Shown here: one piece after another, positions 1-64,000 of the stretch
Layout: every line of letters starts with the position of its first letter
Position numbering within the stretch: the first letter of the stretch is position 1
Assembly (NCBI GenBank): GCA_965226885.1
Contig: CBDDEL010000014.1
Coordinates: forward strand, 352,001 to 416,000
Source of the DNA: Opitutales bacterium
GTDB taxonomy: Bacteria > Verrucomicrobiota > Verrucomicrobiia > Opitutales > UBA2987
Reading direction: 5' to 3'
Length of the DNA: 64,000 bases
Position numbers and translations under genes: made by a program
Notes under the pieces: model-generated
The model's input: only the letters and a program-made list of their open reading frames with translations
Told to the model about the DNA's origin: nothing
Databases searched by the model: none

Positions 1-589
1 GTCATCCATAAAGCCGAACACACCGCACAGGGGTCCAACCCGCGCTTCGTGGTGACGAACCTGCCGGGCGATCCCCAGGAGCTTTACGACAAGGTATACT
101 GTGGCCGCGGTGAAATGGAGAACCGAATCAAGGAACAGATGCAATTGTTCAGCGAGCGCACCAGCGCCCATCAATGGTGGGCCAATCAGTGGCGATTGCT
201 CTTGTCGGCGCTGGCCTACACCTTGATGGAAGCCATGCGCCGGTTAGCCTTAAAAGGGACGAAGTGGGCGCGGGCCCAATGCCACACCCTGCGGCTCAAA
301 TTAATCAAGATCGGAGCGGTCATCGTGCGCAACACCCGAACGATTCACTTTCACCTAAGTGAGAGTTATCCTTGGGCCAGTCTTTTCAACCATGCGGCCC
401 GCCGATTGGTGCCAACCTAAAGGGTGCATTGGTGCTGCCCCCGGCACTACCGAACCAATGGGGGAAAGGGGGCAGTGTCTCTACACCCTGAAAAACACCT
501 AAAAATCAAGACGATCTGCTCAAAATACAAAGAAATCCATCTCCAATAGCAATAACGAGCCAAACTTTACCCTTCATGAAATATCCGGG
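1..589 (+). mobile_element. IS1380-family element, 3' part (transposase C-terminus ends at 420)
   Basis: Matches the full copies at 16405, 56033 and 60016; YCGRGEMENRIKEQ motif; ends in TIR ...ATATCCGGG followed by CTAG. Confidence 0.93.
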
Positions 590-1361
590 CTAGCCAATTT
601 CCACTGATATCGAAAAGAACACCCAAATTGGTATAGGCAACACCCATACCCCATGAAAAATTCAACTCACGATAGAGCTTGAGGCTTCGTTCTGTGTTTG
701 CAATCGCTTCATCGAGCTTACCTTGCTGGTAGCAGATGCCGCCCAATGTGTTGTAGAGACTAGCCAGAGTGGCGGAATCTTTTACGTCTTCCGTATCGAC
801 ATCTACTTCTTGAAAAACTTCGTGAGCCAACGATATCGCTCCCTCCAAATCCCCCTGGCGGAAATGAATCCAGGCCAGGCGGTCCTTCAGAGTGTGAGCT
901 AAAGCGGGGTATTGCTGCGTGGTTGTTTCACTCAAATAGCTGAAACTTTTTTCCAGAAACCCTTTGGCTTCCGCAAAGGAGCCGGTGCGTTGCTTGACGT
1001 CACCCAATTCACGCAAAGTACGGACCAGAGTGGGAGTAAAAAGGGTATATTTCGCGCCTCCCTCCCATTTTTTCAGATGGTCCAGAGTATCGGAAAATAC
1101 CAGACCGGCCTCCTCGAATTCACCGGTAAATTTTAAAGCCTGGCCCAAACCCAAACGGGCTTCGAAAAATTCTTCTTTTTGCCCATTCAATTGAGCCGGT
1201 AAAATTTCTATGGCGCGTCTGTAGTGTTTGATGGCATCATCGTTAGCACATTGCCGCCTGGCTTCACTTCCAATTTCGATTAAGTAAGAGACAGCCTTTT
1301 CCGGCTGGTTGTTTTTTAGGTAGTACTGAGCTTTATCTTCAGGGTTGGTATTTGGTGACAT
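590..1361 (-). pseudogene. Stand-alone TPR protein (paralog of the cyclase-STAND TPR module), C-terminus cut by IS1380
   Basis: TPR motifs (AIKHYRRA, LASLYNTLGGI, GVAYTNLGVL); frame runs into the IS end after ISGNWL. Confidence 0.85.
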
Positions 1362-1957
1362 AGTGGCATACTCCTTAATTTAGGGTTTTATTTTTAGTCG
1401 ATTTATATGTACAGGCATAACTACCACATAGATAGCAACTATGCCGCTTTGAAAAAGAAGGGGGATAGAAAAAGCTAATTTAGCTTTAAATTAGTTCATA
1501 GCGAACTAACGAATCTAGCTATCTATTGACTATAATCAAGGTTATAAAATGGGTATTTTGTTAAAAATATGTAAAAATACTTATTATTTACGTATAAGTA
1601 CTAATATATAATCTTGATTAAGCACGTATTACTGATATTAGCTGCAAGTTTTATAATGTATTAATAATTAATCTAAATAAACATAAAATAACTAATACAA
1701 TGTATTAGAATAATACATATAACTATTTTAAAACCAAAAGAGTGATGTAACCACGGATTACTCGGTTGGGCGCTTATAGCTGGAACAATAGTGTCTGTAA
1801 CCCGCTGTTGTTGGCATTGCCGGTCGCCGTACCGGTTTGAAAACGAGCGGCTTTATGAATCACCAGGGTTTAGCCTTGGTGATTGTTTTAAACCAAATTT
1901 TGGCTGAATCCTGCATCGCGTAGACAGTATCAGGCAGGGCGTCTTTCGGCAACCTGA

Positions 1958-3285
1958 TGACGTGTACTGGATTTGTTGGACACGGGATTCTCTTATATTC
2001 ATTGTTTATTGATTAGTGTGTCAGGCGGCTTGTTTTGGTAACGGGTTTTGTTTTCTCGTTGCCCCCCATGGGGGGCAAATATTTTCCTCGAATTGGACTG
2101 GGCTTTGGTAACTCAGAGAGGAATGTTTGCGATATCGGTTGTAGAAGATTTCCACGTATTCGAAGACAGTTGATCGCAGTTCGCGCTCGTCGGCAAAGTG
2201 GCGGCCTCGAATCGTGCTGGTCTTGAAGCGGCCGTAGAACGATTCCATGGCCGCGTTGTCGTAGCAGTTGCCTTGGGCGCTCATGCTCGGCTTCATGCCT
2301 AGTTCAGAGACCAGCCTCTGATAGTCGTCGCTGGCGTAGGGGCTGCCCCGATCGCTGTGATGAATAATCCCGGTGCGCAGTGTGCCGCGGGTCATGGCCG
2401 CGGCTTTGAGGGCCTTGCCAACCAGCTTCGCGTCGTTGTGGTTGGAAACGCTCCAGCCCAGCAGGCGTCGGCTGAACAGGTCCATCACCGTGGCCAAGTA
2501 CATCCAACCGGCCAGGGTCCGTAGGTAGGTCGTGTCCGCCACCCAGACCTCGTCGATATGGGTCGGCTGGCCATGCTTTTTAAGCACATTGGGGCTGTAA
2601 CCATAGGGATGGTTACTGTTGGTTTTTAATGGCTTAAAGCGTTTACTCTGGGTGCTTTTGATTCCCATTTCACGCATCAGACGCAGAGCCCGGTCACGGC
2701 CGCAATCGATGCCCTCATCATCCTTCAGATGGCGGTGCATTGGCCGATGCCCATAGCGGCCCTTGGCCTCTTTGTGTACCTTCAGGATCGCCCCCTTGAT
2801 TCCCTCGTCCTCGATCCGCCGGGCCGAGGGCGCTCGGTGCCTCCAGCAGTAATAGCCACTGCGACAAATCCCCATCGCCGAGCATATTTCCTCGATCTTG
2901 AAGCGCCCCTCGTTGTCTTTGACAAACTGGTACTTCATTGTTCGTCCTTGGCAAAGTAGCCCACCGTTTTTTTTAGTATCTGGTTGATCCGCTCCGAGCG
3001 GCGCAGCTCTTTGCGAAGACGATCTATCTCGGCCGCCATCTCCTTCGGACTGCTCTGTCGCTTTGAGGTGGCTTCGCCCTGCTGATCGTCCAGATAGAGC
3101 CTCTTCCACCTATACAATTGGTTGGTGTTGACCCCAAGTTTGGTCGATACCTCGGTGGCGCTCAGACCATCGAGTATCATCAGTTGAACTGCCTCATTTT
3201 TGAACTCTATACTAAAGCGTCTTCTTCCCATGCTTCGATTCTCCATTTAGGAGAATCTCGTGTCCACTTTTTCCAGTGCACATCA
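1958..3285 (-). mobile_element. IS3-family element type A (orfA 2935-3246, orfB ends 2021)
   Basis: TG..CA imperfect TIRs, TSD CTGA, A8 slippery site, WVADTTY/HSDRGS/DNAAMESF integrase motifs. Confidence 0.95.
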
Positions 3286-3331
3286 CTGATCAAAAGGGGG
3301 GCTCCAGAATTGCCGAAGAACCAAAATGCGG

Positions 3332-6300
3332 TTAATTGTTCAGGTATTTATTTAACTCCGCTTTGGCTTGTCGCAGGTTGTGCTCGCTGCCGAGATTTTG
3401 GAAAATTGTTATCGCTTCGCGGAAGTATTTAATGGCTTTATCACGCAATTGGGTGAGTTCCGGCGCTTCTTTTTCGAGATGAGTCAAGAATACCCGGCCC
3501 AGCTCCATTAGAGCCAGACCTTGTCGATAGGGGTCGCTTTGTTCTCGGGATAGATCGAGTGATCCTTGCAGAGATTGCTCAGCTTCGCTAAAATTCCCAC
3601 CTCGTGCCAGCAATAGGCCGACGATCCTCAGGCAATCGATTTTTTCATCTTGGTATCCGCCTACCCGAGCCATATGCCAGGCCTGCATGGCGGTCTGCAA
3701 GCCTTTGGTCAAATCGCCGCATTCGGCCTGCACCATGGCTAAAATCCAGCGTGCATAAACCTCGATTTCCTTTGCCCCTATGGCCATTGCCAATTCCAGG
3801 CTGATATTGGCATGACTGGCGGCATCATCGAGACGCTTTTCGAATAGAGCGATTTGAGCCAGGCTGGCCCAAGATTGGGCGACGCCCATACTTTCCCCCA
3901 GTTGTTCCCGGATGGCTAAAGCCGCTTCCAGATCTCGCCGGGTAGCTTTGTGGTCGCCCAGTGCCATGCGCAGGATGCCCAGGTTGTCCAGGCTGCAAGC
4001 CTGGTTGTCGAGGTCACCGATTTCTTTTTGCACCTTGTAGGCTCTTTCGTAATATTCAATGGCTTTTGACCAGTCACCTTCTATATCGTGAAGGACGCCG
4101 AGATTGGTTTGTGTCACACCCGTCCCCCGCAAGTTATTTTCCTCTTTATACAACTTCAGACTGAGTTCTAGTTGTTCAATGGCTGTGCCGAGATGGCCTT
4201 TTTGCCAATTGATCCCTCCCAGGGTGTTGTAGAGGCTGGCGAGGGTTCCGGTATCGTCCGATTTGTAAACGCCGGGATGAAACCGGTACGGGGGTCGGGG
4301 TAAAACCGGTACGCTTGGAATAAGGTTTAGGTTAGTAATTGCAGGTACGTCAAGGTTTAGGGTTTGGGAGTTGGTTTTGGGGATTGGCTTGGGGTCGGTG
4401 AGGAGGCCGGAGGCCGACGAGCCGGGCCCAAGGCGTTTATTGTTTTGTGCCACGGCGACGGCGTCGAGCATCGCGCAAGCGGTAGCTTTGCCCGTTGGCT
4501 TCGAGGATATGCACCCGATGGGTGAGTCGGTCCAGCAGAGCTCCGGTGAGCCGTTCGGAACCGAGCACTTCGATCCAGTTCTCAAAGGGCAGGTTGGTGG
4601 TGACGATGAGACTGGTGCGCTCGTAAGCGCGGCTGACCACGTCGAAGAGCAGTTCGGAACCGGTCTTGGAAAAAGGGACGTAACCGAGTTCGTCGAGGAT
4701 GAGTAGGTCGAGCCTTTCGAGTTGCTTCATGAAGCGCTGCAGGTCGTGGTTGTCGCGTTGCTCGAGCATATGGGTAACCAGGGCGGTGACCCCGAAGAAA
4801 CGGATCCGCCGGCCCTGGGCACAGGCGGCAAAGCCCAGGGCGGTGGCCAGGTGCGTTTTACCGGTACCGGCGTTACCGAGGAGCAGCACGTTTTCGCGCT
4901 GGTCGACATACTCCCCGCGCATGAGCTCTCGGATGAGCGCTTCGTTGATCGAGGGCTGCGCTTCAAAGGCGAAGCTCTCGAGGGTCTTGAGCACGGGGAA
5001 ACGGGCGTTTTTGATCCGCCGCTGGGCGGCCCGCTGTTCGCGTTCAATGAGCTCCCGTTCGACCAGATGCAACAAAAAGGCGGCGTAATCGAGCCGGTCC
5101 CGGGAACAAGCCGCGGCCACCGCCGGCCATTCGCGCAGGATGGTGGGCAACTTCAGTTTCTTGAGGTGATGGTGTAACAGCAGCTGGTTTTTTTCTTCCT
5201 TCATAAAGCCCCTCCTGGAATCTTGAGCAGTTCGCTGTAGGCACCGAGGTCAGGGGCGGCCACACGGACGTGACGCAGGTGTGGATGGCCGTCCCCAGCC
5301 GGAAGGTTCTGCTCCCGTAGTCTTCCTGAGGATAGAGATACTGGGCGATGGCCTCACGAGTCAGTCCCCCCACCCGCAGGGCCGAGACGACGGCCTGCTG
5401 CAAGGCCGCCATGGGGTGTTTCTCCAACAGCCGCAGCACCCGGATATACTCCCGGGTGCCTTCGCCCCCGCATTGGCTTTCGAGCCGGCGTCTGAGGACC
5501 TGCAGGCACTGCGGCAACTGCCAGCCCGAGAGTGGGCGGGCGAAGTCCAAAGCGCCCGGTTTTTTCTCCAGCAAAGCCAGGTAGTGCACCGGCTCGAAAG
5601 AGACTTGCTCTTTATCCCAAATGCGGCGGTGCCGGGCCACCTCTTGGCCCCCACAGAAGATCACCACCTGCCGACAGGACCCTTCCACCACCACCGGATG
5701 GTGGGCGCAGCGCACCGGCACCGAATAGTCGTTGCACTCGAAGCGCACCAGCGAGAGGCTGCTGACGCAGGTCGAGCGTTTGCGGCTCGCTTCAAAGGGT
5801 ATGGGCGGCAACGCCAGCATGACGGCGCGCTCCTCGGCCAGCAGTTCCTTTTTCACCGCCCTTTTCCCGCGTAATTTACGCTCCATGTCCCGCTCACATG
5901 CCTCCAACAGCTTTGCGTTGAGTTCCTCCAGGTCCCGAACCTGCGGTACCGGTACCAGGAAGTTGGCCCGGGCATAACGCACGATCCCCTCGACCACGCC
6001 CTTCTCGTTGGGCCGGGCGGGCAGACAGAAGTGTTCCTCGAACAGGTAATGGCTCTGTAGCTGCAGAAACCCGTCGGTCAGCTTGCGTTCACGCGAACCG
6101 ATAATCTTACCCACCGCCACCTTCGAGTTGTCATAGCTGATGCGCCGGGGCACCGCCCCGAAAAACTCAAAAGCTCGCAGGTGCCCCTCCCAGAAGCTCT
6201 CCGTGCACTCCCGTTCGAACACCTGCACGAAAAAGGCATCGCTGTAGGGCAGGCTCATGGCAAAAAATGGCCGCCTACGCAATTGCCCCGCCTCCTTCAC

Positions 6301-7509
6301 CAGGGCATGACCGAAGTCCACCTGTCCCTCCCCGGGGCGGTGCTCCAGCGGCACGAACACTTCCCGCCGCCTCGCTCGCAGCTCGGCCACCACCTCCTTG
6401 ACCGCCGTGTAGCCCCCTTGGTAGCCCTTCTCCCGACCCAAACGCTGGTAGATCCGTTTGGCCGTATGGCGCTGCTTCTTGGGCACGTTCCGGTCCGCTT
6501 TGAGCACCTCCTCGATCCAGCCCACATACGGATCGATCTTGCGCTCTCGCCTCTTCTTGCGCCGGTATCCCGGCGGCTGGGAATAGGCCAGCATCTTTCC
6601 CAGGGTCTCCCAGTGCAGTCCCTCTTCTCGCATTACAGAGCGCTTGCTCTGCTTGTCCCGCAGCACTTTGTGCCGCACTCTTGTCCATTGCTTCATATCT
6701 CGATACACTCCTCCTTTCTAGGATAAGCGTACCGGTTTTAAAGCGCCCTCTTTACCGTACCGGTTTTTCCCCGGCGTTTACACCGATTTATCTATTATTG
6801 AGCTTTCGATGGCGGCATTAGCGGTCTCCAGGGCATTCCGGAAATCTCCCTGCCGAAACCGGATCCAGGCAATTCGATCCATCAGTCTGCACCATAGCTG
6901 GCGTTGTTTTTCGTGCCTGGATTTGCTTAAATGATGCAACCCCAATTCAAGGTAGTTCATGGCTTCGGCAAAGGAGCCTTCGCGTTGCCGGACATCCGCC
7001 AATTCCCGTAAAGTTTCTACCAGGATCGGGGTAAAAAAAGCATGGCTGGCGCGATTTTCCCATTTTTCGAGGATTTGCAGGATGTCGAGCAGAACCGTTT
7101 GCGCCTCGACAAATTCGCCCCTCAGTTTGAGGGCATTGCCCAGGCCCAGCCGGGCTTCAAAAAACTTTTTATTATCCCCGTTGAGGCGTTTTGGGAGCAA
7201 ATCCAAGGCCTGCCGATAGTGCCGTATGGCGGACTCATTGGCGGAACAGCGCCTTGCCTCATCCCCAGCTTTAATCAGGTAATAGGCCGCTTTTTTCGGT
7301 TCATTGCTCTTTAATAATTGTAGAGCCTGGTCCTCTTCCTGTTCGGAATTTGGCAAGTGGGGTCTTTCTGTTTTGCGGAATATAATGCGCCCTGGCTTTA
7401 GGTCCTCTTGGGCTATCGGGAATTCAATTGGAGAGGATTTTAAATATCGGTTTAAAAAAAACAAGGAATATTGGTCTGAAATTTTGTTAAAAAAAGGTAA
7501 AATTTTCAT
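3332..7509 (-). pseudogene. Stand-alone TPR protein (about 550 aa reconstructed), split by IS21
   Basis: Removing 4264-6782 and one CCGATT joins IIDKS to DDTGTLASLYNTLGG in frame (1653 nt). Confidence 0.88.
4264..6782 (-). mobile_element. istA/istB: IS21-family element copy 1 (istA from 6708, frameshifted near 3' end; istB 4437-5204)
   Basis: TGTAAACGCCGGG TIRs, TSD CCGATT, istB Walker A GNAGTGKT and LLILDELG; 2 extra bases at about 5293 relative to the other copies. Confidence 0.95.
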
Positions 7510-7714
7510 AAATCGTTAATTTTGACTTTCCCATGTTTATGAGACCGGCAGGTAGATGGTGCATCAAAAATTGCCTTTTCAGCACGTTCAATTAACACTT
7601 TTTTTTGGAAAAGGCTCAGCGTGAGCTTTCTCCAGGGTGTAGGTTGGTCTATGCTTTTTGGGGAGGGAGCAGGTAATGTGGCTGCCCGGGTAAACAGGGT
7701 GTCTAATTCCGAGT

Positions 7715-10700
7715 TTAGAGCTGACGGCTTTGGATGCACAATTGCAGCGTTGTCTCGGCTTTGCTGAGGTTTGGGTTTGATCCCAGAGTTTTGAAAATGC
7801 GGATGGCTTCGCGGCAATAATTTTCTGCTTTTTCTCGGGTTGGCTCCCCATTTTCTTCTTCCGTTTCCGCTTTGTTGAGCCATGCCTGGCTTAATTCCAG
7901 TAAAGCGAGTCCCTGCCTGTAGGGGTCTCGTTGTCGAAGGGAAAGTTCCAGGGAGCTTTGCAGTGATGGCATCGCTTGATTGAATTTGCCTCCGCGTGCC
8001 AGGAGCAATCCGACAATGCGCTGGCAGTCAATTTCTTCATCCACAAATCCACCCTCGCGAGCCATTTGGTGGGCCTTTTGAGCGGTTGCAATGGCGAGTT
8101 TTAATTCACCATTATTGGCTTGGACCATGGCTAAAATCCAAATGGCGCGAACTTCAATCTCTTTTCCACCAATGGCTTTGGCCAAACTGAGGCTAATTTC
8201 AGCGTGACGGGAAGCCGCCTTTAATTGATTTTCCAGCAATCTGAGCTGGGCCAGACTGCTACGGGACCGGGCCATTCCGAAGCTTTCTCCCAATTGTTCA
8301 CGAATCTTCAAGGCGGTTTTCAGGTTGTGCTGGGACGCCGAAAAATCTCCTTTGGCCAAATATAAAATCCCCAGATTATCGAGGCTACAGGCTTGATTTT
8401 CGAGGTCACCAATCGATTTTTGCAAGGAATAAGCCCGTTCGTAACAGCTAATCGCATTGGGCCAATCGCCCCTGATATCATGGAGAACTCCGAGGTTGTT
8501 GTAGGCAACGCCCATTCCCCCCGAATAATTCAATTTATCATACCATTGCAGGCTCCGTTTCACGTGGAAAATGGCTTTATCAAGTTGACCTTGTTGCCAG
8601 CATATTCCCCCCAGAGTATTGTGCAGACTGGCCCGAATTGCCGGATTATTAATCCGGCAATTGAATAGTAACAGTTAAGCGGCGTATTGAACATCCCGAT
8701 GATGGAAGAGTTTTTTAATCAAAATTGGTTTTCGTTGCCTGCTGCGCAGGTGGGTTCGCAGACTTCCCTGCAACTCAATTTGGCTGCGCGGGGCCGGCAG
8801 GTTCTTCAAGTTGGCTTTGACCGTGTTATTCAAATACTCATCGGGGTTCAATTTGGGACTGTAAGATGGTAGATAAAAAATCCCGATCCTATCGCGGTGG
8901 GCTTCAATCCAACCGGTTACTTTTTTAGCATGATGCACTCTCAGATTGTCCACAATGAGAAAGATTTTCCGTTTGGCTCCTTTGATTAACTGGCGCAGAA
9001 ATTTGATAAACAGTTCCACATTCAAGGCTCCCTTGTAAACCATGAAACGCAGCTTTCCACGGTTGGTTATAGTCGAGATCATGCTCGTGCTAAAACGACG
9101 CGCACTGCGTTTGGCAACTGGCGTTTTACCGCGCGGAGCATAACCTCTTCCCCGATGATCTTCGCTACTGATGCCGGTGATGCCGGTTTCATCTCCCCAG
9201 TGGATTTGGGCCTGTTGCGCTTTGGCTCTGGCTTCGATGGCCGGGTAAGTTTGATCAAGCCACCTCTTAATCGCCTCAGGCTGCTGCTCATAGGCTTGTC
9301 TTCGAGGTTTTTGTGGAGTGAAACCCCAACGGCGAAGATACTCGCCCACCGTGCGGATCGGCATCTTCAAAGCAAACTGCCTTTCAATCAACTCTTGCAC
9401 CGCTTGGCGCGTCCACAGGGCAAAGGGCATCTTAAGCTGGTCGGGTCTCTTATCGGTAATCATTCGGCACACCATGCGCTCTTGTTGGGAGCTCAATCTT
9501 CGACATTGGCCCTGCCGACGGCCCCGTTGTCCAAGCCGCAGGGCTTTTGGCCCTCCATTTCGGTAAAGGGCCCACCATCTGCGCACAGCGCTGATCGATA
9601 CCTTTAAAACCACGGAAACCTCTTCATAAGTGCAACCCTCTCTTTTCAGATCCACCGCCCGACACCTCAGCTCATATATAGTCTCTTCGCTTAGTGAACG
9701 CGCATCATTCCTATTCATGAACCTACTTTAGCATAAGTTATTGATATGTCACTATTTATTTGCCGGATTAATAATATCCGATTCGGTTTCAACATTCTCA
9801 ATAGCCTGGAGGGCAGCCTCAAGGGCCTTTTGTAGTTTGCCTTGCCGGAAATAGATCCAGGCCATGCGATCCAATACAGAGTTCAACAACTCCCGGTTAT
9901 TTTGCGGCGCTATTTTATCAATTTGTTGTAAACTTGTTTCCAGGTAGTTCAATGCGGGATCGAATGCTCCTTCACGTTGGTGAACATCGGCTAACTCCCG
10001 TCGTATTTCTACCAGGGTGGTTTTAATTGAGCTGGCTTCGGAGTCCCTGTCCCATTCCTCCAATTGATCCAGAGCTTCTGCCAGGATGCGCCGAGCTTCC
10101 AGGTATTCACCGGTCAGCTTCAAGGCATTGCCCAAGCCGAGCCAGATCTTTGAATACGATTCGCACTGCTTGATTGTGGGCTGAGCAAGCAAGGTGCATG
10201 CTTTTCTGTAATGTTCGATGGCGATCTCGTTGGCGCCGCTGTTTCTGGCTTTGGCGGCCGCTTTAATCAGGTAGGGCATGGCTCTTTTCGGTTTGCTGCT
10301 CTCATAGAAATGAAAGGCCATGGCCTGCGCCTTTTCACTTTGCGGCCAGATCGAACTTTTATTAATTGCGAGGGCGGCTTGCAGGTGAATTTTCTGCCGT
10401 GGCTGCTTCAATAATGTGCTGTAAATGCCTTCCTGAATCAAGCTGTGTCTAAATGCAAAACCGATGCTGGATTTGAAGGGTTTGGGAATAATGAATTGTT
10501 TAGCCACCAGTTCCTGCATTTGCTTGGTGATGGTTCTTGTGGTTGCGCGCTTCATTTCGATCAGTAGATCCATAGGAAACGATGAACCCAGCACCGCGGC
10601 ATGATACAATGTGCGCCGCAGCGCCGCGGGAAGTTCATCATAACGAGCAAGGACTAACCCCTGGAGGCTTCCGGGCACTTTTTGCAGCGCCTCATACGCT

Positions 10701-12323
10701 CCTTCCCGCACTCGCCATGTGCCATTGTTTTTTTCCAGTTTCTCCTGGTCGATCAACATGCGGATTATTTCCTCAACGTAGAAAGGATTGCCCGCGGCCC
10801 GATCTGCTATCCTTTTTTTGAGAGGCTCGGTCTCTGCGGAAGATTCGTTTATGATCTGCTCGATAAGGCATTGGCCCTCGGCATCTGTAAGAGCCCGCAA
10901 TTGAATATCGACAAACCGGCCAGGGTTTTTTTCGGCAGCTTTTAACAGCGTCTCCAAAACCGTTTCCCTCTCCAACTGCCGGGAGCTGAAAACAAGCATC
11001 AACGGCGCGTCAGCAACCGTTTGCACCAGATACTCGAGAAAATCCCGGGAGGCCGGATCAATCCAGTGCAGGTCTTCGAAAATCAAAACGGCCGGAGTTG
11101 ATTGGGCCAGTGTCAAGAGGAGTTTGCGCAGGGCGGAGTGGATCTGCTTTTGCAGCATCTTGGCGTCTAATTTTCGAAAAAGGGCATCGAATTTTTCATC
11201 CTCAATCTGCAGGCCCAGCACGAGGGCCAAATAAGGCCGCAATTCGTCATTCTCCAAACCATGCTTTTTGAGGAATGAAAGGAGCGCTTCACTCTGCATG
11301 GGCGCCGGATCGATCTGGGACAGGTTCAAAATATCTCTTAAAAGATCGGCTACCACCCAGAGGGGTTTGGAACGAGTATAGGCGGGGCAATTCCCCTGGT
11401 AAATGTCTATATTCAAATCATCGGAGGAGGACTTGAATTCAGCGATCAGCCTGGTTTTTCCCACACCGGCTTCGCCCCACACCGGCTTCGCCTGAGAGTA
11501 TGGCAATGCAGCTGCTGATTTGACTTATGACTTCACCCAATGCCTCTTGTAATTTCGCTAAATCTTCTTCCCGCCCGATCATCGGAGTACTTAATCCTGG
11601 CAAGCCTCGCAATCGATCCGGGTTTTCCTTTATGGCCAGCGCCTGATAAGCCGCCACGGGCTTTTCTATGCCCTTAAGCTCTATCGGAGGCAGCGGCCTG
11701 TATTCAAAAAGCGGTTTCGTCGGTTGGTAGGTTTCACTACTGGCCAGGATGGTGCCTGGTTGTGCGTTTTCCTCCAACCGTTTGGCCAGGTTGACGGTGT
11801 TACCAATAACCGTATATTCCAAATGACGGTCGGGACCAATTTTCCCGGCGATGACCGATCCGGAATTGATGCCGATGCGGATTTCGAAATGAATTCCGTA
11901 TTTCCTTTTCAGCCGTCTTTTCATGGGCGGTAAAATAGCCAACATCTCAAGGGCGGCCCTGACGGCTCGTTCCGGATCGTTTTCATGGGCCACGGGGGCC
12001 CCGAATAAAGCCATCAGCCCGTCTCCCATAAATTTATCAATGGTGCCCTCAAATTTGTAAACAACCTGGGCCAACAGGCGCATGGTTTCATTGATGAAAA
12101 GGTAAACCGTTTCACTATCAAGACCTTGGGATACACCGGTGAAATTGGAAATATCCAAAAACAGAATGGTAACCTCTCGCCTTTCACCAACCTCGTCTGC
12201 GGTTATGGCATTGATTTTTTCATTGAGAGTCTCCGGCATGAGATCCCAAAGATGTTTCATCCCTTCATCCTTCGTCATGGCTGCGGATGAACGGTCTTTC
12301 AATTCGTCTTGAGTTGAATTCAT
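7715..12323 (-). pseudogene. Class III adenylate/guanylate cyclase - AAA/STAND ATPase - TPR protein (about 1155 aa reconstructed), disrupted by IS630 and a 16-bp duplication
   Basis: Cyclase motifs VTILFLDI, DKFMGDG, GNTVNLAKRL; Walker A GEAGVGKT; Walker B LIFEDLHW; TPRs; removing both lesions gives one 3468-nt frame. Confidence 0.9.
8649..9771 (-). mobile_element. IS630-family element copy 1 (transposase 8675-9718)
   Basis: TTAATCCGGCAA TIRs, TA duplication, WGDETG / VDNLRVH / YSPKLNPDE motifs. Confidence 0.95.
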
Positions 12324-12553
12324 GAAATCAGAAATTTTCTACCTTTTAAAAATCCTTCGATTTTTTGATTTTCAGGGGGGATTTTCATTAATGCATAGAT
12401 TGGTATTTATTCCAGTAAATTCCATCTTTGAAATGGGAAAGGGATTTCCCTAACCGGAACGGATTTTACTTGCCTCGCGCTGGGGCATGTGTGTCCGATG
12501 GAACAACGTTTAAATTGAGGCCTGAGGCTGATTACCCCTTCCGGCACAAAGCC

Positions 12554-13396
12554 ATGGAAAAAACTGATAATATCTCAAACAAGCCCGGGTTGCTCCACCG
12601 GTTGAGCGAATCCATCAAAAACCTGGGAAGCTATTACAGGAGTATTGACGCCGTTTATAGAAGCGAGCCGGCTTCGGAAAAAGAAAAAGAATTCGATTCC
12701 TTGCTGGAGGGTTATCCTCGCAACCACAATTATCGCATCCGGGGTAAAAAACTGATACCCAGTTACCGTCTCTTTTGCCGCGAGCGGCTTGTTGAGGACC
12801 TGTTTTTGGACGACATGGAGTCGTTTCTCGATATCGGGTGCTGCCGTGGCTATTATATATTCAAGGCGTCGGAAAAGCAGTCTTGCCGGTTGGCACTGGG
12901 CATCGATGTGTTTGAGCCTTTTATATCCATTTCCCGGCAGGTAAAGGGTTTTTTGGCCAGGGAAAACACCGATTTCAAAATGGCGGCGCTCAATGAAGTG
13001 GGCGGAAATCCGCAAAGCTACGGTGGCCCTTTCCAAACGGTTATGACGATTGGAACCTATCATTACCTTTTTTGGGGTAGCAGTCGCTGCGACAAGGCTT
13101 TTTTTGACCACCGGCGAATCCTCACCCTCCTGGCAGGATTGTGCGCGGAACGCCTGATTTTTTCTGGGCGTCTTGACTTGAAGCGACTGCCCTCAGAAAT
13201 CGCTGCCAAAGCCCGAGCGCATAAAAATGCGGATACCTACAATACGGTGGAATTCCTAAAAGTCGCAGCTGATTTTTTCAAAATCCGCGAAATCGGGTAT
13301 TTAGGCACCTACCCGCTTTACCTGATGATGAAAAAAAAAACCAGACTCTCACGGACTCGCAAAAACTGGGGTAGTGTTAACATTTTAAATGTTTAA
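12554..13396 (+). CDS. Class I SAM-dependent methyltransferase; last codons supplied by the IS1-type relic
   Basis: FLDIGCCRG motif I and GIDV motif II; frame runs into the IS end at 13370. Confidence 0.7.
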   Translation: MEKTDNISNKPGLLHRLSESIKNLGSYYRSIDAVYRSEPASEKEKEFDSLLEGYPRNHNYRIRGKKLIPSYRLFCRERLVEDLFLDDMESFLDIGCCRGYYIFKASEKQSCRLALGIDVFEPFISISRQVKGFLARENTDFKMAALNEVGGNPQSYGGPFQTVMTIGTYHYLFWGSSRCDKAFFDHRRILTLLAGLCAERLIFSGRLDLKRLPSEIAAKARAHKNADTYNTVEFLKVAADFFKIREIGYLGTYPLYLMMKKKTRLSRTRKNWGSVNILNV

Positions 13397-13812
13397 GCTG
13401 TACTTTTTAGCGTGATTATGCTGTAAACTGGACGAGGTGTGGTCATTCTGGGACCATAAGCACTCGGGACAGGTATGGCTATGGGTTGCCTTGTGCCGAC
13501 GTACCCGACAGGTCGTCGGCTTTGCCCTGGGTGATCGTAGCGATCAAACGTGCCGGCAGTTATATCACAACATCGCCCAGTCGTATCGCAACTGTGCCAC
13601 CATAAGCGATTTACGGGAAAGCTACGATAAGGTTTTCCCTCACAACAGCGCCAGCGGGAAACAATCCGGCAAAACCGCCCATATCGAACGCTGGAACAAT
13701 ACCTTGCGAAAGTCTCTGTCACGCTATGTGCGTAAAACGCTGTCATTCTCCAAGTCATTGGTTATGCATTTTCGCGTCCTGTGCTTGTTCTTTTCGTCAT
13801 GCTAAAACTACC
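13370..13812 (+). mobile_element. Internally deleted, degenerate IS1-family type B element (insA lost)
   Basis: Same ends as 47199-50660 (GGTAGTGTTAAC...ACTACC); remnant insB motif HIERWNNTLR. Confidence 0.85.
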
Positions 13813-13947
13813 CGCGAATTTCCTGAGCCAAATATTAGGCTGGCGTATTGGCGATCAATCCGCTTTATCGTTGTTTTACAAGTGCTTTGTCAAACACGAC
13901 GACAAACCGCACAAAATAAAGGATAATACTCAAATAACTCTAATAAC

Positions 13948-14037
13948 GGAGAGGTGGCAGAGTGGCCGAATGTGCCTGACTCGAAATCAGGTGTACCGGC
14001 AACGGTACCGGGGGTTCGAATCCCTCCCTCTCCGCCA
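13948..14037 (+). tRNA. tRNA-Ser(CGA)
   Basis: GGAGAGG acceptor stem, anticodon arm CCTGA-CTCGAAA-TCAGG, long variable arm, GGTTCGAATCC, encoded CCA. Confidence 0.96.
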
Positions 14038-14234
14038 TTTGGTATCTTATTGTATATTAGTTGAATAGAAATCTAATGTTATCTTGCATTCCTGAAAATG
14101 GTATGGAATAAGAATACATCCGACAAAATACGCCTATATCTGGATAATTCAGGATTATTTTTCAGCCGCAAAAGATTCTCGCTTCCTAGGGTTTGATGGG
14201 GTATCCGATTGGTGGCCCTTTCTGCCGTAGGTGA

Positions 14235-14306
14235 GTCCATTGCTTCATGTCTCGATACACTCCTCTTTTCTCGGATAAGCTTACCGGTTTTACCCCGGCG
14301 GTCACA
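14235..14306 (-). mobile_element. Degenerate IS21 left-end relic
   Basis: Similar to 6684-6782 (istA start plus TIR) with substitutions and a deletion. Confidence 0.7.
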
Positions 14307-14330
14307 TCACGAGGAATAAAGAAGAAGAAC

Positions 14331-16404
14331 CTATCTGGGACATTCTTTCCAATCCCAGATACCTATCAGTCCCAACAAGGCAATGTTGGGCAAAAGGAGA
14401 GGCACGAAGATAGGGGCATTGTAGACGATTTTATCAAAAAAATGAGGTTCGGTTGAGGCTAGAATCGATTGAAAATGGAGAACAAATCCTAAAACCCCAA
14501 CAAGGATTTGAATAACCAGGACAACTACACTCGAATTCAAGAGCGGTTGATCAGTCGGGGATACGATCAGGGTAAAAAGAAAACCCACCGCAACTGCGGA
14601 TGAAAAGACCGGTATCCATTCGGAGGTGGAAAAAAATCCGTTCTGGGCGTGATCGCACAGGGCCAACACAATGAAATGGACGGGGAAAACTGGACAGTGG
14701 AATAAGGTGGTCTTGAACCACTAAATCCGCTAACCTATGAATGTTATTAAATCACGAAAGAGAAGACAATACAGTGCTGAGTTTAAAGCCCGAGTGGCCC
14801 TGGAAGCCATCAGGGGCGCTCATACCATCAACGAGATCGCCGGTCGTTTTGAGGTGCATCCCAACCAGGTGACCCAATGGAAGAAGCAGCTTTTGCAGGG
14901 AGCAACGGAGCTGTTTTCGCGCCAGCGGCAGACTCTCAGCAAGGACAACGAGACGGAAAAAGATCACCTTTACCAGGAGATTGGAAAGCTGAAAGTAGAA
15001 TGCGATTGGCTAAAAAAAAAGTCTGAACAATTCGGTTGGTGAGAGGCGCAAGATGGTGCAACCACTTCAAGGAAAAATCAGTATCGGCAGGCAATGTCAG
15101 TTGCTGGGGCTGGCCCGCGGCAGCTATTACTATCGGGCCCGTGCCCAGTGCGAGCAGAACGTTCTCTACATGCATCGCATGGATGAGCTCTACACCCAAT
15201 ATCCGTTTTTTGGTTCTCGCCGGATGACCCAGTGGCTGCGTCGAGAGGGCCATGCAGTGGGACGAGGCCGCATCCAGCGGCTCATGCGCCAAATGGGCCT
15301 GGAGGCTATTTATCCGCGTCGAAACTTGAGCCAGGGGCACCGGCAGCACCGCATTTTCCCTTATCTGCTGCGGGGTTTGGCGGTCGAGCGGCCCGACCAG
15401 GTATGGTGCAGCGACATCACTTACCTGCGGCTGAGCCGAGGATTCCTTTTCTTGACCGTGGTGTTGGACTGGTTCAGCCGCTACGTGTTGAGCTGGCAGC
15501 TTTCCAACACCCTGGAGAGCCGCTTCTGTGTGCTCGCCCTGGAGGAAGCTCTGAGGCGGGCCCAACCTCAAATCTTCAACACCGATCAAGGCAGCCAGTT
15601 TACCGGCAGCGAGTTCACCTCGGTGCTGGGGCAAGCCGGGGTGCGCATCAGCATGGACGGGCGTGGCCGCTACCTGGACAACATATTTGTTGAACGCTTT
15701 TGGAGAACCCTCAAGTATGAAGACATTTACCTGCGCGAATACGCCACGGCAAAGGAAGCCAGCGAAGGGATAGCCCGCTACCTGGACTTCTACAACCACC
15801 TGCGCCCCCACCAAGCCCTGGGCTACCGGACCCCGGCCGAAGTCCATGCAATCGGAGCAAAACCAACCTCCCCGCCAATACAGCTTGCGGGCACCTGCGT
15901 GCCCGTCTTTGGCTAAGGACAAAATATATTTTTAAAAAATAATATGAACACGATTTCCACCTTAATCCCACGTCAAAATTGTCCAAACAACCCCGTCCAC
16001 TTCACAAAATTTCCGACGAATCCCCCAAAGGCCATAAAAATGACCCACCGTCTCCATTCATCCGTGTTCGGAGCAACCATTCGGTTCAAGAGGAGAAGAA
16101 AACCAATGCCAGAATAAGAAAGAGGCGCAGCAAAGGGTGCCGTATAAACCAAACTTTTAATGGTCAATTCTTCAAAAAACTGGCTTTTTAAGTGATATAT
16201 TAAACCGACGATACCAATGGCGACGGAGACTCCCCCGACGACCATTCCACCATAATAGAATGCCTTGGTTTTTCCTGACCTTGTATCGATTAACAGTACC
16301 CAAATCAACACGATGGGCGAACAACAGGAAAAGATAAAAGGGATCCATTCTGCCCAGTGAGCGAACCTGTTAATTGAGTGAGCGATGAAGATATCAATGG
16401 CTAG
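14331..16404 (-). pseudogene. Multi-pass membrane protein of unknown function, split by IS3 type B and 5'-truncated by IS1380
   Basis: FGGFVGNF joins VLALCDHAQNGF after removing the IS and one CAA; internally repeated H..N.F...EWIP and Y.AP...PL motifs. Confidence 0.75.
14672..16004 (+). mobile_element. IS3-family element type B (orfA 14737-15042, orfB to 15916)
   Basis: TGAAATGGACGGGG/CCCCGTCCACTTCA TIRs, TSD CAA, A9 frameshift site, WCSDITY/NTDQGSQF/DNIFVERF. Confidence 0.95.
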
Positions 16405-17971
16405 CCCGGATATTTCATGAAGGGTAAAGTTTGGCTCGTTATTGCTATTGGAGATGGATCTCTTTGTATTTTGAGCAGATCGTCTTGATTTTTAGGTGTT
16501 TTTCAGGGTGTAGAGACACTGCCCCCTTTCCCCCATTGGTTCGGTAGTGCCGGGGGCAGCACCAATGCACCCTTTAGGTTGGCACCAATCGGCGGGCCGC
16601 ATGGTTGAAAAGACTGGCCCAAGGATAACTCTCACTTAGGTGAAAGTGAATCGTTCGGGTGTTGCGCACGATGACCGCTCCGATCTTGATTAATTTGAGC
16701 CGCAGGGTGTGGCATTGGGCCCGCGCCCACTTCGTCCCTTTTAAGGCTAACCGGCGCATGGCTTCCATCAAGGTGTAGGCCAGCGCCGACAAGAGCAATC
16801 GCCACTGATTGGCCCACCATTGATGGGCGCTGGTGCGCTCGCTGAACAATTGCATCTGTTCCTTGATTCGGTTCTCCATTTCACCGCGGCCACAGTATAC
16901 CTTGTCGTAAAGCTCCTGGGGATCGCCCGGCAGGTTCGTCACCACGAAGCGCGGGTTGGACCCCTGTGCGGTGTGTTCGGCTTTATGGATGACCAACCGC
17001 AGCCATCGCCACGAATCGGCAGCATAGACGAAGTCCTGGAATAACCGTTGTTTTTTACCCCTTAGTTCGAACCATTCTTTGGCCTGCTTTTGCAACTGCT
17101 GGGCGTCTTGCTGCAAGCGTGCATTGCGAGCCATCCCCACGATGTAACTAACTTCGTTGCGGTCGCACCAAGAGAGTATCCGGTCTCGACAAAATCCACT
17201 GTCGGCGCGCCAAATAATCCGCGTACGGGGCCAGCTTTGGCGAATCCGTTTAACCAGCAATTTGAGGATGGCCCCGGCATGCTTGCTGGCATCGATCTTG
17301 CTCGGCCGCAGGTAGGCCACCAGCAGCTGATCACCGCAAAAAACATATAGCGGCAGAAAACAGTAATGATCATAATAACCGTGGAAAAAACGTCCCTCCT
17401 GGAGCCCGTGCACCGGATTGTCGGTGGCGTCAAAGTCCAGGATGATCTCTTCGGGTTCCTCGGCAAAGGAGCCCATGAACTGTTCGACCAACAGCTCGTT
17501 TACCGCAAAGGCCGCCCGCCGATCCTGCCCGTTTTCAAAACGACACAAAGTCGGCGCGCTGGCCAACGTTTCAATGCGCCCCGTTACCGTTTGCAACAAT
17601 GGATCGTGGCGCAGGGTATCAAAGTCGTTCAAATCCTCATAGCCCGCCACCAGCCCGTAAACGCGCTGCCGCAGCATCCCCAATACCTCATGGCGTACTT
17701 TGCCCTTCTGCCGTTTGTCCACTAACTGTCGGGCCGCTCGTTCGGTCAAGCCCAACTGCCGATCCACTTCCCGGATCAAAAGCAGTCCGGCATCCGAAGT
17801 AACCTCTCCGCCCTTGAAATCAACCCGCACACGGCGGCCTTTTACCCTTGTCAACTGTAGCTTTAATTGTTTACCTTTTGTCATCGCTGATATTGCTTTA
17901 ATTATTGATCTATCCTGCTGTATATCAGCAGTTAAGCATATCAACGATACTTTTTTTACGAAATATCCGGG
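16405..17971 (-). mobile_element. IS1380-family element (transposase 16574-17944)
   Basis: CCCGGATATTTC TIRs; intact ORF; flanks CTAG/CTAA do not match. Confidence 0.95.
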
Positions 17972-18182
17972 CTAAAAGCCTCACTAAAAATAATCTTCTA
18001 TCTGACCGAGGATACTTATTTGAAAAATCCAAATATATCTTCCTCGACCCACTCCAAACTGCACTGGCATTCATTGCTATTCTTTCTTTTAAAAGAGGAT
18101 GAACATTAACCAGAGCCTCGCAAACATTGGGGACTTTCTTTAAATTATATTTTTCTAACAAAGAAAAATAAAAGTAAGCATC

Positions 18183-20666
18183 TGTAAACGCCGGGGAAAA
18201 ACCGGTACGGTAAAGAGGGCGCTTTAAAACCGGTACGCTTATCCTAGAAAGGAGGAGTGTATCGAGATATGAAGCAATGGACAAGAGTGCGGCACAAAGT
18301 GCTGCGGGACAAGCAGAGCAAGCGCTCTGTAATGCGAGAAGAGGGACTGCACTGGGAGACCCTGGGAAAGATGCTGGCCTATTCCCAGCCGCCGGGATAC
18401 CGGCGCAAGAAGAGGCGAGAGCGCAAGATCGATCCGTATGTGGGCTGGATCGAGGAGGTGCTCAAAGCGGACCGGAACGTGCCCAAGAAGCAGCGCCATA
18501 CGGCCAAACGGATCTACCAGCGTTTGGGTCGGGAGAAGGGCTACCAAGGGGGCTACACGGCGGTCAAGGAGGTGGTGGCCGAGCTGCGAGCGAGGCGGCG
18601 GGAAGTGTTCGTGCCGCTGGAGCACCGCCCCGGGGAGGGACAGGTGGACTTCGGTCATGCCCTGGTGAAGGAGGCGGGGCAATTGCGTAGGCGGCCATTT
18701 TTTGCCATGAGCCTGCCCTACAGCGATGCCTTTTTCGTGCAGGTGTTCGAACGGGAGTGCACGGAGAGCTTCTGGGAGGGGCACCTGCGAGCTTTTGAGT
18801 TTTTCGGGGCGGTGCCCCGGCGCATCAGCTATGACAACTCGAAGGTGGCGGTGGGTAAGATTATCGGTTCGCGTGAACGCAAGCTGACCGACGGGTTTCT
18901 GCAGCTACAGAGCCATTACCTGTTCGAGGAACACTTCTGTCTGCCCGCCCGGCCCAACGAGAAGGGCGTGGTCGAGGGGATCGTGCGTTATGCCCGGGCC
19001 AACTTCCTGGTACCGGTACCGCAGGTTCGGGACCTGGAGGAACTCAACGCAAAGCTGTTGGAGGCATGTGAGCGGGACATGGAGCGTAAATTACGCGGGA
19101 AAAGGGCGGTGAAAAAGGAACTGCTGGCCGAGGAGCGCGCCGTCATGCTGGCGTTGCCGCCCATACCCTTTGAAGCGAGCCGCAAACGCTCGACCTGCGT
19201 CAGCAGCCTCTCGCTGGTGCGCTGCGCCCACCATCCGGTGGTGGTGGAAGGGTCCTGTCGGCAGGTGGTGATCTTCTGTGGGGGCCAAGAGGTGGCCCGG
19301 CACCGCCGCATTTGGGATAAAGAGCAAGTCTCTTTCGAGCCGGTGCACTACCTGGCTTTGCTGGAGAAAAAACCGGGCGCTTTGGACTTCGCCCGCCCAC
19401 TCTCGGGCTGGCAGTTGCCGCAGTGCCTGCAGGTCCTCAGACGCCGGCTCGAAAGCCAATGCGGGGGCGAAGGCACCCGGGAGTATATCCGGGTGCTGCG
19501 GCTGTTGGAGAAACACCCCATGGCGGCCTTGCAGCAGGCCGTCGTCTCGGCCCTGCGGGTGGGGGGACTGACTCGTGAGGCCATCGCCCAGTATCTCTAT
19601 CCTCAGGAAGACTACGGGAGCAGAACCTTCCGGCTGGACGGCCATCCACACCTGCGTCACGTCCGTGTGGCCGCCCCTGACCTCGGTGCCTACAGCGAAC
19701 TGCTCAAGATTCCAGGAGGGGCTTTATGAAGGAAGAAAAAAACCAGCTGCTGTTACACCATCACCTCAAGAAACTGAAGTTGCCCACCATCCTGCGCGAA
19801 TGGCCGGCGGTGGCCGCGGCTTGTTCCCGGGACCGGCTCGATTACGCCGCCTTTTTGTTGCATCTGGTCGAACGGGAGCTCATTGAACGCGAACAGCGGG
19901 CCGCCCAGCGGCGGATCAAAAACGCCCGTTTCCCCGTGCTCAAGACCCTCGAGAGCTTCGCCTTTGAAGCGCAGCCCTCGCTCAACGAAGCGCTCATCCG
20001 AGAGCTCATGCGCGGGGAGTATGTCGACCAGCGCGAAAACGTGCTGCTCCTCGGTAACGCCGGTACCGGTAAAACGCACCTGGCCACCGCCCTGGGCTTT
20101 GCCGCCTGTGCCCAGGGCCGGCGGATCCGTTTCTTCGGGGTCACCGCCCTGGTTACCCATATGCTCGAGCAACGCGACAACCACGACCTGCAGCGCTTCA
20201 TGAAGCAACTCGAAAGGCTCGACCTACTCATCCTCGACGAACTCGGTTACGTCCCTTTTTCCAAGACCGGGTCCGAACTGCTCTTCGACGTGGTCAGCCG
20301 CGCTTACGAGCGCACCAGTCTCATCGTCACCACCAACCTGCCCTTTGAGAACTGGATCGAAGTGCTCGGTTCCGAACGGCTCACCGGAGCTCTGCTGGAC
20401 CGACTCACCCATCGGGTGCATATCCTCGAAGCCAACGGGCAAAGCTACCGCTTGCGCGATGCTCGACGCCGTCGCCGTGGCACAAAACAATAAACGCCTT
20501 GGGCCCGGCTCGTCGGCCTCCGGCCTCCTCACCGACCCCAAGCCAATCCCCAAAACCAACTCCCAAACCCTAAACCTTGACGTACCTGCAATTACTAACC
20601 TAAACCTTATTCCAAGCGTACCGGTTTTACCCCGACCCCCGTACCGGTTTCATCCCGGCGTTTACA
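18183..20666 (+). mobile_element. istA/istB: IS21-family element copy 2 (istA 18257-19729 with 33-bp in-frame deletion; istB 19726-20493)
   Basis: TIRs present, no TSD; istA lacks FECNDYSVPVR. Confidence 0.95.
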
Positions 20667-21422
20667 GATGGCGCAAACCGGCCTTCTCGCGGATCAGCCG
20701 GATCGCTTTGAGCAACGTGCCGGCTACATCCTTGAGTAATACCCAGTCCGTCGGCCAATGAATGTTAGCCTCCAAACAGGTGCCGTCGATCAGGCAAATG
20801 GTGGTGTCAATCGGCTTGTCCAATCCCACCTGCCGGGCCAGAAGGGCATCGCCCACCACCTCAGTCAAGGTCCGGTGCAAGGCCCTCAACTGCTCTTCGC
20901 TGAAAAACTTCGAGGCCCGCTCCAGGGTGCTTTTGGAGATGCCCCTGATGCCATCGATCTGCCGGACACGGCAAAAGTCGGCCAACAGATCGCTGCTGCC
21001 CAGAGCCCGCGACAAATGCCGAAACGAAATCCCTCCGAGCAGACGGCCCAGCGTATCCATGCGCAGTGCCTTGATGGCAAAACTGGCCCGCTGCCGCCGG
21101 GCCTTTAGACCCATTGGCGGCCACCCCTCCAAGGCCAGCTCAATGGCCTGCGATTCCACCTCCGAGTCGATCAGCAGCCGATCGATTCGATCAATGGTGG
21201 CGCGGAAGTTATCGTAATCGAGGCACCGGTCGACCACAGTTAAAGCTGGACGCAGGAGGCATTGGATGGCTATATTTTTCATAGAAAGGGCTATATTGAT
21301 TTTCGCTAACTCAATTATAGAACCCTTTTTTGGCCGGATCGAGCAAAAACTTGCTCTTTCCGTCTCTTTTTATCAACGTCATCCAGTTGACTATAAAATC
21401 TTTATATTTTTGGGACAGCCTC
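20667..21422 (-). mobile_element. Truncated IS5-like element (5' part), cut by IS21
   Basis: Near-identical to 53849-54604; end TTTTGGGACAGCCTC. Confidence 0.88.
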
Positions 21423-21939
21423 TAGGTAAAATTGGGAAAGGTGCTAACAAAGATAAGCTGCCGATGATAACTAATTCCACTAATTCAACCAATGGTGGTT
21501 ACGGTGTTATTTTGGCCGATAAAACGAAAATTCAGCATATCCATGTTCTCGGGACAGAATCATCAGGGATATATGGGGAAGATGTGGATAAGGTGACTGT
21601 GCAAAACAATGAACTTTCCGGATTTAACACTGCCGTCCATATTTTTCCCCGCTTCGGGGGAGTGTTCAATTTCCGAACCTATTTTGGAGGCATTCAAATC
21701 CGGGGCTTGAACCGGATCGACAAGATGAAGGTGACCATAAAATATAATTATATTCATGATGCGGACACAACGGGCATTGCAATTTATACAGAAAATGACA
21801 CAGAGTTAGAGGCTGACGTGAAGGGAAATAGCATCTTTCGCGTTGGCAAGCTTCCTTTCAATCCTGATCCATTCCCACCAGATAGACCAGATCTCTTATT
21901 ACCTTCGTTTATAACCAATAATGGTCTTGCAATCGTTTC
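21423..21939 (+). pseudogene. Internal fragment of a probable right-handed beta-helix (pectin lyase-like) protein
   Basis: Repeating GI..., VTVQNNEL, VTIKYNYIHD, VKGNSI patterns; bounded by an IS on both sides. Confidence 0.55.
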
Positions 21940-22741
21940 GGTAGTGTATTAAGTAGGAATGGTGGCTAATTCTTGATTATATTGATGAATGAAAAGTCTC
22001 AGACAGGTTTCATGCATACTCTTAAGCTTGGAAAAGGAGAGGGTTTTGCGTGTGAAACGACCCAGTCGTTGGCGCAGGGTATTGTTCCATCGTTCCACAT
22101 GGGCCGTTTCACCGGTTTCTTTTCCCACGGATCGGTTATGAGGAAAGACTTCATCATAAGTGCTCCAAAAGTCGCTGTAGGTGGCACATCTTTTGTAGGC
22201 CCGTGGCAGACGCTCGTAAAGTTCCCGGCAACGATACCAATCCCGAGGCCCAATGGCATAGGAGAGGATTTGACGGGTGCGTCGGCAAAGAGCGATCCAA
22301 ACCCATTGGGCATCGCTCTTGCGCCCCACAAAAGACCACAGTTCGTCCAGTTCAATGACATCATGGCGGCGGGCCGCAAGAATCGTGCTTTTGAGCGGTC
22401 GCAGCGATTGTCGTTTTTTTTAACCAACTCAAAACGGTGTTGGGACTCACCCCGAAGGCGCGCTGTAAACCGCGTAGACTGCTGCGTTCCTGATAGACTC
22501 GAAGGATCATTTCTTTTTGCTCTTCGGTGTATTTCACTGTGGGGTTTTCGCGGCTTTGTTTACCACAATCATGGCAGCGGTAGCGCTGTTTATGGTTGGG
22601 CGTCTTGCCAAATTTAATGATATTTTCACTTCCACAGTGCCGACAATTAATAATTTTAGTAACCATGCACTAAGAATAAACTGCCTAACGCTATTTGTAC
22701 AGCTAAAAATACAAAAGAACATTCTTTTTTTATACACTACC
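21940..22741 (-). mobile_element. IS1-family element type A (insA 22361-22666, insB to 21949)
   Basis: GGTAGTGTA TIRs, zinc-ribbon CxxC...CxxC insA, A8 frameshift site, HVERWNNTLRQR; no TSD. Confidence 0.93.
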
Positions 22742-23346
22742 GGATTCCGCAACGTCGACACCGATTAGTCCTCCTCGCATCGCGTTTGGGGTCGATACAG
22801 ATTATGACGCCCGAAGAATTCGGGGCACCACATTGCTCGGTCAGGGAAGCCATCTCGAATCTTCCACCAATCCAGGCAGGGGAGGTTCACCAAGATGATT
22901 CCTTGCATCAAAGTAGCTCTTTGTCACCAATGAATCTACGCAGAATTCGTTCATCTAAACCCGGTGGAACGTGGCGGGATTGGCGAGCCAATCTCGTGGC
23001 CGACTGCCACCGAAAATCGACTGGCAAAACCTATCCAAGCGTATATGGCCGAATGTCCTAGGATGAAACCTCACCGACCATAACCACGCAGTTTTTCGGA
23101 TTCGGTAATGGACGATTCGGACATCCAGAACAGGATCGGGCAATTTCGCTCAGAGAAGGCGCGATTCTGCAAAGTTTTCCTCACAACTACGCCTTTGTTC
23201 CGAAAGACCAGTCACCTATTAGAAAAACTGTTGGCAGACTCATCGGGAATGCTGTCCCAGTGAAATTAGGTGAAGTTATCGGCAAAAGTATTCTCCACCA
23301 TATTGCCGAGCTAGGATCAAAAGCGCGTCGTATACCTGAATCGTAA
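22742..23346 (+). pseudogene. DNA (cytosine-5)-methyltransferase, C-terminal fragment with an internal stop
   Basis: IPQRRHR (motif VIII), RAISLREGAILQSFP (IX), IGNAVPV (X); TAG at 23059-23061; 5' part missing at the IS1 junction. Confidence 0.88.
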
Positions 23347-23352
23347 AAAAAA

Positions 23353-23430
23353 TGGCGTCCCGTAGGGGATTTGAACGCCTGTTGCAGGGATGAAAACCCT
23401 GAGTCCTGGGCCGGGCTGGACGAACGGGAC
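23353..23430 (-). tRNA. tRNA-Glu(TTC), degenerate copy (possible pseudo-tRNA)
   Basis: Two substitutions versus 24653-24730, one breaking a T-stem pair (AGGCG/CCCCT). Confidence 0.75.
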
Positions 23431-23557
23431 AGCCGGAAATTGGTGCTCTCCGAAACCAGGTCTTTGCTTTCGGCTAGTGGTTGATTTTTCTTGCAGTATT
23501 CATGCCGGTAAATATGAGCATGACAGGAAAGCATCTACTAGCTTATACTACATCGAA

Positions 23558-24535
23558 ATGAATACCCTGATTGACTTAAGCATCATCGTGGAATGGGAAA
23601 ACGTTCTGCTCTCCGAGGATGAGCGCTGTTTCCATATGTTGCGCAAATTGAGCAAGCAACTGGGCGAGATCAATCGTAGGGCCGAAGTAATCGTGCTCTT
23701 CAACCCCGATCAAATTGATCGTGCCAGCATTGAAACAGTATTGCAAAAACACTTCGTACTGGGAGACTCCAACGATTCCGTAGACCTACGGCTGGAAGAG
23801 GCGCTGGGCAGGCATTATTTCGAACTGAAGAATGAGGGCGCCGCTCGCGCCCGGGGACAAATCGTGATTTTCATCGATACCGACGCCGTGCCTGAAGACA
23901 ATTGGCTAAAAGAGATTTCACAACATTTCTTTGACTATTCTGAAATTTGCGTTGTCGCTGGACACACTTACCTTTCTCACGAATCCCTATTCGAAAAAGC
24001 CTTTGCCTTGGGGTGGTTTTTCCCATTGCGCAATCCAAAGAACGCAATCCAATCGAATAGTAAGGGTTTCTTCGCCAACAACCTCGCGTTCCGACGCGAT
24101 TTTTTCCTGAAATATCAATTTCTGGATTTGCCGGAAGGACTTTGCCGCGGAGCCTGTATCCAACTGGCACACACACTGGTCTCATCCGGTATTTCCATCT
24201 GGACCAACACCGCTGCCCGTGCCCAACACCCGCCTCCTTCAGATTTACGGCATTATGTGCTCCGAGCCTTCGGCGAAGGCCGGAACAATGTACTTCTTCA
24301 GACTAGAGCAGGCCGGAATCTTTTCCTATCGCTCGGCAGGAGTTACCTATGGTTTGTGACACGGGTCGTATCAGCAGGACGCCGCATGAAAAACGAGCGC
24401 CAACGCGTTGATCTGGCGTTCTGGCAAACTCCGGCTGCTTTCAGCATTATGGTATTTTATTATTGCCTCGCTTGTTGTGGCAGTAGCGCGACTGTGCTGT
24501 TTCCCCGTTACGCGAGGAAGCATTGGCAGTTTTGA
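23558..24535 (+). CDS. Glycosyltransferase family 2-like protein
   Basis: KNEGAARARGQIVIFIDTDAVP (DxD motif), ANNLAFRR, hydrophobic C-terminus. Confidence 0.82.
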   Translation: MNTLIDLSIIVEWENVLLSEDERCFHMLRKLSKQLGEINRRAEVIVLFNPDQIDRASIETVLQKHFVLGDSNDSVDLRLEEALGRHYFELKNEGAARARGQIVIFIDTDAVPEDNWLKEISQHFFDYSEICVVAGHTYLSHESLFEKAFALGWFFPLRNPKNAIQSNSKGFFANNLAFRRDFFLKYQFLDLPEGLCRGACIQLAHTLVSSGISIWTNTAARAQHPPPSDLRHYVLRAFGEGRNNVLLQTRAGRNLFLSLGRSYLWFVTRVVSAGRRMKNERQRVDLAFWQTPAAFSIMVFYYCLACCGSSATVLFPRYARKHWQF

Positions 24536-24652
24536 TAAGTGAGGCGATTGGGATTCGCCCAAAGCAGAAAGAATCCAGTTTTCCTTCTACTTGATCGATC
24601 CACGGGGAGGGCACCGCTTTGGATCAAAAAAAATACCAATCGTACAAAAAAA

Positions 24653-24730
24653 TGGCGTCCCGTAGGGGATTTGAACCCCTGTTGCAGGGATGAAAACCCT
24701 GAGTCCTGGGCCGGGCTAGACGAACGGGAC
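24653..24730 (-). tRNA. tRNA-Glu(TTC)
   Basis: GTCCCGT acceptor stem, anticodon arm CAGGG-TTTTCAT-CCCTG, GGTTCAAATCC, CCA. Confidence 0.95.
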
Positions 24731-24924
24731 AGCCGGAAATTGGAGCACCCGAAACTAGGTCCTTGCCCCACCTGCGCAAGTCTTTTTTTATATTTTTCCC
24801 TCAAGGCCTCAATGAATGCCCGGCCGGTTTCCAAGACCCGTCATAAAACACGATTTTTATACAGTCTGTTCGCTTGACATGGCCGGGAGAACTGTGTTTC
24901 TTGGCAACCTTTTCTTCACCAACC

Positions 24925-25059
24925 ATGAAGCCGACCTATCATCCATCCAAAATCAAGCGAAAGCGCAAACTGGGCTTTCGCGCCCGCAAATCCACCCGCG
25001 GGGGGAGAAAGATCCTGGCCGACCGCCGTCGCCGAGGCAGAATCCGCCTTAGCGCCTGA
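24925..25059 (+). CDS. rpmH: 50S ribosomal protein L34
   Basis: [22 protein letters not shown]...GRIRLSA; upstream of rnpA. Confidence 0.96.
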
Positions 25060-25075
25060 CGCGTCCGCCGCCGCC

Positions 25076-25516
25076 ATGCGCCAATGTTTTACCGCCCGGC
25101 AGCACCTCCGGCGCTCGGTTGAGTTTGCCACTGTGCGAGCCAAAGGCCGCAGGGTCGATTGTGGAGCCTTTATCCTGCAATTGCTGGTGCGCGCCGACCT
25201 GGAAGAGGGTGCGCCCGTCCATCGAAAGCTCGGTGTGATCGCCTCGAAAAGGGTGGGGCCGGCCGTTGCGAGAAATCGGGCCAGAAGGGCGATGAGGGAA
25301 ATTTTTCGACTCAATCAGGAATCGCTTCCCCAAAACTGCGATGTGGTTATGGTTGCGCGGGCCTCAATCGATCGCTACGGATTCGATGAATTGCAAAGAC
25401 GATACCTCAATGCCTGCAAAAGAGCGGCCAAAGTGAGGAGAGGAGCGGCCAAAGTGAGGAGAGGAGCGGCCAAAGTGAGGAGAGGAGCGGCCAAAGTGAG
25501 GAGAGCAAAATTATGA
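25076..25516 (+). CDS. rnpA: Ribonuclease P protein component
   Basis: LGVIASKRVGPAVARNRARRAMREIFR (RNR motif); operon context. Confidence 0.95.
   Translation: MRQCFTARQHLRRSVEFATVRAKGRRVDCGAFILQLLVRADLEEGAPVHRKLGVIASKRVGPAVARNRARRAMREIFRLNQESLPQNCDVVMVARASIDRYGFDELQRRYLNACKRAAKVRRGAAKVRRGAAKVRRGAAKVRRAKL
25422..25505 (+). repeat. 21-bp tandem repeat x4 (GAGCGGCCAAAGTGAGGAGAG) in the rnpA 3' end
   Basis: Read directly; encodes four AAKVRR(G) units. Confidence 0.95.
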
Positions 25517-25881
25517 TCCATCAGTTAAAAAGATTGTATGGGGCCTTGGCCCGGCTTCCGGCCACCCTGGCCATCGGGCTGGTTGTCATTTACAAGATGC
25601 TGCTGTCGCCGGTTAAAAATGTCCTTTTCGGCCAACATGCGGCCTGCCGGTTTCACCCCACATGTTCCACTTATGCCTGCGAATGTTTTCGCTCTCATGG
25701 GTTTTGGGTAGGCGGCTATTATTCCGTCCGCCGAATTTTGCGCTGCCATCCTTTTCACCCGGGCGGTTATGATCCGGCCCCGGTCCCGGCAAATACTCAG
25801 CCCGGCAAAACCGAAACCCCTAATCAAGTTGGGGCCGAAGACCAAGGCTTTATTCAGAAAGGCGATTTAACCAGTGGATAA
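25513..25881 (+). CDS. yidD: Membrane protein insertion efficiency factor
   Basis: CRFHPTCSTYA...RILRCHPFHPGGYDP. Confidence 0.95.
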   Translation: MIHQLKRLYGALARLPATLAIGLVVIYKMLLSPVKNVLFGQHAACRFHPTCSTYACECFRSHGFWVGGYYSVRRILRCHPFHPGGYDPAPVPANTQPGKTETPNQVGAEDQGFIQKGDLTSG

Positions 25882-27757
25882 AAATTATACCCTGGTCGGC
25901 ATTTTAATGCTTGTGGCTGCCTTTGGCCTCTTTTTCCTGCAAAAGCCGGAAAGGGATCGTCTAGCCAGAGAGAGGGCCGAGGAAGCCGCCCAGTTTCAAG
26001 AGGCTGAAACGACCGGGCCGGAAGAGGGCGCAGGATCGTTTCGAGGAGAACCGGGCCAGGCCCCGGGGCCTTCACTGAATTCTTTTTCCGATAAAAACGG
26101 CATAATGGGCAATGGCGGTGATCCCATTATCGGCCAGGCCCAAGCGGGACCTGAAATCGAGACCCGCCCGCCGGAGGAAACTTACATTATCGAAAACGAT
26201 TTGATACGGGTCAAATTCACCACTTACGGCGGCGCCATCAAGGAGGTGGAGCTTAAAAAATATCCCGCTATACAGGGAGATGACGCCCCTTATGTATTTA
26301 ATGAAGGCAGCGATATCCCCGCGCTCAGCATCAGCCTGGCCGGAGCGGATGGATCGGTCGAGGAGTACGCGCCCGCTTACCAGCTTTTGAGTGGAGGGTC
26401 CGGTTCCCGCAAAATTGAATTTACCTATGAACTGGCTGCCGGGGTGGTGCTGGCGCGCTCCTACGAGTTGTCCAAGGGGACCGAAGGGGCCAGCCCTTAC
26501 ATCATCAAACACACCACCCGTTTCATCAATCAAACCCCCACTGTTTTTTCCATCAACCATATATTCGTCAATGTCGGCACCGCCCCCCCGACTGATGCCG
26601 ACAGTCGCCGCGAGTATCTCAACTTCAGTTATTACGACGGCGAAGATTACGAGAAAATCAGACTCAATAAATTCGAAGGCGGCGGATTTTTGGGATTCTT
26701 CAAAAAAGATCCCATCAGCGACATCCAGCTACCCGGCAAGACAGTCTGGGCCTCCGCCAAAAACCAGTTTTTCGCCTCCATCGTGACGCCCGCTCCGGAA
26801 ACGCCCGGCATTGGGATTTTCGCCCGGCCAGCCAACCTGCCCCCTAAAACTCCGCGGGGCGAACCTGTCGTCGGCATCACCGGGGGCATCGAATTCGACC
26901 TCCAAAACGTCAATGCCCATTCCGAACGCAGTCTGGAAATGGACCTTTACGTGGGCCCCAAAGAGTATTCCCGGCTCATCAGCCTCGATCAAAAACAGGA
27001 ATACGTAATGCAGCTCGGATTTTTCGGCTTCATTGGAAAATTCCTCCTCTGGATGCTGCTCGGCCTCAACAACATGGTCGGCAACTATGGCATAGCCATC
27101 ATTATGATGACCATCATCATCCGGCTGACCCTCTGGCCCCTGACCGCCAAAGCCGCCCAATCTTCCAAGAAAATGCAGAAGATTCAGGAGCCGCTCAAAG
27201 AGATAAAGGAAAAATACAAAGACCAGCCCGAGAAAATCCAGAAAGAGACCCTCAAACTTTTCCAGCAGCACAAGATCAATCCGGCCGCCGGCTGTATTCC
27301 CATTTTGATCCAGATGCCCATCTTTTTCGGGTTGTTCCAGATGCTCCGTAGCGCATCGGAGCTGCGCTTTGCCGAATTTTTGTGGATTGAAGACCTCTCC
27401 ATGTCCGACACCATTGCTACCCTGGGCGGTATTCCGGTCAATCCACTGCCGCTGGTTATGGGCGTCACCATGCATTACCAGATGAAGATGACGCCCATGA
27501 ATATGGACAGCGCGCAGCAAAAAATATTCAGAATGCTGCCTTTATTCTTTCTCTTCATCTGCTATACTTTTTCCTCCGGCTTGGTTCTTTACTGGACCGT
27601 TTCCAATTGCTTCACCATCCTGCAACAGTACCTAACCAATCGCAAAAAAGACACCGTAGAAACCGTCGCAATTTCCACCAAGAAGACGGCCCACGGCCAG
27701 GCCCATCCGGCGGCCACCCGCAAAAAGAAAAAATTTAAAAAACCTCCCAAAAAGTAA
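25874..27757 (+). CDS. yidC: Membrane protein insertase
   Basis: YVGPK, GNYGIAII, INPAAGCIPILIQMPIF, GLVLYWTVSN. Confidence 0.96.
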   Translation: MDKNYTLVGILMLVAAFGLFFLQKPERDRLARERAEEAAQFQEAETTGPEEGAGSFRGEPGQAPGPSLNSFSDKNGIMGNGGDPIIGQAQAGPEIETRPPEETYIIENDLIRVKFTTYGGAIKEVELKKYPAIQGDDAPYVFNEGSDIPALSISLAGADGSVEEYAPAYQLLSGGSGSRKIEFTYELAAGVVLARSYELSKGTEGASPYIIKHTTRFINQTPTVFSINHIFVNVGTAPPTDADSRREYLNFSYYDGEDYEKIRLNKFEGGGFLGFFKKDPISDIQLPGKTVWASAKNQFFASIVTPAPETPGIGIFARPANLPPKTPRGEPVVGITGGIEFDLQNVNAHSERSLEMDLYVGPKEYSRLISLDQKQEYVMQLGFFGFIGKFLLWMLLGLNNMVGNYGIAIIMMTIIIRLTLWPLTAKAAQSSKKMQKIQEPLKEIKEKYKDQPEKIQKETLKLFQQHKINPAAGCIPILIQMPIFFGLFQMLRSASELRFAEFLWIEDLSMSDTIATLGGIPVNPLPLVMGVTMHYQMKMTPMNMDSAQQKIFRMLPLFFLFICYTFSSGLVLYWTVSNCFTILQQYLTNRKKDTVETVAISTKKTAHGQAHPAATRKKKKFKKPPKK

Positions 27758-27769
27758 AAAACTAAAGAA

Positions 27770-28513
27770 ATGTCCGGCCATAGCAAATGGGCAACCACCA
27801 AACGGCACAAGGCGGCCGTTGACGCCAAACGCGGTAAAATTTTCAGCGTCATCTCCAAAGAGATCATCATGTCCGCCCGCCAAAGCGGTGGGAACCCCGA
27901 ATTCAATGCCCAATTGCGAACCCTCATCATTAAAGCCAAAGGGGCCAACATGCCGGCCGATAATATCGACCGGGCGATCAAAAAAGGCACTGGCGAACTG
28001 CCCGGCGTCACCTACGAGGAAATCACCTACGAAGGCTATGCCCCCGGCGGCATCGGCATCATCGTGGAAGTGACCACGGACAACAAAAACCGCAGCGCCT
28101 CCGAAGTCAGAAGCACTTTTACCAAAGCCGGCGGCAGCCTGGCCGGTCCCGGAGCGCTCGCCTTTAATTTCAAGAAAAAAGGCCAGTTCCTCATCTCCTC
28201 CGACAAAACGGATGAAGACACCCTCATGTTGGCCGTCCTCGATGCCGGGGCAGAAGACATTATAACGGAGGATGACCATTTCGAGGTAATCTGCCCCATG
28301 AACGCCTTCGACCAGCTAACCCATGCCCTCGACAAGGAAGGCATCCAGCCCGATGACGCCACCCTGGCCTGGATCCCCAGCAGCCTGATCTCCCTCACCG
28401 ACGCCGATATGGTCAAAAGAATCCTCCGCCTCATCGATGCCCTCGACGACCTCGAAGACGTCCAAAACGTTTACGCCAACTACGACATCGACGACAGCCT
28501 GCTGACCAACTAG
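27770..28513 (+). CDS. yebC: YebC/PmpR family protein
   Basis: MSGHSKWATTK, YEGYAPGG, LEDVQNVYAN. Confidence 0.95.
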   Translation: MSGHSKWATTKRHKAAVDAKRGKIFSVISKEIIMSARQSGGNPEFNAQLRTLIIKAKGANMPADNIDRAIKKGTGELPGVTYEEITYEGYAPGGIGIIVEVTTDNKNRSASEVRSTFTKAGGSLAGPGALAFNFKKKGQFLISSDKTDEDTLMLAVLDAGAEDIITEDDHFEVICPMNAFDQLTHALDKEGIQPDDATLAWIPSSLISLTDADMVKRILRLIDALDDLEDVQNVYANYDIDDSLLTN

Positions 28514-28554
28514 CGGCCACGGCCGCGGCGCTCAATAAGCCGGGCTTTTCTTTT

Positions 28555-31282
28555 CTACGGTTGAAGTGGATTAATTTTCTCCTGCGGACGCAGACGAAAA
28601 GGAAAAATTCCATCGCAAACCTCCTGTCCGCTGAGCATTCCGCCGGCTGTATAGAAAACGCCGTTGAATTCGAGCAAACCGCGATGGTCCATGGTGGCCG
28701 TCTCTTTGGGAGCAAAGGTCCGCCATCGCCACTGTTTGAGGTTGTAAGCAAAAACCCGCTTGGAAGGCTCGCTTGGCTGGCCGTTATATCCAATGCCGTT
28801 GAAGTTGTAGGGATTGTCCGAGCCACCGGCAAAGACCACTAACCCGGATATTTCATGAAGGGTAAAGTTTGGCTCGTTATTGCTATTGGAGATGGATTTC
28901 TTTGTATTTTGGGCGGATCGTCTTGATTTTGAGGTGTTTTTCAGGGTGTAGAGACACTTCCCCCTTTCCCCCATTGGTTCGGTAGCGCCGGGGGCAGCGC
29001 CAATGCGCCCTTTAGGTTGGCACCAACCGGCGGGCCGCATGGTTGAAAAGACTGGCCCATGGATAACTTTCACTTAGATGAAAGTGAATCGTTCGGGTGT
29101 TGCGCACGATTACCGCTCCGATCTTGATTAATTTTAGCCGTAGACTGTGGCATTGGAGCCGCGCCCACTTCGTCCCTTTTAATGCGAACCGGCGCAAGGC
29201 TTCCATCAAGGTGTAGGCCAGCCCCGACAAGAGCAATCGCCACTGGTTGGCCCACCATTTATGCGCGCTGGTGCGTTCGCTGAACAATTGCATCTGTTCC
29301 TTGATCCGGTTCTCCATCTCACCGCGGCCACAGTATACTTTGTCGTAAAGCTCTTGGGGATCGCCCTGCAGGTTCGTCACCACGAAGCGCGGGTTGGACC
29401 CCTGTGCGGTGTGTTCGGCTTTGTGGATGATAAGGCGTTGCCGCCGCCACGATTTTGCCCCATACTCGAAGTGCTGAAACAGCCGTTGCTTTTTGCCGCT
29501 ACCCTCGAACCATTGTTTGGCTTGCTCCTGCAACTGCCGGGCCGCTTGCTGCAAGCGTGCATGGCGGGCCGTTCCCACTATAAAATAAACCTCGTTGCGC
29601 TCGCACCACGAGAGAATCCGATCCCGGCAGAATCCGCTGTCGGCACGCCAAATAATCCGCGTATGGGGCCAGCTTTGGCGAATCCGTTTAACCAGCAATT
29701 TGAGGATGGCCCCGGCATGCTTGCTCGCATCGATCTTGCTGGGCCGCAGGTAGGCCACCAGAAGCTGATCGCCGCAAAAAACATACAGCGCAAAAAACAG
29801 TAATGATCATAATAACCGTGGAAAAAACGTCCCTCCTGGAGCCCGTGCACCGGATTGTCGGTGGCGTCAAAGTCCAGGATGATCTCTTCGGGTTCCTCGG
29901 CAAAGGATCCCATGAACTGTTCGACCAGCAACTCGTTCAGGGCAAAGGCTGCCCGCCGATCCTGCCCGTTTTCAAAACGACACAAAGTCGGCGCGCTGGC
30001 CAACGCTTCAGTGCGCCCCGTTACCGTTTGCAACAAAGGATCGCGGCGCAGGGTGTCAAAGTCGTTCAAATCCTCATAGCCCGCCACCAGCCCGTAAACG
30101 CGCTGCCGGATCATGGCCAGCATCTCATGGCGCACTTTGCCCTTCTGCCGTTTGTCTACTAATTGCCGGGCCGCTTGCTCGGTCAAGCCCAACCGCCGAT
30201 CCACTTCCCGGATCAAAAGCAGCCCGGCATCCGAAGTAACCTCACCGCCCTTAAAATCAACCCGCACACGGCGGCCTTTTACCCTTGTCAACTGTAGTTC
30301 TAATTGTTTACTTTTTGTCATCGCTGATATTGCTTTAATGTTTAATCTATCCTGCTGTATATCAGCAGATAAGCATATCAGCGATACTTTTTTTATGAAA
30401 TTTCCGGGCTAATGGGTTTTCCCGAAATGCGCCCGTTGCGGCCATGCGATAACCTGGCTTTCCGGGGTGGGGCGGCAGTTTTTTCCAGCTTATAACGGCT
30501 GGATCGGTCGGATCGATCTGCCCGAGGTAAACCTCATTGGTCATTTCAAATTTCCGCTTACCATCTCCATTTTTAGGAGGCACGATGCGAACCCCGTCGG
30601 CAATCACCAGCCGGTTTTCCACCATGCCCCCGGCATGACCGAAGACGGGGGAGCCGGGATAATCGGTCGCCCCAAACCAATGATCTTTTTCGGTATCGTA
30701 AACCTGGACCAGGGAAACGTTTCCTTTGTCGTGCCATCCGCTGACCAGATAAACATAGCGGTCTTTATAAACAAGGGCGACGGAATCATCAACCGGTGTC
30801 GGAATGGGAGACCGTTCCCCATAGACGGCGGATTGGGGATTATAGGCATGCACCTGCGGTTCGGAAAATTCGGTCCCATCGGCGGCCACGCGATAACCCC
30901 CGAAAATATAAATTTCCCCTCCAACGGTGGCGGCAACCCCCTCCAACCGGCCATGCAATCCCGGAACCGGCGGTAAAACACGTCCTTTTTTGCCCACCAG
31001 ATGATATTCAAAAGCGGATAGTTTTGTATCACGAAAAGTCTTCCCCGGGCACAAACCCAAAAAACTATAAATAACCGGTCTGCCATCGAGAACCGCCAAA
31101 GCCACCGCATTATTGGAAATCCTCTCCGGCAATCGAGCCTGCACACCATCCCCTTCCAAATAGAGCGCCTGCGCCTCGTGATTGAGGGTGTCCCCTTCAT
31201 CGCCCGCATCCTGTGAGAAGGCAGGCGACACACCCAGCAATAGCAATGCGAGCATTGCAAGTGCTGGCGCAATTCGTTTCAT
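28555..31282 (-). pseudogene. Secreted Kelch-repeat beta-propeller protein (about 385 aa reconstructed), split by an IS1380 variant
   Basis: Signal peptide; IYIFGG, VYLVSGW, VFAGG, YTAGG blades; RENPL joins VVFAGG after removing the IS and one CTAA (1158 nt). Confidence 0.87.
28843..30408 (-). mobile_element. IS1380-family divergent variant, transposase frameshifted near 29790
   Basis: TIRs and TSD CTAA; many substitutions versus other copies; ORF split into 29578-30321 and 29012-29758. Confidence 0.92.
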
Positions 31283-32761
31283 CGTTGGATCGCTAGTATA
31301 CGCGCCGCCCGCTGCTCCAAAGATTCAGCTTCTTCGTCTCGTTTCGTAGCTCGATACAGCGCCGCCAAATTCTCAAGGCTCGAGGCCACATCGGGATGGT
31401 CCGGCCCCAGCGTCTTCTCGTAAATCGTCAAAGCGCGCTTGAAGAGCGGCTCGGCTTGAGCGTATTGGCTTTGGATTCTGTAGAACTCGGCCAGGTTGTT
31501 CAGACCCGTAGCCACATGTGGATGATTGGGACCAAGAGTCTTCTCCCAGATCGCCAGCGCCCGCTTCAAGAGCGGCTCGGCCGGTCTGTACTGGCCTTGG
31601 GTGCCGTAGAGCCAGGCCAGACCGCTCAGGCTCACGGCCACATCGGGATGATCCAGCCCCAGCGCCTTCTCACGGATCGCCAACGCCCGCTTGTAGAACG
31701 GCTCGGCCGGTCCATACTGGCCTTTAGTGTTGTAGAGCAAGGCCAGGTTGTTGAGGCTCGAGGCCACATCGGGATGATCCGGCCCCAGCGCCTTCTCACG
31801 GATCGCCAGCGAGCGCTTGTAGAGCGGCTCGGCCTGTGTGTAATGGCCTTGGTTGTCATAGAGCGAGGCCAGGTTGTTGAGGCTCGTGGCCACATGTGGA
31901 TGATTGGGACCAAGAGCCTTCTCCCAGATCGCCAGCGAGCGTTTGTAGAGCGGCTCGGCCTGTTTTGTAGAGCGGCTCGGCCTGTATGTAATGGCCTTGG
32001 GTGTAGTAGAGATCGGCCAAGTTGTTCAGGTCTGTTGCCACATAAGGGTGATTGGGGCCAAGAGCTTTCTCATCTATCGCCAGCGAGCGCTTGTAGAGCG
32101 GCTCGGCCGGCCCGTATTGGCCTTGGGTGCGGTAGAGCGCCGCGAGGTTGTTCAGGCTCTGGGCCACATCGGGATGGTCCGGCCCCAGCGCCTTCTCTCT
32201 TATCGCCAACGCGCGCTTATAGAGCGGCTCGGCCTGTGCGTAATGGCCTTGGGTGTAGTAGAGTACGGCAAGGTTGTTCAGGCTCTGGGCCACATCGGGA
32301 TGGTCCGGCCCCAGCGCCTTCTCTCTTATCGCCAACGCGCGCTTGTAGAGCGGCTCGGCCTGTGCGTAATGGCCTTGGGTGTAGTAGAGTGCGGCCAGGC
32401 TGTTCAGGTCTGCTGCCACATAAGGGTGATTGAGGCCAAGAGCTTTCTCATCTATCGCCAGCGAGCGCTTGTAGAGCGGCTCGGCCGGACCGTACTGGCC
32501 TTGGGCCATGTAGGGCAACGCGAGGTTGTTCAGGCTCGCGGCCACATCGGGATGATTGGGGCCGACGTTTTTCTCGGCTACTTTGAGGGCCTTCTTTGCG
32601 ACCACGACTGCGCGGTCGTATTTGCCCTCCTGATAGAGCGTCTGCGCCTCTTGATTTAAGGTTTCCCATTCAGCGCCCGTATTTTGGGTGCAGGCAGGAA
32701 ACGCACTCAGCAGTAGTAACGCAAGCATTGCGAGTGCTGGTGCAATTTTTTTCATTCTCAC
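31279..32761 (-). pseudogene. Secreted kinesin-light-chain-like TPR protein (42-aa repeats; about 486 aa reconstructed), frameshifted by a 22-bp duplication
   Basis: Repeats AEPLYKRALAIREKALGPDHPDVAxSLNNLA; duplicated TTTGTAGAGCGGCTCGGCCTGT at 31942-31985. Confidence 0.9.
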
Positions 32762-32949
32762 CTCGTTACTGCGCCTATGAGAGTTAATGTTTTAGTATTG
32801 TACGGGCTTTGCCTACGCAAACGGGCAAACGGGTATTGCAGATATATTTTGTTGGACTCAACCGATGGGGGCAAGGTTAAAGAGTGGTTTTCAGGAGCGT
32901 TGGCTGAGAGTAGTCAGCAGAAGCCATACCATAGTAGGTTCATGCGGGT

Positions 32950-33705
32950 TTACTTGGCTGTGAAACCGCCGTCTATGGTTATGGCTTGGCCGGTGATGAA
33001 TGTGGCTGAATCCGAACAGAGCCAGACGACCGCTTGGGCGATTTCTTCGGGCAGACCCATGCGGCCTATCGGGTGGAGGGCATTGAACTTTTTTTCTGTC
33101 TCCGGTTTATCTTCGATGAGGCGCAGCGTCATGGGTGTGCGGATGAAACCGGGGCAAACGGCGTTGACGCGGATTCCTTTTGGGCCATAATCCAGGGCCG
33201 CTGTTTTGGTCAGCCCGACCACCCCGTGTTTGGCGGCCACATAAGCCGAGCTTCCTCCGCCTACCAATCCATAAATCGAAGAGGTGTTGACGATCACCCC
33301 GACGCCTTGTTTGAGCATCTGACGGATTTCATATTTCATGCACAACCACACGCCCTTGAGGTTGATAGAGAGGACCCTGTCCCATGAGTCTTCCGGGTAA
33401 TCCGCAACCGGGGTGTCCGCCACGCCTAGAATTCCGGCATTATTAAAAGCGCAATCGAGGCGGCCATAGCTCTCGACTGTTTTCCCGACCATGGCCTCGA
33501 CCTCCGGGGCGAGCGACACATCGGCTTTAATGAAGAGGGCCTCAGCTCCTTTTTCTTCGATCAAGCCCACGGACTCCTCCGCGCCTTGAACGTCTAAATC
33601 AACAACAACGACTTTGGCGCCTTCCGCGGCCAAAGCCAGCGCCGTCGAGCGGCCAATCCCGGAAGCCCCACCCGTCACCAGAACCACTTTATTATCCAGA
33701 ATCAT
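32950..33705 (-). CDS. Short-chain dehydrogenase/reductase
   Basis: TGGASGIG, NNAG, YVAAK. Confidence 0.93.
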   Translation of the reverse strand: MILDNKVVLVTGGASGIGRSTALALAAEGAKVVVVDLDVQGAEESVGLIEEKGAEALFIKADVSLAPEVEAMVGKTVESYGRLDCAFNNAGILGVADTPVADYPEDSWDRVLSINLKGVWLCMKYEIRQMLKQGVGVIVNTSSIYGLVGGGSSAYVAAKHGVVGLTKTAALDYGPKGIRVNAVCPGFIRTPMTLRLIEDKPETEKKFNALHPIGRMGLPEEIAQAVVWLCSDSATFITGQAITIDGGFTAK

Positions 33706-33748
33706 TTATCCAGCATCCTGCCACAAGAATTGCAGAAGAACCATTAAA

Positions 33749-35047
33749 TTAATATAAAGCGCCCGCGATGGTGGCGGTCATGAGGGTGGCGGTGGTTCCG
33801 GCGATGACGGCGCGGAAGGCCATTGTGGCCAGGTTGGACCTCTGTTTGGGGGCGAGCGCCGATATGCCGCCGATCTGAATCCCCATGCTGGTAAAACTGG
33901 CAAATCCGCAGAGGGCGTAAGTCGAAATGAGAATGGATTTTTCGTCCGTCAGGTGCCCGGCATCGATCAATTCCTTGAGGTGGGCGTAGGCCACGAATTC
34001 GTTGAGGGCGAGCTTTTCCCCAAATAGCTGCCCGACCACCAAAATGCTGTCCGGATCGACCCCCACCAGCAGGGCCACGGGGGCAAAGAACACTCCAAAA
34101 AGAAAACTCAGCTTGAGGCCCTCGAAAACACCATCGGTTTTTGTTGCGATGATTTCGTTGATACCGGTCCAGGAACCGATCCACTCCAGCGTTATGTAAT
34201 CGAGCATCGCCATGAGGGCCAGGAAAACCAGCACGATGGCCCCCACATTGACGGCCAGGCGAATGCCTTGAGCGGTTCCCGTGGTAATTGCGTCGAACAG
34301 GTTTTCACCGATAGCTTCCTTGGAAATTTTCAGGTTTTTATCGATTGTCTCCCGTTCGGGCAGGAACATCTTGGCGCAAATAATGGCGCTGGGGGCCGCC
34401 ATGATGGAGGCGCTGATGAGGTGCCTGCCGATTTCGATTTTTTTAGCCGCGTCGTCGCCTCCCAAAATCTCGATGTAGGTGACCAGCACGGCCCCCGCCA
34501 GGGTGGCAAAACCTCCCGTCATGAGGCAGAAAATTTCCGAACGGGTCATACGCTCAAGGTAGGGCCGGATAATGAGCGGTGCCTCGATTTGCCCGACAAA
34601 TACGTTGGCCGCCACCACCAGGCTTTCCGCCCCGGATAGGTGCATCGTTTTGTGCATGATCCAGGCGAAAGCGTAAACGATTCTTTGTAGAATTCCCAGG
34701 TAGTAGAGCGTCGTCGTCAAGGCGGAGAAAAAGACAATGGAGGGGAGCACCTTAAAGGCAAAGATAGCGCCGATCGATCGGTCGGTCGGCAATTCACCGA
34801 AAAGGAAAGAAGATCCCGCCACCGAAAAATCCAGTAGTTTATAAACAAATAAAGAAATCCTGCCAATGGCATCGCTGATCGGTGGCACTTTCAAAACAAG
34901 AACGGCAATAAGCAATTGCAGTCCGAAACCGCCGGCCACCAAACGCCAGTTGATATTCTTGCGGTCAGAACTGCAAAAATAGAGAAAGGCGTACAATCCG
35001 GCGAGCCCCAGAGCACCCCTGGTTAAATTAATTAACGTTTCCGTCAT
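33749..35047 (-). CDS. NupC/CNT family nucleoside:cation symporter
   Basis: ANVFVGQIEAP, MTGGFAT, KLALNEFVAY, YALCGFA. Confidence 0.93.
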   Translation of the reverse strand: MTETLINLTRGALGLAGLYAFLYFCSSDRKNINWRLVAGGFGLQLLIAVLVLKVPPISDAIGRISLFVYKLLDFSVAGSSFLFGELPTDRSIGAIFAFKVLPSIVFFSALTTTLYYLGILQRIVYAFAWIMHKTMHLSGAESLVVAANVFVGQIEAPLIIRPYLERMTRSEIFCLMTGGFATLAGAVLVTYIEILGGDDAAKKIEIGRHLISASIMAAPSAIICAKMFLPERETIDKNLKISKEAIGENLFDAITTGTAQGIRLAVNVGAIVLVFLALMAMLDYITLEWIGSWTGINEIIATKTDGVFEGLKLSFLFGVFFAPVALLVGVDPDSILVVGQLFGEKLALNEFVAYAHLKELIDAGHLTDEKSILISTYALCGFASFTSMGIQIGGISALAPKQRSNLATMAFRAVIAGTTATLMTATIAGALY

Positions 35048-35048
35048 C

Positions 35049-35849
35049 GGTAGTGTATTAAGTAGGAATGGTGGCTAATTCTTGATTATATTGATGAATG
35101 AAAAGTCTCAGACAGGTTTCATGCATACTCTTAAGCTTGGAAAAGGAGAGGGTTTTGCGTGTGAAACGACCCAGTCGTTGGCGCAGGGTATTGTTCCATC
35201 GTTCCACATGGGCCGTTTCACCGGTTTCTTTTCCCACGGATCGGTTATGAGGAAAGACTTCATCATAAGTGCTCCAAAAGTCGCTGTAGGTGGCACATCT
35301 TTTGTAGGCCCGTGGCAGACGCTCGTAAAGTTCCCGGCAACGATACCAATCCCGAGGCCCAATGGCATAGGAGAGGATTTGACGGGTGCGTCGGCAAAGA
35401 GCGATCCAAACCCATTGGGCATCGCTCTTGCGCCCCACAAAAGACCACAGTTCGTCCAGTTCAATGACATCATGGCGGCGGGCCGCAAGAATCGTGCTTT
35501 TGAGCGGTCGCAGCGATTGTCGTTTTTTTTAACCAACTCAAAACGGTGTTGGGACTCACCCCGAAGGCGCGCTGTAAACCGCGTAGACTGCTGCGTTCCT
35601 GATAGACTCGAAGGATCATTTCTTTTTGCTCTTCGGTGTATTTCACTGTGGGGTTTTGCGGCTTTGTTTACCACAATCATGGCAGCGGTAGCGCTGTTTA
35701 TGGTTGGGCGTCTTGCCAAATTTAATGATATTTTCACTTCCACAGTGCCGACAATTAATAATTTTAGTAACCATGCACTAAGAATAAACTGCCTAACGCT
35801 ATTTGTACAGCTAAAAATACAAAATAACATCCTTTTTTTATACACTACC
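35049..35849 (-). mobile_element. IS1-family type A copy with a 1-bp deletion in insA; no TSD
   Basis: Near-identical to 21940-22741. Confidence 0.92.
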
Positions 35850-35941
35850 CGTTTTTGTACCTGTCGGGGGTTCGAGTACTTTTGCATGGCCGGTGTAGGG
35901 CGCTACTGAACTGAATGTTAAAGAAGAATTTTTGAATAAAA

Positions 35942-36247
35942 TTAAGGCAGGTTGATGAGTTGCTTTTTAGGTTTTGGCGGATGTTTGTAAAATATTGCCA
36001 TGCTGCCGATGAGGCCAATTTGGTGACAGGCGGCGGCTTTTTGCACTTGGTTGGCCAGGGTTATTCTGTCTTCGCGTTTACCTGGTAATTTAATTTTAAT
36101 TAATTCCTCACGTTCGAGGGCGGTTTTTAGATCTTTGATGATGTTTTCGGTGAGACCGTTTTTTCCAATAACCATTTTCGGTTTCAAGCCCATAGCCAAA
36201 CCTTTGAGGTATTTATTCTGTGCACTGGTGAGGGTTGGCGTTGGCAT
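35942..36247 (-). CDS. yhbY: YhbY/CRM-domain RNA-binding protein
   Basis: LTSAQNKYLKGLAMGLKP..IGKNGLT..ELIKIK..IGSMAIFY. Confidence 0.88.
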   Translation of the reverse strand: MPTPTLTSAQNKYLKGLAMGLKPKMVIGKNGLTENIIKDLKTALEREELIKIKLPGKREDRITLANQVQKAAACHQIGLIGSMAIFYKHPPKPKKQLINLP

Positions 36248-36260
36248 GGCAGCGAAGGCG

Positions 36261-38936
36261 CTAATCGTTTTTAAGGAGTGACTGGAGGGCGTCCGGCAAG
36301 GATTCGATATCACTTCCGCCGCCCATGGCGAAGTCGGGTTTGCCGCCACCTTTGCCGCCCAATTTGGCGGAGAGTTGGCGGATGATGTCACCGGCTTTAT
36401 GGCCTTGGCTGATGGCTTCGTTTGAGGAGAGGGCGAGAAGGGTGGCCTTGCTGCCGAATACCGCGCCCAGAACGATCACCGCGGGGCCCGTTTTTCTGGA
36501 TATTTCAACGGCCAATTTTCTGAGGTCGCCGGGATTGGCCACATCGACTTTGGCCGCTACCCATTTTAGATCCCCGATTTCTTTTGCATCAGCGGCCAAA
36601 TTATCAGCCAGGGCGGTAGTCCCTTGACGGCGGAAATTGCGGAGTTCGTCCTCCTGGCTTTTACGCTGTTGAAGAAGGGAAGCTAATCTTTGGCCAAGCT
36701 CGGCCAGTGGGCAGGAGAGTTGGTGGGCGAGGGTGTTTAAAAGTTGGAAGTTTTTTTCTACCAGCGAAAAGGCGCTTTCTCCAACCACCGCCTCGACGCG
36801 CCGGGTGCCCGCGGCAATGGCCGATTCGTGGACAATTTTAAGCAGACCGATTTCACCGGTGGCCCGCCCATGGGTGCCGCCGCAAAGTTCGAGGGACCAT
36901 CCCCCGATATCCACCACGCGGACGATTTCCCCGTATTTTTCACCAAAAAATGCGATGACGTTATCCGGTTTTTGGGCAAAGGGGACCTCATACCAATCGA
37001 TGGCCACATTTTCCAGAAGCCGTTGGTTGGCCAGCAACTCGATCTGTTGGAGTTTCTCTTTGCCGGGGGCTTCAAAATGGGCGAAATCGAATCGCAAACG
37101 ATCTTCCGCCACCAAGGAACCGGCTTGGCGGACATGAGCCCCGAGGACTTTGCGGAGGGCCCAATGGAGAACATGGGTGGCGCTGTGATGGCGTTGGATG
37201 GCTTTTCGGCGGGGCACATCGACCGACAATTGGGCAGGTTTTCCAATCGAGTCGCTGCTCAGTAAGTCCGCGTCATCCATTTGATGCAGGTAACGGCCGG
37301 AGTCGTCACTAATGGTATCGACGACCCGAAATGACTTTCCCTCGATTTGGACAATACCGGTATCGCCCAATTGGCCGCCCATTTCCGCGTAAAAAGGCGT
37401 TTGACGAAAAATCAGGAAAGATTTGCCATCGGCATCGACCCGGTCGAGTAGTTCCGTTTGATGGTTAGTGAGGTTTTCTTCCTCGAACCCCACGAATTCT
37501 GTTTTTTGGGTGTCCTGATCATTTTCCGAAACCTCGATAGCGGTTTTTTTCTGGGCGGCCCGGCCCCTGGCCCGCTGTTTTTCCATTTCTTGAGCAAAAC
37601 CATCGAGATCGACTTTGAGGTGGCGTTCGCGGGCGATTATCTGGGTGAGGTCGATGGGGAAACCATAAGTATCGTAGAGTTGAAAGGCGTCCCGGCCGCT
37701 GATGATGGCAGAATTTTCCTGAGTAATTTTTTCGAACAGTTGCAGGCCGCGGTCGATGGTGCGCTCGAAGGATTCTTCCTCCGAGGCGATGACTCTGCGG
37801 ATCACTTCGCGGTGTTCGACCAGTTCCGGAAAGACGGCGGCCAGTTTTTCCTCCACCGAATCGGCCAGTTTGACGAAAGATGAAGCTGGCAGATCGAGGT
37901 GACGCGAAAACAGGACGGCGCGGCGCAAGATTCGGCGCAGGACGTAGTTGCGGCCTTCGTTGCCGGGCAGAATGCCGTCGGCGATGGCGCAGGAGAGGGT
38001 GCGGATGTGATCGGCCAGGACGCGAAAGGAACAGTCTTTCAATTCCCCATCGCTCATTTTGTCGGGATCGTTCGGGACCGTGCCACAGTAACGATGCTCG
38101 GACAACTCTTCCAAATGCCGGAAAATATCGGTAAACAAATCGCAGTCGTAATTGCTGGGAGCTTTGGAGAAATCGATGAAATTATTTGTCGTGGCCATGA
38201 TTCCGGCCACGCGCTCGAAACCCATTCCGGTGTCCACATGCTGGGCGGAGAGGGGTTTGTAAGAACCATCCTGGCCAGCGTTGAACTGGATGAATACGAG
38301 GTTCCAGATTTCGATGCAAAGCGGGGAATCCTTATTAACGAGGCTGCCACCGGTATCACCATCGGGCGTCAGGTCCATGTGGATTTCGCTGCATGGACCG
38401 CAGGGGCCAGTATCGCCCATCATCCAGAAATTATCCTTTTTGTCCCAGGCCTGGATGTGTTTCTTTGGGTCCAAACCGCTTTTGGTGAAAACTTCGGTCC
38501 AATGATCCCACGCCTCACGGTCGAATTCCGCCGGATCGCCTTCAGCCGGTTTATAAACGGTTACGTAGAGCCTTTCCTTGGGAAAACCCCACACCTCTGT
38601 CAATAATTCCCAGGCCCATTCGATGGCTTCTTTTTTAAAATAATCGCCGAAGGACCAGTTGCCGAGCATTTCAAAAAAGGTGTGGTGGTAGGTGTCCAGG
38701 CCGACATCATCGAGGTCGTTATGTTTGCCCCCTGCGCGAATGCATTTCTGGGTATTGGCAATTCTGAATTGGGCGGCGGGACGTTCCCCCAGGAAGTGAG
38801 GCACAAACTGATTCATGCCCGCATTGGTGAAGAGGAGATTGGGCGCGGTCGGCAGGAGAGAGGCCGAAGGCGTAATTTGGTGGCCTTTTTCCTTGAAAAA
38901 ATCGAAGAATGATTGCCGGATTTCGTCAGATTTCAT
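36261..38936 (-). CDS. alaS: Alanine--tRNA ligase
   Basis: LLFTNAGM, HHTFFEMLGNWSFGDYFK, HSATH, ELCGGTH, GGKGGG. Confidence 0.98.
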   Translation of the reverse strand: MKSDEIRQSFFDFFKEKGHQITPSASLLPTAPNLLFTNAGMNQFVPHFLGERPAAQFRIANTQKCIRAGGKHNDLDDVGLDTYHHTFFEMLGNWSFGDYFKKEAIEWAWELLTEVWGFPKERLYVTVYKPAEGDPAEFDREAWDHWTEVFTKSGLDPKKHIQAWDKKDNFWMMGDTGPCGPCSEIHMDLTPDGDTGGSLVNKDSPLCIEIWNLVFIQFNAGQDGSYKPLSAQHVDTGMGFERVAGIMATTNNFIDFSKAPSNYDCDLFTDIFRHLEELSEHRYCGTVPNDPDKMSDGELKDCSFRVLADHIRTLSCAIADGILPGNEGRNYVLRRILRRAVLFSRHLDLPASSFVKLADSVEEKLAAVFPELVEHREVIRRVIASEEESFERTIDRGLQLFEKITQENSAIISGRDAFQLYDTYGFPIDLTQIIARERHLKVDLDGFAQEMEKQRARGRAAQKKTAIEVSENDQDTQKTEFVGFEEENLTNHQTELLDRVDADGKSFLIFRQTPFYAEMGGQLGDTGIVQIEGKSFRVVDTISDDSGRYLHQMDDADLLSSDSIGKPAQLSVDVPRRKAIQRHHSATHVLHWALRKVLGAHVRQAGSLVAEDRLRFDFAHFEAPGKEKLQQIELLANQRLLENVAIDWYEVPFAQKPDNVIAFFGEKYGEIVRVVDIGGWSLELCGGTHGRATGEIGLLKIVHESAIAAGTRRVEAVVGESAFSLVEKNFQLLNTLAHQLSCPLAELGQRLASLLQQRKSQEDELRNFRRQGTTALADNLAADAKEIGDLKWVAAKVDVANPGDLRKLAVEISRKTGPAVIVLGAVFGSKATLLALSSNEAISQGHKAGDIIRQLSAKLGGKGGGKPDFAMGGGSDIESLPDALQSLLKND

Positions 38937-39015
38937 GGGATTTTAGAAAAATTGAACTTAATACTTTTTTAACCACAGATTACGCAGATTACTGCAGGTA
39001 TTGAAAGAATAGACC

Positions 39016-40119
39016 TTATTCCAGGTGGGAAAGTATGGCCTCTGCCATTTGCCGGGTGGTGACGCTTTCAGTTTCAAAGGCTATATCGCTCGTTCTAATG
39101 CCGGATGAGATTGCTTTGTGAACCGCTTTTTCGATTTCTTCAGCGGCGGCGGATTGGCCGAAGCTGTGGCGGAGCATGAGGGCGGCGCTGAGGATTTGCG
39201 CGCAGGGATTGGCGATGCCTTTCCCGGCGATGCTGGGAGCGGTTCCGCCAGCCGGTTCATAGAGGCCGAAGGGCAGGCCGTGGCAATTTTTTCCGGTTCC
39301 CAGGCTGGCCGATGCGAGCATCCCGAGTGAACCGCAAACGGATGCCATGAGGTCGGAGAGGATGTCGCCAAACATGTTTTCGGTCAGGAGAACATCGAAT
39401 TGTCCTGGGTCGCTGGCCATTTGCATGGCGGCGTTGTCCACATAGAGGTGGCTTAATTCGATTTCGGGCGCTTTGTTGGAAATATAATTGACGACCGTTT
39501 CGCGCCAGAGGATGGAGGTGGCGAGAACATTGGCTTTATCCACGGAGCAGATTTTCTTTCCGCGACCGAGGGCCGTTTGAATGGCCACTTCCGTAATGCG
39601 CTCAATTTCCGAGGTGCGGTAAATCATGGTATCGACGGCTTCTTTTTCGCCATTGTCGAGTGTTCTTGTTGTCTTGGGTTGGCCGAAGTAAATGCCGCCC
39701 GTCAATTCGCGCACGCAAACCAGGTCGATGCCTTGGGGAATACGGGCCAGTTTAATGGGAGAGGCATCGACAAGCTCGGGGTAAAGAAGGCCCGGCCTGA
39801 GATTGGCAAAAAGGGAAAAGGCTTTGCGCAGGGGTAAAAGGGCAGCCCTCTCCGGTTGTTCGGCGGGGGGCAGATGCTCCCATTGGGGGCCGCCGATGGA
39901 GCCGAAAAGAATGGCCTCGCTTTGGCGGCAGGCCTCCAGGGTATCGGCGGGAAGGGCGGTGCCCTGGCGGTCGATGGCGATGCCGCCGACATCGTATTCC
40001 GTGTAATCGAGGGCGAATTGATGTTTGCTGGCGATGTGGTTGAGCACTTTAAGCGCTGCGTCCATGACTTCCGGGCCGATGCCGTCGCCGGGCAAGACTG
40101 TAAATTTGAGGGTTTCCAT
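39016..40119 (-). CDS. leuB: 3-isopropylmalate dehydrogenase
   Basis: LPGDGIGPEV, RELTGGIYFG, DKANVL, NMFGDILSD. Confidence 0.96.
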   Translation of the reverse strand: METLKFTVLPGDGIGPEVMDAALKVLNHIASKHQFALDYTEYDVGGIAIDRQGTALPADTLEACRQSEAILFGSIGGPQWEHLPPAEQPERAALLPLRKAFSLFANLRPGLLYPELVDASPIKLARIPQGIDLVCVRELTGGIYFGQPKTTRTLDNGEKEAVDTMIYRTSEIERITEVAIQTALGRGKKICSVDKANVLATSILWRETVVNYISNKAPEIELSHLYVDNAAMQMASDPGQFDVLLTENMFGDILSDLMASVCGSLGMLASASLGTGKNCHGLPFGLYEPAGGTAPSIAGKGIANPCAQILSAALMLRHSFGQSAAAEEIEKAVHKAISSGIRTSDIAFETESVTTRQMAEAILSHLE

Positions 40120-40275
40120 TGGCAGATTTTCAGGTTTCAGGACTTCATGCCCTGTCTATTGCTTCATTTTTCGTAATAAATTCGTTTGATTGGAAGAAGA
40201 AAATGGCGGTAACGGGGCCATGATTCGAGAAAAAACTCGTTGCCAGCGGCACGACGGACGGCAATCTCGCTGGCA

Positions 40276-40914
40276 ATGGAAATACAGGTTTTTTCGCTTC
40301 CTCCTATCGAGACCAATGCTTACCTGCTCCTGCATAAGGAAATGGGTGAGGCGGTTCTTTTTGACGCTCCCATGAATGCCTGGCAGGCAATTGAACCGAA
40401 GCTACGGGGGGCCGGGTGCGCTTTAAAGGGCCTGTATCTTACTCATGGGCACTGGGATCACATCCTGGATGTAGCCCGATTCGTGGAGGCGGGCATCCCT
40501 GTCCATGCCCACCGTGACGATCTCGGCATGATCGAAAATCCATCCGAAATGGCGGAATTTGTGGTTCCAGGCATTTCTTTGGAAGGTGGAAAAATCGATC
40601 ATTTTCTGGAGGAAGGGCAGGAATTTACCCTTCTGGGCGAGGCGGTGGAGGTCAGGCATGTGCCGGGGCATTGCCCGGGAAGCCTGCTGTTTTATTTTTC
40701 CGGATTAGAACTGGCCATCTGTGGAGACGCCGTTTTTGCCGGGAGCATTGGGCGGACCGATTTTCCCGGTTGCAGCTCCGGGCAACTGCTTTCTTCCATC
40801 AAGGAAAAAATTTTTACCCTCCCGGATGAGACAAAGCTTTGTCCCGGACATGGTTACACCACTTCAGTAGGTGTGGAGAAGAAAACCAATCCGTTTCTGC
40901 GCAGTTTGGTCTGA
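40276..40914 (+). CDS. MBL-fold metallo-hydrolase (glyoxalase II/YcbL-like)
   Basis: THGHWDH, PGHCPG, GD..F.GSIGRTDFPG, PGHG. Confidence 0.92.
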   Translation: MEIQVFSLPPIETNAYLLLHKEMGEAVLFDAPMNAWQAIEPKLRGAGCALKGLYLTHGHWDHILDVARFVEAGIPVHAHRDDLGMIENPSEMAEFVVPGISLEGGKIDHFLEEGQEFTLLGEAVEVRHVPGHCPGSLLFYFSGLELAICGDAVFAGSIGRTDFPGCSSGQLLSSIKEKIFTLPDETKLCPGHGYTTSVGVEKKTNPFLRSLV

Positions 40915-40931
40915 GTCTTTTGTTTTTTTAA

Positions 40932-42062
40932 ATGAAATCGTCTGTCGATACTGAGTTTATGAAAAGGGCTGTGGCGGCGGCCCGGAAGGGTTGGGGGGCC
41001 ACTCATCCCAATCCCATGGTGGGCGCTGTAATCGTGGAAAAGGGTGAAATGGTTTCCGAAGGGCATCATGCCGCCGCTGGTGGGCCCCATGCCGAAATTG
41101 CCGCTTTGAGGAATTTAAACCGCAGCCCATCGAGGGAAATGACTCTTTATTCGACCCTGGAACCTTGCTGCACTCATGGGAAAACGCCGCCTTGCACGGA
41201 GGCCATCATTGGGTCCGGGATCGGGCGGGTTGTTGTGGGTACAACCGATCCCAACCCCCTGCATGTGGGCAATGGCTTTGAACAATTGCGGAGCGCCGGG
41301 ATCGAAGTGGTCGAGGGCATTTTGCGGGATGAATGCGAGGATTTGAATTTGATTTTTAATCACTGGATTACGCGGGGGGAGCCTCTGGTGGCCGGTAAAA
41401 TTGCCACCACCATCGATGGCCGTATCGCGACCAGAAGCGGTCAATCGCAGTGGATTACTGGAGAAGAGGCGCGGGCGGATGTCATGCGGTGGCGACGGCT
41501 CTTTCCCGCCATTGCGGTAGGCGCGGGGACAGTATTGGCTGATAACCCTAGCCTGACCAGCCGATTGGGGGGCGAGGTCTGGTGCCCCCTGCGGTTTGTT
41601 TTCGACACCGGACTGCGGACGGTAGAGAAGCCCGAACTGAATCTTTTTTGCGATGAGCATAGGGAGCGGACCATTGTGGTGGCGGGTGAAAATGTGGACA
41701 TTGATCTATTGCAGTCATTAAAAAACAGGGGAATCCAGCATTGGGTTTTGCCTGAAGACGGCTCCGGCAGGCCGGATTTGAAGGCTTTCATGGGGAAATG
41801 CCGGGAGAGGGAAATAACCGGCGTATTTATAGAGGGCGGGGTCTCTTTGCTCAGTTCGTTTCTGCGGGGAAGACTTTTATCCTACCTATTCGCCTATCGG
41901 GGCGCCCTGATTTTTGCCGATGATGAGGCCCGGGGCGTCTTTGGCGGCAAGAAAACGCTCGCCATTGAGGATGGAATCTGCTTGCATAAGGCGTTGCATT
42001 CGAGTTTTGGCAGCGATCAATTAATGCGTGGTTTTTTGGCCTATCCCGAATCCTGGAACTGA
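40932..42062 (+). CDS. ribD: Bifunctional riboflavin biosynthesis deaminase/reductase
   Basis: PNPMVGAVIV, HAE, TLEPCC, ADNPSLT, IEGG. Confidence 0.96.
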   Translation: MKSSVDTEFMKRAVAAARKGWGATHPNPMVGAVIVEKGEMVSEGHHAAAGGPHAEIAALRNLNRSPSREMTLYSTLEPCCTHGKTPPCTEAIIGSGIGRVVVGTTDPNPLHVGNGFEQLRSAGIEVVEGILRDECEDLNLIFNHWITRGEPLVAGKIATTIDGRIATRSGQSQWITGEEARADVMRWRRLFPAIAVGAGTVLADNPSLTSRLGGEVWCPLRFVFDTGLRTVEKPELNLFCDEHRERTIVVAGENVDIDLLQSLKNRGIQHWVLPEDGSGRPDLKAFMGKCREREITGVFIEGGVSLLSSFLRGRLLSYLFAYRGALIFADDEARGVFGGKKTLAIEDGICLHKALHSSFGSDQLMRGFLAYPESWN

Positions 42063-42063
42063 A

Positions 42064-42687
42064 ATGAAGCTTTATCTGGCTAGCGGTAATAAAAATAAAA
42101 TAAAGGAGATTTCCCAAATCCTTTATGCCATGACGAATGTTCTGGAGGTTTTTTCACCGGATGAAATTGGCGGTATGTCGGCGGTCGAGGAGACGGAGGA
42201 CAATTTTGTGGGCAACGCGCGCCTGAAAGCCCATGCCCTCAAGGCGGTCGCTCCGAGAGGGTCCTGGATCGTTGCCGATGACAGCGGACTGGAAGTGGAT
42301 ATCCTGCAGGGAAGGCCGGGAGTCTATTCCGCCCGTTATGCAGGTTTAAACGCCACCGATGAAGAAAACACGACTAAGCTGCTGGCGGAAATGGAGTCCA
42401 TACCCGATGACAAACGCTCGGCCCGATTTGTATGCTGCGCCGTTTTACTGGAACCGAGTGGGGTGGAAAAGATTTTCCGGGACGCCTGCGAAGGCGTTAT
42501 CACGAGAGCGCCGTCGGGAACCCATGGATTCGGCTACGATCCGGTATTCAGCCCGGAGGGCTTTGATGAAACGTTGGCGGAATTAGGGTCCGACATAAAA
42601 GACCGGCTCAGCCACCGCGCCCGTGTCATGAAGGAGTTGGCCTTCTGGTTGAAATACACCCAAAACGCCTACGGGGCCGGTGTGTGA
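42064..42687 (+). CDS. rdgB: Non-canonical purine NTP pyrophosphatase
   Basis: ASGNKNK, ADDSGL, PGVYSARYAG, GFGYDP, SHR. Confidence 0.95.
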   Translation: MKLYLASGNKNKIKEISQILYAMTNVLEVFSPDEIGGMSAVEETEDNFVGNARLKAHALKAVAPRGSWIVADDSGLEVDILQGRPGVYSARYAGLNATDEENTTKLLAEMESIPDDKRSARFVCCAVLLEPSGVEKIFRDACEGVITRAPSGTHGFGYDPVFSPEGFDETLAELGSDIKDRLSHRARVMKELAFWLKYTQNAYGAGV

Positions 42688-42913
42688 GTTTGAAAGTTTA
42701 AGGTAAGGTTTTTAAAACCCCCTAATCCAGGTTCAGAGCCTTGCATTTTACGGTATGGAAGCTTCGTATTTGCGATCTGCTGTTGGTTCTATTTATGAAA
42801 TCATGAGAATCCATTGCGGAATGCTGCCATGAAAGAATCAAGCCCCGAAGCCAACCCGATTACCCGTTCAACCTTTGTTGACTCAAGCTCCTTGCTGCGT
42901 GACCAGGATTTTG

Positions 42914-42994
42914 GGTAGTGTATTAAGTAGGAATGGTGGCTAATTCTTGATTATATTGATGAATGAAAAGTCTCAGACAGGTTTCATGCATACT
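42914..42994 (-). mobile_element. IS1 type A terminal fragment
   Basis: 81 bp matching the IS1-A end, cut by IS21. Confidence 0.9.
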
Positions 42995-45392
42995 TGTAAA
43001 CGCCGGGGAAAAACCGGTACGGTAAAGAGGGCGCTTTAAAACCGGTACGCTTATCCTAGAAAGGAGGAGTGTATCGAGATATGAAGCAATGGACAAGAGT
43101 GCGGCACAAAGTGCTGCGGGACAAGCAGAGCAAGCGCTCTGTAATGCGAGAAGAGGGACTGCACTGGGAGACCCTGGGAAAGATGCTGGCCTATTCCCAG
43201 CCGCCGGGATACCGGCGCAAGAAGAGGCGAGAGCGCAAGATCGATCCGTATGTGGGCTGGATCGAGGAGGTGCTCAAAGCGGACCGGAACGTGCCCAAGA
43301 AGCAGCGCCATACGGCCAAACGGATCTACCAGCGTTTGGGTCGGGAGAAGGGCTACCAAGGGGGCTACACGGCGGTCAAGGAGGTGGTGGCCGAGCTGCG
43401 AGCGAGGCGGCGGGAAGTGTTCGTGCCGCTGGAGCACCGCCCCGGGGAGGGACAGGTGGACTTCGGTCATGCCCTGGTGAAGGAGGCGGGGCAATTGCGT
43501 AGGCGGCCATTTTTTGCCATGAGCCTGCCCTACAGCGATGCCTTTTTCGTGCAGGTGTTCGAACGGGAGTGCACGGAGAGCTTCTGGGAGGGGCACCTGC
43601 GAGCTTTTGAGTTTTTCGGGGCGGTGCCCCGGCGCATCAGCTATGACAACTCGAAGGTGGCGGTGGGTAAGATTATCGGTTCGCGTGAACGCAAGCTGAC
43701 CGACGGGTTTCTGCAGCTACAGAGCCATTACCTGTTCGAGGAACACTTCTGTCTGCCCGCCCGGGCCAACTTCCTGGTACCGGTACCGCAGGTTCGGGAC
43801 CTGGAGGAACTCAACGCAAAGCTGTTGGAGGCATGTGAGCGGGACATGGAGCGTAAATTACGCGGGAAAAGGGCGGTGAAAAAGGAACTGCTGGCCGAGG
43901 AGCGCGCCGTCATGCTGCCGTTGCCGCCCATACCCTTTGAAGCGAGCCGCAAACGCTCGACCTGCGTCAGCAGCCTCTCGCTGGTGCGCTTCGAGTGCAA
44001 CGACTATTCGGTGCCGGTGCGCTGCGCCCACCATCCGGTGGTGGTGGAAGGGTCCTGTCGGCAGGTGGTGATCTTCTGTGGGGGCCAAGAGGTGGCCCGG
44101 CACCGCCGCATTTGGGATAAAGAGCAAGTCTCTTTCGAGCCGGTGCACTACCTGGCTTTGCTGGAGAAAAAACCGGGCGCTTTGGACTTCGCCCGCCCAC
44201 TCTCGGGCTGGCAGTTGCCGCAGTGCCTGCAGGTCCTCAGACGCCGGCTCGAAAGCCAATGCGGGGGCGAAGGCAGCCGGGAGTATATCCGGGTGCTGCG
44301 GCTGTTGGAGAAACACCCCATGGCGGCCTTGCAGCAGGCCGTCGTCTCGGCCCTGCGGGTGGGGGGACTGACTCGTGAGGCCATCGCCCAGTATCTCTAT
44401 CCTCAGGAAGACTACGGGAGCAGAACCTTCCGGCTGGACGGCCATCCACACCTGCGTCACGTCCGTGTGGCCGCCCCTGACCTCGGTGCCTACAGCGAAC
44501 TGCTCAAGATTCCAGGAGGGGCTTTATGAAGGAAGAAAAAAACCAGCTGCTGTTACACCATCACCTCAAGAAACTGAAGTTGCCCACCATCCTGCGCGAA
44601 TGGCCGGCGGTGGCCGCGGCTTGTTCCCGGGACCGGCTCGATTACGCCGCCTTTTTGTTGCATCTGGTCGAACGGGAGCTCATTGAACGCGAACAGCGGG
44701 CCGCCCAGCGGCGGATCAAAAACGCCCGTTTCCCCGTGCTCAAGACCCTCGAGAGCTTCGCCTTTGAAGCGCAGCCCTCGATCAACGAAGCGCTCATCCG
44801 AGAGCTCATGCGCGGGGAGTATGTCGACCAGCGCGAAAACGTGCTGCTCCTCGGTAACGCCGGTACCGGTAAAACGCACCTGGCCACCGCCCTGGGCTTT
44901 GCCGCCTGTGCCCAGGGCCGGCGGATCTGTTTCTTCGGGGTCACCGCCCTGGTTACCCATATGCTCGAGCAACGCGACAACCACGACCTGCAGCGCTTCA
45001 TGAAGCAACTCGAAAGGCTCGACCTACTCATCCTCGACGAACTCGGTTACGTCCCTTTTTCCAAGACCGGTTCCGAACTGCTCTTCGACGTGGTCAGCCG
45101 CGCTTACGAGCGCACCAGTCTCATCGTCACCACCAACCTGCCCTTTGAGAACTGGATCGAAGTGCTCGGTTCCGAACGGCTCACCGGAGCTCTGCTGGAC
45201 CGACTCACCCATCGGGTGCATATCCTCGAAGCCAACGGGCAAAGCTACCGCTTGCGCGATGCTCGACGCCGTCGCCGTGGCACAAAACAATAAACGCCTT
45301 GGGCCCGGCTCGTCGGCCTCCGGCCTCCTCACCGACCCCAAGCCAATCCCCAAAACCAACTCCCAAACCCTAAACCTTGACGTACCTGCAAT
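42995..45392 (+). mobile_element. istA/istB: IS21 copy 3 (istA 43069-44529 with 45-bp deletion; istB 44526-45293), right end lost
   Basis: istA lacks PNEKGVVEGIVRYAR; right TIR replaced by IS1. Confidence 0.93.
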
Positions 45393-46194
45393 GGGAGTGT
45401 ATTAAGTAGGAATGGTGGCTAATTCTTGATTATATTGATGAATGAAAAGTCTCAGACAGGTTTCATGCATACTCTTAAGCTTGGAAAAGGAGAGGGTTTT
45501 GCGTGTGAAACGACCCAGTCGTTGGCGCAGGGTATTGTTCCATCGTTCCACATGGGCCGTTTCACCGGTTTCTTTTCCCACGGATCGGTTATGAGGAAAG
45601 ACTTCATCATAAGTGCTCCAAAAGTCGCTGTAGGTGGCACATCTTTTGTAGGCCCGTGGCAGACGCTCGTAAAGTTCCCGGCAACGATACCAATCCCGAG
45701 GCCCAATGGCATAGGAGAGGATTTGACGGGTGCGTCGGCAAAGAGCGATCCAAACCCATTGGGCATCGCTCTTGCGCCCCACAAAAGACCACAGTTCGTC
45801 CAGTTCAATGACATCATGGCGGCGGGCCGCAAGAATCGTGCTTTTGAGCGGTCGCAGCGATTGTCGTTTTTATTAACCAACTCAAAACGGTGTTGGGACT
45901 CACCCCGAAGGCGCGCTGTAAACCGCGTAGACTGCTGCGTTCCTGATAGACTCGAAGGATCATTTCTTTTTGCTCTTCGGTGTATTTCACTGTGGGGTTT
46001 TCGCGGCTTTGTTTACCACAATCATGGCAGCGGTAGCGCTGTTTATGGTTGGGCGTCTTGCCAAATTTAATGATATTTTCACTTCCACAGTGCCGACAAT
46101 TAATAAATTTAGTAACCATGCACTAAAAATAAACTGCCTAACGCTATTTGTACAGCTAAAAATACCAAATAACATTCTTTTTTTATACACTACC
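45393..46194 (-). mobile_element. IS1 type A copy with mutated TIR and slippery site
   Basis: GGGAGTG instead of GGTAGTG; A8 run interrupted. Confidence 0.92.
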
Positions 46195-47467
46195 GGATTT
46201 TGAAGGACTGCGGTTGCGGGCTGATGTAGATGGTTGCTTATTCTTTAAACAATTGCTTCCCGCCGGGGAAATTCTCAGGGTTCGGGCCGATATGCTGGCC
46301 GTTGTGGATAAGTATGGCTGGCGACAGGCCGGGCAGGATCCGTTGGGAGCCTTTATCGATCTTGAAGCCATCAACCAGGTGCCGGATAGTGAGATGCGCG
46401 ATGATATCGGCGTTAGCATCCCGGCCTATGACGATACCCAAAAACTGGAGAGTTTCCACCGTTTGCCGCACCATCCCAATTTGATCGCGCTCTATGGCGG
46501 GTTGTTTGAACGTGAGGTATTCGTGCATCCACGGCATATTGGGCGCATGATTACGGGGCATCGTTCAATGACGCCCACGCCCCAGCATCAAGATTTTCCA
46601 CTTATCCAGGGCAGCGCCAATACCTGGACGTGTTGGTTCCCTTTGGGTGACTGCCCTCGTTCTCACGGTGGATTGATTATTCTGCGGGGTTCCCACCGCG
46701 AGGGCTACATCCCGATCCGTCATGTAAAGGGGGCCGGTGAAATTGCCGTTCAACTTTGCCCGGGGGTCGAGGAATGGATGGAGGGCGACTACGAACTAGG
46801 CGACGTGCTGACTTTCCCTTGTTATACCGTGCACAAGGCATTACCCAGCCAATTCAAGGATCAAATACGCCTTTCGATGGATGTACGTTACCAGCCCATC
46901 GATGAGCCTATCGAAGAAAAATCCCTCCAACCGCACTGCGACCTATCATGGGAGGAAATTTACGCCAATTGGGAAAGTGACACCCTCAAATACTACTGGC
47001 GTCAATCATCGCCCAAACTCTCTCTCTGGAATGACTCACTGGTCCAGCCTTCCCGCCGAATCTGCTGAAGTAGAGTAGAGGGCATTATTCGCGAAGAGCG
47101 AAATGGAGTCAGGATGCAAAATAAGATTTGTGAAGGTTGAGGTCCGGATTGCACAGATACTGGATGCAGGATACTGGATTGGAGATGTGGGGTTTTTTGG
47201 TAGTGTTAACATTTTGAATGTTTAAGCTGTACTTTTTAGCGTGATTATGTTGTGAACTGGGAATGGTCCATATCACAGTAAAATGTCCTCAATGCGGAAG
47301 CGATCACATCATCAAGCACGGCAAGGATCCGAAAGGGGTTCAGAAGTATCGATGCAAGGGGTGTGGTTATCAGTTTCGGCTTCACCCCAAAAGTCGTGAG
47401 CATCCTCCGGCGCTGGTCAAGCAGGTGCTCCGTGCGCACCAAAACCGGATGAGCCTGCGTGCCATTT

Positions 47468-48800
47468 TGAAATGGACGGGGAAAACTGGACAGTGGAATA
47501 AGGTGGTCTTGAACCACTAAATCCGCTAACCTATGAATGTTATTAAATCACGAAAGAGAAGACAATACAGTGCTGAGTTTAAAGCCCGAGTGGCCCTGGA
47601 AGCCATCAGGGGCGCTCATACCATCAACGAGATCGCCGGTCGTTTTGAGGTGCATCCCAACCAGGTGACCCAATGGAAGAAGCAGCTTTTGCAGGGAGCA
47701 ACGGAGCTGTTTTCGCGCCAGCGGCAGACTCTCAGCAAGGACAACGAGACGGAAAAAGATCACCTTTACCAGGAGATTGGAAAGCTGAAAGTAGAATGCG
47801 ATTGGCTAAAAAAAAAGTCTGAACAATTCGGTTGGTGAGAGGCGCAAGATGGTGCAACCACTTCAAGGAAAAATCAGTATCGGCAGGCAATGTCAGTTGC
47901 TGGGGCTGGCCCGCGGCAGCTATTACTATCGGGCCCGTGCCCAGTGCGAGCAGAACGTTCTCTACATGCATCGCATGGATGAGCTCTACACCCAATATCC
48001 GTTTTTTGGTTCTCGCCGGATGACCCAGTGGCTGCGTCGAGAGGGCCATGCAGTGGGACGAGGCCGCATCCAGCGGCTCATGCGCCAAATGGGCCTGGAG
48101 GCTATTTATCCGCGTCGAAACTTGAGCCAGGGGCACCGGCAGCACCGCATTTTCCCTTATCTGCTGCGGGGTTTGGCGGTCGAGCGGCCCGACCAGGTAT
48201 GGTGCAGCGACATCACTTACCTGCGGCTGAGCCGAGGATTCCTTTTCTTGACCGTGGTGTTGGACTGGTTCAGCCGCTACGTGTTGAGCTGGCAGCTTTC
48301 CAACACCCTGGAGAGCCGCTTCTGTGTGCTCGCCCTGGAGGAAGCTCTGAGGCGGGCCCAACCTCAAATCTTCAACACCGATCAAGGCAGCCAGTTTACC
48401 GGCAGCGAGTTCACCTCGGTGCTGGGGCAAGCCGGGGTGCGCATCAGCATGGACGGGCGTGGCCGCTACCTGGACAACATATTTGTTGAACGCTTTTGGA
48501 GAACCCTCAAGTATGAAGACATTTACCTGCGCGAATACGCCACGGCAAAGGAAGCCAGCGAAGGGATAGCCCGCTACCTGGACTTCTACAACCACCTGCG
48601 CCCCCACCAAGCCCTGGGCTACCGGACCCCGGCCGAAGTCCATGCAATCGGAGCAAAACCAACCTCCCCGCCAATACAGCTTGCGGGCACCTGCGTGCCC
48701 GTCTTTGGCTAAGGACAAAATATATTTTTAAAAAATAATATGAACACGATTTCCACCTTAATCCCACGTCAAAATTGTCCAAACAACCCCGTCCACTTCA
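47468..48800 (+). mobile_element. IS3 type B copy 2
   Basis: Same as 14672-16004; TSD TTT. Confidence 0.95.
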
Positions 48801-49072
48801 TTTACCGTACCTTCGGGGTAGCCCCAAAGACGGTCATCGAATGGATTAAAAAAAAGTCCTGAGTTTGCCGAAGCTGGAGTCCGCTCTGCTTGCCCGCCAG
48901 TGTAGTGATGTGCTGGAACTGGACGAGGTGTGGTCATTCTGGGGCGATAAGCGTTCGGGGCAGGTATGGCTATGGGTAGCCTTGTGTCGACGTACCCGAC
49001 AGGTCGTCGGGTTTCTCTGGGTGATCGTAGCGATCAAACGTGCTGGCAGTTGTATCACAACATTGCCCAGCC

Positions 49073-50400
49073 TGATGTGCACTGGAAAAAGTGGACACGA
49101 GATTCTCCTAAATGGAGAATCGAAGCATGGGAAGAAGACGCTTCAGTATAGAGTTCAAAAATGAGGCAGTTCAACTGATGATACTCGATGGTCTGAGCGC
49201 CACCGAGGTATCGACCAAACTTGGGGTCAACACCAACCAATTGTATAGGTGGAAGAGGCTCTATCTGGACGATCAGCAGGGCGAAGCCACCTCAAAGCGA
49301 CAGAGCAGTCCGAAGGAGATGGCGGCCGAGATAGATCGTCTTCGCAAAGAGCTGCGCCGCTCGGAGCGGATCAACCAGATACTAAAAAAAACGGTGGGCT
49401 ACTTTGCCAAGGACGAACAATGAAGTACCAGTTTGTCAAAGACAACGAGGGGCGCTTCAAGATCGAGGAAATATGCTCGGCGATGGGGATTTGTCGCAGT
49501 GGCTATTACTGCTGGAGGCCCCGAGCGCCCTCGGCCCGGCGGATCGAGGACGAGGGAATCAAGGGGGCGATCCTGAAGGTACACAAAGAGGCCAAGGGCC
49601 GCTATGGGCATCGGCCAATGCACCGCCATCTGAAGGATGATGAGGGCATCGATTGCGGCCGTGACCGGGCTCTGCGTCTGATGCGTGAAATGGGAATCAA
49701 AAGCACCCAGAGTAAACGCTTTAAGCCATTAAAAACCAACAGTAACCATCCCTATGGTTACAGCCCCAATGTGCTTAAAAAGCATGGCCAGCCGACCCAT
49801 ATCGACGAGGTCTGGGTGGCGGACACGACCTACCTACGGACCCTGGCCGGTTGGATGTACTTGGCCACGGTGATGGACCTGTTCAGCCGACGCCTGCTGG
49901 GCTGGAGCGTTTCCAACCACAACGACGCGAAGCTGGTTGGCAAGGCCCTCAAAGCCGCGGCCATGACCCGCGGCACACTGCGCACCGGGATTATTCATCA
50001 CAGCGATCGGGGCAGCCCCTACGGCAGCGACGACTATCAGAGGCTGGTCTCTGAACTAGGCATGAAGCCGAGCATGAGCGCCCAAGGCAACTGCTACGAC
50101 AACGCGGCCATGGAATCGTTCTACGGCCGCTTCAAGACCAGCACGATTCGAGGCCGCCACTTTGCCGACGAGCGCGAACTGCGATCAACTGTCTTCGAAT
50201 ACGTGGAAATCTTCTACAACCGATATCGCAAACATTCCTCTCTGAGTTACCAAAGCCCAGTCCAATTCGAGGAAAATATTTGCCCCCCATGGGGGGCAAC
50301 GAGAAAACAAAACCCTTTACCAAAACAAGCCGCCTGACACACTAATCAATAAACAATGAATATAAGAGAATCCCGTGTCCAACAAATCCAGTACACGTCA
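49073..50400 (+). mobile_element. IS3 type A copy 2
   Basis: Same as 1958-3285; TSD GCC. Confidence 0.95.
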
Positions 50401-51276
50401 GCCCTATCGCGACTGTGCCACCGTAAGCGATTACTGGGAAAGCTACGACAAGGTTTTCCCTCACAACAGCGCCAGCGGGAAACAATCCGGCCAAACCGCC
50501 CATATCGAACGCTGGAACAATACCTTGCGACAGTCCCTGTCACGCTATGTGCGTAAAACGCTGTCATTCTCGAAGTCTTTGGTCATGCATTTTCGCGTCC
50601 TGTGCTTGTTCATCTGGGAATACAACAGCAATATCAAACATTCGTCATGTTAACACTACCCCGGTTTTTTTAACCACGGATTGGAGGATGTCGCTTTGAT
50701 CGGTACACGGATGAGCACAGATATTTTTTAAAATTGGAGGATTCAAGAAAGATCAACTTGGCTTCTTTTGATGACCTACAGCTATGACAAAGCTCCCATG
50801 TTATCATTGGATTCATTTGTCCTGGACAAGGCATGGAAGTTCACCCATTGGAGTTTGCTTCTCTAAAAAATTGACAAGCTCGCTCATTTTTTTTGTTTCA
50901 GGTAAATCGTAGTATTTGGGATTACAGTAATGATAGGTACGATACCAAGCTTCTATTAATCCGGCAATTGAATAGTAACAGTTAAGCGCGTATTGAACAT
51001 CCCGATGATGGAAGAGTTTTTTAATCAAAATTGGTTTTCGTTGCCTGCTGCGCAGGTGGGTTCGCAGACTTCCCTGCAACTCAATTTGGCTGCGCGGGGC
51101 CGGCAGGTTCTTCAAGTTGGCTTTGACCGTGTTATTCAAATACTCATCGGGGTTCAATTCGGGACTGTAAGATGGTAGATAAAAAATCTCGATCCTATCG
51201 CGGTGGGCTTCAATCCAACCGGTTACTTTTTTAGCATGATGCACTCTCAGATTGTCCACAATGAGAAAGATTTTCC

Positions 51277-52078
51277 GGTAGTGTATAAAAAAAGAATGTT
51301 ATTTTGTATTTTTAGCTGTACAAATAGCGTTAGGCAGTTTATTCTTAGTGCATGGTTACTAAAATTATTAATTGTCGGCACTGTGGAAGTGAAAATATCA
51401 TTAAATTTGGCAAGACGCCCAACCATAAACAGCGCTACCGCTGCCATGATTGTGGTAAACAAAGCCGCGAAAACCCCACAGTGAAATACACCGAAGAGCA
51501 AAAAGAAATGATCCTTCGAGTCTATCAGGAACGCAGCAGTCTACGCGGTTTACAGCGCGCCTTCGGGGTGAGTCCCAACACCGTTTTGAGTTGGTTAAAA
51601 AAAACGACAATCGCTGCGACCGCTCAAAAGCACGATTCTTGCGGCCCGCCGCCATGATGTCATTGAACTGGACGAACTGTGGTCTTTTGTGGGGCGCAAG
51701 AGCGATGCCCAATGGGTTTGGATCGCTCTTTGCCGACGCACCCGTCAAATCCTCTCCTATGCCATTGGGCCTCGGGATTGGTATCGTTGCCGGGAACTTT
51801 ACGAGCGTCTGCCACGGGCCTACAAAAGATGTGCCACCTACAGCGACTTTTGGAGCACTTATGATGAAGTCTTTCCTCATAACCGATCCGTGGGAAAAGA
51901 AGCCGGTGAAACGGCCCATGTGGAACGATGGAACAATACCCTGCGCCAACGACTGGGTCGTTTCACACGCAAAACCCTCTCCTTTTCCAAGCTTAAGAGT
52001 ATGCATGAAACCTGTCTGAGACTTTTCATTCATCAATATAATCAAGAATTAGCCACCATTCCTACTTAATACACTACC
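51277..52078 (+). mobile_element. IS1 type A copy inside IS630
   Basis: TSD GATTTTCC. Confidence 0.95.
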
Positions 52079-52787
52079 GATTTTCCGTTTGGCTCCTTTG
52101 ATTAACTGGCGCAGAAATTTGATAAACAGTTCCACATTCAAGGCTCCCTTGTAAACCATGAAACGCAGCTTTCCACGGTTGGTTATAGTCGAGATCATGC
52201 TCGTGCTAAAACGACGCGCACTGCGTTTGGCAACTGGCGTTTTACCGCGCGGAGCATAACCTCTTCCCCGATGATCTTCGCTACTGATGCCGGTTTCATC
52301 TCCCCAGTGGATTTGGGCCTGTTGCGCTTTGGCTCTGGCTTCGATGGCCGGGTAAGTTTGATCAAGCCACTTCTTAATCGCCTCAGGCTGCTGCTCATAG
52401 GCTTGTCTTCGAGGTTTTTGTGGAGTGAAACCCCAACGGCGAAGATACTCGCCCACCGTGCGGATCGGCATCTTCAAAGCAAACTGCCTTTCAATCAACT
52501 CTTGCACCGCTTGGCGCGTCCACAGGGCAAAGGGCATCTTAAGCTGGTCGGGTCTCTTATCGGTAATCATTCGGCACACCATGCGCTCTTGTTGGGAGCT
52601 CAATCTTCGACATTGGCCCTGCCGACGGCCCCGTTGTCCAAGCCGCAGGGCTTTTGGCCCTCCATTTCGGTAAAGGGCCCACCATTTGCGCACAGCGCTG
52701 ATCGATACCTTTAAAACCACGGAAACCTCTTCATAAGTGCAACCCTCTCTTTTCAGATCCACCGCCCGACACCTCAGCTCATATATA

Positions 52788-54604
52788 GAGGCTGTCCCAA
52801 AAGGGTGATTTTTGCGAGGGCTTTTGATAGGCGCTCATTCTAGAGTTATCTGCATTTGGGAGAGTATCAACTTTGCTCTCCTATGACGTTAGGATACTGG
52901 TTTTGGGGTCCGGTTGCCTGGTTTTCTTTGTATGAGCCGACAGTACGGCTGTGAAAAAGTATTGTCCTTGCTTTTCCGCTCTCTAGGCCGCCGCTTTGGT
53001 TTTTAGTTCGTCTTGCTGGGCCAGCATCTTGGCTACTTTCCATAGGTTGTGCGAGAGTACCGACCAGGCTACGCTGATCGAGCGGTTGGCAAAGCCTTTG
53101 CTGCGCAACCGCCCGGCCTGCCAGCGATTCTTCAATACCCCGATCCGCCCTTCGGTGCTGGCCCGGCGCTTTTGCAATTGTCTGAACAGTGGTTCCTCCA
53201 TCCGTTTTTTCAACTGCTTCGGATCGCGTGGACAGAGCGCGTCGTAGATTCCCTCCTGGGCTAACTGCCGGCGGGCCCGCTGGGAGGCAAATCCCCGGTC
53301 CGCGCACATGGCCGCTATGGGTTCTTCCAGGTTGAAGCGGTTCTGTCTTTGCAAACTCTCTTGCATTTGTTCATTTTCGCTTGGAGTTCGGCTGCCGTAG
53401 AGTTTCCAGTCCAGCAGGTACCCTTCAACGCTTTCTCCCAAAAACAGGGTGTTGCCGAACTCGACCTCTTGGCCCGCTTTACCTCGCACAATCACCTGCC
53501 CATCGAGTTCGTAAACACTCAAGACTTTCTCTGCGTTTTTCACCTGGCGGCGGCCAATGATCCGCTCGTGCGCCTGTTTGATGACCACCGGGATTTGCTC
53601 GCTCATGCGCTCCATCCGGGCGAGGATCTGTTGGACCTGTTTTTCGCTGTAATCGCTTTGCTCCCAGCAGGCTTGCAATAATTCCCGGTGACTGCGGGCA
53701 TGCTCCCCGATCCGTTTGAGCAGCTTTTTCATCTGCCTCAAGATACCCTTGCGCTGCCGCGCGCTGTCCTTTCGCCGCCGGCTGTGGGTCATCTGTATGC
53801 ACAGCCGATTCATCTGCCGAGCCAAGGGCTCCGGTTCGATCGGCATGCGATGGCGCAAACCGGCCTTCTCGCGGATCAGCCGGATCGCTTTGAGCAACGT
53901 GCCGGCTACATCCTTGAGTAATACCCAGTCCGTCGGCCAATGAATGTTAGCCTCCAAACAGGTGCCGTCGATCAGGCAAATGGAGGTGTCAATCGGCTTG
54001 TCCAATCCCACCTGCCGGGCCAGAAGGGCATCGCCCACCACCTCAGTCAAGGTCCGGTGCAAGGCCCTCAACTGCTCTTCGCTGAAAAACTTCGAGGCCC
54101 GCTCCAGGGTGCTTTTGGAGATGCCCCTGATGCCATCGATCTGCCGGACACGGCAAAAGTCGGCCAACAGATCGCTGCTGCCCAGAGCCCGCGACAAATG
54201 CCGAAACGAAATCCCTCCGAGCAGACGGCCCAGCGTATCCATGCGCAGTGCCTTGATGGCAAAACTGGCCCGCTGCCGCCGGGCCTTTAGACCCATTGGC
54301 GGCCACCCCTCCAAGGCCAGCTCAATGGCCTGCGATCCCACCTCCGAGTCGATCAGCAGCCGATCGATTCGATCAATGGTGGCGCGGAAGTTATCGTAAT
54401 CGAGGCACCGGTCGACCACAGTTAAAGCTGGACGCAGGAGGCATTGGATGGCTATATTTTTCATAGAAAGGGCTATATTGATTTTCGCTAACTCAATTAT
54501 AGAACCCTTTTTTGGCCGGATCGAGCAAAAACTTGCTCTTTCCGGCTCTTTTTATCAACGTCATCCAGTTGACTATAAAATCTTTATATTTTTGGGACAG
54601 CCTC
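52788..54604 (-). mobile_element. IS5-like DDE element (transposase 52983-54464, 493 aa); family tentative
   Basis: TIR GAGGCTGTCCCAAAA; inserted in a TATATA site (exact TSD length ambiguous); IDGTCLEANIHWPTD, IVRGKAGQEVEFG, ADRGF, RASTEGRIG. Confidence 0.85.
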
Positions 54605-54971
54605 TATATAGTCTCTTCGCTTAGTGAACGCGCATCATTCCTATTCATGAACCTACTTTAGCATAAGTTATTGATATGTCACTATTTATTTGCCGGATTA
54701 ATAACTTATACTCAACGACATAACATATTCCATCAACAACTCGTTTATCCAATTTGAGTTTATTTTCATCTGGCAAATCAAATATACCATTCTTCTTTAA
54801 ACTGGACCAAAACTCTTTTGGTTGCAATGAAGGCTCGAATTCATATCCCATTCCCGGACAGCGTGACAGGTGTTTAAAAGTAAATCCTTGCTTCCCGTTA
54901 TTGATGACAATTCCGTCGAGAGGATGCCCGCCTATTACACCCATTGATAAACCAAACCCACTCCAAATTCT

Positions 54972-55773
54972 GGTAGTGTATTAAGTAGGAATGGTGGCTA
55001 ATTCTTGATTATATTCATGAATGAAAAGTCTCAGACAGGTTTCATGCATACTCTTAAGCTTGGAAAAGGAGAGGGTTTTGCGTGTGAAACGACCCAGTCG
55101 TTGGCGCAGGGTATTGTTCCATCGTTCCACATGGGCCGTTTCACCGGTTTCTTTTCCCACGGATCGGTTATGAGGAAAGACTTCATCATAAGTGCTCCAA
55201 AAGTCGCTGTAGGTGGCACATCTTTTGTAGGCCCGTGGCAGACGCTCGTAAAGTTCCCGGCAACGATACCAATCCCGAGGCCCAATGGCATAGGAGAGGA
55301 TTTGACGGGTGCGTCGGCAAAGAGCGATCCAAACCCATTGGGCATCGCTCTTGCGCCCCACAAAAGACCACAGTTCGTCCAGTTCAATGACATCATGGCG
55401 GCGGGCCGCAAGAATCGTGCTTTTGAGCGGTCGCAGCGATTGTCGTTTTTTTTAACCAACTCAAAACGGTGTTGGGACTCACCCCGAAGGCGCGCTGTAA
55501 ACCGCGTAGACTGCTGCGTTCCTGATAGACTCGAAGGATCATTTCTTTTTGCTCTTCGGTGTATTTCACTGTGGGGTTTTCGCGGCTTTGTTTACCACAA
55601 TCATGGCAGCGGTAGCGCTGTTTATGGTTGGGCGTCTTGCCAAATTTAATGATATTTTCACTTCCACAGTGCCGACAATTAATAATTTTAGTAACCATGC
55701 ACTAAGAATAAACTGCCTAACGCTATTTGTACAGCTAAAAATACAAAATAACATTCTTTTTTTATACACTACC
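54972..55773 (-). mobile_element. IS1 type A copy
   Basis: TSD CAAATTCT. Confidence 0.95.
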
Positions 55774-56032
55774 CAAATTCTTATCTCGGATTCAAGGGTA
55801 TTCAACTCCTTTACTTTCAATGGAATAAGGCCTGAGAGAACCGTCTTTCGGTCAATGGATTCAAAAAAAATAGAATGCCAGGACACAGAAGTAACAGGAT
55901 CAGGAAGTAAGGGTTTTGCCAGAGATATCGTTTGAATTATGAGAAAAAATGTGATGGTAATTACTTTCATAGCAATGTTTCGTAATAACTCTGCTCTCTA
56001 CTTGTAAACGCGTGGAAATTCTGATTTATTAG

Positions 56033-57599
56033 CCCGGATATTTCGTAAAAAAAGTATCGTTGATATGCTTAACTGCTGATATACAGCAGGATAGATCAAT
56101 AATTAAAGCAATATCAGCGATGACAAAAGGTAAACAATTAAAGCTACAGTTGACAAGGGTAAAAGGCCGCCGTGTGCGGGTTGATTTCAAGGGCGGAGAG
56201 GTTACTTCGGATGCCGGACTGCTTTTGATCCGGGAAGTGGATCGGCAGTTGGGCTTGACCGAACGAGCGGCCCGACAGTTAGTGGACAAACGGCAGAAGG
56301 GCAAAGTACGCCATGAGGTATTGGGGATGCTGCGGCAGCGCGTTTACGGGCTGGTGGCGGGCTATGAGGATTTGAACGACTTTGATACCCTGCGCCACGA
56401 TCCATTGTTGCAAACGGTAACGGGGCGCATTGAAACGTTGGCCAGCGCGCCGACTTTGTGTCGTTTTGAAAACGGGCAGGATCGGCGGGCGGCCTTTGCG
56501 GTAAACGAGCTGTTGGTCGAACAGTTCATGGGCTCCTTTGCCGAGGAACCCGAAGAGATCATCCTGGACTTTGACGGCACCGACAATCCGGTGCACGGGC
56601 TCCAGGAGGGACGTTTTTTCCACGGTTATTATGATCATTACTGTTTTCTGCCGCTATATGTTTTTTGCGGTGATCAGCTGCTGGTGGCCTACCTGCGGCC
56701 GAGCAAGATCGATGCCAGCAAGCATGCCGGGGCCATCCTCAAATTGCTGGTTAAACGGATTCGCCAAAGCTGGCCCCGTACGCGGATTATTTGGCGCGCC
56801 GACAGTGGATTTTGTCGAGACCGGATACTCTCTTGGTGCGACCGCAACGAAGTTAGTTACATCGTGGGGATGGCTCGCAATGCACGCTTGCAGCAAGACG
56901 CCCAGCAGTTGCAAAAGCAGGCCAAAGAATGGTTCGAACTAAGGGGTGAAAAACAACGGTTATTCCAGGACTTCGTCTATGCTGCCGATTCGTGGCGATG
57001 GCTGCGGTTGGTCATCCATAAAGCCGAACACACCGCACAGGGGTCCAACCCGCGCTTCGTGGTGACGAACCTGCCGGGCGATCCCCAGGAGCTTTACGAC
57101 AAGGTATACTGTGGCCGCGGTGAAATGGAGAACCGAATCAAGGAACAGATGCAATTGTTCAGCGAGCGCACCAGCGCCCATCAATGGTGGGCCAATCAGT
57201 GGCGATTGCTCTTGTCGGCGCTGGCCTACACCTTGATGGAAGCCATGCGCCGGTTAGCCTTAAAAGGGACGAAGTGGGCGCGGGCCCAATGCCACACCCT
57301 GCGGCTCAAATTAATCAAGATCGGAGCGGTCATCGTGCGCAACACCCGAACGATTCACTTTCACCTAAGTGAGAGTTATCCTTGGGCCAGTCTTTTCAAC
57401 CATGCGGCCCGCCGATTGGTGCCAACCTAAAGGGTGCATTGGTGCTGCCCCCGGCACTACCGAACCAATGGGGGAAAGGGGGCAGTGTCTCTACACCCTG
57501 AAAAACACCTAAAAATCAAGACGATCTGCTCAAAATACAAAGAAATCCATCTCCAATAGCAATAACGAGCCAAACTTTACCCTTCATGAAATATCCGGG
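56033..57599 (+). mobile_element. IS1380-family element (transposase 56060-57430)
   Basis: TIRs; flanks TTAG/CTAA do not match. Confidence 0.95.
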
Positions 57600-57659
57600 C
57601 TAAGGTAGTAATACCTGGCCCTTCCATTGCGGGTAGCGGTGGAATTGAGGATGAAATCA

Positions 57660-58461
57660 GGTAGTGTATTAAGTAGGAATGGTGGCTAATTCTTGATTAT
57701 ATTGATGAATGAAAAGTCTCAGACAGGTTTCATGCATACTCTTAAGCTTGGAAAAGGAGAGGGTTTTGCGTGTGAAACGACCCAGTCGTTGGCGCAGGGT
57801 ATTGTTCCATCGTTCCACATGGGCCGTTTCACCGGTTTCTTTTCCCACGGATCGGTTATGAGGAAAGACTTCATCATAAGTGCTCCAAAAGTCGCTGTAG
57901 GTGGCACATCTTTTGTAGGCCCGTGGCAGACGCTCGTAAAGTTCCCGGCAACGATACCAATCCCGAGGCCCAATGGCATAGGAGAGGATTTGACGGGTGC
58001 GTCGGCAAAGAGCGATCCAAACCCATTGGGCATCGCTCTTGCGCCCCACAAAAGACCACAGTTCGTCCAGTTCAATGACATCATGGCGGCGGGCCGCAAG
58101 AATCGTGCTTTTGAGCGGTCGCAGCGATTGTCGTTTCTTTTAACCAACTCAAAACGGTGTTGGGACTCACCCCGAAGGCGCGCTGTAAACCGCGTAGACT
58201 GCTGCGTTCCTGATAGACTCGAAGGATCATTTCTTTTTGCTCTTCGGTGTATTTCACTGTGGGGTTTTCGCGGCTTTGTTTACCACAATCATGGCAGCGG
58301 TAGCGCTGTTTATGGTTGGGCGTCTTGCCAAATTTAATGATATTTTCACTTCCACAGTGCCGACAATTAATAATTTTAGTAACCATGCACTAAGAATAAA
58401 CTGCCTAACGCTATTTGTACAGCTAAAAATACAAAATAACATTCTTTTTTTATACACTACC
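57660..58461 (-). mobile_element. IS1 type A copy, slippery site mutated, no TSD
   Basis: Abuts the truncated IS1380 end. Confidence 0.93.
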
Positions 58462-60011
58462 GGGTAAAGTTTGGCTCGTTATTGCTATTGGAGATGGATT
58501 TCTTTGTATTTTGAGCAGATCGTCTTGATTTTTAGGTGTTTTTCAGGGTGTAGAGACACTGCCCCCTTTCCCCCATTGGTTCGGTAGTGCCGGGGGCAGC
58601 ACCAATGCACCCTTTAGGTTGGCACCAATCGGCGGGCCGCATGGTTGAAAAGACTGGCCCAAGGATAACTCTCACTTAGGTGAAAGTGAATCGTTCGGGT
58701 GTTGCGCACGATGACCGCTCCGATCTTGATTAATTTGAGCCGCAGGGTGTGGCATTGGGCCCGCGCCCACTTCGTCCCTTTTAAGGCTAACCGGCGCATG
58801 GCTTCCATCAAGGTGTAGGCCAGCGCCGACAAGAGCAATCGCCACTGATTGGCCCACCATTGATGGGCGCTGGTGCGCTCGCTGAACAATTGCATCTGTT
58901 CCTTGATTCGGTTCTCCATTTCACCGCGGCCACAGTATACCTTGTCGTAAAGCTCCTGGGGATCGCCCGGCAGGTTCGTCACCACGAAGCGCGGGTTGGA
59001 CCCCTGTGCGGTGTGTTCGGCTTTATGGATGACCAACCGCAGCCATCGCCACGAATCGGCAGCATAGACGAAGTCCTGGAATAACCGTTGTTTTTTACCC
59101 CTTAGTTCGAACCATTCTTTGGCCTGCTTTTGCAACTGCTGGGCGTCTTGCTGCAAGCGTGCATTGCGAGCCATCCCCACGATGTAACTAACTTCGTTGC
59201 GGTCGCACCAAGAGAGTATCCGGTCTCGACAAAATCCACTGTCGGCGCGCCAAATAATCCGCGTACGGGGCCAGCTTTGGCGAATCCGTTTAACCAGCAA
59301 TTTGAGGATGGCCCCGGCATGCTTGCTGGCATCGATCTTGCTCGGCCGCAGGTAGGCCACCAGCAGCTGATCACCGCAAAAAACATATAGCGGCAGAAAA
59401 CAGTAATGATCATAATAACCGTGGAAAAAACGTCCCTCCTGGAGCCCGTGCACCGGATTGTCGGTGGCGTCAAAGTCCAGGATGATCTCTTCGGGTTCCT
59501 CGGCAAAGGAGCCCATGAACTGTTCGACCAACAGCTCGTTTACCGCAAAGGCCGCCCGCCGATCCTGCCCGTTTTCAAAACGACACAAAGTCGGCGCGCT
59601 GGCCAACGTTTCAATGCGCCCCGTTACCGTTTGCAACAATGGATCGTGGCGCAGGGTATCAAAGTCGTTCAAATCCTCATAGCCCGCCACCAGCCCGTAA
59701 ACGCGCTGCCGCAGCATCCCCAATACCTCATGGCGTACTTTGCCCTTCTGCCGTTTGTCCACTAACTGTCGGGCCGCTCGTTCGGTCAAGCCCAACTGCC
59801 GATCCACTTCCCGGATCAAAAGCAGTCCGGCATCCGAAGTAACCTCTCCGCCCTTGAAATCAACCCGCACACGGCGGCCTTTTACCCTTGTCAACTGTAG
59901 CTTTAATTGTTTACCTTTTGTCATCGCTGATATTGCTTTAATTATTGATCTATCCTGCTGTATATCAGCAGTTAAGCATATCAACGATACTTTTTTTACG
60001 AAATATCCGGG
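58462..60011 (-). mobile_element. IS1380 element missing its terminal 17 bp (transposase 58614-59984)
   Basis: Starts at GGGTAAAG directly after IS1. Confidence 0.93.
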
Positions 60012-60015
60012 CTAG

Positions 60016-61583
60016 CCCGGATATTTCATGAAGGGTAAAGTTTGGCTCGTTATTGCTATTGGGAGATGGATTTCTTTGTATTTTGAGCAGATCGTCTTGA
60101 TTTTTAGGTGTTTTTCAGGGTGTAGAGACACTGCCCCCTTTCCCCCATTGGTTCGGTAGTGCCGGGGGCAGCACCAATGCACCCTTTAGGTTGGCACCAA
60201 TCGGCGGGCCGCATGGTTGAAAAGACTGGCCCAAGGATAACTCTCACTTAGGTGAAAGTGAATCGTTCGGGTGTTGCGCACGATGACCGCTCCGATCTTG
60301 ATTAATTTGAGCCGCAGGGTGTGGCATTGGGCCCGCGCCCACTTCGTCCCTTTTAAGGCTAACCGGCGCATGGCTTCCATCAAGGTGTAGGCCAGCGCCG
60401 ACAAGAGCAATCGCCACTGATTGGCCCACCATTGATGGGCGCTGGTGCGCTCGCTGAACAATTGCATCTGTTCCTTGATTCGGTTCTCCATTTCACCGCG
60501 GCCACAGTATACCTTGTCGTAAAGCTCCTGGGGATCGCCCGGCAGGTTCGTCACCACGAAGCGCGGGTTGGACCCCTGTGCGGTGTGTTCGGCTTTATGG
60601 ATGACCAACCGCAGCCATCGCCACGAATCGGCAGCATAGACGAAGTCCTGGAATAACCGTTGTTTTTTACCCCTTAGTTCGAACCATTCTTTGGCCTGCT
60701 TTTGCAACTGCTGGGCGTCTTGCTGCAAGCGTGCATTGCGAGCCATCCCCACGATGTAACTAACTTCGTTGCGGTCGCACCAAGAGAGTATCCGGTCTCG
60801 ACAAAATCCACTGTCGGCGCGCCAAATAATCCGCGTACGGGGCCAGCTTTGGCGCATCCGTTTAACCAGCAATTTGAGGATGGCCCCGGCATGCTTGCTG
60901 GCATCGATCTTGCTCGGCCGCAGGTAGGCCACCAGCAGCTGATCACCGCAAAAAACATATAGCGGCAGAAAACAGTAATGATCATAATAACCGTGGAAAA
61001 AACGTCCCTCCTGGAGCCCGTGCACCGGATTGTCGGTGGCGTCAAAGTCCAGGATGATCTCTTCGGGTTCCTCGGCAAAGGAGCCCATGAACTGTTCGAC
61101 CAACAGCTCGTTTACCGCAAAGGCCGCCCGCCGATCCTGCCCGTTTTCAAAACGACACAAAGTCGGCGCGCTGGCCAACGTTTCAATGCGCCCCGTTACC
61201 GTTTGCAACAATGGATCGTGGCGCAGGGTATCAAAGTCGTTCAAATCCTCATAGCCCGCCACCAGCCCGTAAACGCGCTGCCGCAGCATCCCCAATACCT
61301 CATGGCGTACTTTGCCCTTCTGCCGTTTGTCCACTAACTGTCGGGCCGCTCGTTCGGTCAAGCCCAACTGCCGATCCACTTCCCGGATCAAAAGCAGTCC
61401 GGCATCCGAAGTAACCTCTCCGCCCTTGAAATCAACCCGCACACGGCGGCCTTTTACCCTTGTCAACTGTAGCTTTAATTGTTTACCTTTTGTCATCGCT
61501 GATATTGCTTTAATTATTGATCTATCCTGCTGTATATCAGCAGTTAAGCATATCAACGATACTTTTTTTACGAAATATCCGGG
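60016..61583 (-). mobile_element. IS1380 element, tandem with the previous copy (transposase 60186-61556)
   Basis: Separated from the previous copy by CTAG only. Confidence 0.95.
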
Positions 61584-61872
61584 TTAAGATGCACGCCAGT
61601 CCCGAAATTGGAAAGCTCATGCTGACCCCCGGAAAAGCTGTTCCAGACAGCATCATTGCTTCAAAGATTCTGAAAATTGATCCTGGCGAGTGGGATAAGG
61701 TAAAGGCGGTTCTATTAGAATATGGCGTTGCCTCCATCTGCCCTGCTACAGGCGCTTTAATGTGTAGTAGAATGGTTCAGGATGCGCGACATAGAGTGAA
61801 GTCCAGAGCGCATGGTAAACGCGGTGGCAACCCTACCCTTAAGCCTACCCTTAACCCCCCCTTAACCCCCAC
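61584..61872 (+). pseudogene. Fragment resembling a phage replication initiator N-terminal region
   Basis: MH....G.L....GVAS....GAL..SRMV.D....R..GKRGGNP pattern followed by short repeats; recognised from memory only. Confidence 0.5.
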
Positions 61873-63200
61873 TGACGTGTACTGGATTTGTTGGACACGG
61901 GATTCTCTTATATTCATTGTTTATTGATTAGTGTGTCAGGCGGCTTGTTTTGGTAAAGGGTTTTGTTTTCTCGTTGCCCCCCATGGGGGGCAAATATTTT
62001 CCTCGAATTGGACTGGGCTTTGGTAACTCAGAGAGGAATGTTTGCGATATCGGTTGTAGAAGATTTCCACGTATTCGAAGACAGTTGATCGCAGTTCGCG
62101 CTCGTCGGCAAAGTGGCGGCCTCGAATCGTGCTGGTCTTGAAGCGGCCGTAGAACGATTCCATGGCCGCGTTGTCGTAGCAGTTGCCTTGGGCGCTCATG
62201 CTCGGCTTCATGCCTAGTTCAGAGACCAGCCTCTGATAGTCGTCGCTGGCGTAGGGGCTGCCCCGATCGCTGTGATGAATAATCCCGGTGCGCAGTGTGC
62301 CGCGGGTCATGGCCGCGGCTTTGAGGGCCTTGCCAACCAGCTTCGCGTCGTTGTGGTTGGAAACGCTCCAGCCCAGCAGGCGTCGGCTGAACAGGTCCAT
62401 CACCGTGGCCAAGTACATCCAACCGGCCAGGGTCCGTAGGTAGGTCGTGTCCGCCACCCAGACCTCGTCGATATGGGTCGGCTGGCCATGCTTTTTAAGC
62501 ACATTGGGGCTGTAACCATAGGGATGGTTACTGTTGGTTTTTAATGGCTTAAAGCGTTTACTCTGGGTGCTTTTGATTCCCATTTCACGCATCAGACGCA
62601 GAGCCCGGTCACGGCCGCAATCGATGCCCTCATCATCCTTCAGATGGCGGTGCATTGGCCGATGCCCATAGCGGCCCTTGGCCTCTTTGTGTACCTTCAG
62701 GATCGCCCCCTTGATTCCCTCGTCCTCGATCCGCCGGGCCGAGGGCGCTCGGTGCCTCCAGCAGTAATAGCCACTGCGACAAATCCCCATCGCCGAGCAT
62801 ATTTCCTCGATCTTGAAGCGCCCCTCGTTGTCTTTGACAAACTGGTACTTCATTGTTCGTCCTTGGCAAAGTAGCCCACCGTTTTTTTTAGTATCTGGTT
62901 GATCCGCTCCGAGCGGCGCAGCTCTTTGCGAAGACGATCTATCTCGGCCGCCATCTCCTTCGGACTGCTCTGTCGCTTTGAGGTGGCTTCGCCCTGCTGA
63001 TCGTCCAGATAGAGCCTCTTCCACCTATACAATTGGTTGGTGTTGACCCCAAGTTTGGTCGATACCTCGGTGGCGCTCAGACCATCGAGTATCATCAGTT
63101 GAACTGCCTCATTTTTGAACTCTATACTAAAGCGTCTTCTTCCCATGCTTCGATTCTCCATTTAGGAGAATCTCGTGTCCACTTTTTCCAGTGCACATCA
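61873..63200 (-). mobile_element. IS3 type A copy 3, no TSD
   Basis: Same as 1958-3285. Confidence 0.95.
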
Positions 63201-63361
63201 CCTCGGCCTATGACGGCTTGCCGTTTACCCATGAGTCGGTCCCGGCACAGTGTCTCCGAGTACGTCAAAGACATGGCCCACACCAATGGAGTGGAGTCAT
63301 TTTAGGCCCCGTTGAAACGGGCGCACAAAGGGACGTTCCACAAGCTGTCACCTAAACACCT
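63201..63361 (+). pseudogene. IS1595-family transposase fragment
   Basis: HSVSEYV...HTNGVESF*..LKRAHKGTFHKLSPKHL with an internal stop. Confidence 0.78.
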
Positions 63362-64000
63362 GGCATTGTCAGAGAAAACCAGGCTTGATTCGGCGGGATG
63401 CGTCTTGAAAGTGTCTTTGGATGAAGAGCCCCTTTCGCTATTTCAAGACTTCGCCCGAAATCATCCGCCTTGCGGTGATGATATATGTGCGCTTCCCACT
63501 GTCGCTACGCAATGTCGAGGACCTTCTCCACGAGCGCGGGATCGAGGTGAGCCACGATCCGATCCGGTTCTGGTGGAACCGTTTTGGCCCGATCTTTGCC
63601 GCCGAGATCCGCAAGAAGCGGAAGGGTCGAATACGCGCGTTGTTGGGTTGGCGGTGGCACCTCGATGAGGTGTTCGTGAAAATCAATGGCGAACGCCATT
63701 ACCTGTGGCGTGCCGTGGACCAGGAAGGCGAGATGCTGGAGGCCTTTGTCTCGAAGAAGAGAGATCGCAAGGCCGCCTTGAAATTCCTCAGGAAACTGAT
63801 GAAGCGCTACCCTCGACCGGATGCGATCATCACGGATCGGCTAAGGTCTTACCGCGCGGCATTGCGTGAACTGGGCGGAAGCGGTCGGCATCAAGCTGGC
63901 CGCTGGCTGAACAATCGTGCGGAGAATTCCCACCTGCCGTTCCGGCGACGAGAACACGCGATGCTCCGTTTCAGGCGGATGCGAAGCCTCCAGAAATTTG
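63362..64000 (+). mobile_element. IS6-family element, runs off the window (transposase from 63421)
   Basis: GGCATTGTC end; FPLSLRNVEDLLHERGI, WHLDEVFVKING...YLWRAVD, ITDRL, LNNRAENSH. Confidence 0.92.

Follow-up and report, generated by a model that had tools for sequence, protein, structure and literature searches.

The window, by which we mean the whole stretch of 64,000 nucleotides analysed here, starts with the remains of three genes, A, B and C, all of which lie on the minus strand and are interrupted by insertion sequences (ISs) (Table 1). Among relatives, the locus is limited to one genus: matches were detected in five of 41 genomes, namely the present one (G000) and all four relatives from the same genus (G001, G002, G003 and G004), and in none of the 36 other genomes from the family or order.

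Table 1. Features of the locus, with positions counted in the window unless a contig is named
Feature	Position	Strand	Evidence or remark
C 3' part, displaced and inverted	C14:349149-349832 (left of the window)	plus	17 codons missing between the two parts of C
IS1380-family element, 3' part, copy 2 (transposase C-terminus at 1-420); cuts C	1-593	plus	Pfam DDE_Tnp_1_4 5.5e-53
C 5' part, aa 1-256 of a TPR-only gene of ~500 aa	594-1361	minus	TPR_12 3e-20
IS3-family element (orfA/orfB) in the B-C spacer	1958-3285	minus	HTH_Tnp_1 and rve; transpos_IS3 9.4e-96
Gene B	7509 to 3332	minus	550 aa from the ATG after IS21 and the 6-bp target duplication (4258-6782) are cut out
B 3' part: TPR repeats to stop codon	3332-4257	minus	TPR_12 1.6e-25
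IS21-family element (istA, istB; IS proper 4264-6782) with 6-bp target duplication; splits B	4258-6782	minus	IstB_IS21 7e-74; transpos_IS21; inverted repeats; junctions
B 5' part	6783-7509	minus	ORF start ATG 7509; conserved coding from TTG 7356 (codon 52)
Gene A	12323 to 7715	minus	Pfam Guanylate_cyc 1.7e-26, AAA_16, TPR_12/TPR_MalT
A 3' part: second half of TPR module to stop codon	7715-8646	minus	TPR_12 6.8e-23; TPR_MalT 2e-13
IS630-family element with TA target duplication; splits A	8647-9771	minus	DDE_3 2.9e-37; transpos_IS630 3.4e-66; 29-nt inverted repeats; junctions
A STAND NTPase (AAA_16, Walker A GEAGVGKT) and first half of TPR module	9772-11475	minus	AAA_16 1.7e-16; TPR_12; reconstruction
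Second copy of the 16-nt tandem duplication, in Walker A codons	11476-11491	minus	Repeat family and the sequence itself
A start codon and class III nucleotidyl cyclase domain	11492-12323	minus	Guanylate_cyc 1.7e-26; CyaB (3r5g) 1.2e-31
Methyltransferase-like gene, divergent from A	12428-13396	plus	Weak Methyltransf_9/12 (window copy)

Gene A contains two lesions, a 16-nt tandem duplication (copies at 11460-11475 and 11476-11491) that causes a frameshift in the P-loop, and the IS630 element. When both were taken out in script, a single frame of 3468 nt encoding 1155 aa was restored: 7715-8646 reads in frame with 9772-11475 once the IS630 is gone, and the Walker A motif becomes readable upon deletion of one 16-nt copy. 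The initial annotation had recognised here a cyclase/ATPase/TPR gene of about 1155 aa after removal of the ISs, and this length is confirmed, but the P-loop duplication had to go as well. Its assignment of a class III cyclase, a STAND ATPase of the AAA_16 type and TPRs is upheld by Pfam. In particular, Guanylate_cyc (PF00211; cutoff 21.9 bits) reaches 93.4 bits in the window copy and 98.3 bits in G002, where the ortholog is intact, and AAA_16 (cutoff 32.6 bits) reaches 61.6 and 85.8 bits in the window piece and in G002, respectively, which, together with the TPR_MalT matches in both the window and G002, places A among the STAND NTPases of the AAA_16/MalT-like clade. The closest solved structure to the cyclase domain is that of CyaB. 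In the alignment of the two proteins, A retains FLDISNFT, IDKFMGDG, EYTVIG and VNLAKRLE (patterns FxDIxxFT, IDKFxGD, YTxIG and VNLAxRLE), positions that we take to represent the two metal-binding Asp, the substrate Lys along with Thr/Asp, and the transition-state Asn and Arg. Judged by this alignment, the cyclase of A looks active.

Neither B nor C has a cyclase or an ATPase part. The similarity between the paralogs begins at residue ~655-658 of A, residue ~53 of B and residue ~3-9 of C, and the three motifs by which two diverged same-strand paralogs had originally been recognised are all present. In B, 3332-4257 is in frame with 6783-7509 after removal of the IS21, and this 3' part is 79% identical to the G004 ortholog. 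The segment 7357-7509, however, is a leader that contains stops in the relatives (four in G004 and one in G003, all ahead of LPNSEQ), and coding conservation of B in the relatives extends solely from codon 52 (TTG) onward. A search of Rfam with window positions 1-14000 gave no match at E up to 0.1, and the conserved leader of B is thus not a known riboswitch; scans for promoters and terminators yielded no more hits than shuffled sequence did. Gene C is cut after ...DISGNW by the IS1380-family element that ends at 593, and its 5' part shares 88% identity with residues 1-260 of the G004 ortholog, which is intact and 501 aa long. No further paralog was found by tblastn of the whole genome. The structure model of a TPR-only protein is all helical (pLDDT 93); Foldseek assigned it to no specific TPR family and returned only generic TPR superhelices (LGN/Pins, OGT, Tom70), among which the peptide-binding TPR domains of LGN/Pins are the nearest.

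The elements that break the locus resemble many other copies in this genome, and since there are about 773 near-full IS copies from six families genome-wide, the IS load here is not locus-specific. The borders of the IS3 were set from other copies in the genome. The IS1380 that cuts C has an inverted counterpart at C14:347572-349146, with 99.9% identity over 1575 nt, and the intact copy matches NCBIfam transpos_IS1380. The inverted counterpart lies to the left of the window along with the inverted 3' part of C, IS1 copies and a split gene for an S8 peptidase, so that the array of paralogs, contrary to what had been surmised, does not continue in that direction. We reject a plain inversion between the two copies of IS1380 as the cause of the split of C, since the 5' piece of the peptidase gene, which lies between these copies, keeps its orientation and 17 codons of C are missing; the rearrangement is more complex than one inversion. 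With A, B, C and the peptidase gene all interrupted, we have to conclude that the system is off in this strain. The 16-bp duplication in A is found in contigs of runs X1 and X2 and is missing from one X3 contig that otherwise has the same letters over 11136-11568. Other strains or species carry lesions of A as well: in G004, a stop codon interrupts the frame, and runs X3 and X5 show a 20-bp duplication, which could mean that the system is dispensable or costly.

In the four relatives from the same genus, the TPR-only genes are open frames of 493-501 aa that fall into three orthogroups, B, C and a third type, D, and have also been called as genes in public collections. A precedes a same-strand TPR-only gene in all three relatives that have A (G002, G003 and G004), which is the gene order that the initial annotation proposed to look for in related genomes; in the same three genomes, the methyltransferase-like gene is a conserved neighbor of A (Methyltransf_9 2.2e-07 for the G002 ortholog). 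C is followed by the peptidase gene in G004, G002, G001 and, in broken form, G000, and the peptidase gene is followed by D in G002 and G003, with the order A, peptidase, D in G002. B has no peptidase alongside. In G001, which is 93% complete, a TPR-only gene and the peptidase are present and the NOD module of A was not found; thus, at least the C type does not need A. In the comparison of G000 with G004 (dS about 0.26-0.40), B has a dN/dS of 0.23, the two pieces of C have values of 0.13 and 0.33, and A has values of 0.125-0.18. The TPR-only genes are kept under purifying selection, and the dN/dS comparison that had been proposed as a check speaks for real genes.

So where did the TPR-only genes come from? 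In the phylogenetic tree, all 14 TPR modules of the genus form one clade (support 100/100) that is nested among outside sequences. Five of these (P0012, P0023, P0030, P0032 and P0042) combine cyclase, AAA_16 and TPR, P0044 has AAA_16 and TPR, the fragments P0020, P0033 and P0046 still contain the end of the NOD region, and P0031 consists of TPRs without the other domains. Across species, each orthogroup is monophyletic, with supports of 100/100 for B, 100/100 for D and 100/99 for C (80/95 with G001 included); the supports for the branching among A, B, C and D, 41-72, are too low to fix the number and order of the duplications, and a grouping of the TPR-only genes into a single clade gets 57/50, which is too low to establish their monophyly. 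Judging from this tree, B, C and D are old, 5'-truncated duplicates of the TPR module of A and not decaying debris, since the modules of the genus form one clade inside full-length cyclase-STAND-TPR proteins. The concern that these genes might be remnants of full-length duplicates is hence borne out in regard to their truncated origin but not in regard to their state: they are old and conserved, their 5' ends are clean, and no cyclase or NOD remnant was found upstream of them. A role as a recombination reservoir, also envisaged at the outset, finds no footing in the data, with 55-58% DNA identity between paralogs, at most 75% in the best 60-nt window, a longest exact run of 17 nt, and no gene-conversion tract between them. 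The peptidase tree parallels the TPR tree, with a genus clade at SH-aLRT 100 and two paralog groups at 99 and 98.

The peptidase encoded beside the C- and D-type copies matches the Peptidase_S8 profile with 156.8 bits in G002 and 159.9 bits in the G000 piece, which places it in the S8 family. In an alignment of 31 such peptidases, D166, H254 and S455 are invariant, and we take these residues, by motif, to be the catalytic triad. Unlike A and the TPR-only proteins, in none of which a signal peptide was detected, the peptidase has one and is predicted to be secreted. In the genus, its tail consists of 11-14 WAGGR[AS] units. In G000, there are 12 copies of WAGGRS encoded by 10 different 18-nt units that differ by synonymous changes only, and among the 62 units in five peptidase genes of the genus there is one non-synonymous variant. 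The same pattern, identical peptides with drifting codons, is seen in 47 metagenome tails, and the unit, a hexa- or heptapeptide with W, varies between lineages in both period and sequence. AF2 predicts no secondary structure for the tail (pLDDT 22-28). A complex prediction for the TPR-only protein of G002 and residues 612-714 of the peptidase tail gave a score of 0.00, which, coming from a run without controls, is no verdict.

Does the association of this peptidase with the cyclase-STAND-TPR gene extend beyond the genus? It does: the peptidase family is paired with such a gene across phyla, and the pair is widespread. In G589 and G442, a full-length cyclase-STAND-TPR gene adjoins the peptidase. 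When we started from peptidase loci and asked for an A-like neighbor, such a gene was present in 29 of 80 metagenome loci, in 26 of them within 205-753 bp; many of the loci are interrelated (e.g., L042-L044, L111/L118), so that these and the following counts overstate the number of independent events. One more adjacent A-like copy is found in L102. Among the metagenome loci with both flanks of at least 4 kb, 13 of 14 have an adjacent A-like gene, and none of the 48 loci that lack an A-like gene has both flanks of this length; a member of the A-like family is found in 22 of 26 long loci. The loci with an adjacent A-like gene span about 15 different repeat units. Within the A-like genes, the TPR part evolves fastest (identities in L042: TPR 38%, NOD 50%, cyclase 62%). 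A Chloroflexi metagenome-assembled genome has an independent TPR-only gene of 491 aa and, one gene away, a peptidase of this family that shows 52% identity and contains WGGGNS repeats. Regulatory genes recur around the peptidase as well: GAF proteins in 8 of the 26 long loci; a cNMP_binding protein of 164-167 aa with no effector domain directly upstream of the peptidase in 5 of the 26; BTAD/SARP-like and GAF genes upstream of it in G589, G442 and G358; and, also in its vicinity, histidine-kinase and BTAD regulators. At least 8 genes with cNMP-binding domains are present elsewhere in G000. The gene pair apparently has not been described previously. A literature search turned up no paper that describes either the pairing of a cyclase-STAND-TPR gene and a subtilase or TPR-only paralogs of this type of gene, and the passages on cyclases and TPRs that we drew on from PMC7159879 deal with other systems.

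The locus is the IS-broken wreck of a genus-specific expansion of the peptidase/cyclase-STAND-TPR pair. The reading of this pair that we favor, and to which we assign an even chance, is that it makes up a peptide-linked cAMP signalling module with receptor-only paralogs, a mechanism that we infer from the architecture and context of the genes. Under this scenario, the TPR superhelix of A would hold the NTPase closed until a ligand binds, as in other STAND proteins, whereupon the ligand-bound A would oligomerise and its cyclase domains would make cAMP. The ligand, guessed from the gene neighborhood, might be a peptide tied to the partner peptidase, that is, its repeat tail or its products. A tail-derived ligand would need to be re-imported because the peptidase has a signal peptide and A and the TPR-only proteins have none. 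The TPR-only proteins would recognise this kind of ligand as well but give no output, and could act as buffers, as competitors or as adaptors to other partners, a role that may be independent of A, as in G001. The function of decoys or trans-regulators that the initial annotation proposed for them is compatible with the data.

Several known systems share parts of this design. The mycobacterial proteins Rv0386, Rv1358 and Rv2488c, which we take to have the cyclase-ATPase-TPR-LuxR architecture, combine the same N-terminal class III cyclase, STAND/AAA_16 ATPase and TPR in one cytoplasmic protein, but A lacks their C-terminal LuxR helix-turn-helix, which was not found by Pfam. We know of no peptidase partner or TPR-only paralogs for these proteins, and a literature search yielded none. 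The MalT and AfsR-type STAND regulators possess the same AAA_16 NTPase followed by a MalT-like TPR sensor, to which the TPR_MalT matches attest, and the logic of ligand-released autoinhibition followed by oligomerisation is presumably common; the output of A, however, is a cyclase instead of a DNA-binding domain, and the NCBIfam AfsR model scores 56 bits against a cutoff of 1430. The best NCBIfam match, TIGR03903 (TOMM system kinase/cyclase fusion; 2.3e-84), covers the cyclase and the NOD at profile positions 276-923, yet A scores 284.2 bits against a cutoff of 705.75, has no kinase domain and has no TOMM genes nearby. The RRNPP receptors of Firmicutes (Rap, NprR, PlcR, PrgX, AimR) are cytoplasmic all-TPR proteins encoded beside the source of a secreted oligopeptide that is processed by proteases, and the TPR-only proteins would work alike if they read peptide signals. 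In contrast to the RRNPP systems, though, the TPR-only genes go back to a STAND sensor, the protease itself carries the candidate pro-peptide, and the hosts are not Firmicutes; Pfam assigns the proteins only to generic TPR families and not to Rap, NprR, PlcR or PrgX, and their nearest relatives are STAND sensor modules. Finally, the fungal alpha-factor precursor, which is cut by the S8 protease Kex2, likewise links tandem identical peptide units to a subtilisin-family protease, but here the units, whose release is hypothetical, are fused to the protease itself.

The resemblance to RRNPP and alpha-factor systems could be taken further, to a fused protease-pheromone, which we consider conceivable but doubtful. 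The subtilase tail would be cut, by the subtilase itself or by the enzyme of a neighboring cell, into identical W-containing hexa- or heptapeptides (SWAGGR-like in this genus) that would be taken up and read in the cytoplasm by the TPR of A to trigger its oligomerisation and cAMP synthesis, whereas the TPR-only genes, as receptor-only spin-offs comparable to RRNPP receptors or as peptide sponges, would tune the threshold. If true, this would amount to peptide quorum- or proteolysis-sensing outside Firmicutes, built on STAND proteins, spread over several phyla and with repeat-unit 'pherotypes' that differ by lineage. Conversely, the tail could serve only for structure or anchoring in what is otherwise an ordinary extracellular protease, with A as a local regulator that responds via cAMP to an unrelated intracellular cue and with B and C as spare scaffolds. 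Adjacency of a regulator to its target is common, the BTAD/SARP-like and GAF genes upstream of the peptidase would fit in, and the cNMP-binding proteins encoded elsewhere in G000 could read out the cAMP. Against this stand the peptide identity of the tail units in the face of codon drift, which is unusual for a scaffold, the differences in period and sequence of the units between lineages, the lack of a predicted fold in the tail, and the rapid evolution of the TPR part, which fits a partner-specific sensor; we thus view this alternative as unlikely. The same low rank is given to the possibility that the TPR-only proteins serve the peptidase, as cytoplasmic chaperones, secretion adaptors or expression regulators, with no tie to A and with an adjacency that only reflects their origin by tandem duplication. 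The gene content of G001 is compatible with such a role, as are the C and D types, which have a peptidase copy next to them in every visible context, and the Chloroflexi TPR-only gene near a peptidase of the same family. Elsewhere, however, the neighbor of the peptidase is nearly always a full-length cyclase-STAND-TPR gene, and therefore the link between TPR and peptidase predates the truncation and is common to A; moreover, B, which follows A in three genomes, has no peptidase neighbor.

The initial annotation inclined to an NLR-like anti-phage locus, in which the TPR of A would sense a phage protein and raise a cyclic-nucleotide alarm, and B and C would be decoy or spare sensors. Antiviral Avs proteins are among the STAND NTPases with TPR sensors; the cyclase domain of A, which is of the same class III type as that of Pycsar, matches the PADLOC PycC models (best 3.5e-24); and defence islands commonly show paralog arrays and a heavy IS load. 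The PycC matches, though, span the shared cyclase fold only, and Pycsar has no STAND or TPR part. No effector with a cNMP-binding domain, let alone one fused to a TM or TIR domain, adjoins A in the genus, where the neighbors are the methyltransferase-like gene, TPR-only genes and the S8 peptidase. Apart from PycC, the only PADLOC match is to a generic TPR model; none of the STAND defence models, Avs included, is matched (Avs1b E 0.0043, 12 bits), and no nuclease, TIR or protease effector is fused to A. Across phyla, the partner is a secreted S8 peptidase amid GAF, cNMP-binding, histidine-kinase and BTAD regulators, the orthology of A, B and C is kept between species with no sign of diversifying exchange (dN/dS 0.13-0.33), and the IS load is nonspecific. 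Altogether, a defence function appears improbable. Even less credible is the notion that B and C are functionless remnants of full-length duplicates. Both are indeed interrupted in this genome and truncated by origin, and the D copy on contig C242 of G002 is frameshifted and cut by an IS21, but the open frames in the relatives, the low dN/dS and the clean 5' ends all argue to the contrary, and the IS insertions are themselves clean, the frames rejoining when the elements, similar to many others in the genome, are removed.

Cyclase-STAND-TPR proteins are common in genomes, and their ligands and roles are largely uncharacterised. The present locus, although in this genome it belongs to a dead system that was hit several times by IS expansion, names a specific candidate partner for a STAND sensor, namely S8 peptidases with arrays of peptide-identical, codon-divergent units containing W. 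The recurrent pairing of the two genes, with GAF or cNMP-binding neighbors, translates into a concrete ligand hypothesis for such a sensor and hints at a possible route of peptide signalling in bacteria without a known one. Furthermore, the TPR-only genes of this genus represent a natural experiment in which a STAND sensor has been detached from its engine.

All relevant genes of the window lie on the minus strand (see table): gene A, with its cyclase domain (PF00211, 1.7e-26), its STAND NTPase (AAA_16) region, here NOD, and its TPR module, and the TPR-only paralogs B and C. The initial annotation, which described a cyclase-ATPase-TPR gene with two same-strand TPR-only paralogs, is in this respect borne out by Pfam searches and scripted reconstruction: with both lesions removed, A is a single open frame of 3468 nt, that is, the 1155 aa that had been estimated, and the motifs quoted there are correct, as is the point where similarity begins (A residue ~655-658, B ~53, C ~3-9). 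The cyclase-ATPase-TPR architecture, known from mycobacterial Rv0386-type proteins, is shared by A; the nearest curated model is TIGR03903, with a score below its cutoff. In this strain, the locus is dead. The 16-nt duplication of A is present in contigs of sequencing runs X1 and X2, which share one sample and may have supplied the assembly, and absent from a contig of run X3, from a different study, that otherwise shows no difference over 11136-11568. X3 and X5, the latter from a third study, carry a 20-nt tandem duplication of 11678-11697, a separate frameshift in A that rests on low depth (5.0 and 3.6). The short frameshifting duplications in A vary by strain (16 nt in X1 and X2 versus 20 nt in X3 and X5), which may reflect recurrent loss or, possibly, reversible switching. 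A contig of a 90-95% similar organism (X1-X3) spans the IS630 site and lacks the element. In the same-genus genome G004, codon 964 of A is an in-frame stop (L012:13068-13070), whether because the gene is a pseudogene or because of a sequencing error, with B and C open. Taken together, the differing duplications and this stop indicate independent damage to A in several strains or species.

Features of the locus in the source genome (plain coordinates, window, which corresponds to G000:C14:352001-416000; C14, positions on the contig)
Feature	Position	Strand	Remarks
Gene A	start 12323, end 7715	-	class III cyclase + AAA_16 STAND NTPase + TPR_12/TPR_MalT (Pfam)
16-nt tandem duplication	11460-11475 and 11476-11491	-	inside Walker A codons of A
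IS630-family element in A	8647-9771	-	29-nt inverted repeats, TA target
Gene B	7509 to 3332	-	split by IS21; 550 aa from ATG when read through
IS21-family element (istA/istB) in B	4264-6782	-	plus 6-bp target duplication
IS3-family element	1958-3285	-	in B-C spacer
Gene C, 5' part	start 1361, cut at 594	-	ends ...DISGNW at IS1380-family element
Gene C, 3' part	C14:349149-349832	opposite to C 5' part	83% identical to G004 ortholog residues 273-501
Rest of IS1380 copy + an IS1	directly left of window		
Second IS1380 copy	left of window	inverted	99.9% identical over 1575 nt
S8 peptidase, residues 13-115	C14:351023-350715		split gene
S8 peptidase, residues 122-714	C14:345848-344058		split gene

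The suggestion that the array may continue to the left does not hold: whole-genome tblastn found no additional paralog of A, B or C in the source genome G000, and the left flank consists of the displaced 3' part of C, IS copies, with further IS1 material among them, and the split peptidase. The two parts of C do not meet, 17 codons being missing between them. A single inversion, tried as the origin of this layout, is ruled out as insufficient because the 5' piece of the peptidase gene is still in its original orientation. Near-full IS copies in G000 number ~773 in six families (~245 IS1380-like, 187 IS1, 139 IS4-like, 125 IS3, 65 IS21 and 12 IS630), covering about one fifth of the 5.48-Mb genome by arithmetic from counts and lengths. 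The same-genus assemblies measure 3.4-4.3 Mb versus 5.48 Mb, being more fragmented and perhaps lacking their IS copies. A methyltransferase-like gene is immediately followed by an IS1-family copy (13369-13790) that shares 92-95% identity with a segment nested within the IS1 at C14:346081-346828.

Could the TPR-only genes, then, be remnants of full-length duplicates? As regards their origin, the answer is positive. In the maximum-likelihood tree, all 14 TPR modules of the genus group together (100/100) within a set of sequences from outside it, which by Pfam include five cyclase + AAA_16 + TPR proteins (P0012, P0023, P0030, P0032 and P0042), an AAA_16 + TPR protein (P0044), a double protein of ~2300 aa (P0004) and a TPR-AAA_16-TPR protein without cyclase (P0002), as well as fragments still holding the end of the NOD region (P0020, P0033 and P0046) and the TPR-only P0031. 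Inside the clade, B and D (the third TPR-only type, seen in relatives only) are each supported at 100/100, C at 100/99, or 80/95 once the same-genus genome G001 is included, and A at only 72/64; the tree gives no settled branching order among the four. As regards their fate, the evidence points the other way: the genes are open in relatives, dN/dS between G000 and G004 is 0.23 for B, 0.13 for the 5' and 0.33 for the 3' part of C (A, three parts, 0.125-0.18; dS across all parts 0.26-0.40), and no cyclase or NOD remnant was found 5' of any TPR-only gene, matches occurring only at E above 1. The gene conversion that the initial annotation proposed to check is not seen either: there is no conversion-like stretch among the G000 paralogs (55-58% DNA identity, no window above 75%, no exact run longer than 17 nt). 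We conclude from these comparisons that B, C and D are old 5'-truncated duplicates of A's sensor that were retained as genes and that conversion has not homogenised since the species diverged.

The 5' part of B is matched in 5 of 41 related genomes: G000 itself and the four others of its genus, without exception. The remaining 36, from the same family or order, have no match. In G003, a divergent methyltransferase-like gene is followed by an intact A (1168 aa) and by B, which runs off the contig end, and a second locus holds the peptidase and then D (499 aa); G004 repeats the first of these layouts with an IS between A and B and has the peptidase and an intact C (501 aa) nearby on the other strand, which fits IS-mediated inversion. 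The A locus of G002 comprises an intact A (1152 aa), the peptidase and a D that is frameshifted and cut by IS21, while a second contig has a C type (501 aa) followed by a peptidase, and a B type (497 aa) is found on a contig of 2.7 kb. G001 retains a 493-aa TPR-only gene followed by the peptidase, and A's NOD module was not found in this 93% complete assembly, so that the detached sensors must be more than accessories of A. Stops inside the relatives' B matches all fall within the 51-codon leader, the frame being open from LPNSEQ on; since the codon at which LPNSEQ begins reads TTG in G000 but CTG in G004, the true start of B is uncertain. The stretch 5' of B's conserved start (7357-7714) and its G003 and G004 equivalents are well conserved despite stop codons in relatives; it has no Rfam match.

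The peptidase, 71-79% identical within the genus, comprises in its AF2 model (mean pLDDT 72) an N-terminal helix that by inspection resembles a signal peptide, a beta-alpha unit at residues 51-114 that resembles a pro-domain and is modelled with confidence, the S8 domain (156.8 bits in Pfam), a C-terminal beta region and a tail (residues 638-714; pLDDT 22-28) without secondary structure. The genus tails are made of 11-14 units of WAGGRS or WAGGRA. The G000 tail, the only one within that genome, has 12 identical units in 10 different 18-nt spellings, with a mean of 3.9 differing positions, all synonymous; the 62 units of five genus genes include one non-synonymous variant, and TRF reports 75-80% nucleotide matches. 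Codon-divergent, peptide-identical tails lie in L001:6098-6321 (C14:344098-344321), L014, L015, L017 and L018. In 47 metagenome tails with at least 5 peptide-identical units, nearly each unit is spelled by its own codons. Such a pattern indicates that each short unit is under strong selection. Tandem units (at least 3, period 6-7, at most one mismatch) occur in 42 of the 54 peptidase ORFs that reach 500 aa and whose 3' end is complete, for example GRMIWAG, SWAWAG, GWTWSG, GGYASWS, GFDSWAD, GYLWTD and GYETWAG; most of the other 12 have looser W-repeats, and the last 110 residues of L040 and L069 contain none. Most repeat tails close with a ...xWV[DEG][DE]-like end. The peptidase tree, with one genus clade (SH-aLRT 100) containing a pair linked to D and A (99) and a trio linked to C (98), mirrors the TPR tree, from which it follows that sensor and peptidase were duplicated together.

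The pairing is old and extends to other phyla. Outside the genus, P0031 (491 aa, 39% identity) is the sole TPR-only candidate that has a start of its own. Its locus, in a Chloroflexi MAG, reads in order GAF histidine kinase, LuxR-type response regulator, P0031, a further GAF histidine kinase and an S8 peptidase, which is 52% identical to the peptidase described here over 568 residues and ends in WGGGNS units. The peptidase-specific C-terminal region is present in 1 of 301 sampled genomes of the G000 phylum (G000 itself) and in 5 of 301 of the phylum of this MAG; two of these five, G589 and G442, have a full-length gene of the cyclase-STAND-TPR type (1192 and 1153 aa) that is convergent with the peptidase and adjoins it, with GAF and BTAD-domain proteins upstream. 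A conserved pair of GAF (~370 aa) and BTAD-domain (~335 aa) proteins precedes the peptidase in L037, L038 and L039, from three genomes of that phylum. The Chloroflexi MAG G041 has 42 matches to A; at G041:C330:82922-86127, a cyclase-NOD open frame (611 aa) precedes a distinct TPR open frame (543 aa), either another detached sensor or a frameshift. In a metagenome scan with an alignment of the peptidase C-terminal region, an A-like gene (NOD match, E below 1e-10) was found in 29 of the best 80 of 173 relatives' loci, 205-753 bp from the peptidase in 26 of the 29, with counts that overstate independence because several loci are near-duplicates. L102 has an additional adjacent copy; the A-like gene is not adjacent in L041 (~3 kb off) and L071 (7.3 kb off, 24% identity). 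Three further loci of the 80 (L095, at a contig edge, L075 and L076) have a TPR match alone, and none of the 48 without any match has both flanks of at least 4 kb; by our own tally, 13 of the 14 loci with such flanks contain an adjacent A-like gene. Among 26 non-redundant long loci (each at least 9 kb), 22 contain an A-like family member, the peptidase of the other four being close to the end of its contig or right at it; 8 of the 26 contain GAF proteins, and in 5 (L085, L093, L102, L104 and L105; for example, L104:1758-2261) a 164-167-aa cNMP_binding protein (PF00027, 5e-17), mostly the cyclic-nucleotide-binding domain, is directly upstream of the peptidase. The A-like gene may be on the same strand upstream, convergent or divergent, and ~15 different repeat units occur among loci with an adjacent one. 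The TPR is the least conserved part of A-like genes (in L042, 38% identity, versus 50% in the NOD and 62% in the cyclase). In L057:362-7387, the partner is a 2342-aa double protein, cyclase-NOD-TPR-NOD-TPR, divergent from the peptidase; double-length proteins (~2300 aa; L057, P0004 and P0005) read zinc ribbon, cyclase, NOD, TPR, NOD, TPR. In L075 and L076, from one metagenome organism, several TPR-family ORFs flank the peptidase, with no cyclase or AAA_16 by Pfam; they include an 843-aa protein whose N-terminal half has no assigned family.

What could such a module do? The A cyclase aligns with CyaB (3r5g, 1.2e-31) at the motifs for metal, substrate and transition state, and is likely to be catalytically competent. 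The TPR-only protein is predicted to be an all-helical superhelix (pLDDT 93), the nearest solved folds being the peptide-binding LGN/Pins domains, and the gene neighbourhoods show a conserved association with the peptidase, as well as with cNMP or GAF readers. Under the hypothesis that we favour, A would be a ligand-gated STAND adenylate cyclase, its ligand would be a peptide tied to the peptidase, and the TPR-only proteins would bind the same ligand class and give no output. That the peptidase would be secreted and the sensor cytoplasmic poses a real topological problem, which only re-import of the peptide would solve. Of the interpretation given initially, the architecture of A and the detached sensors kept as genes stand; the defence locus is not supported, PADLOC yielding only cyclase-fold and generic TPR matches. 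In the literature searched, including passages of PMC7159879, no description was found of a cyclase-STAND-TPR pairing with this peptidase family, of peptide-identical, codon-divergent tails or of detached TPR-only paralogs. As a lead, the locus brings to light a conserved sensor-peptidase module that can be tested, together with a naturally occurring detachment of sensors.
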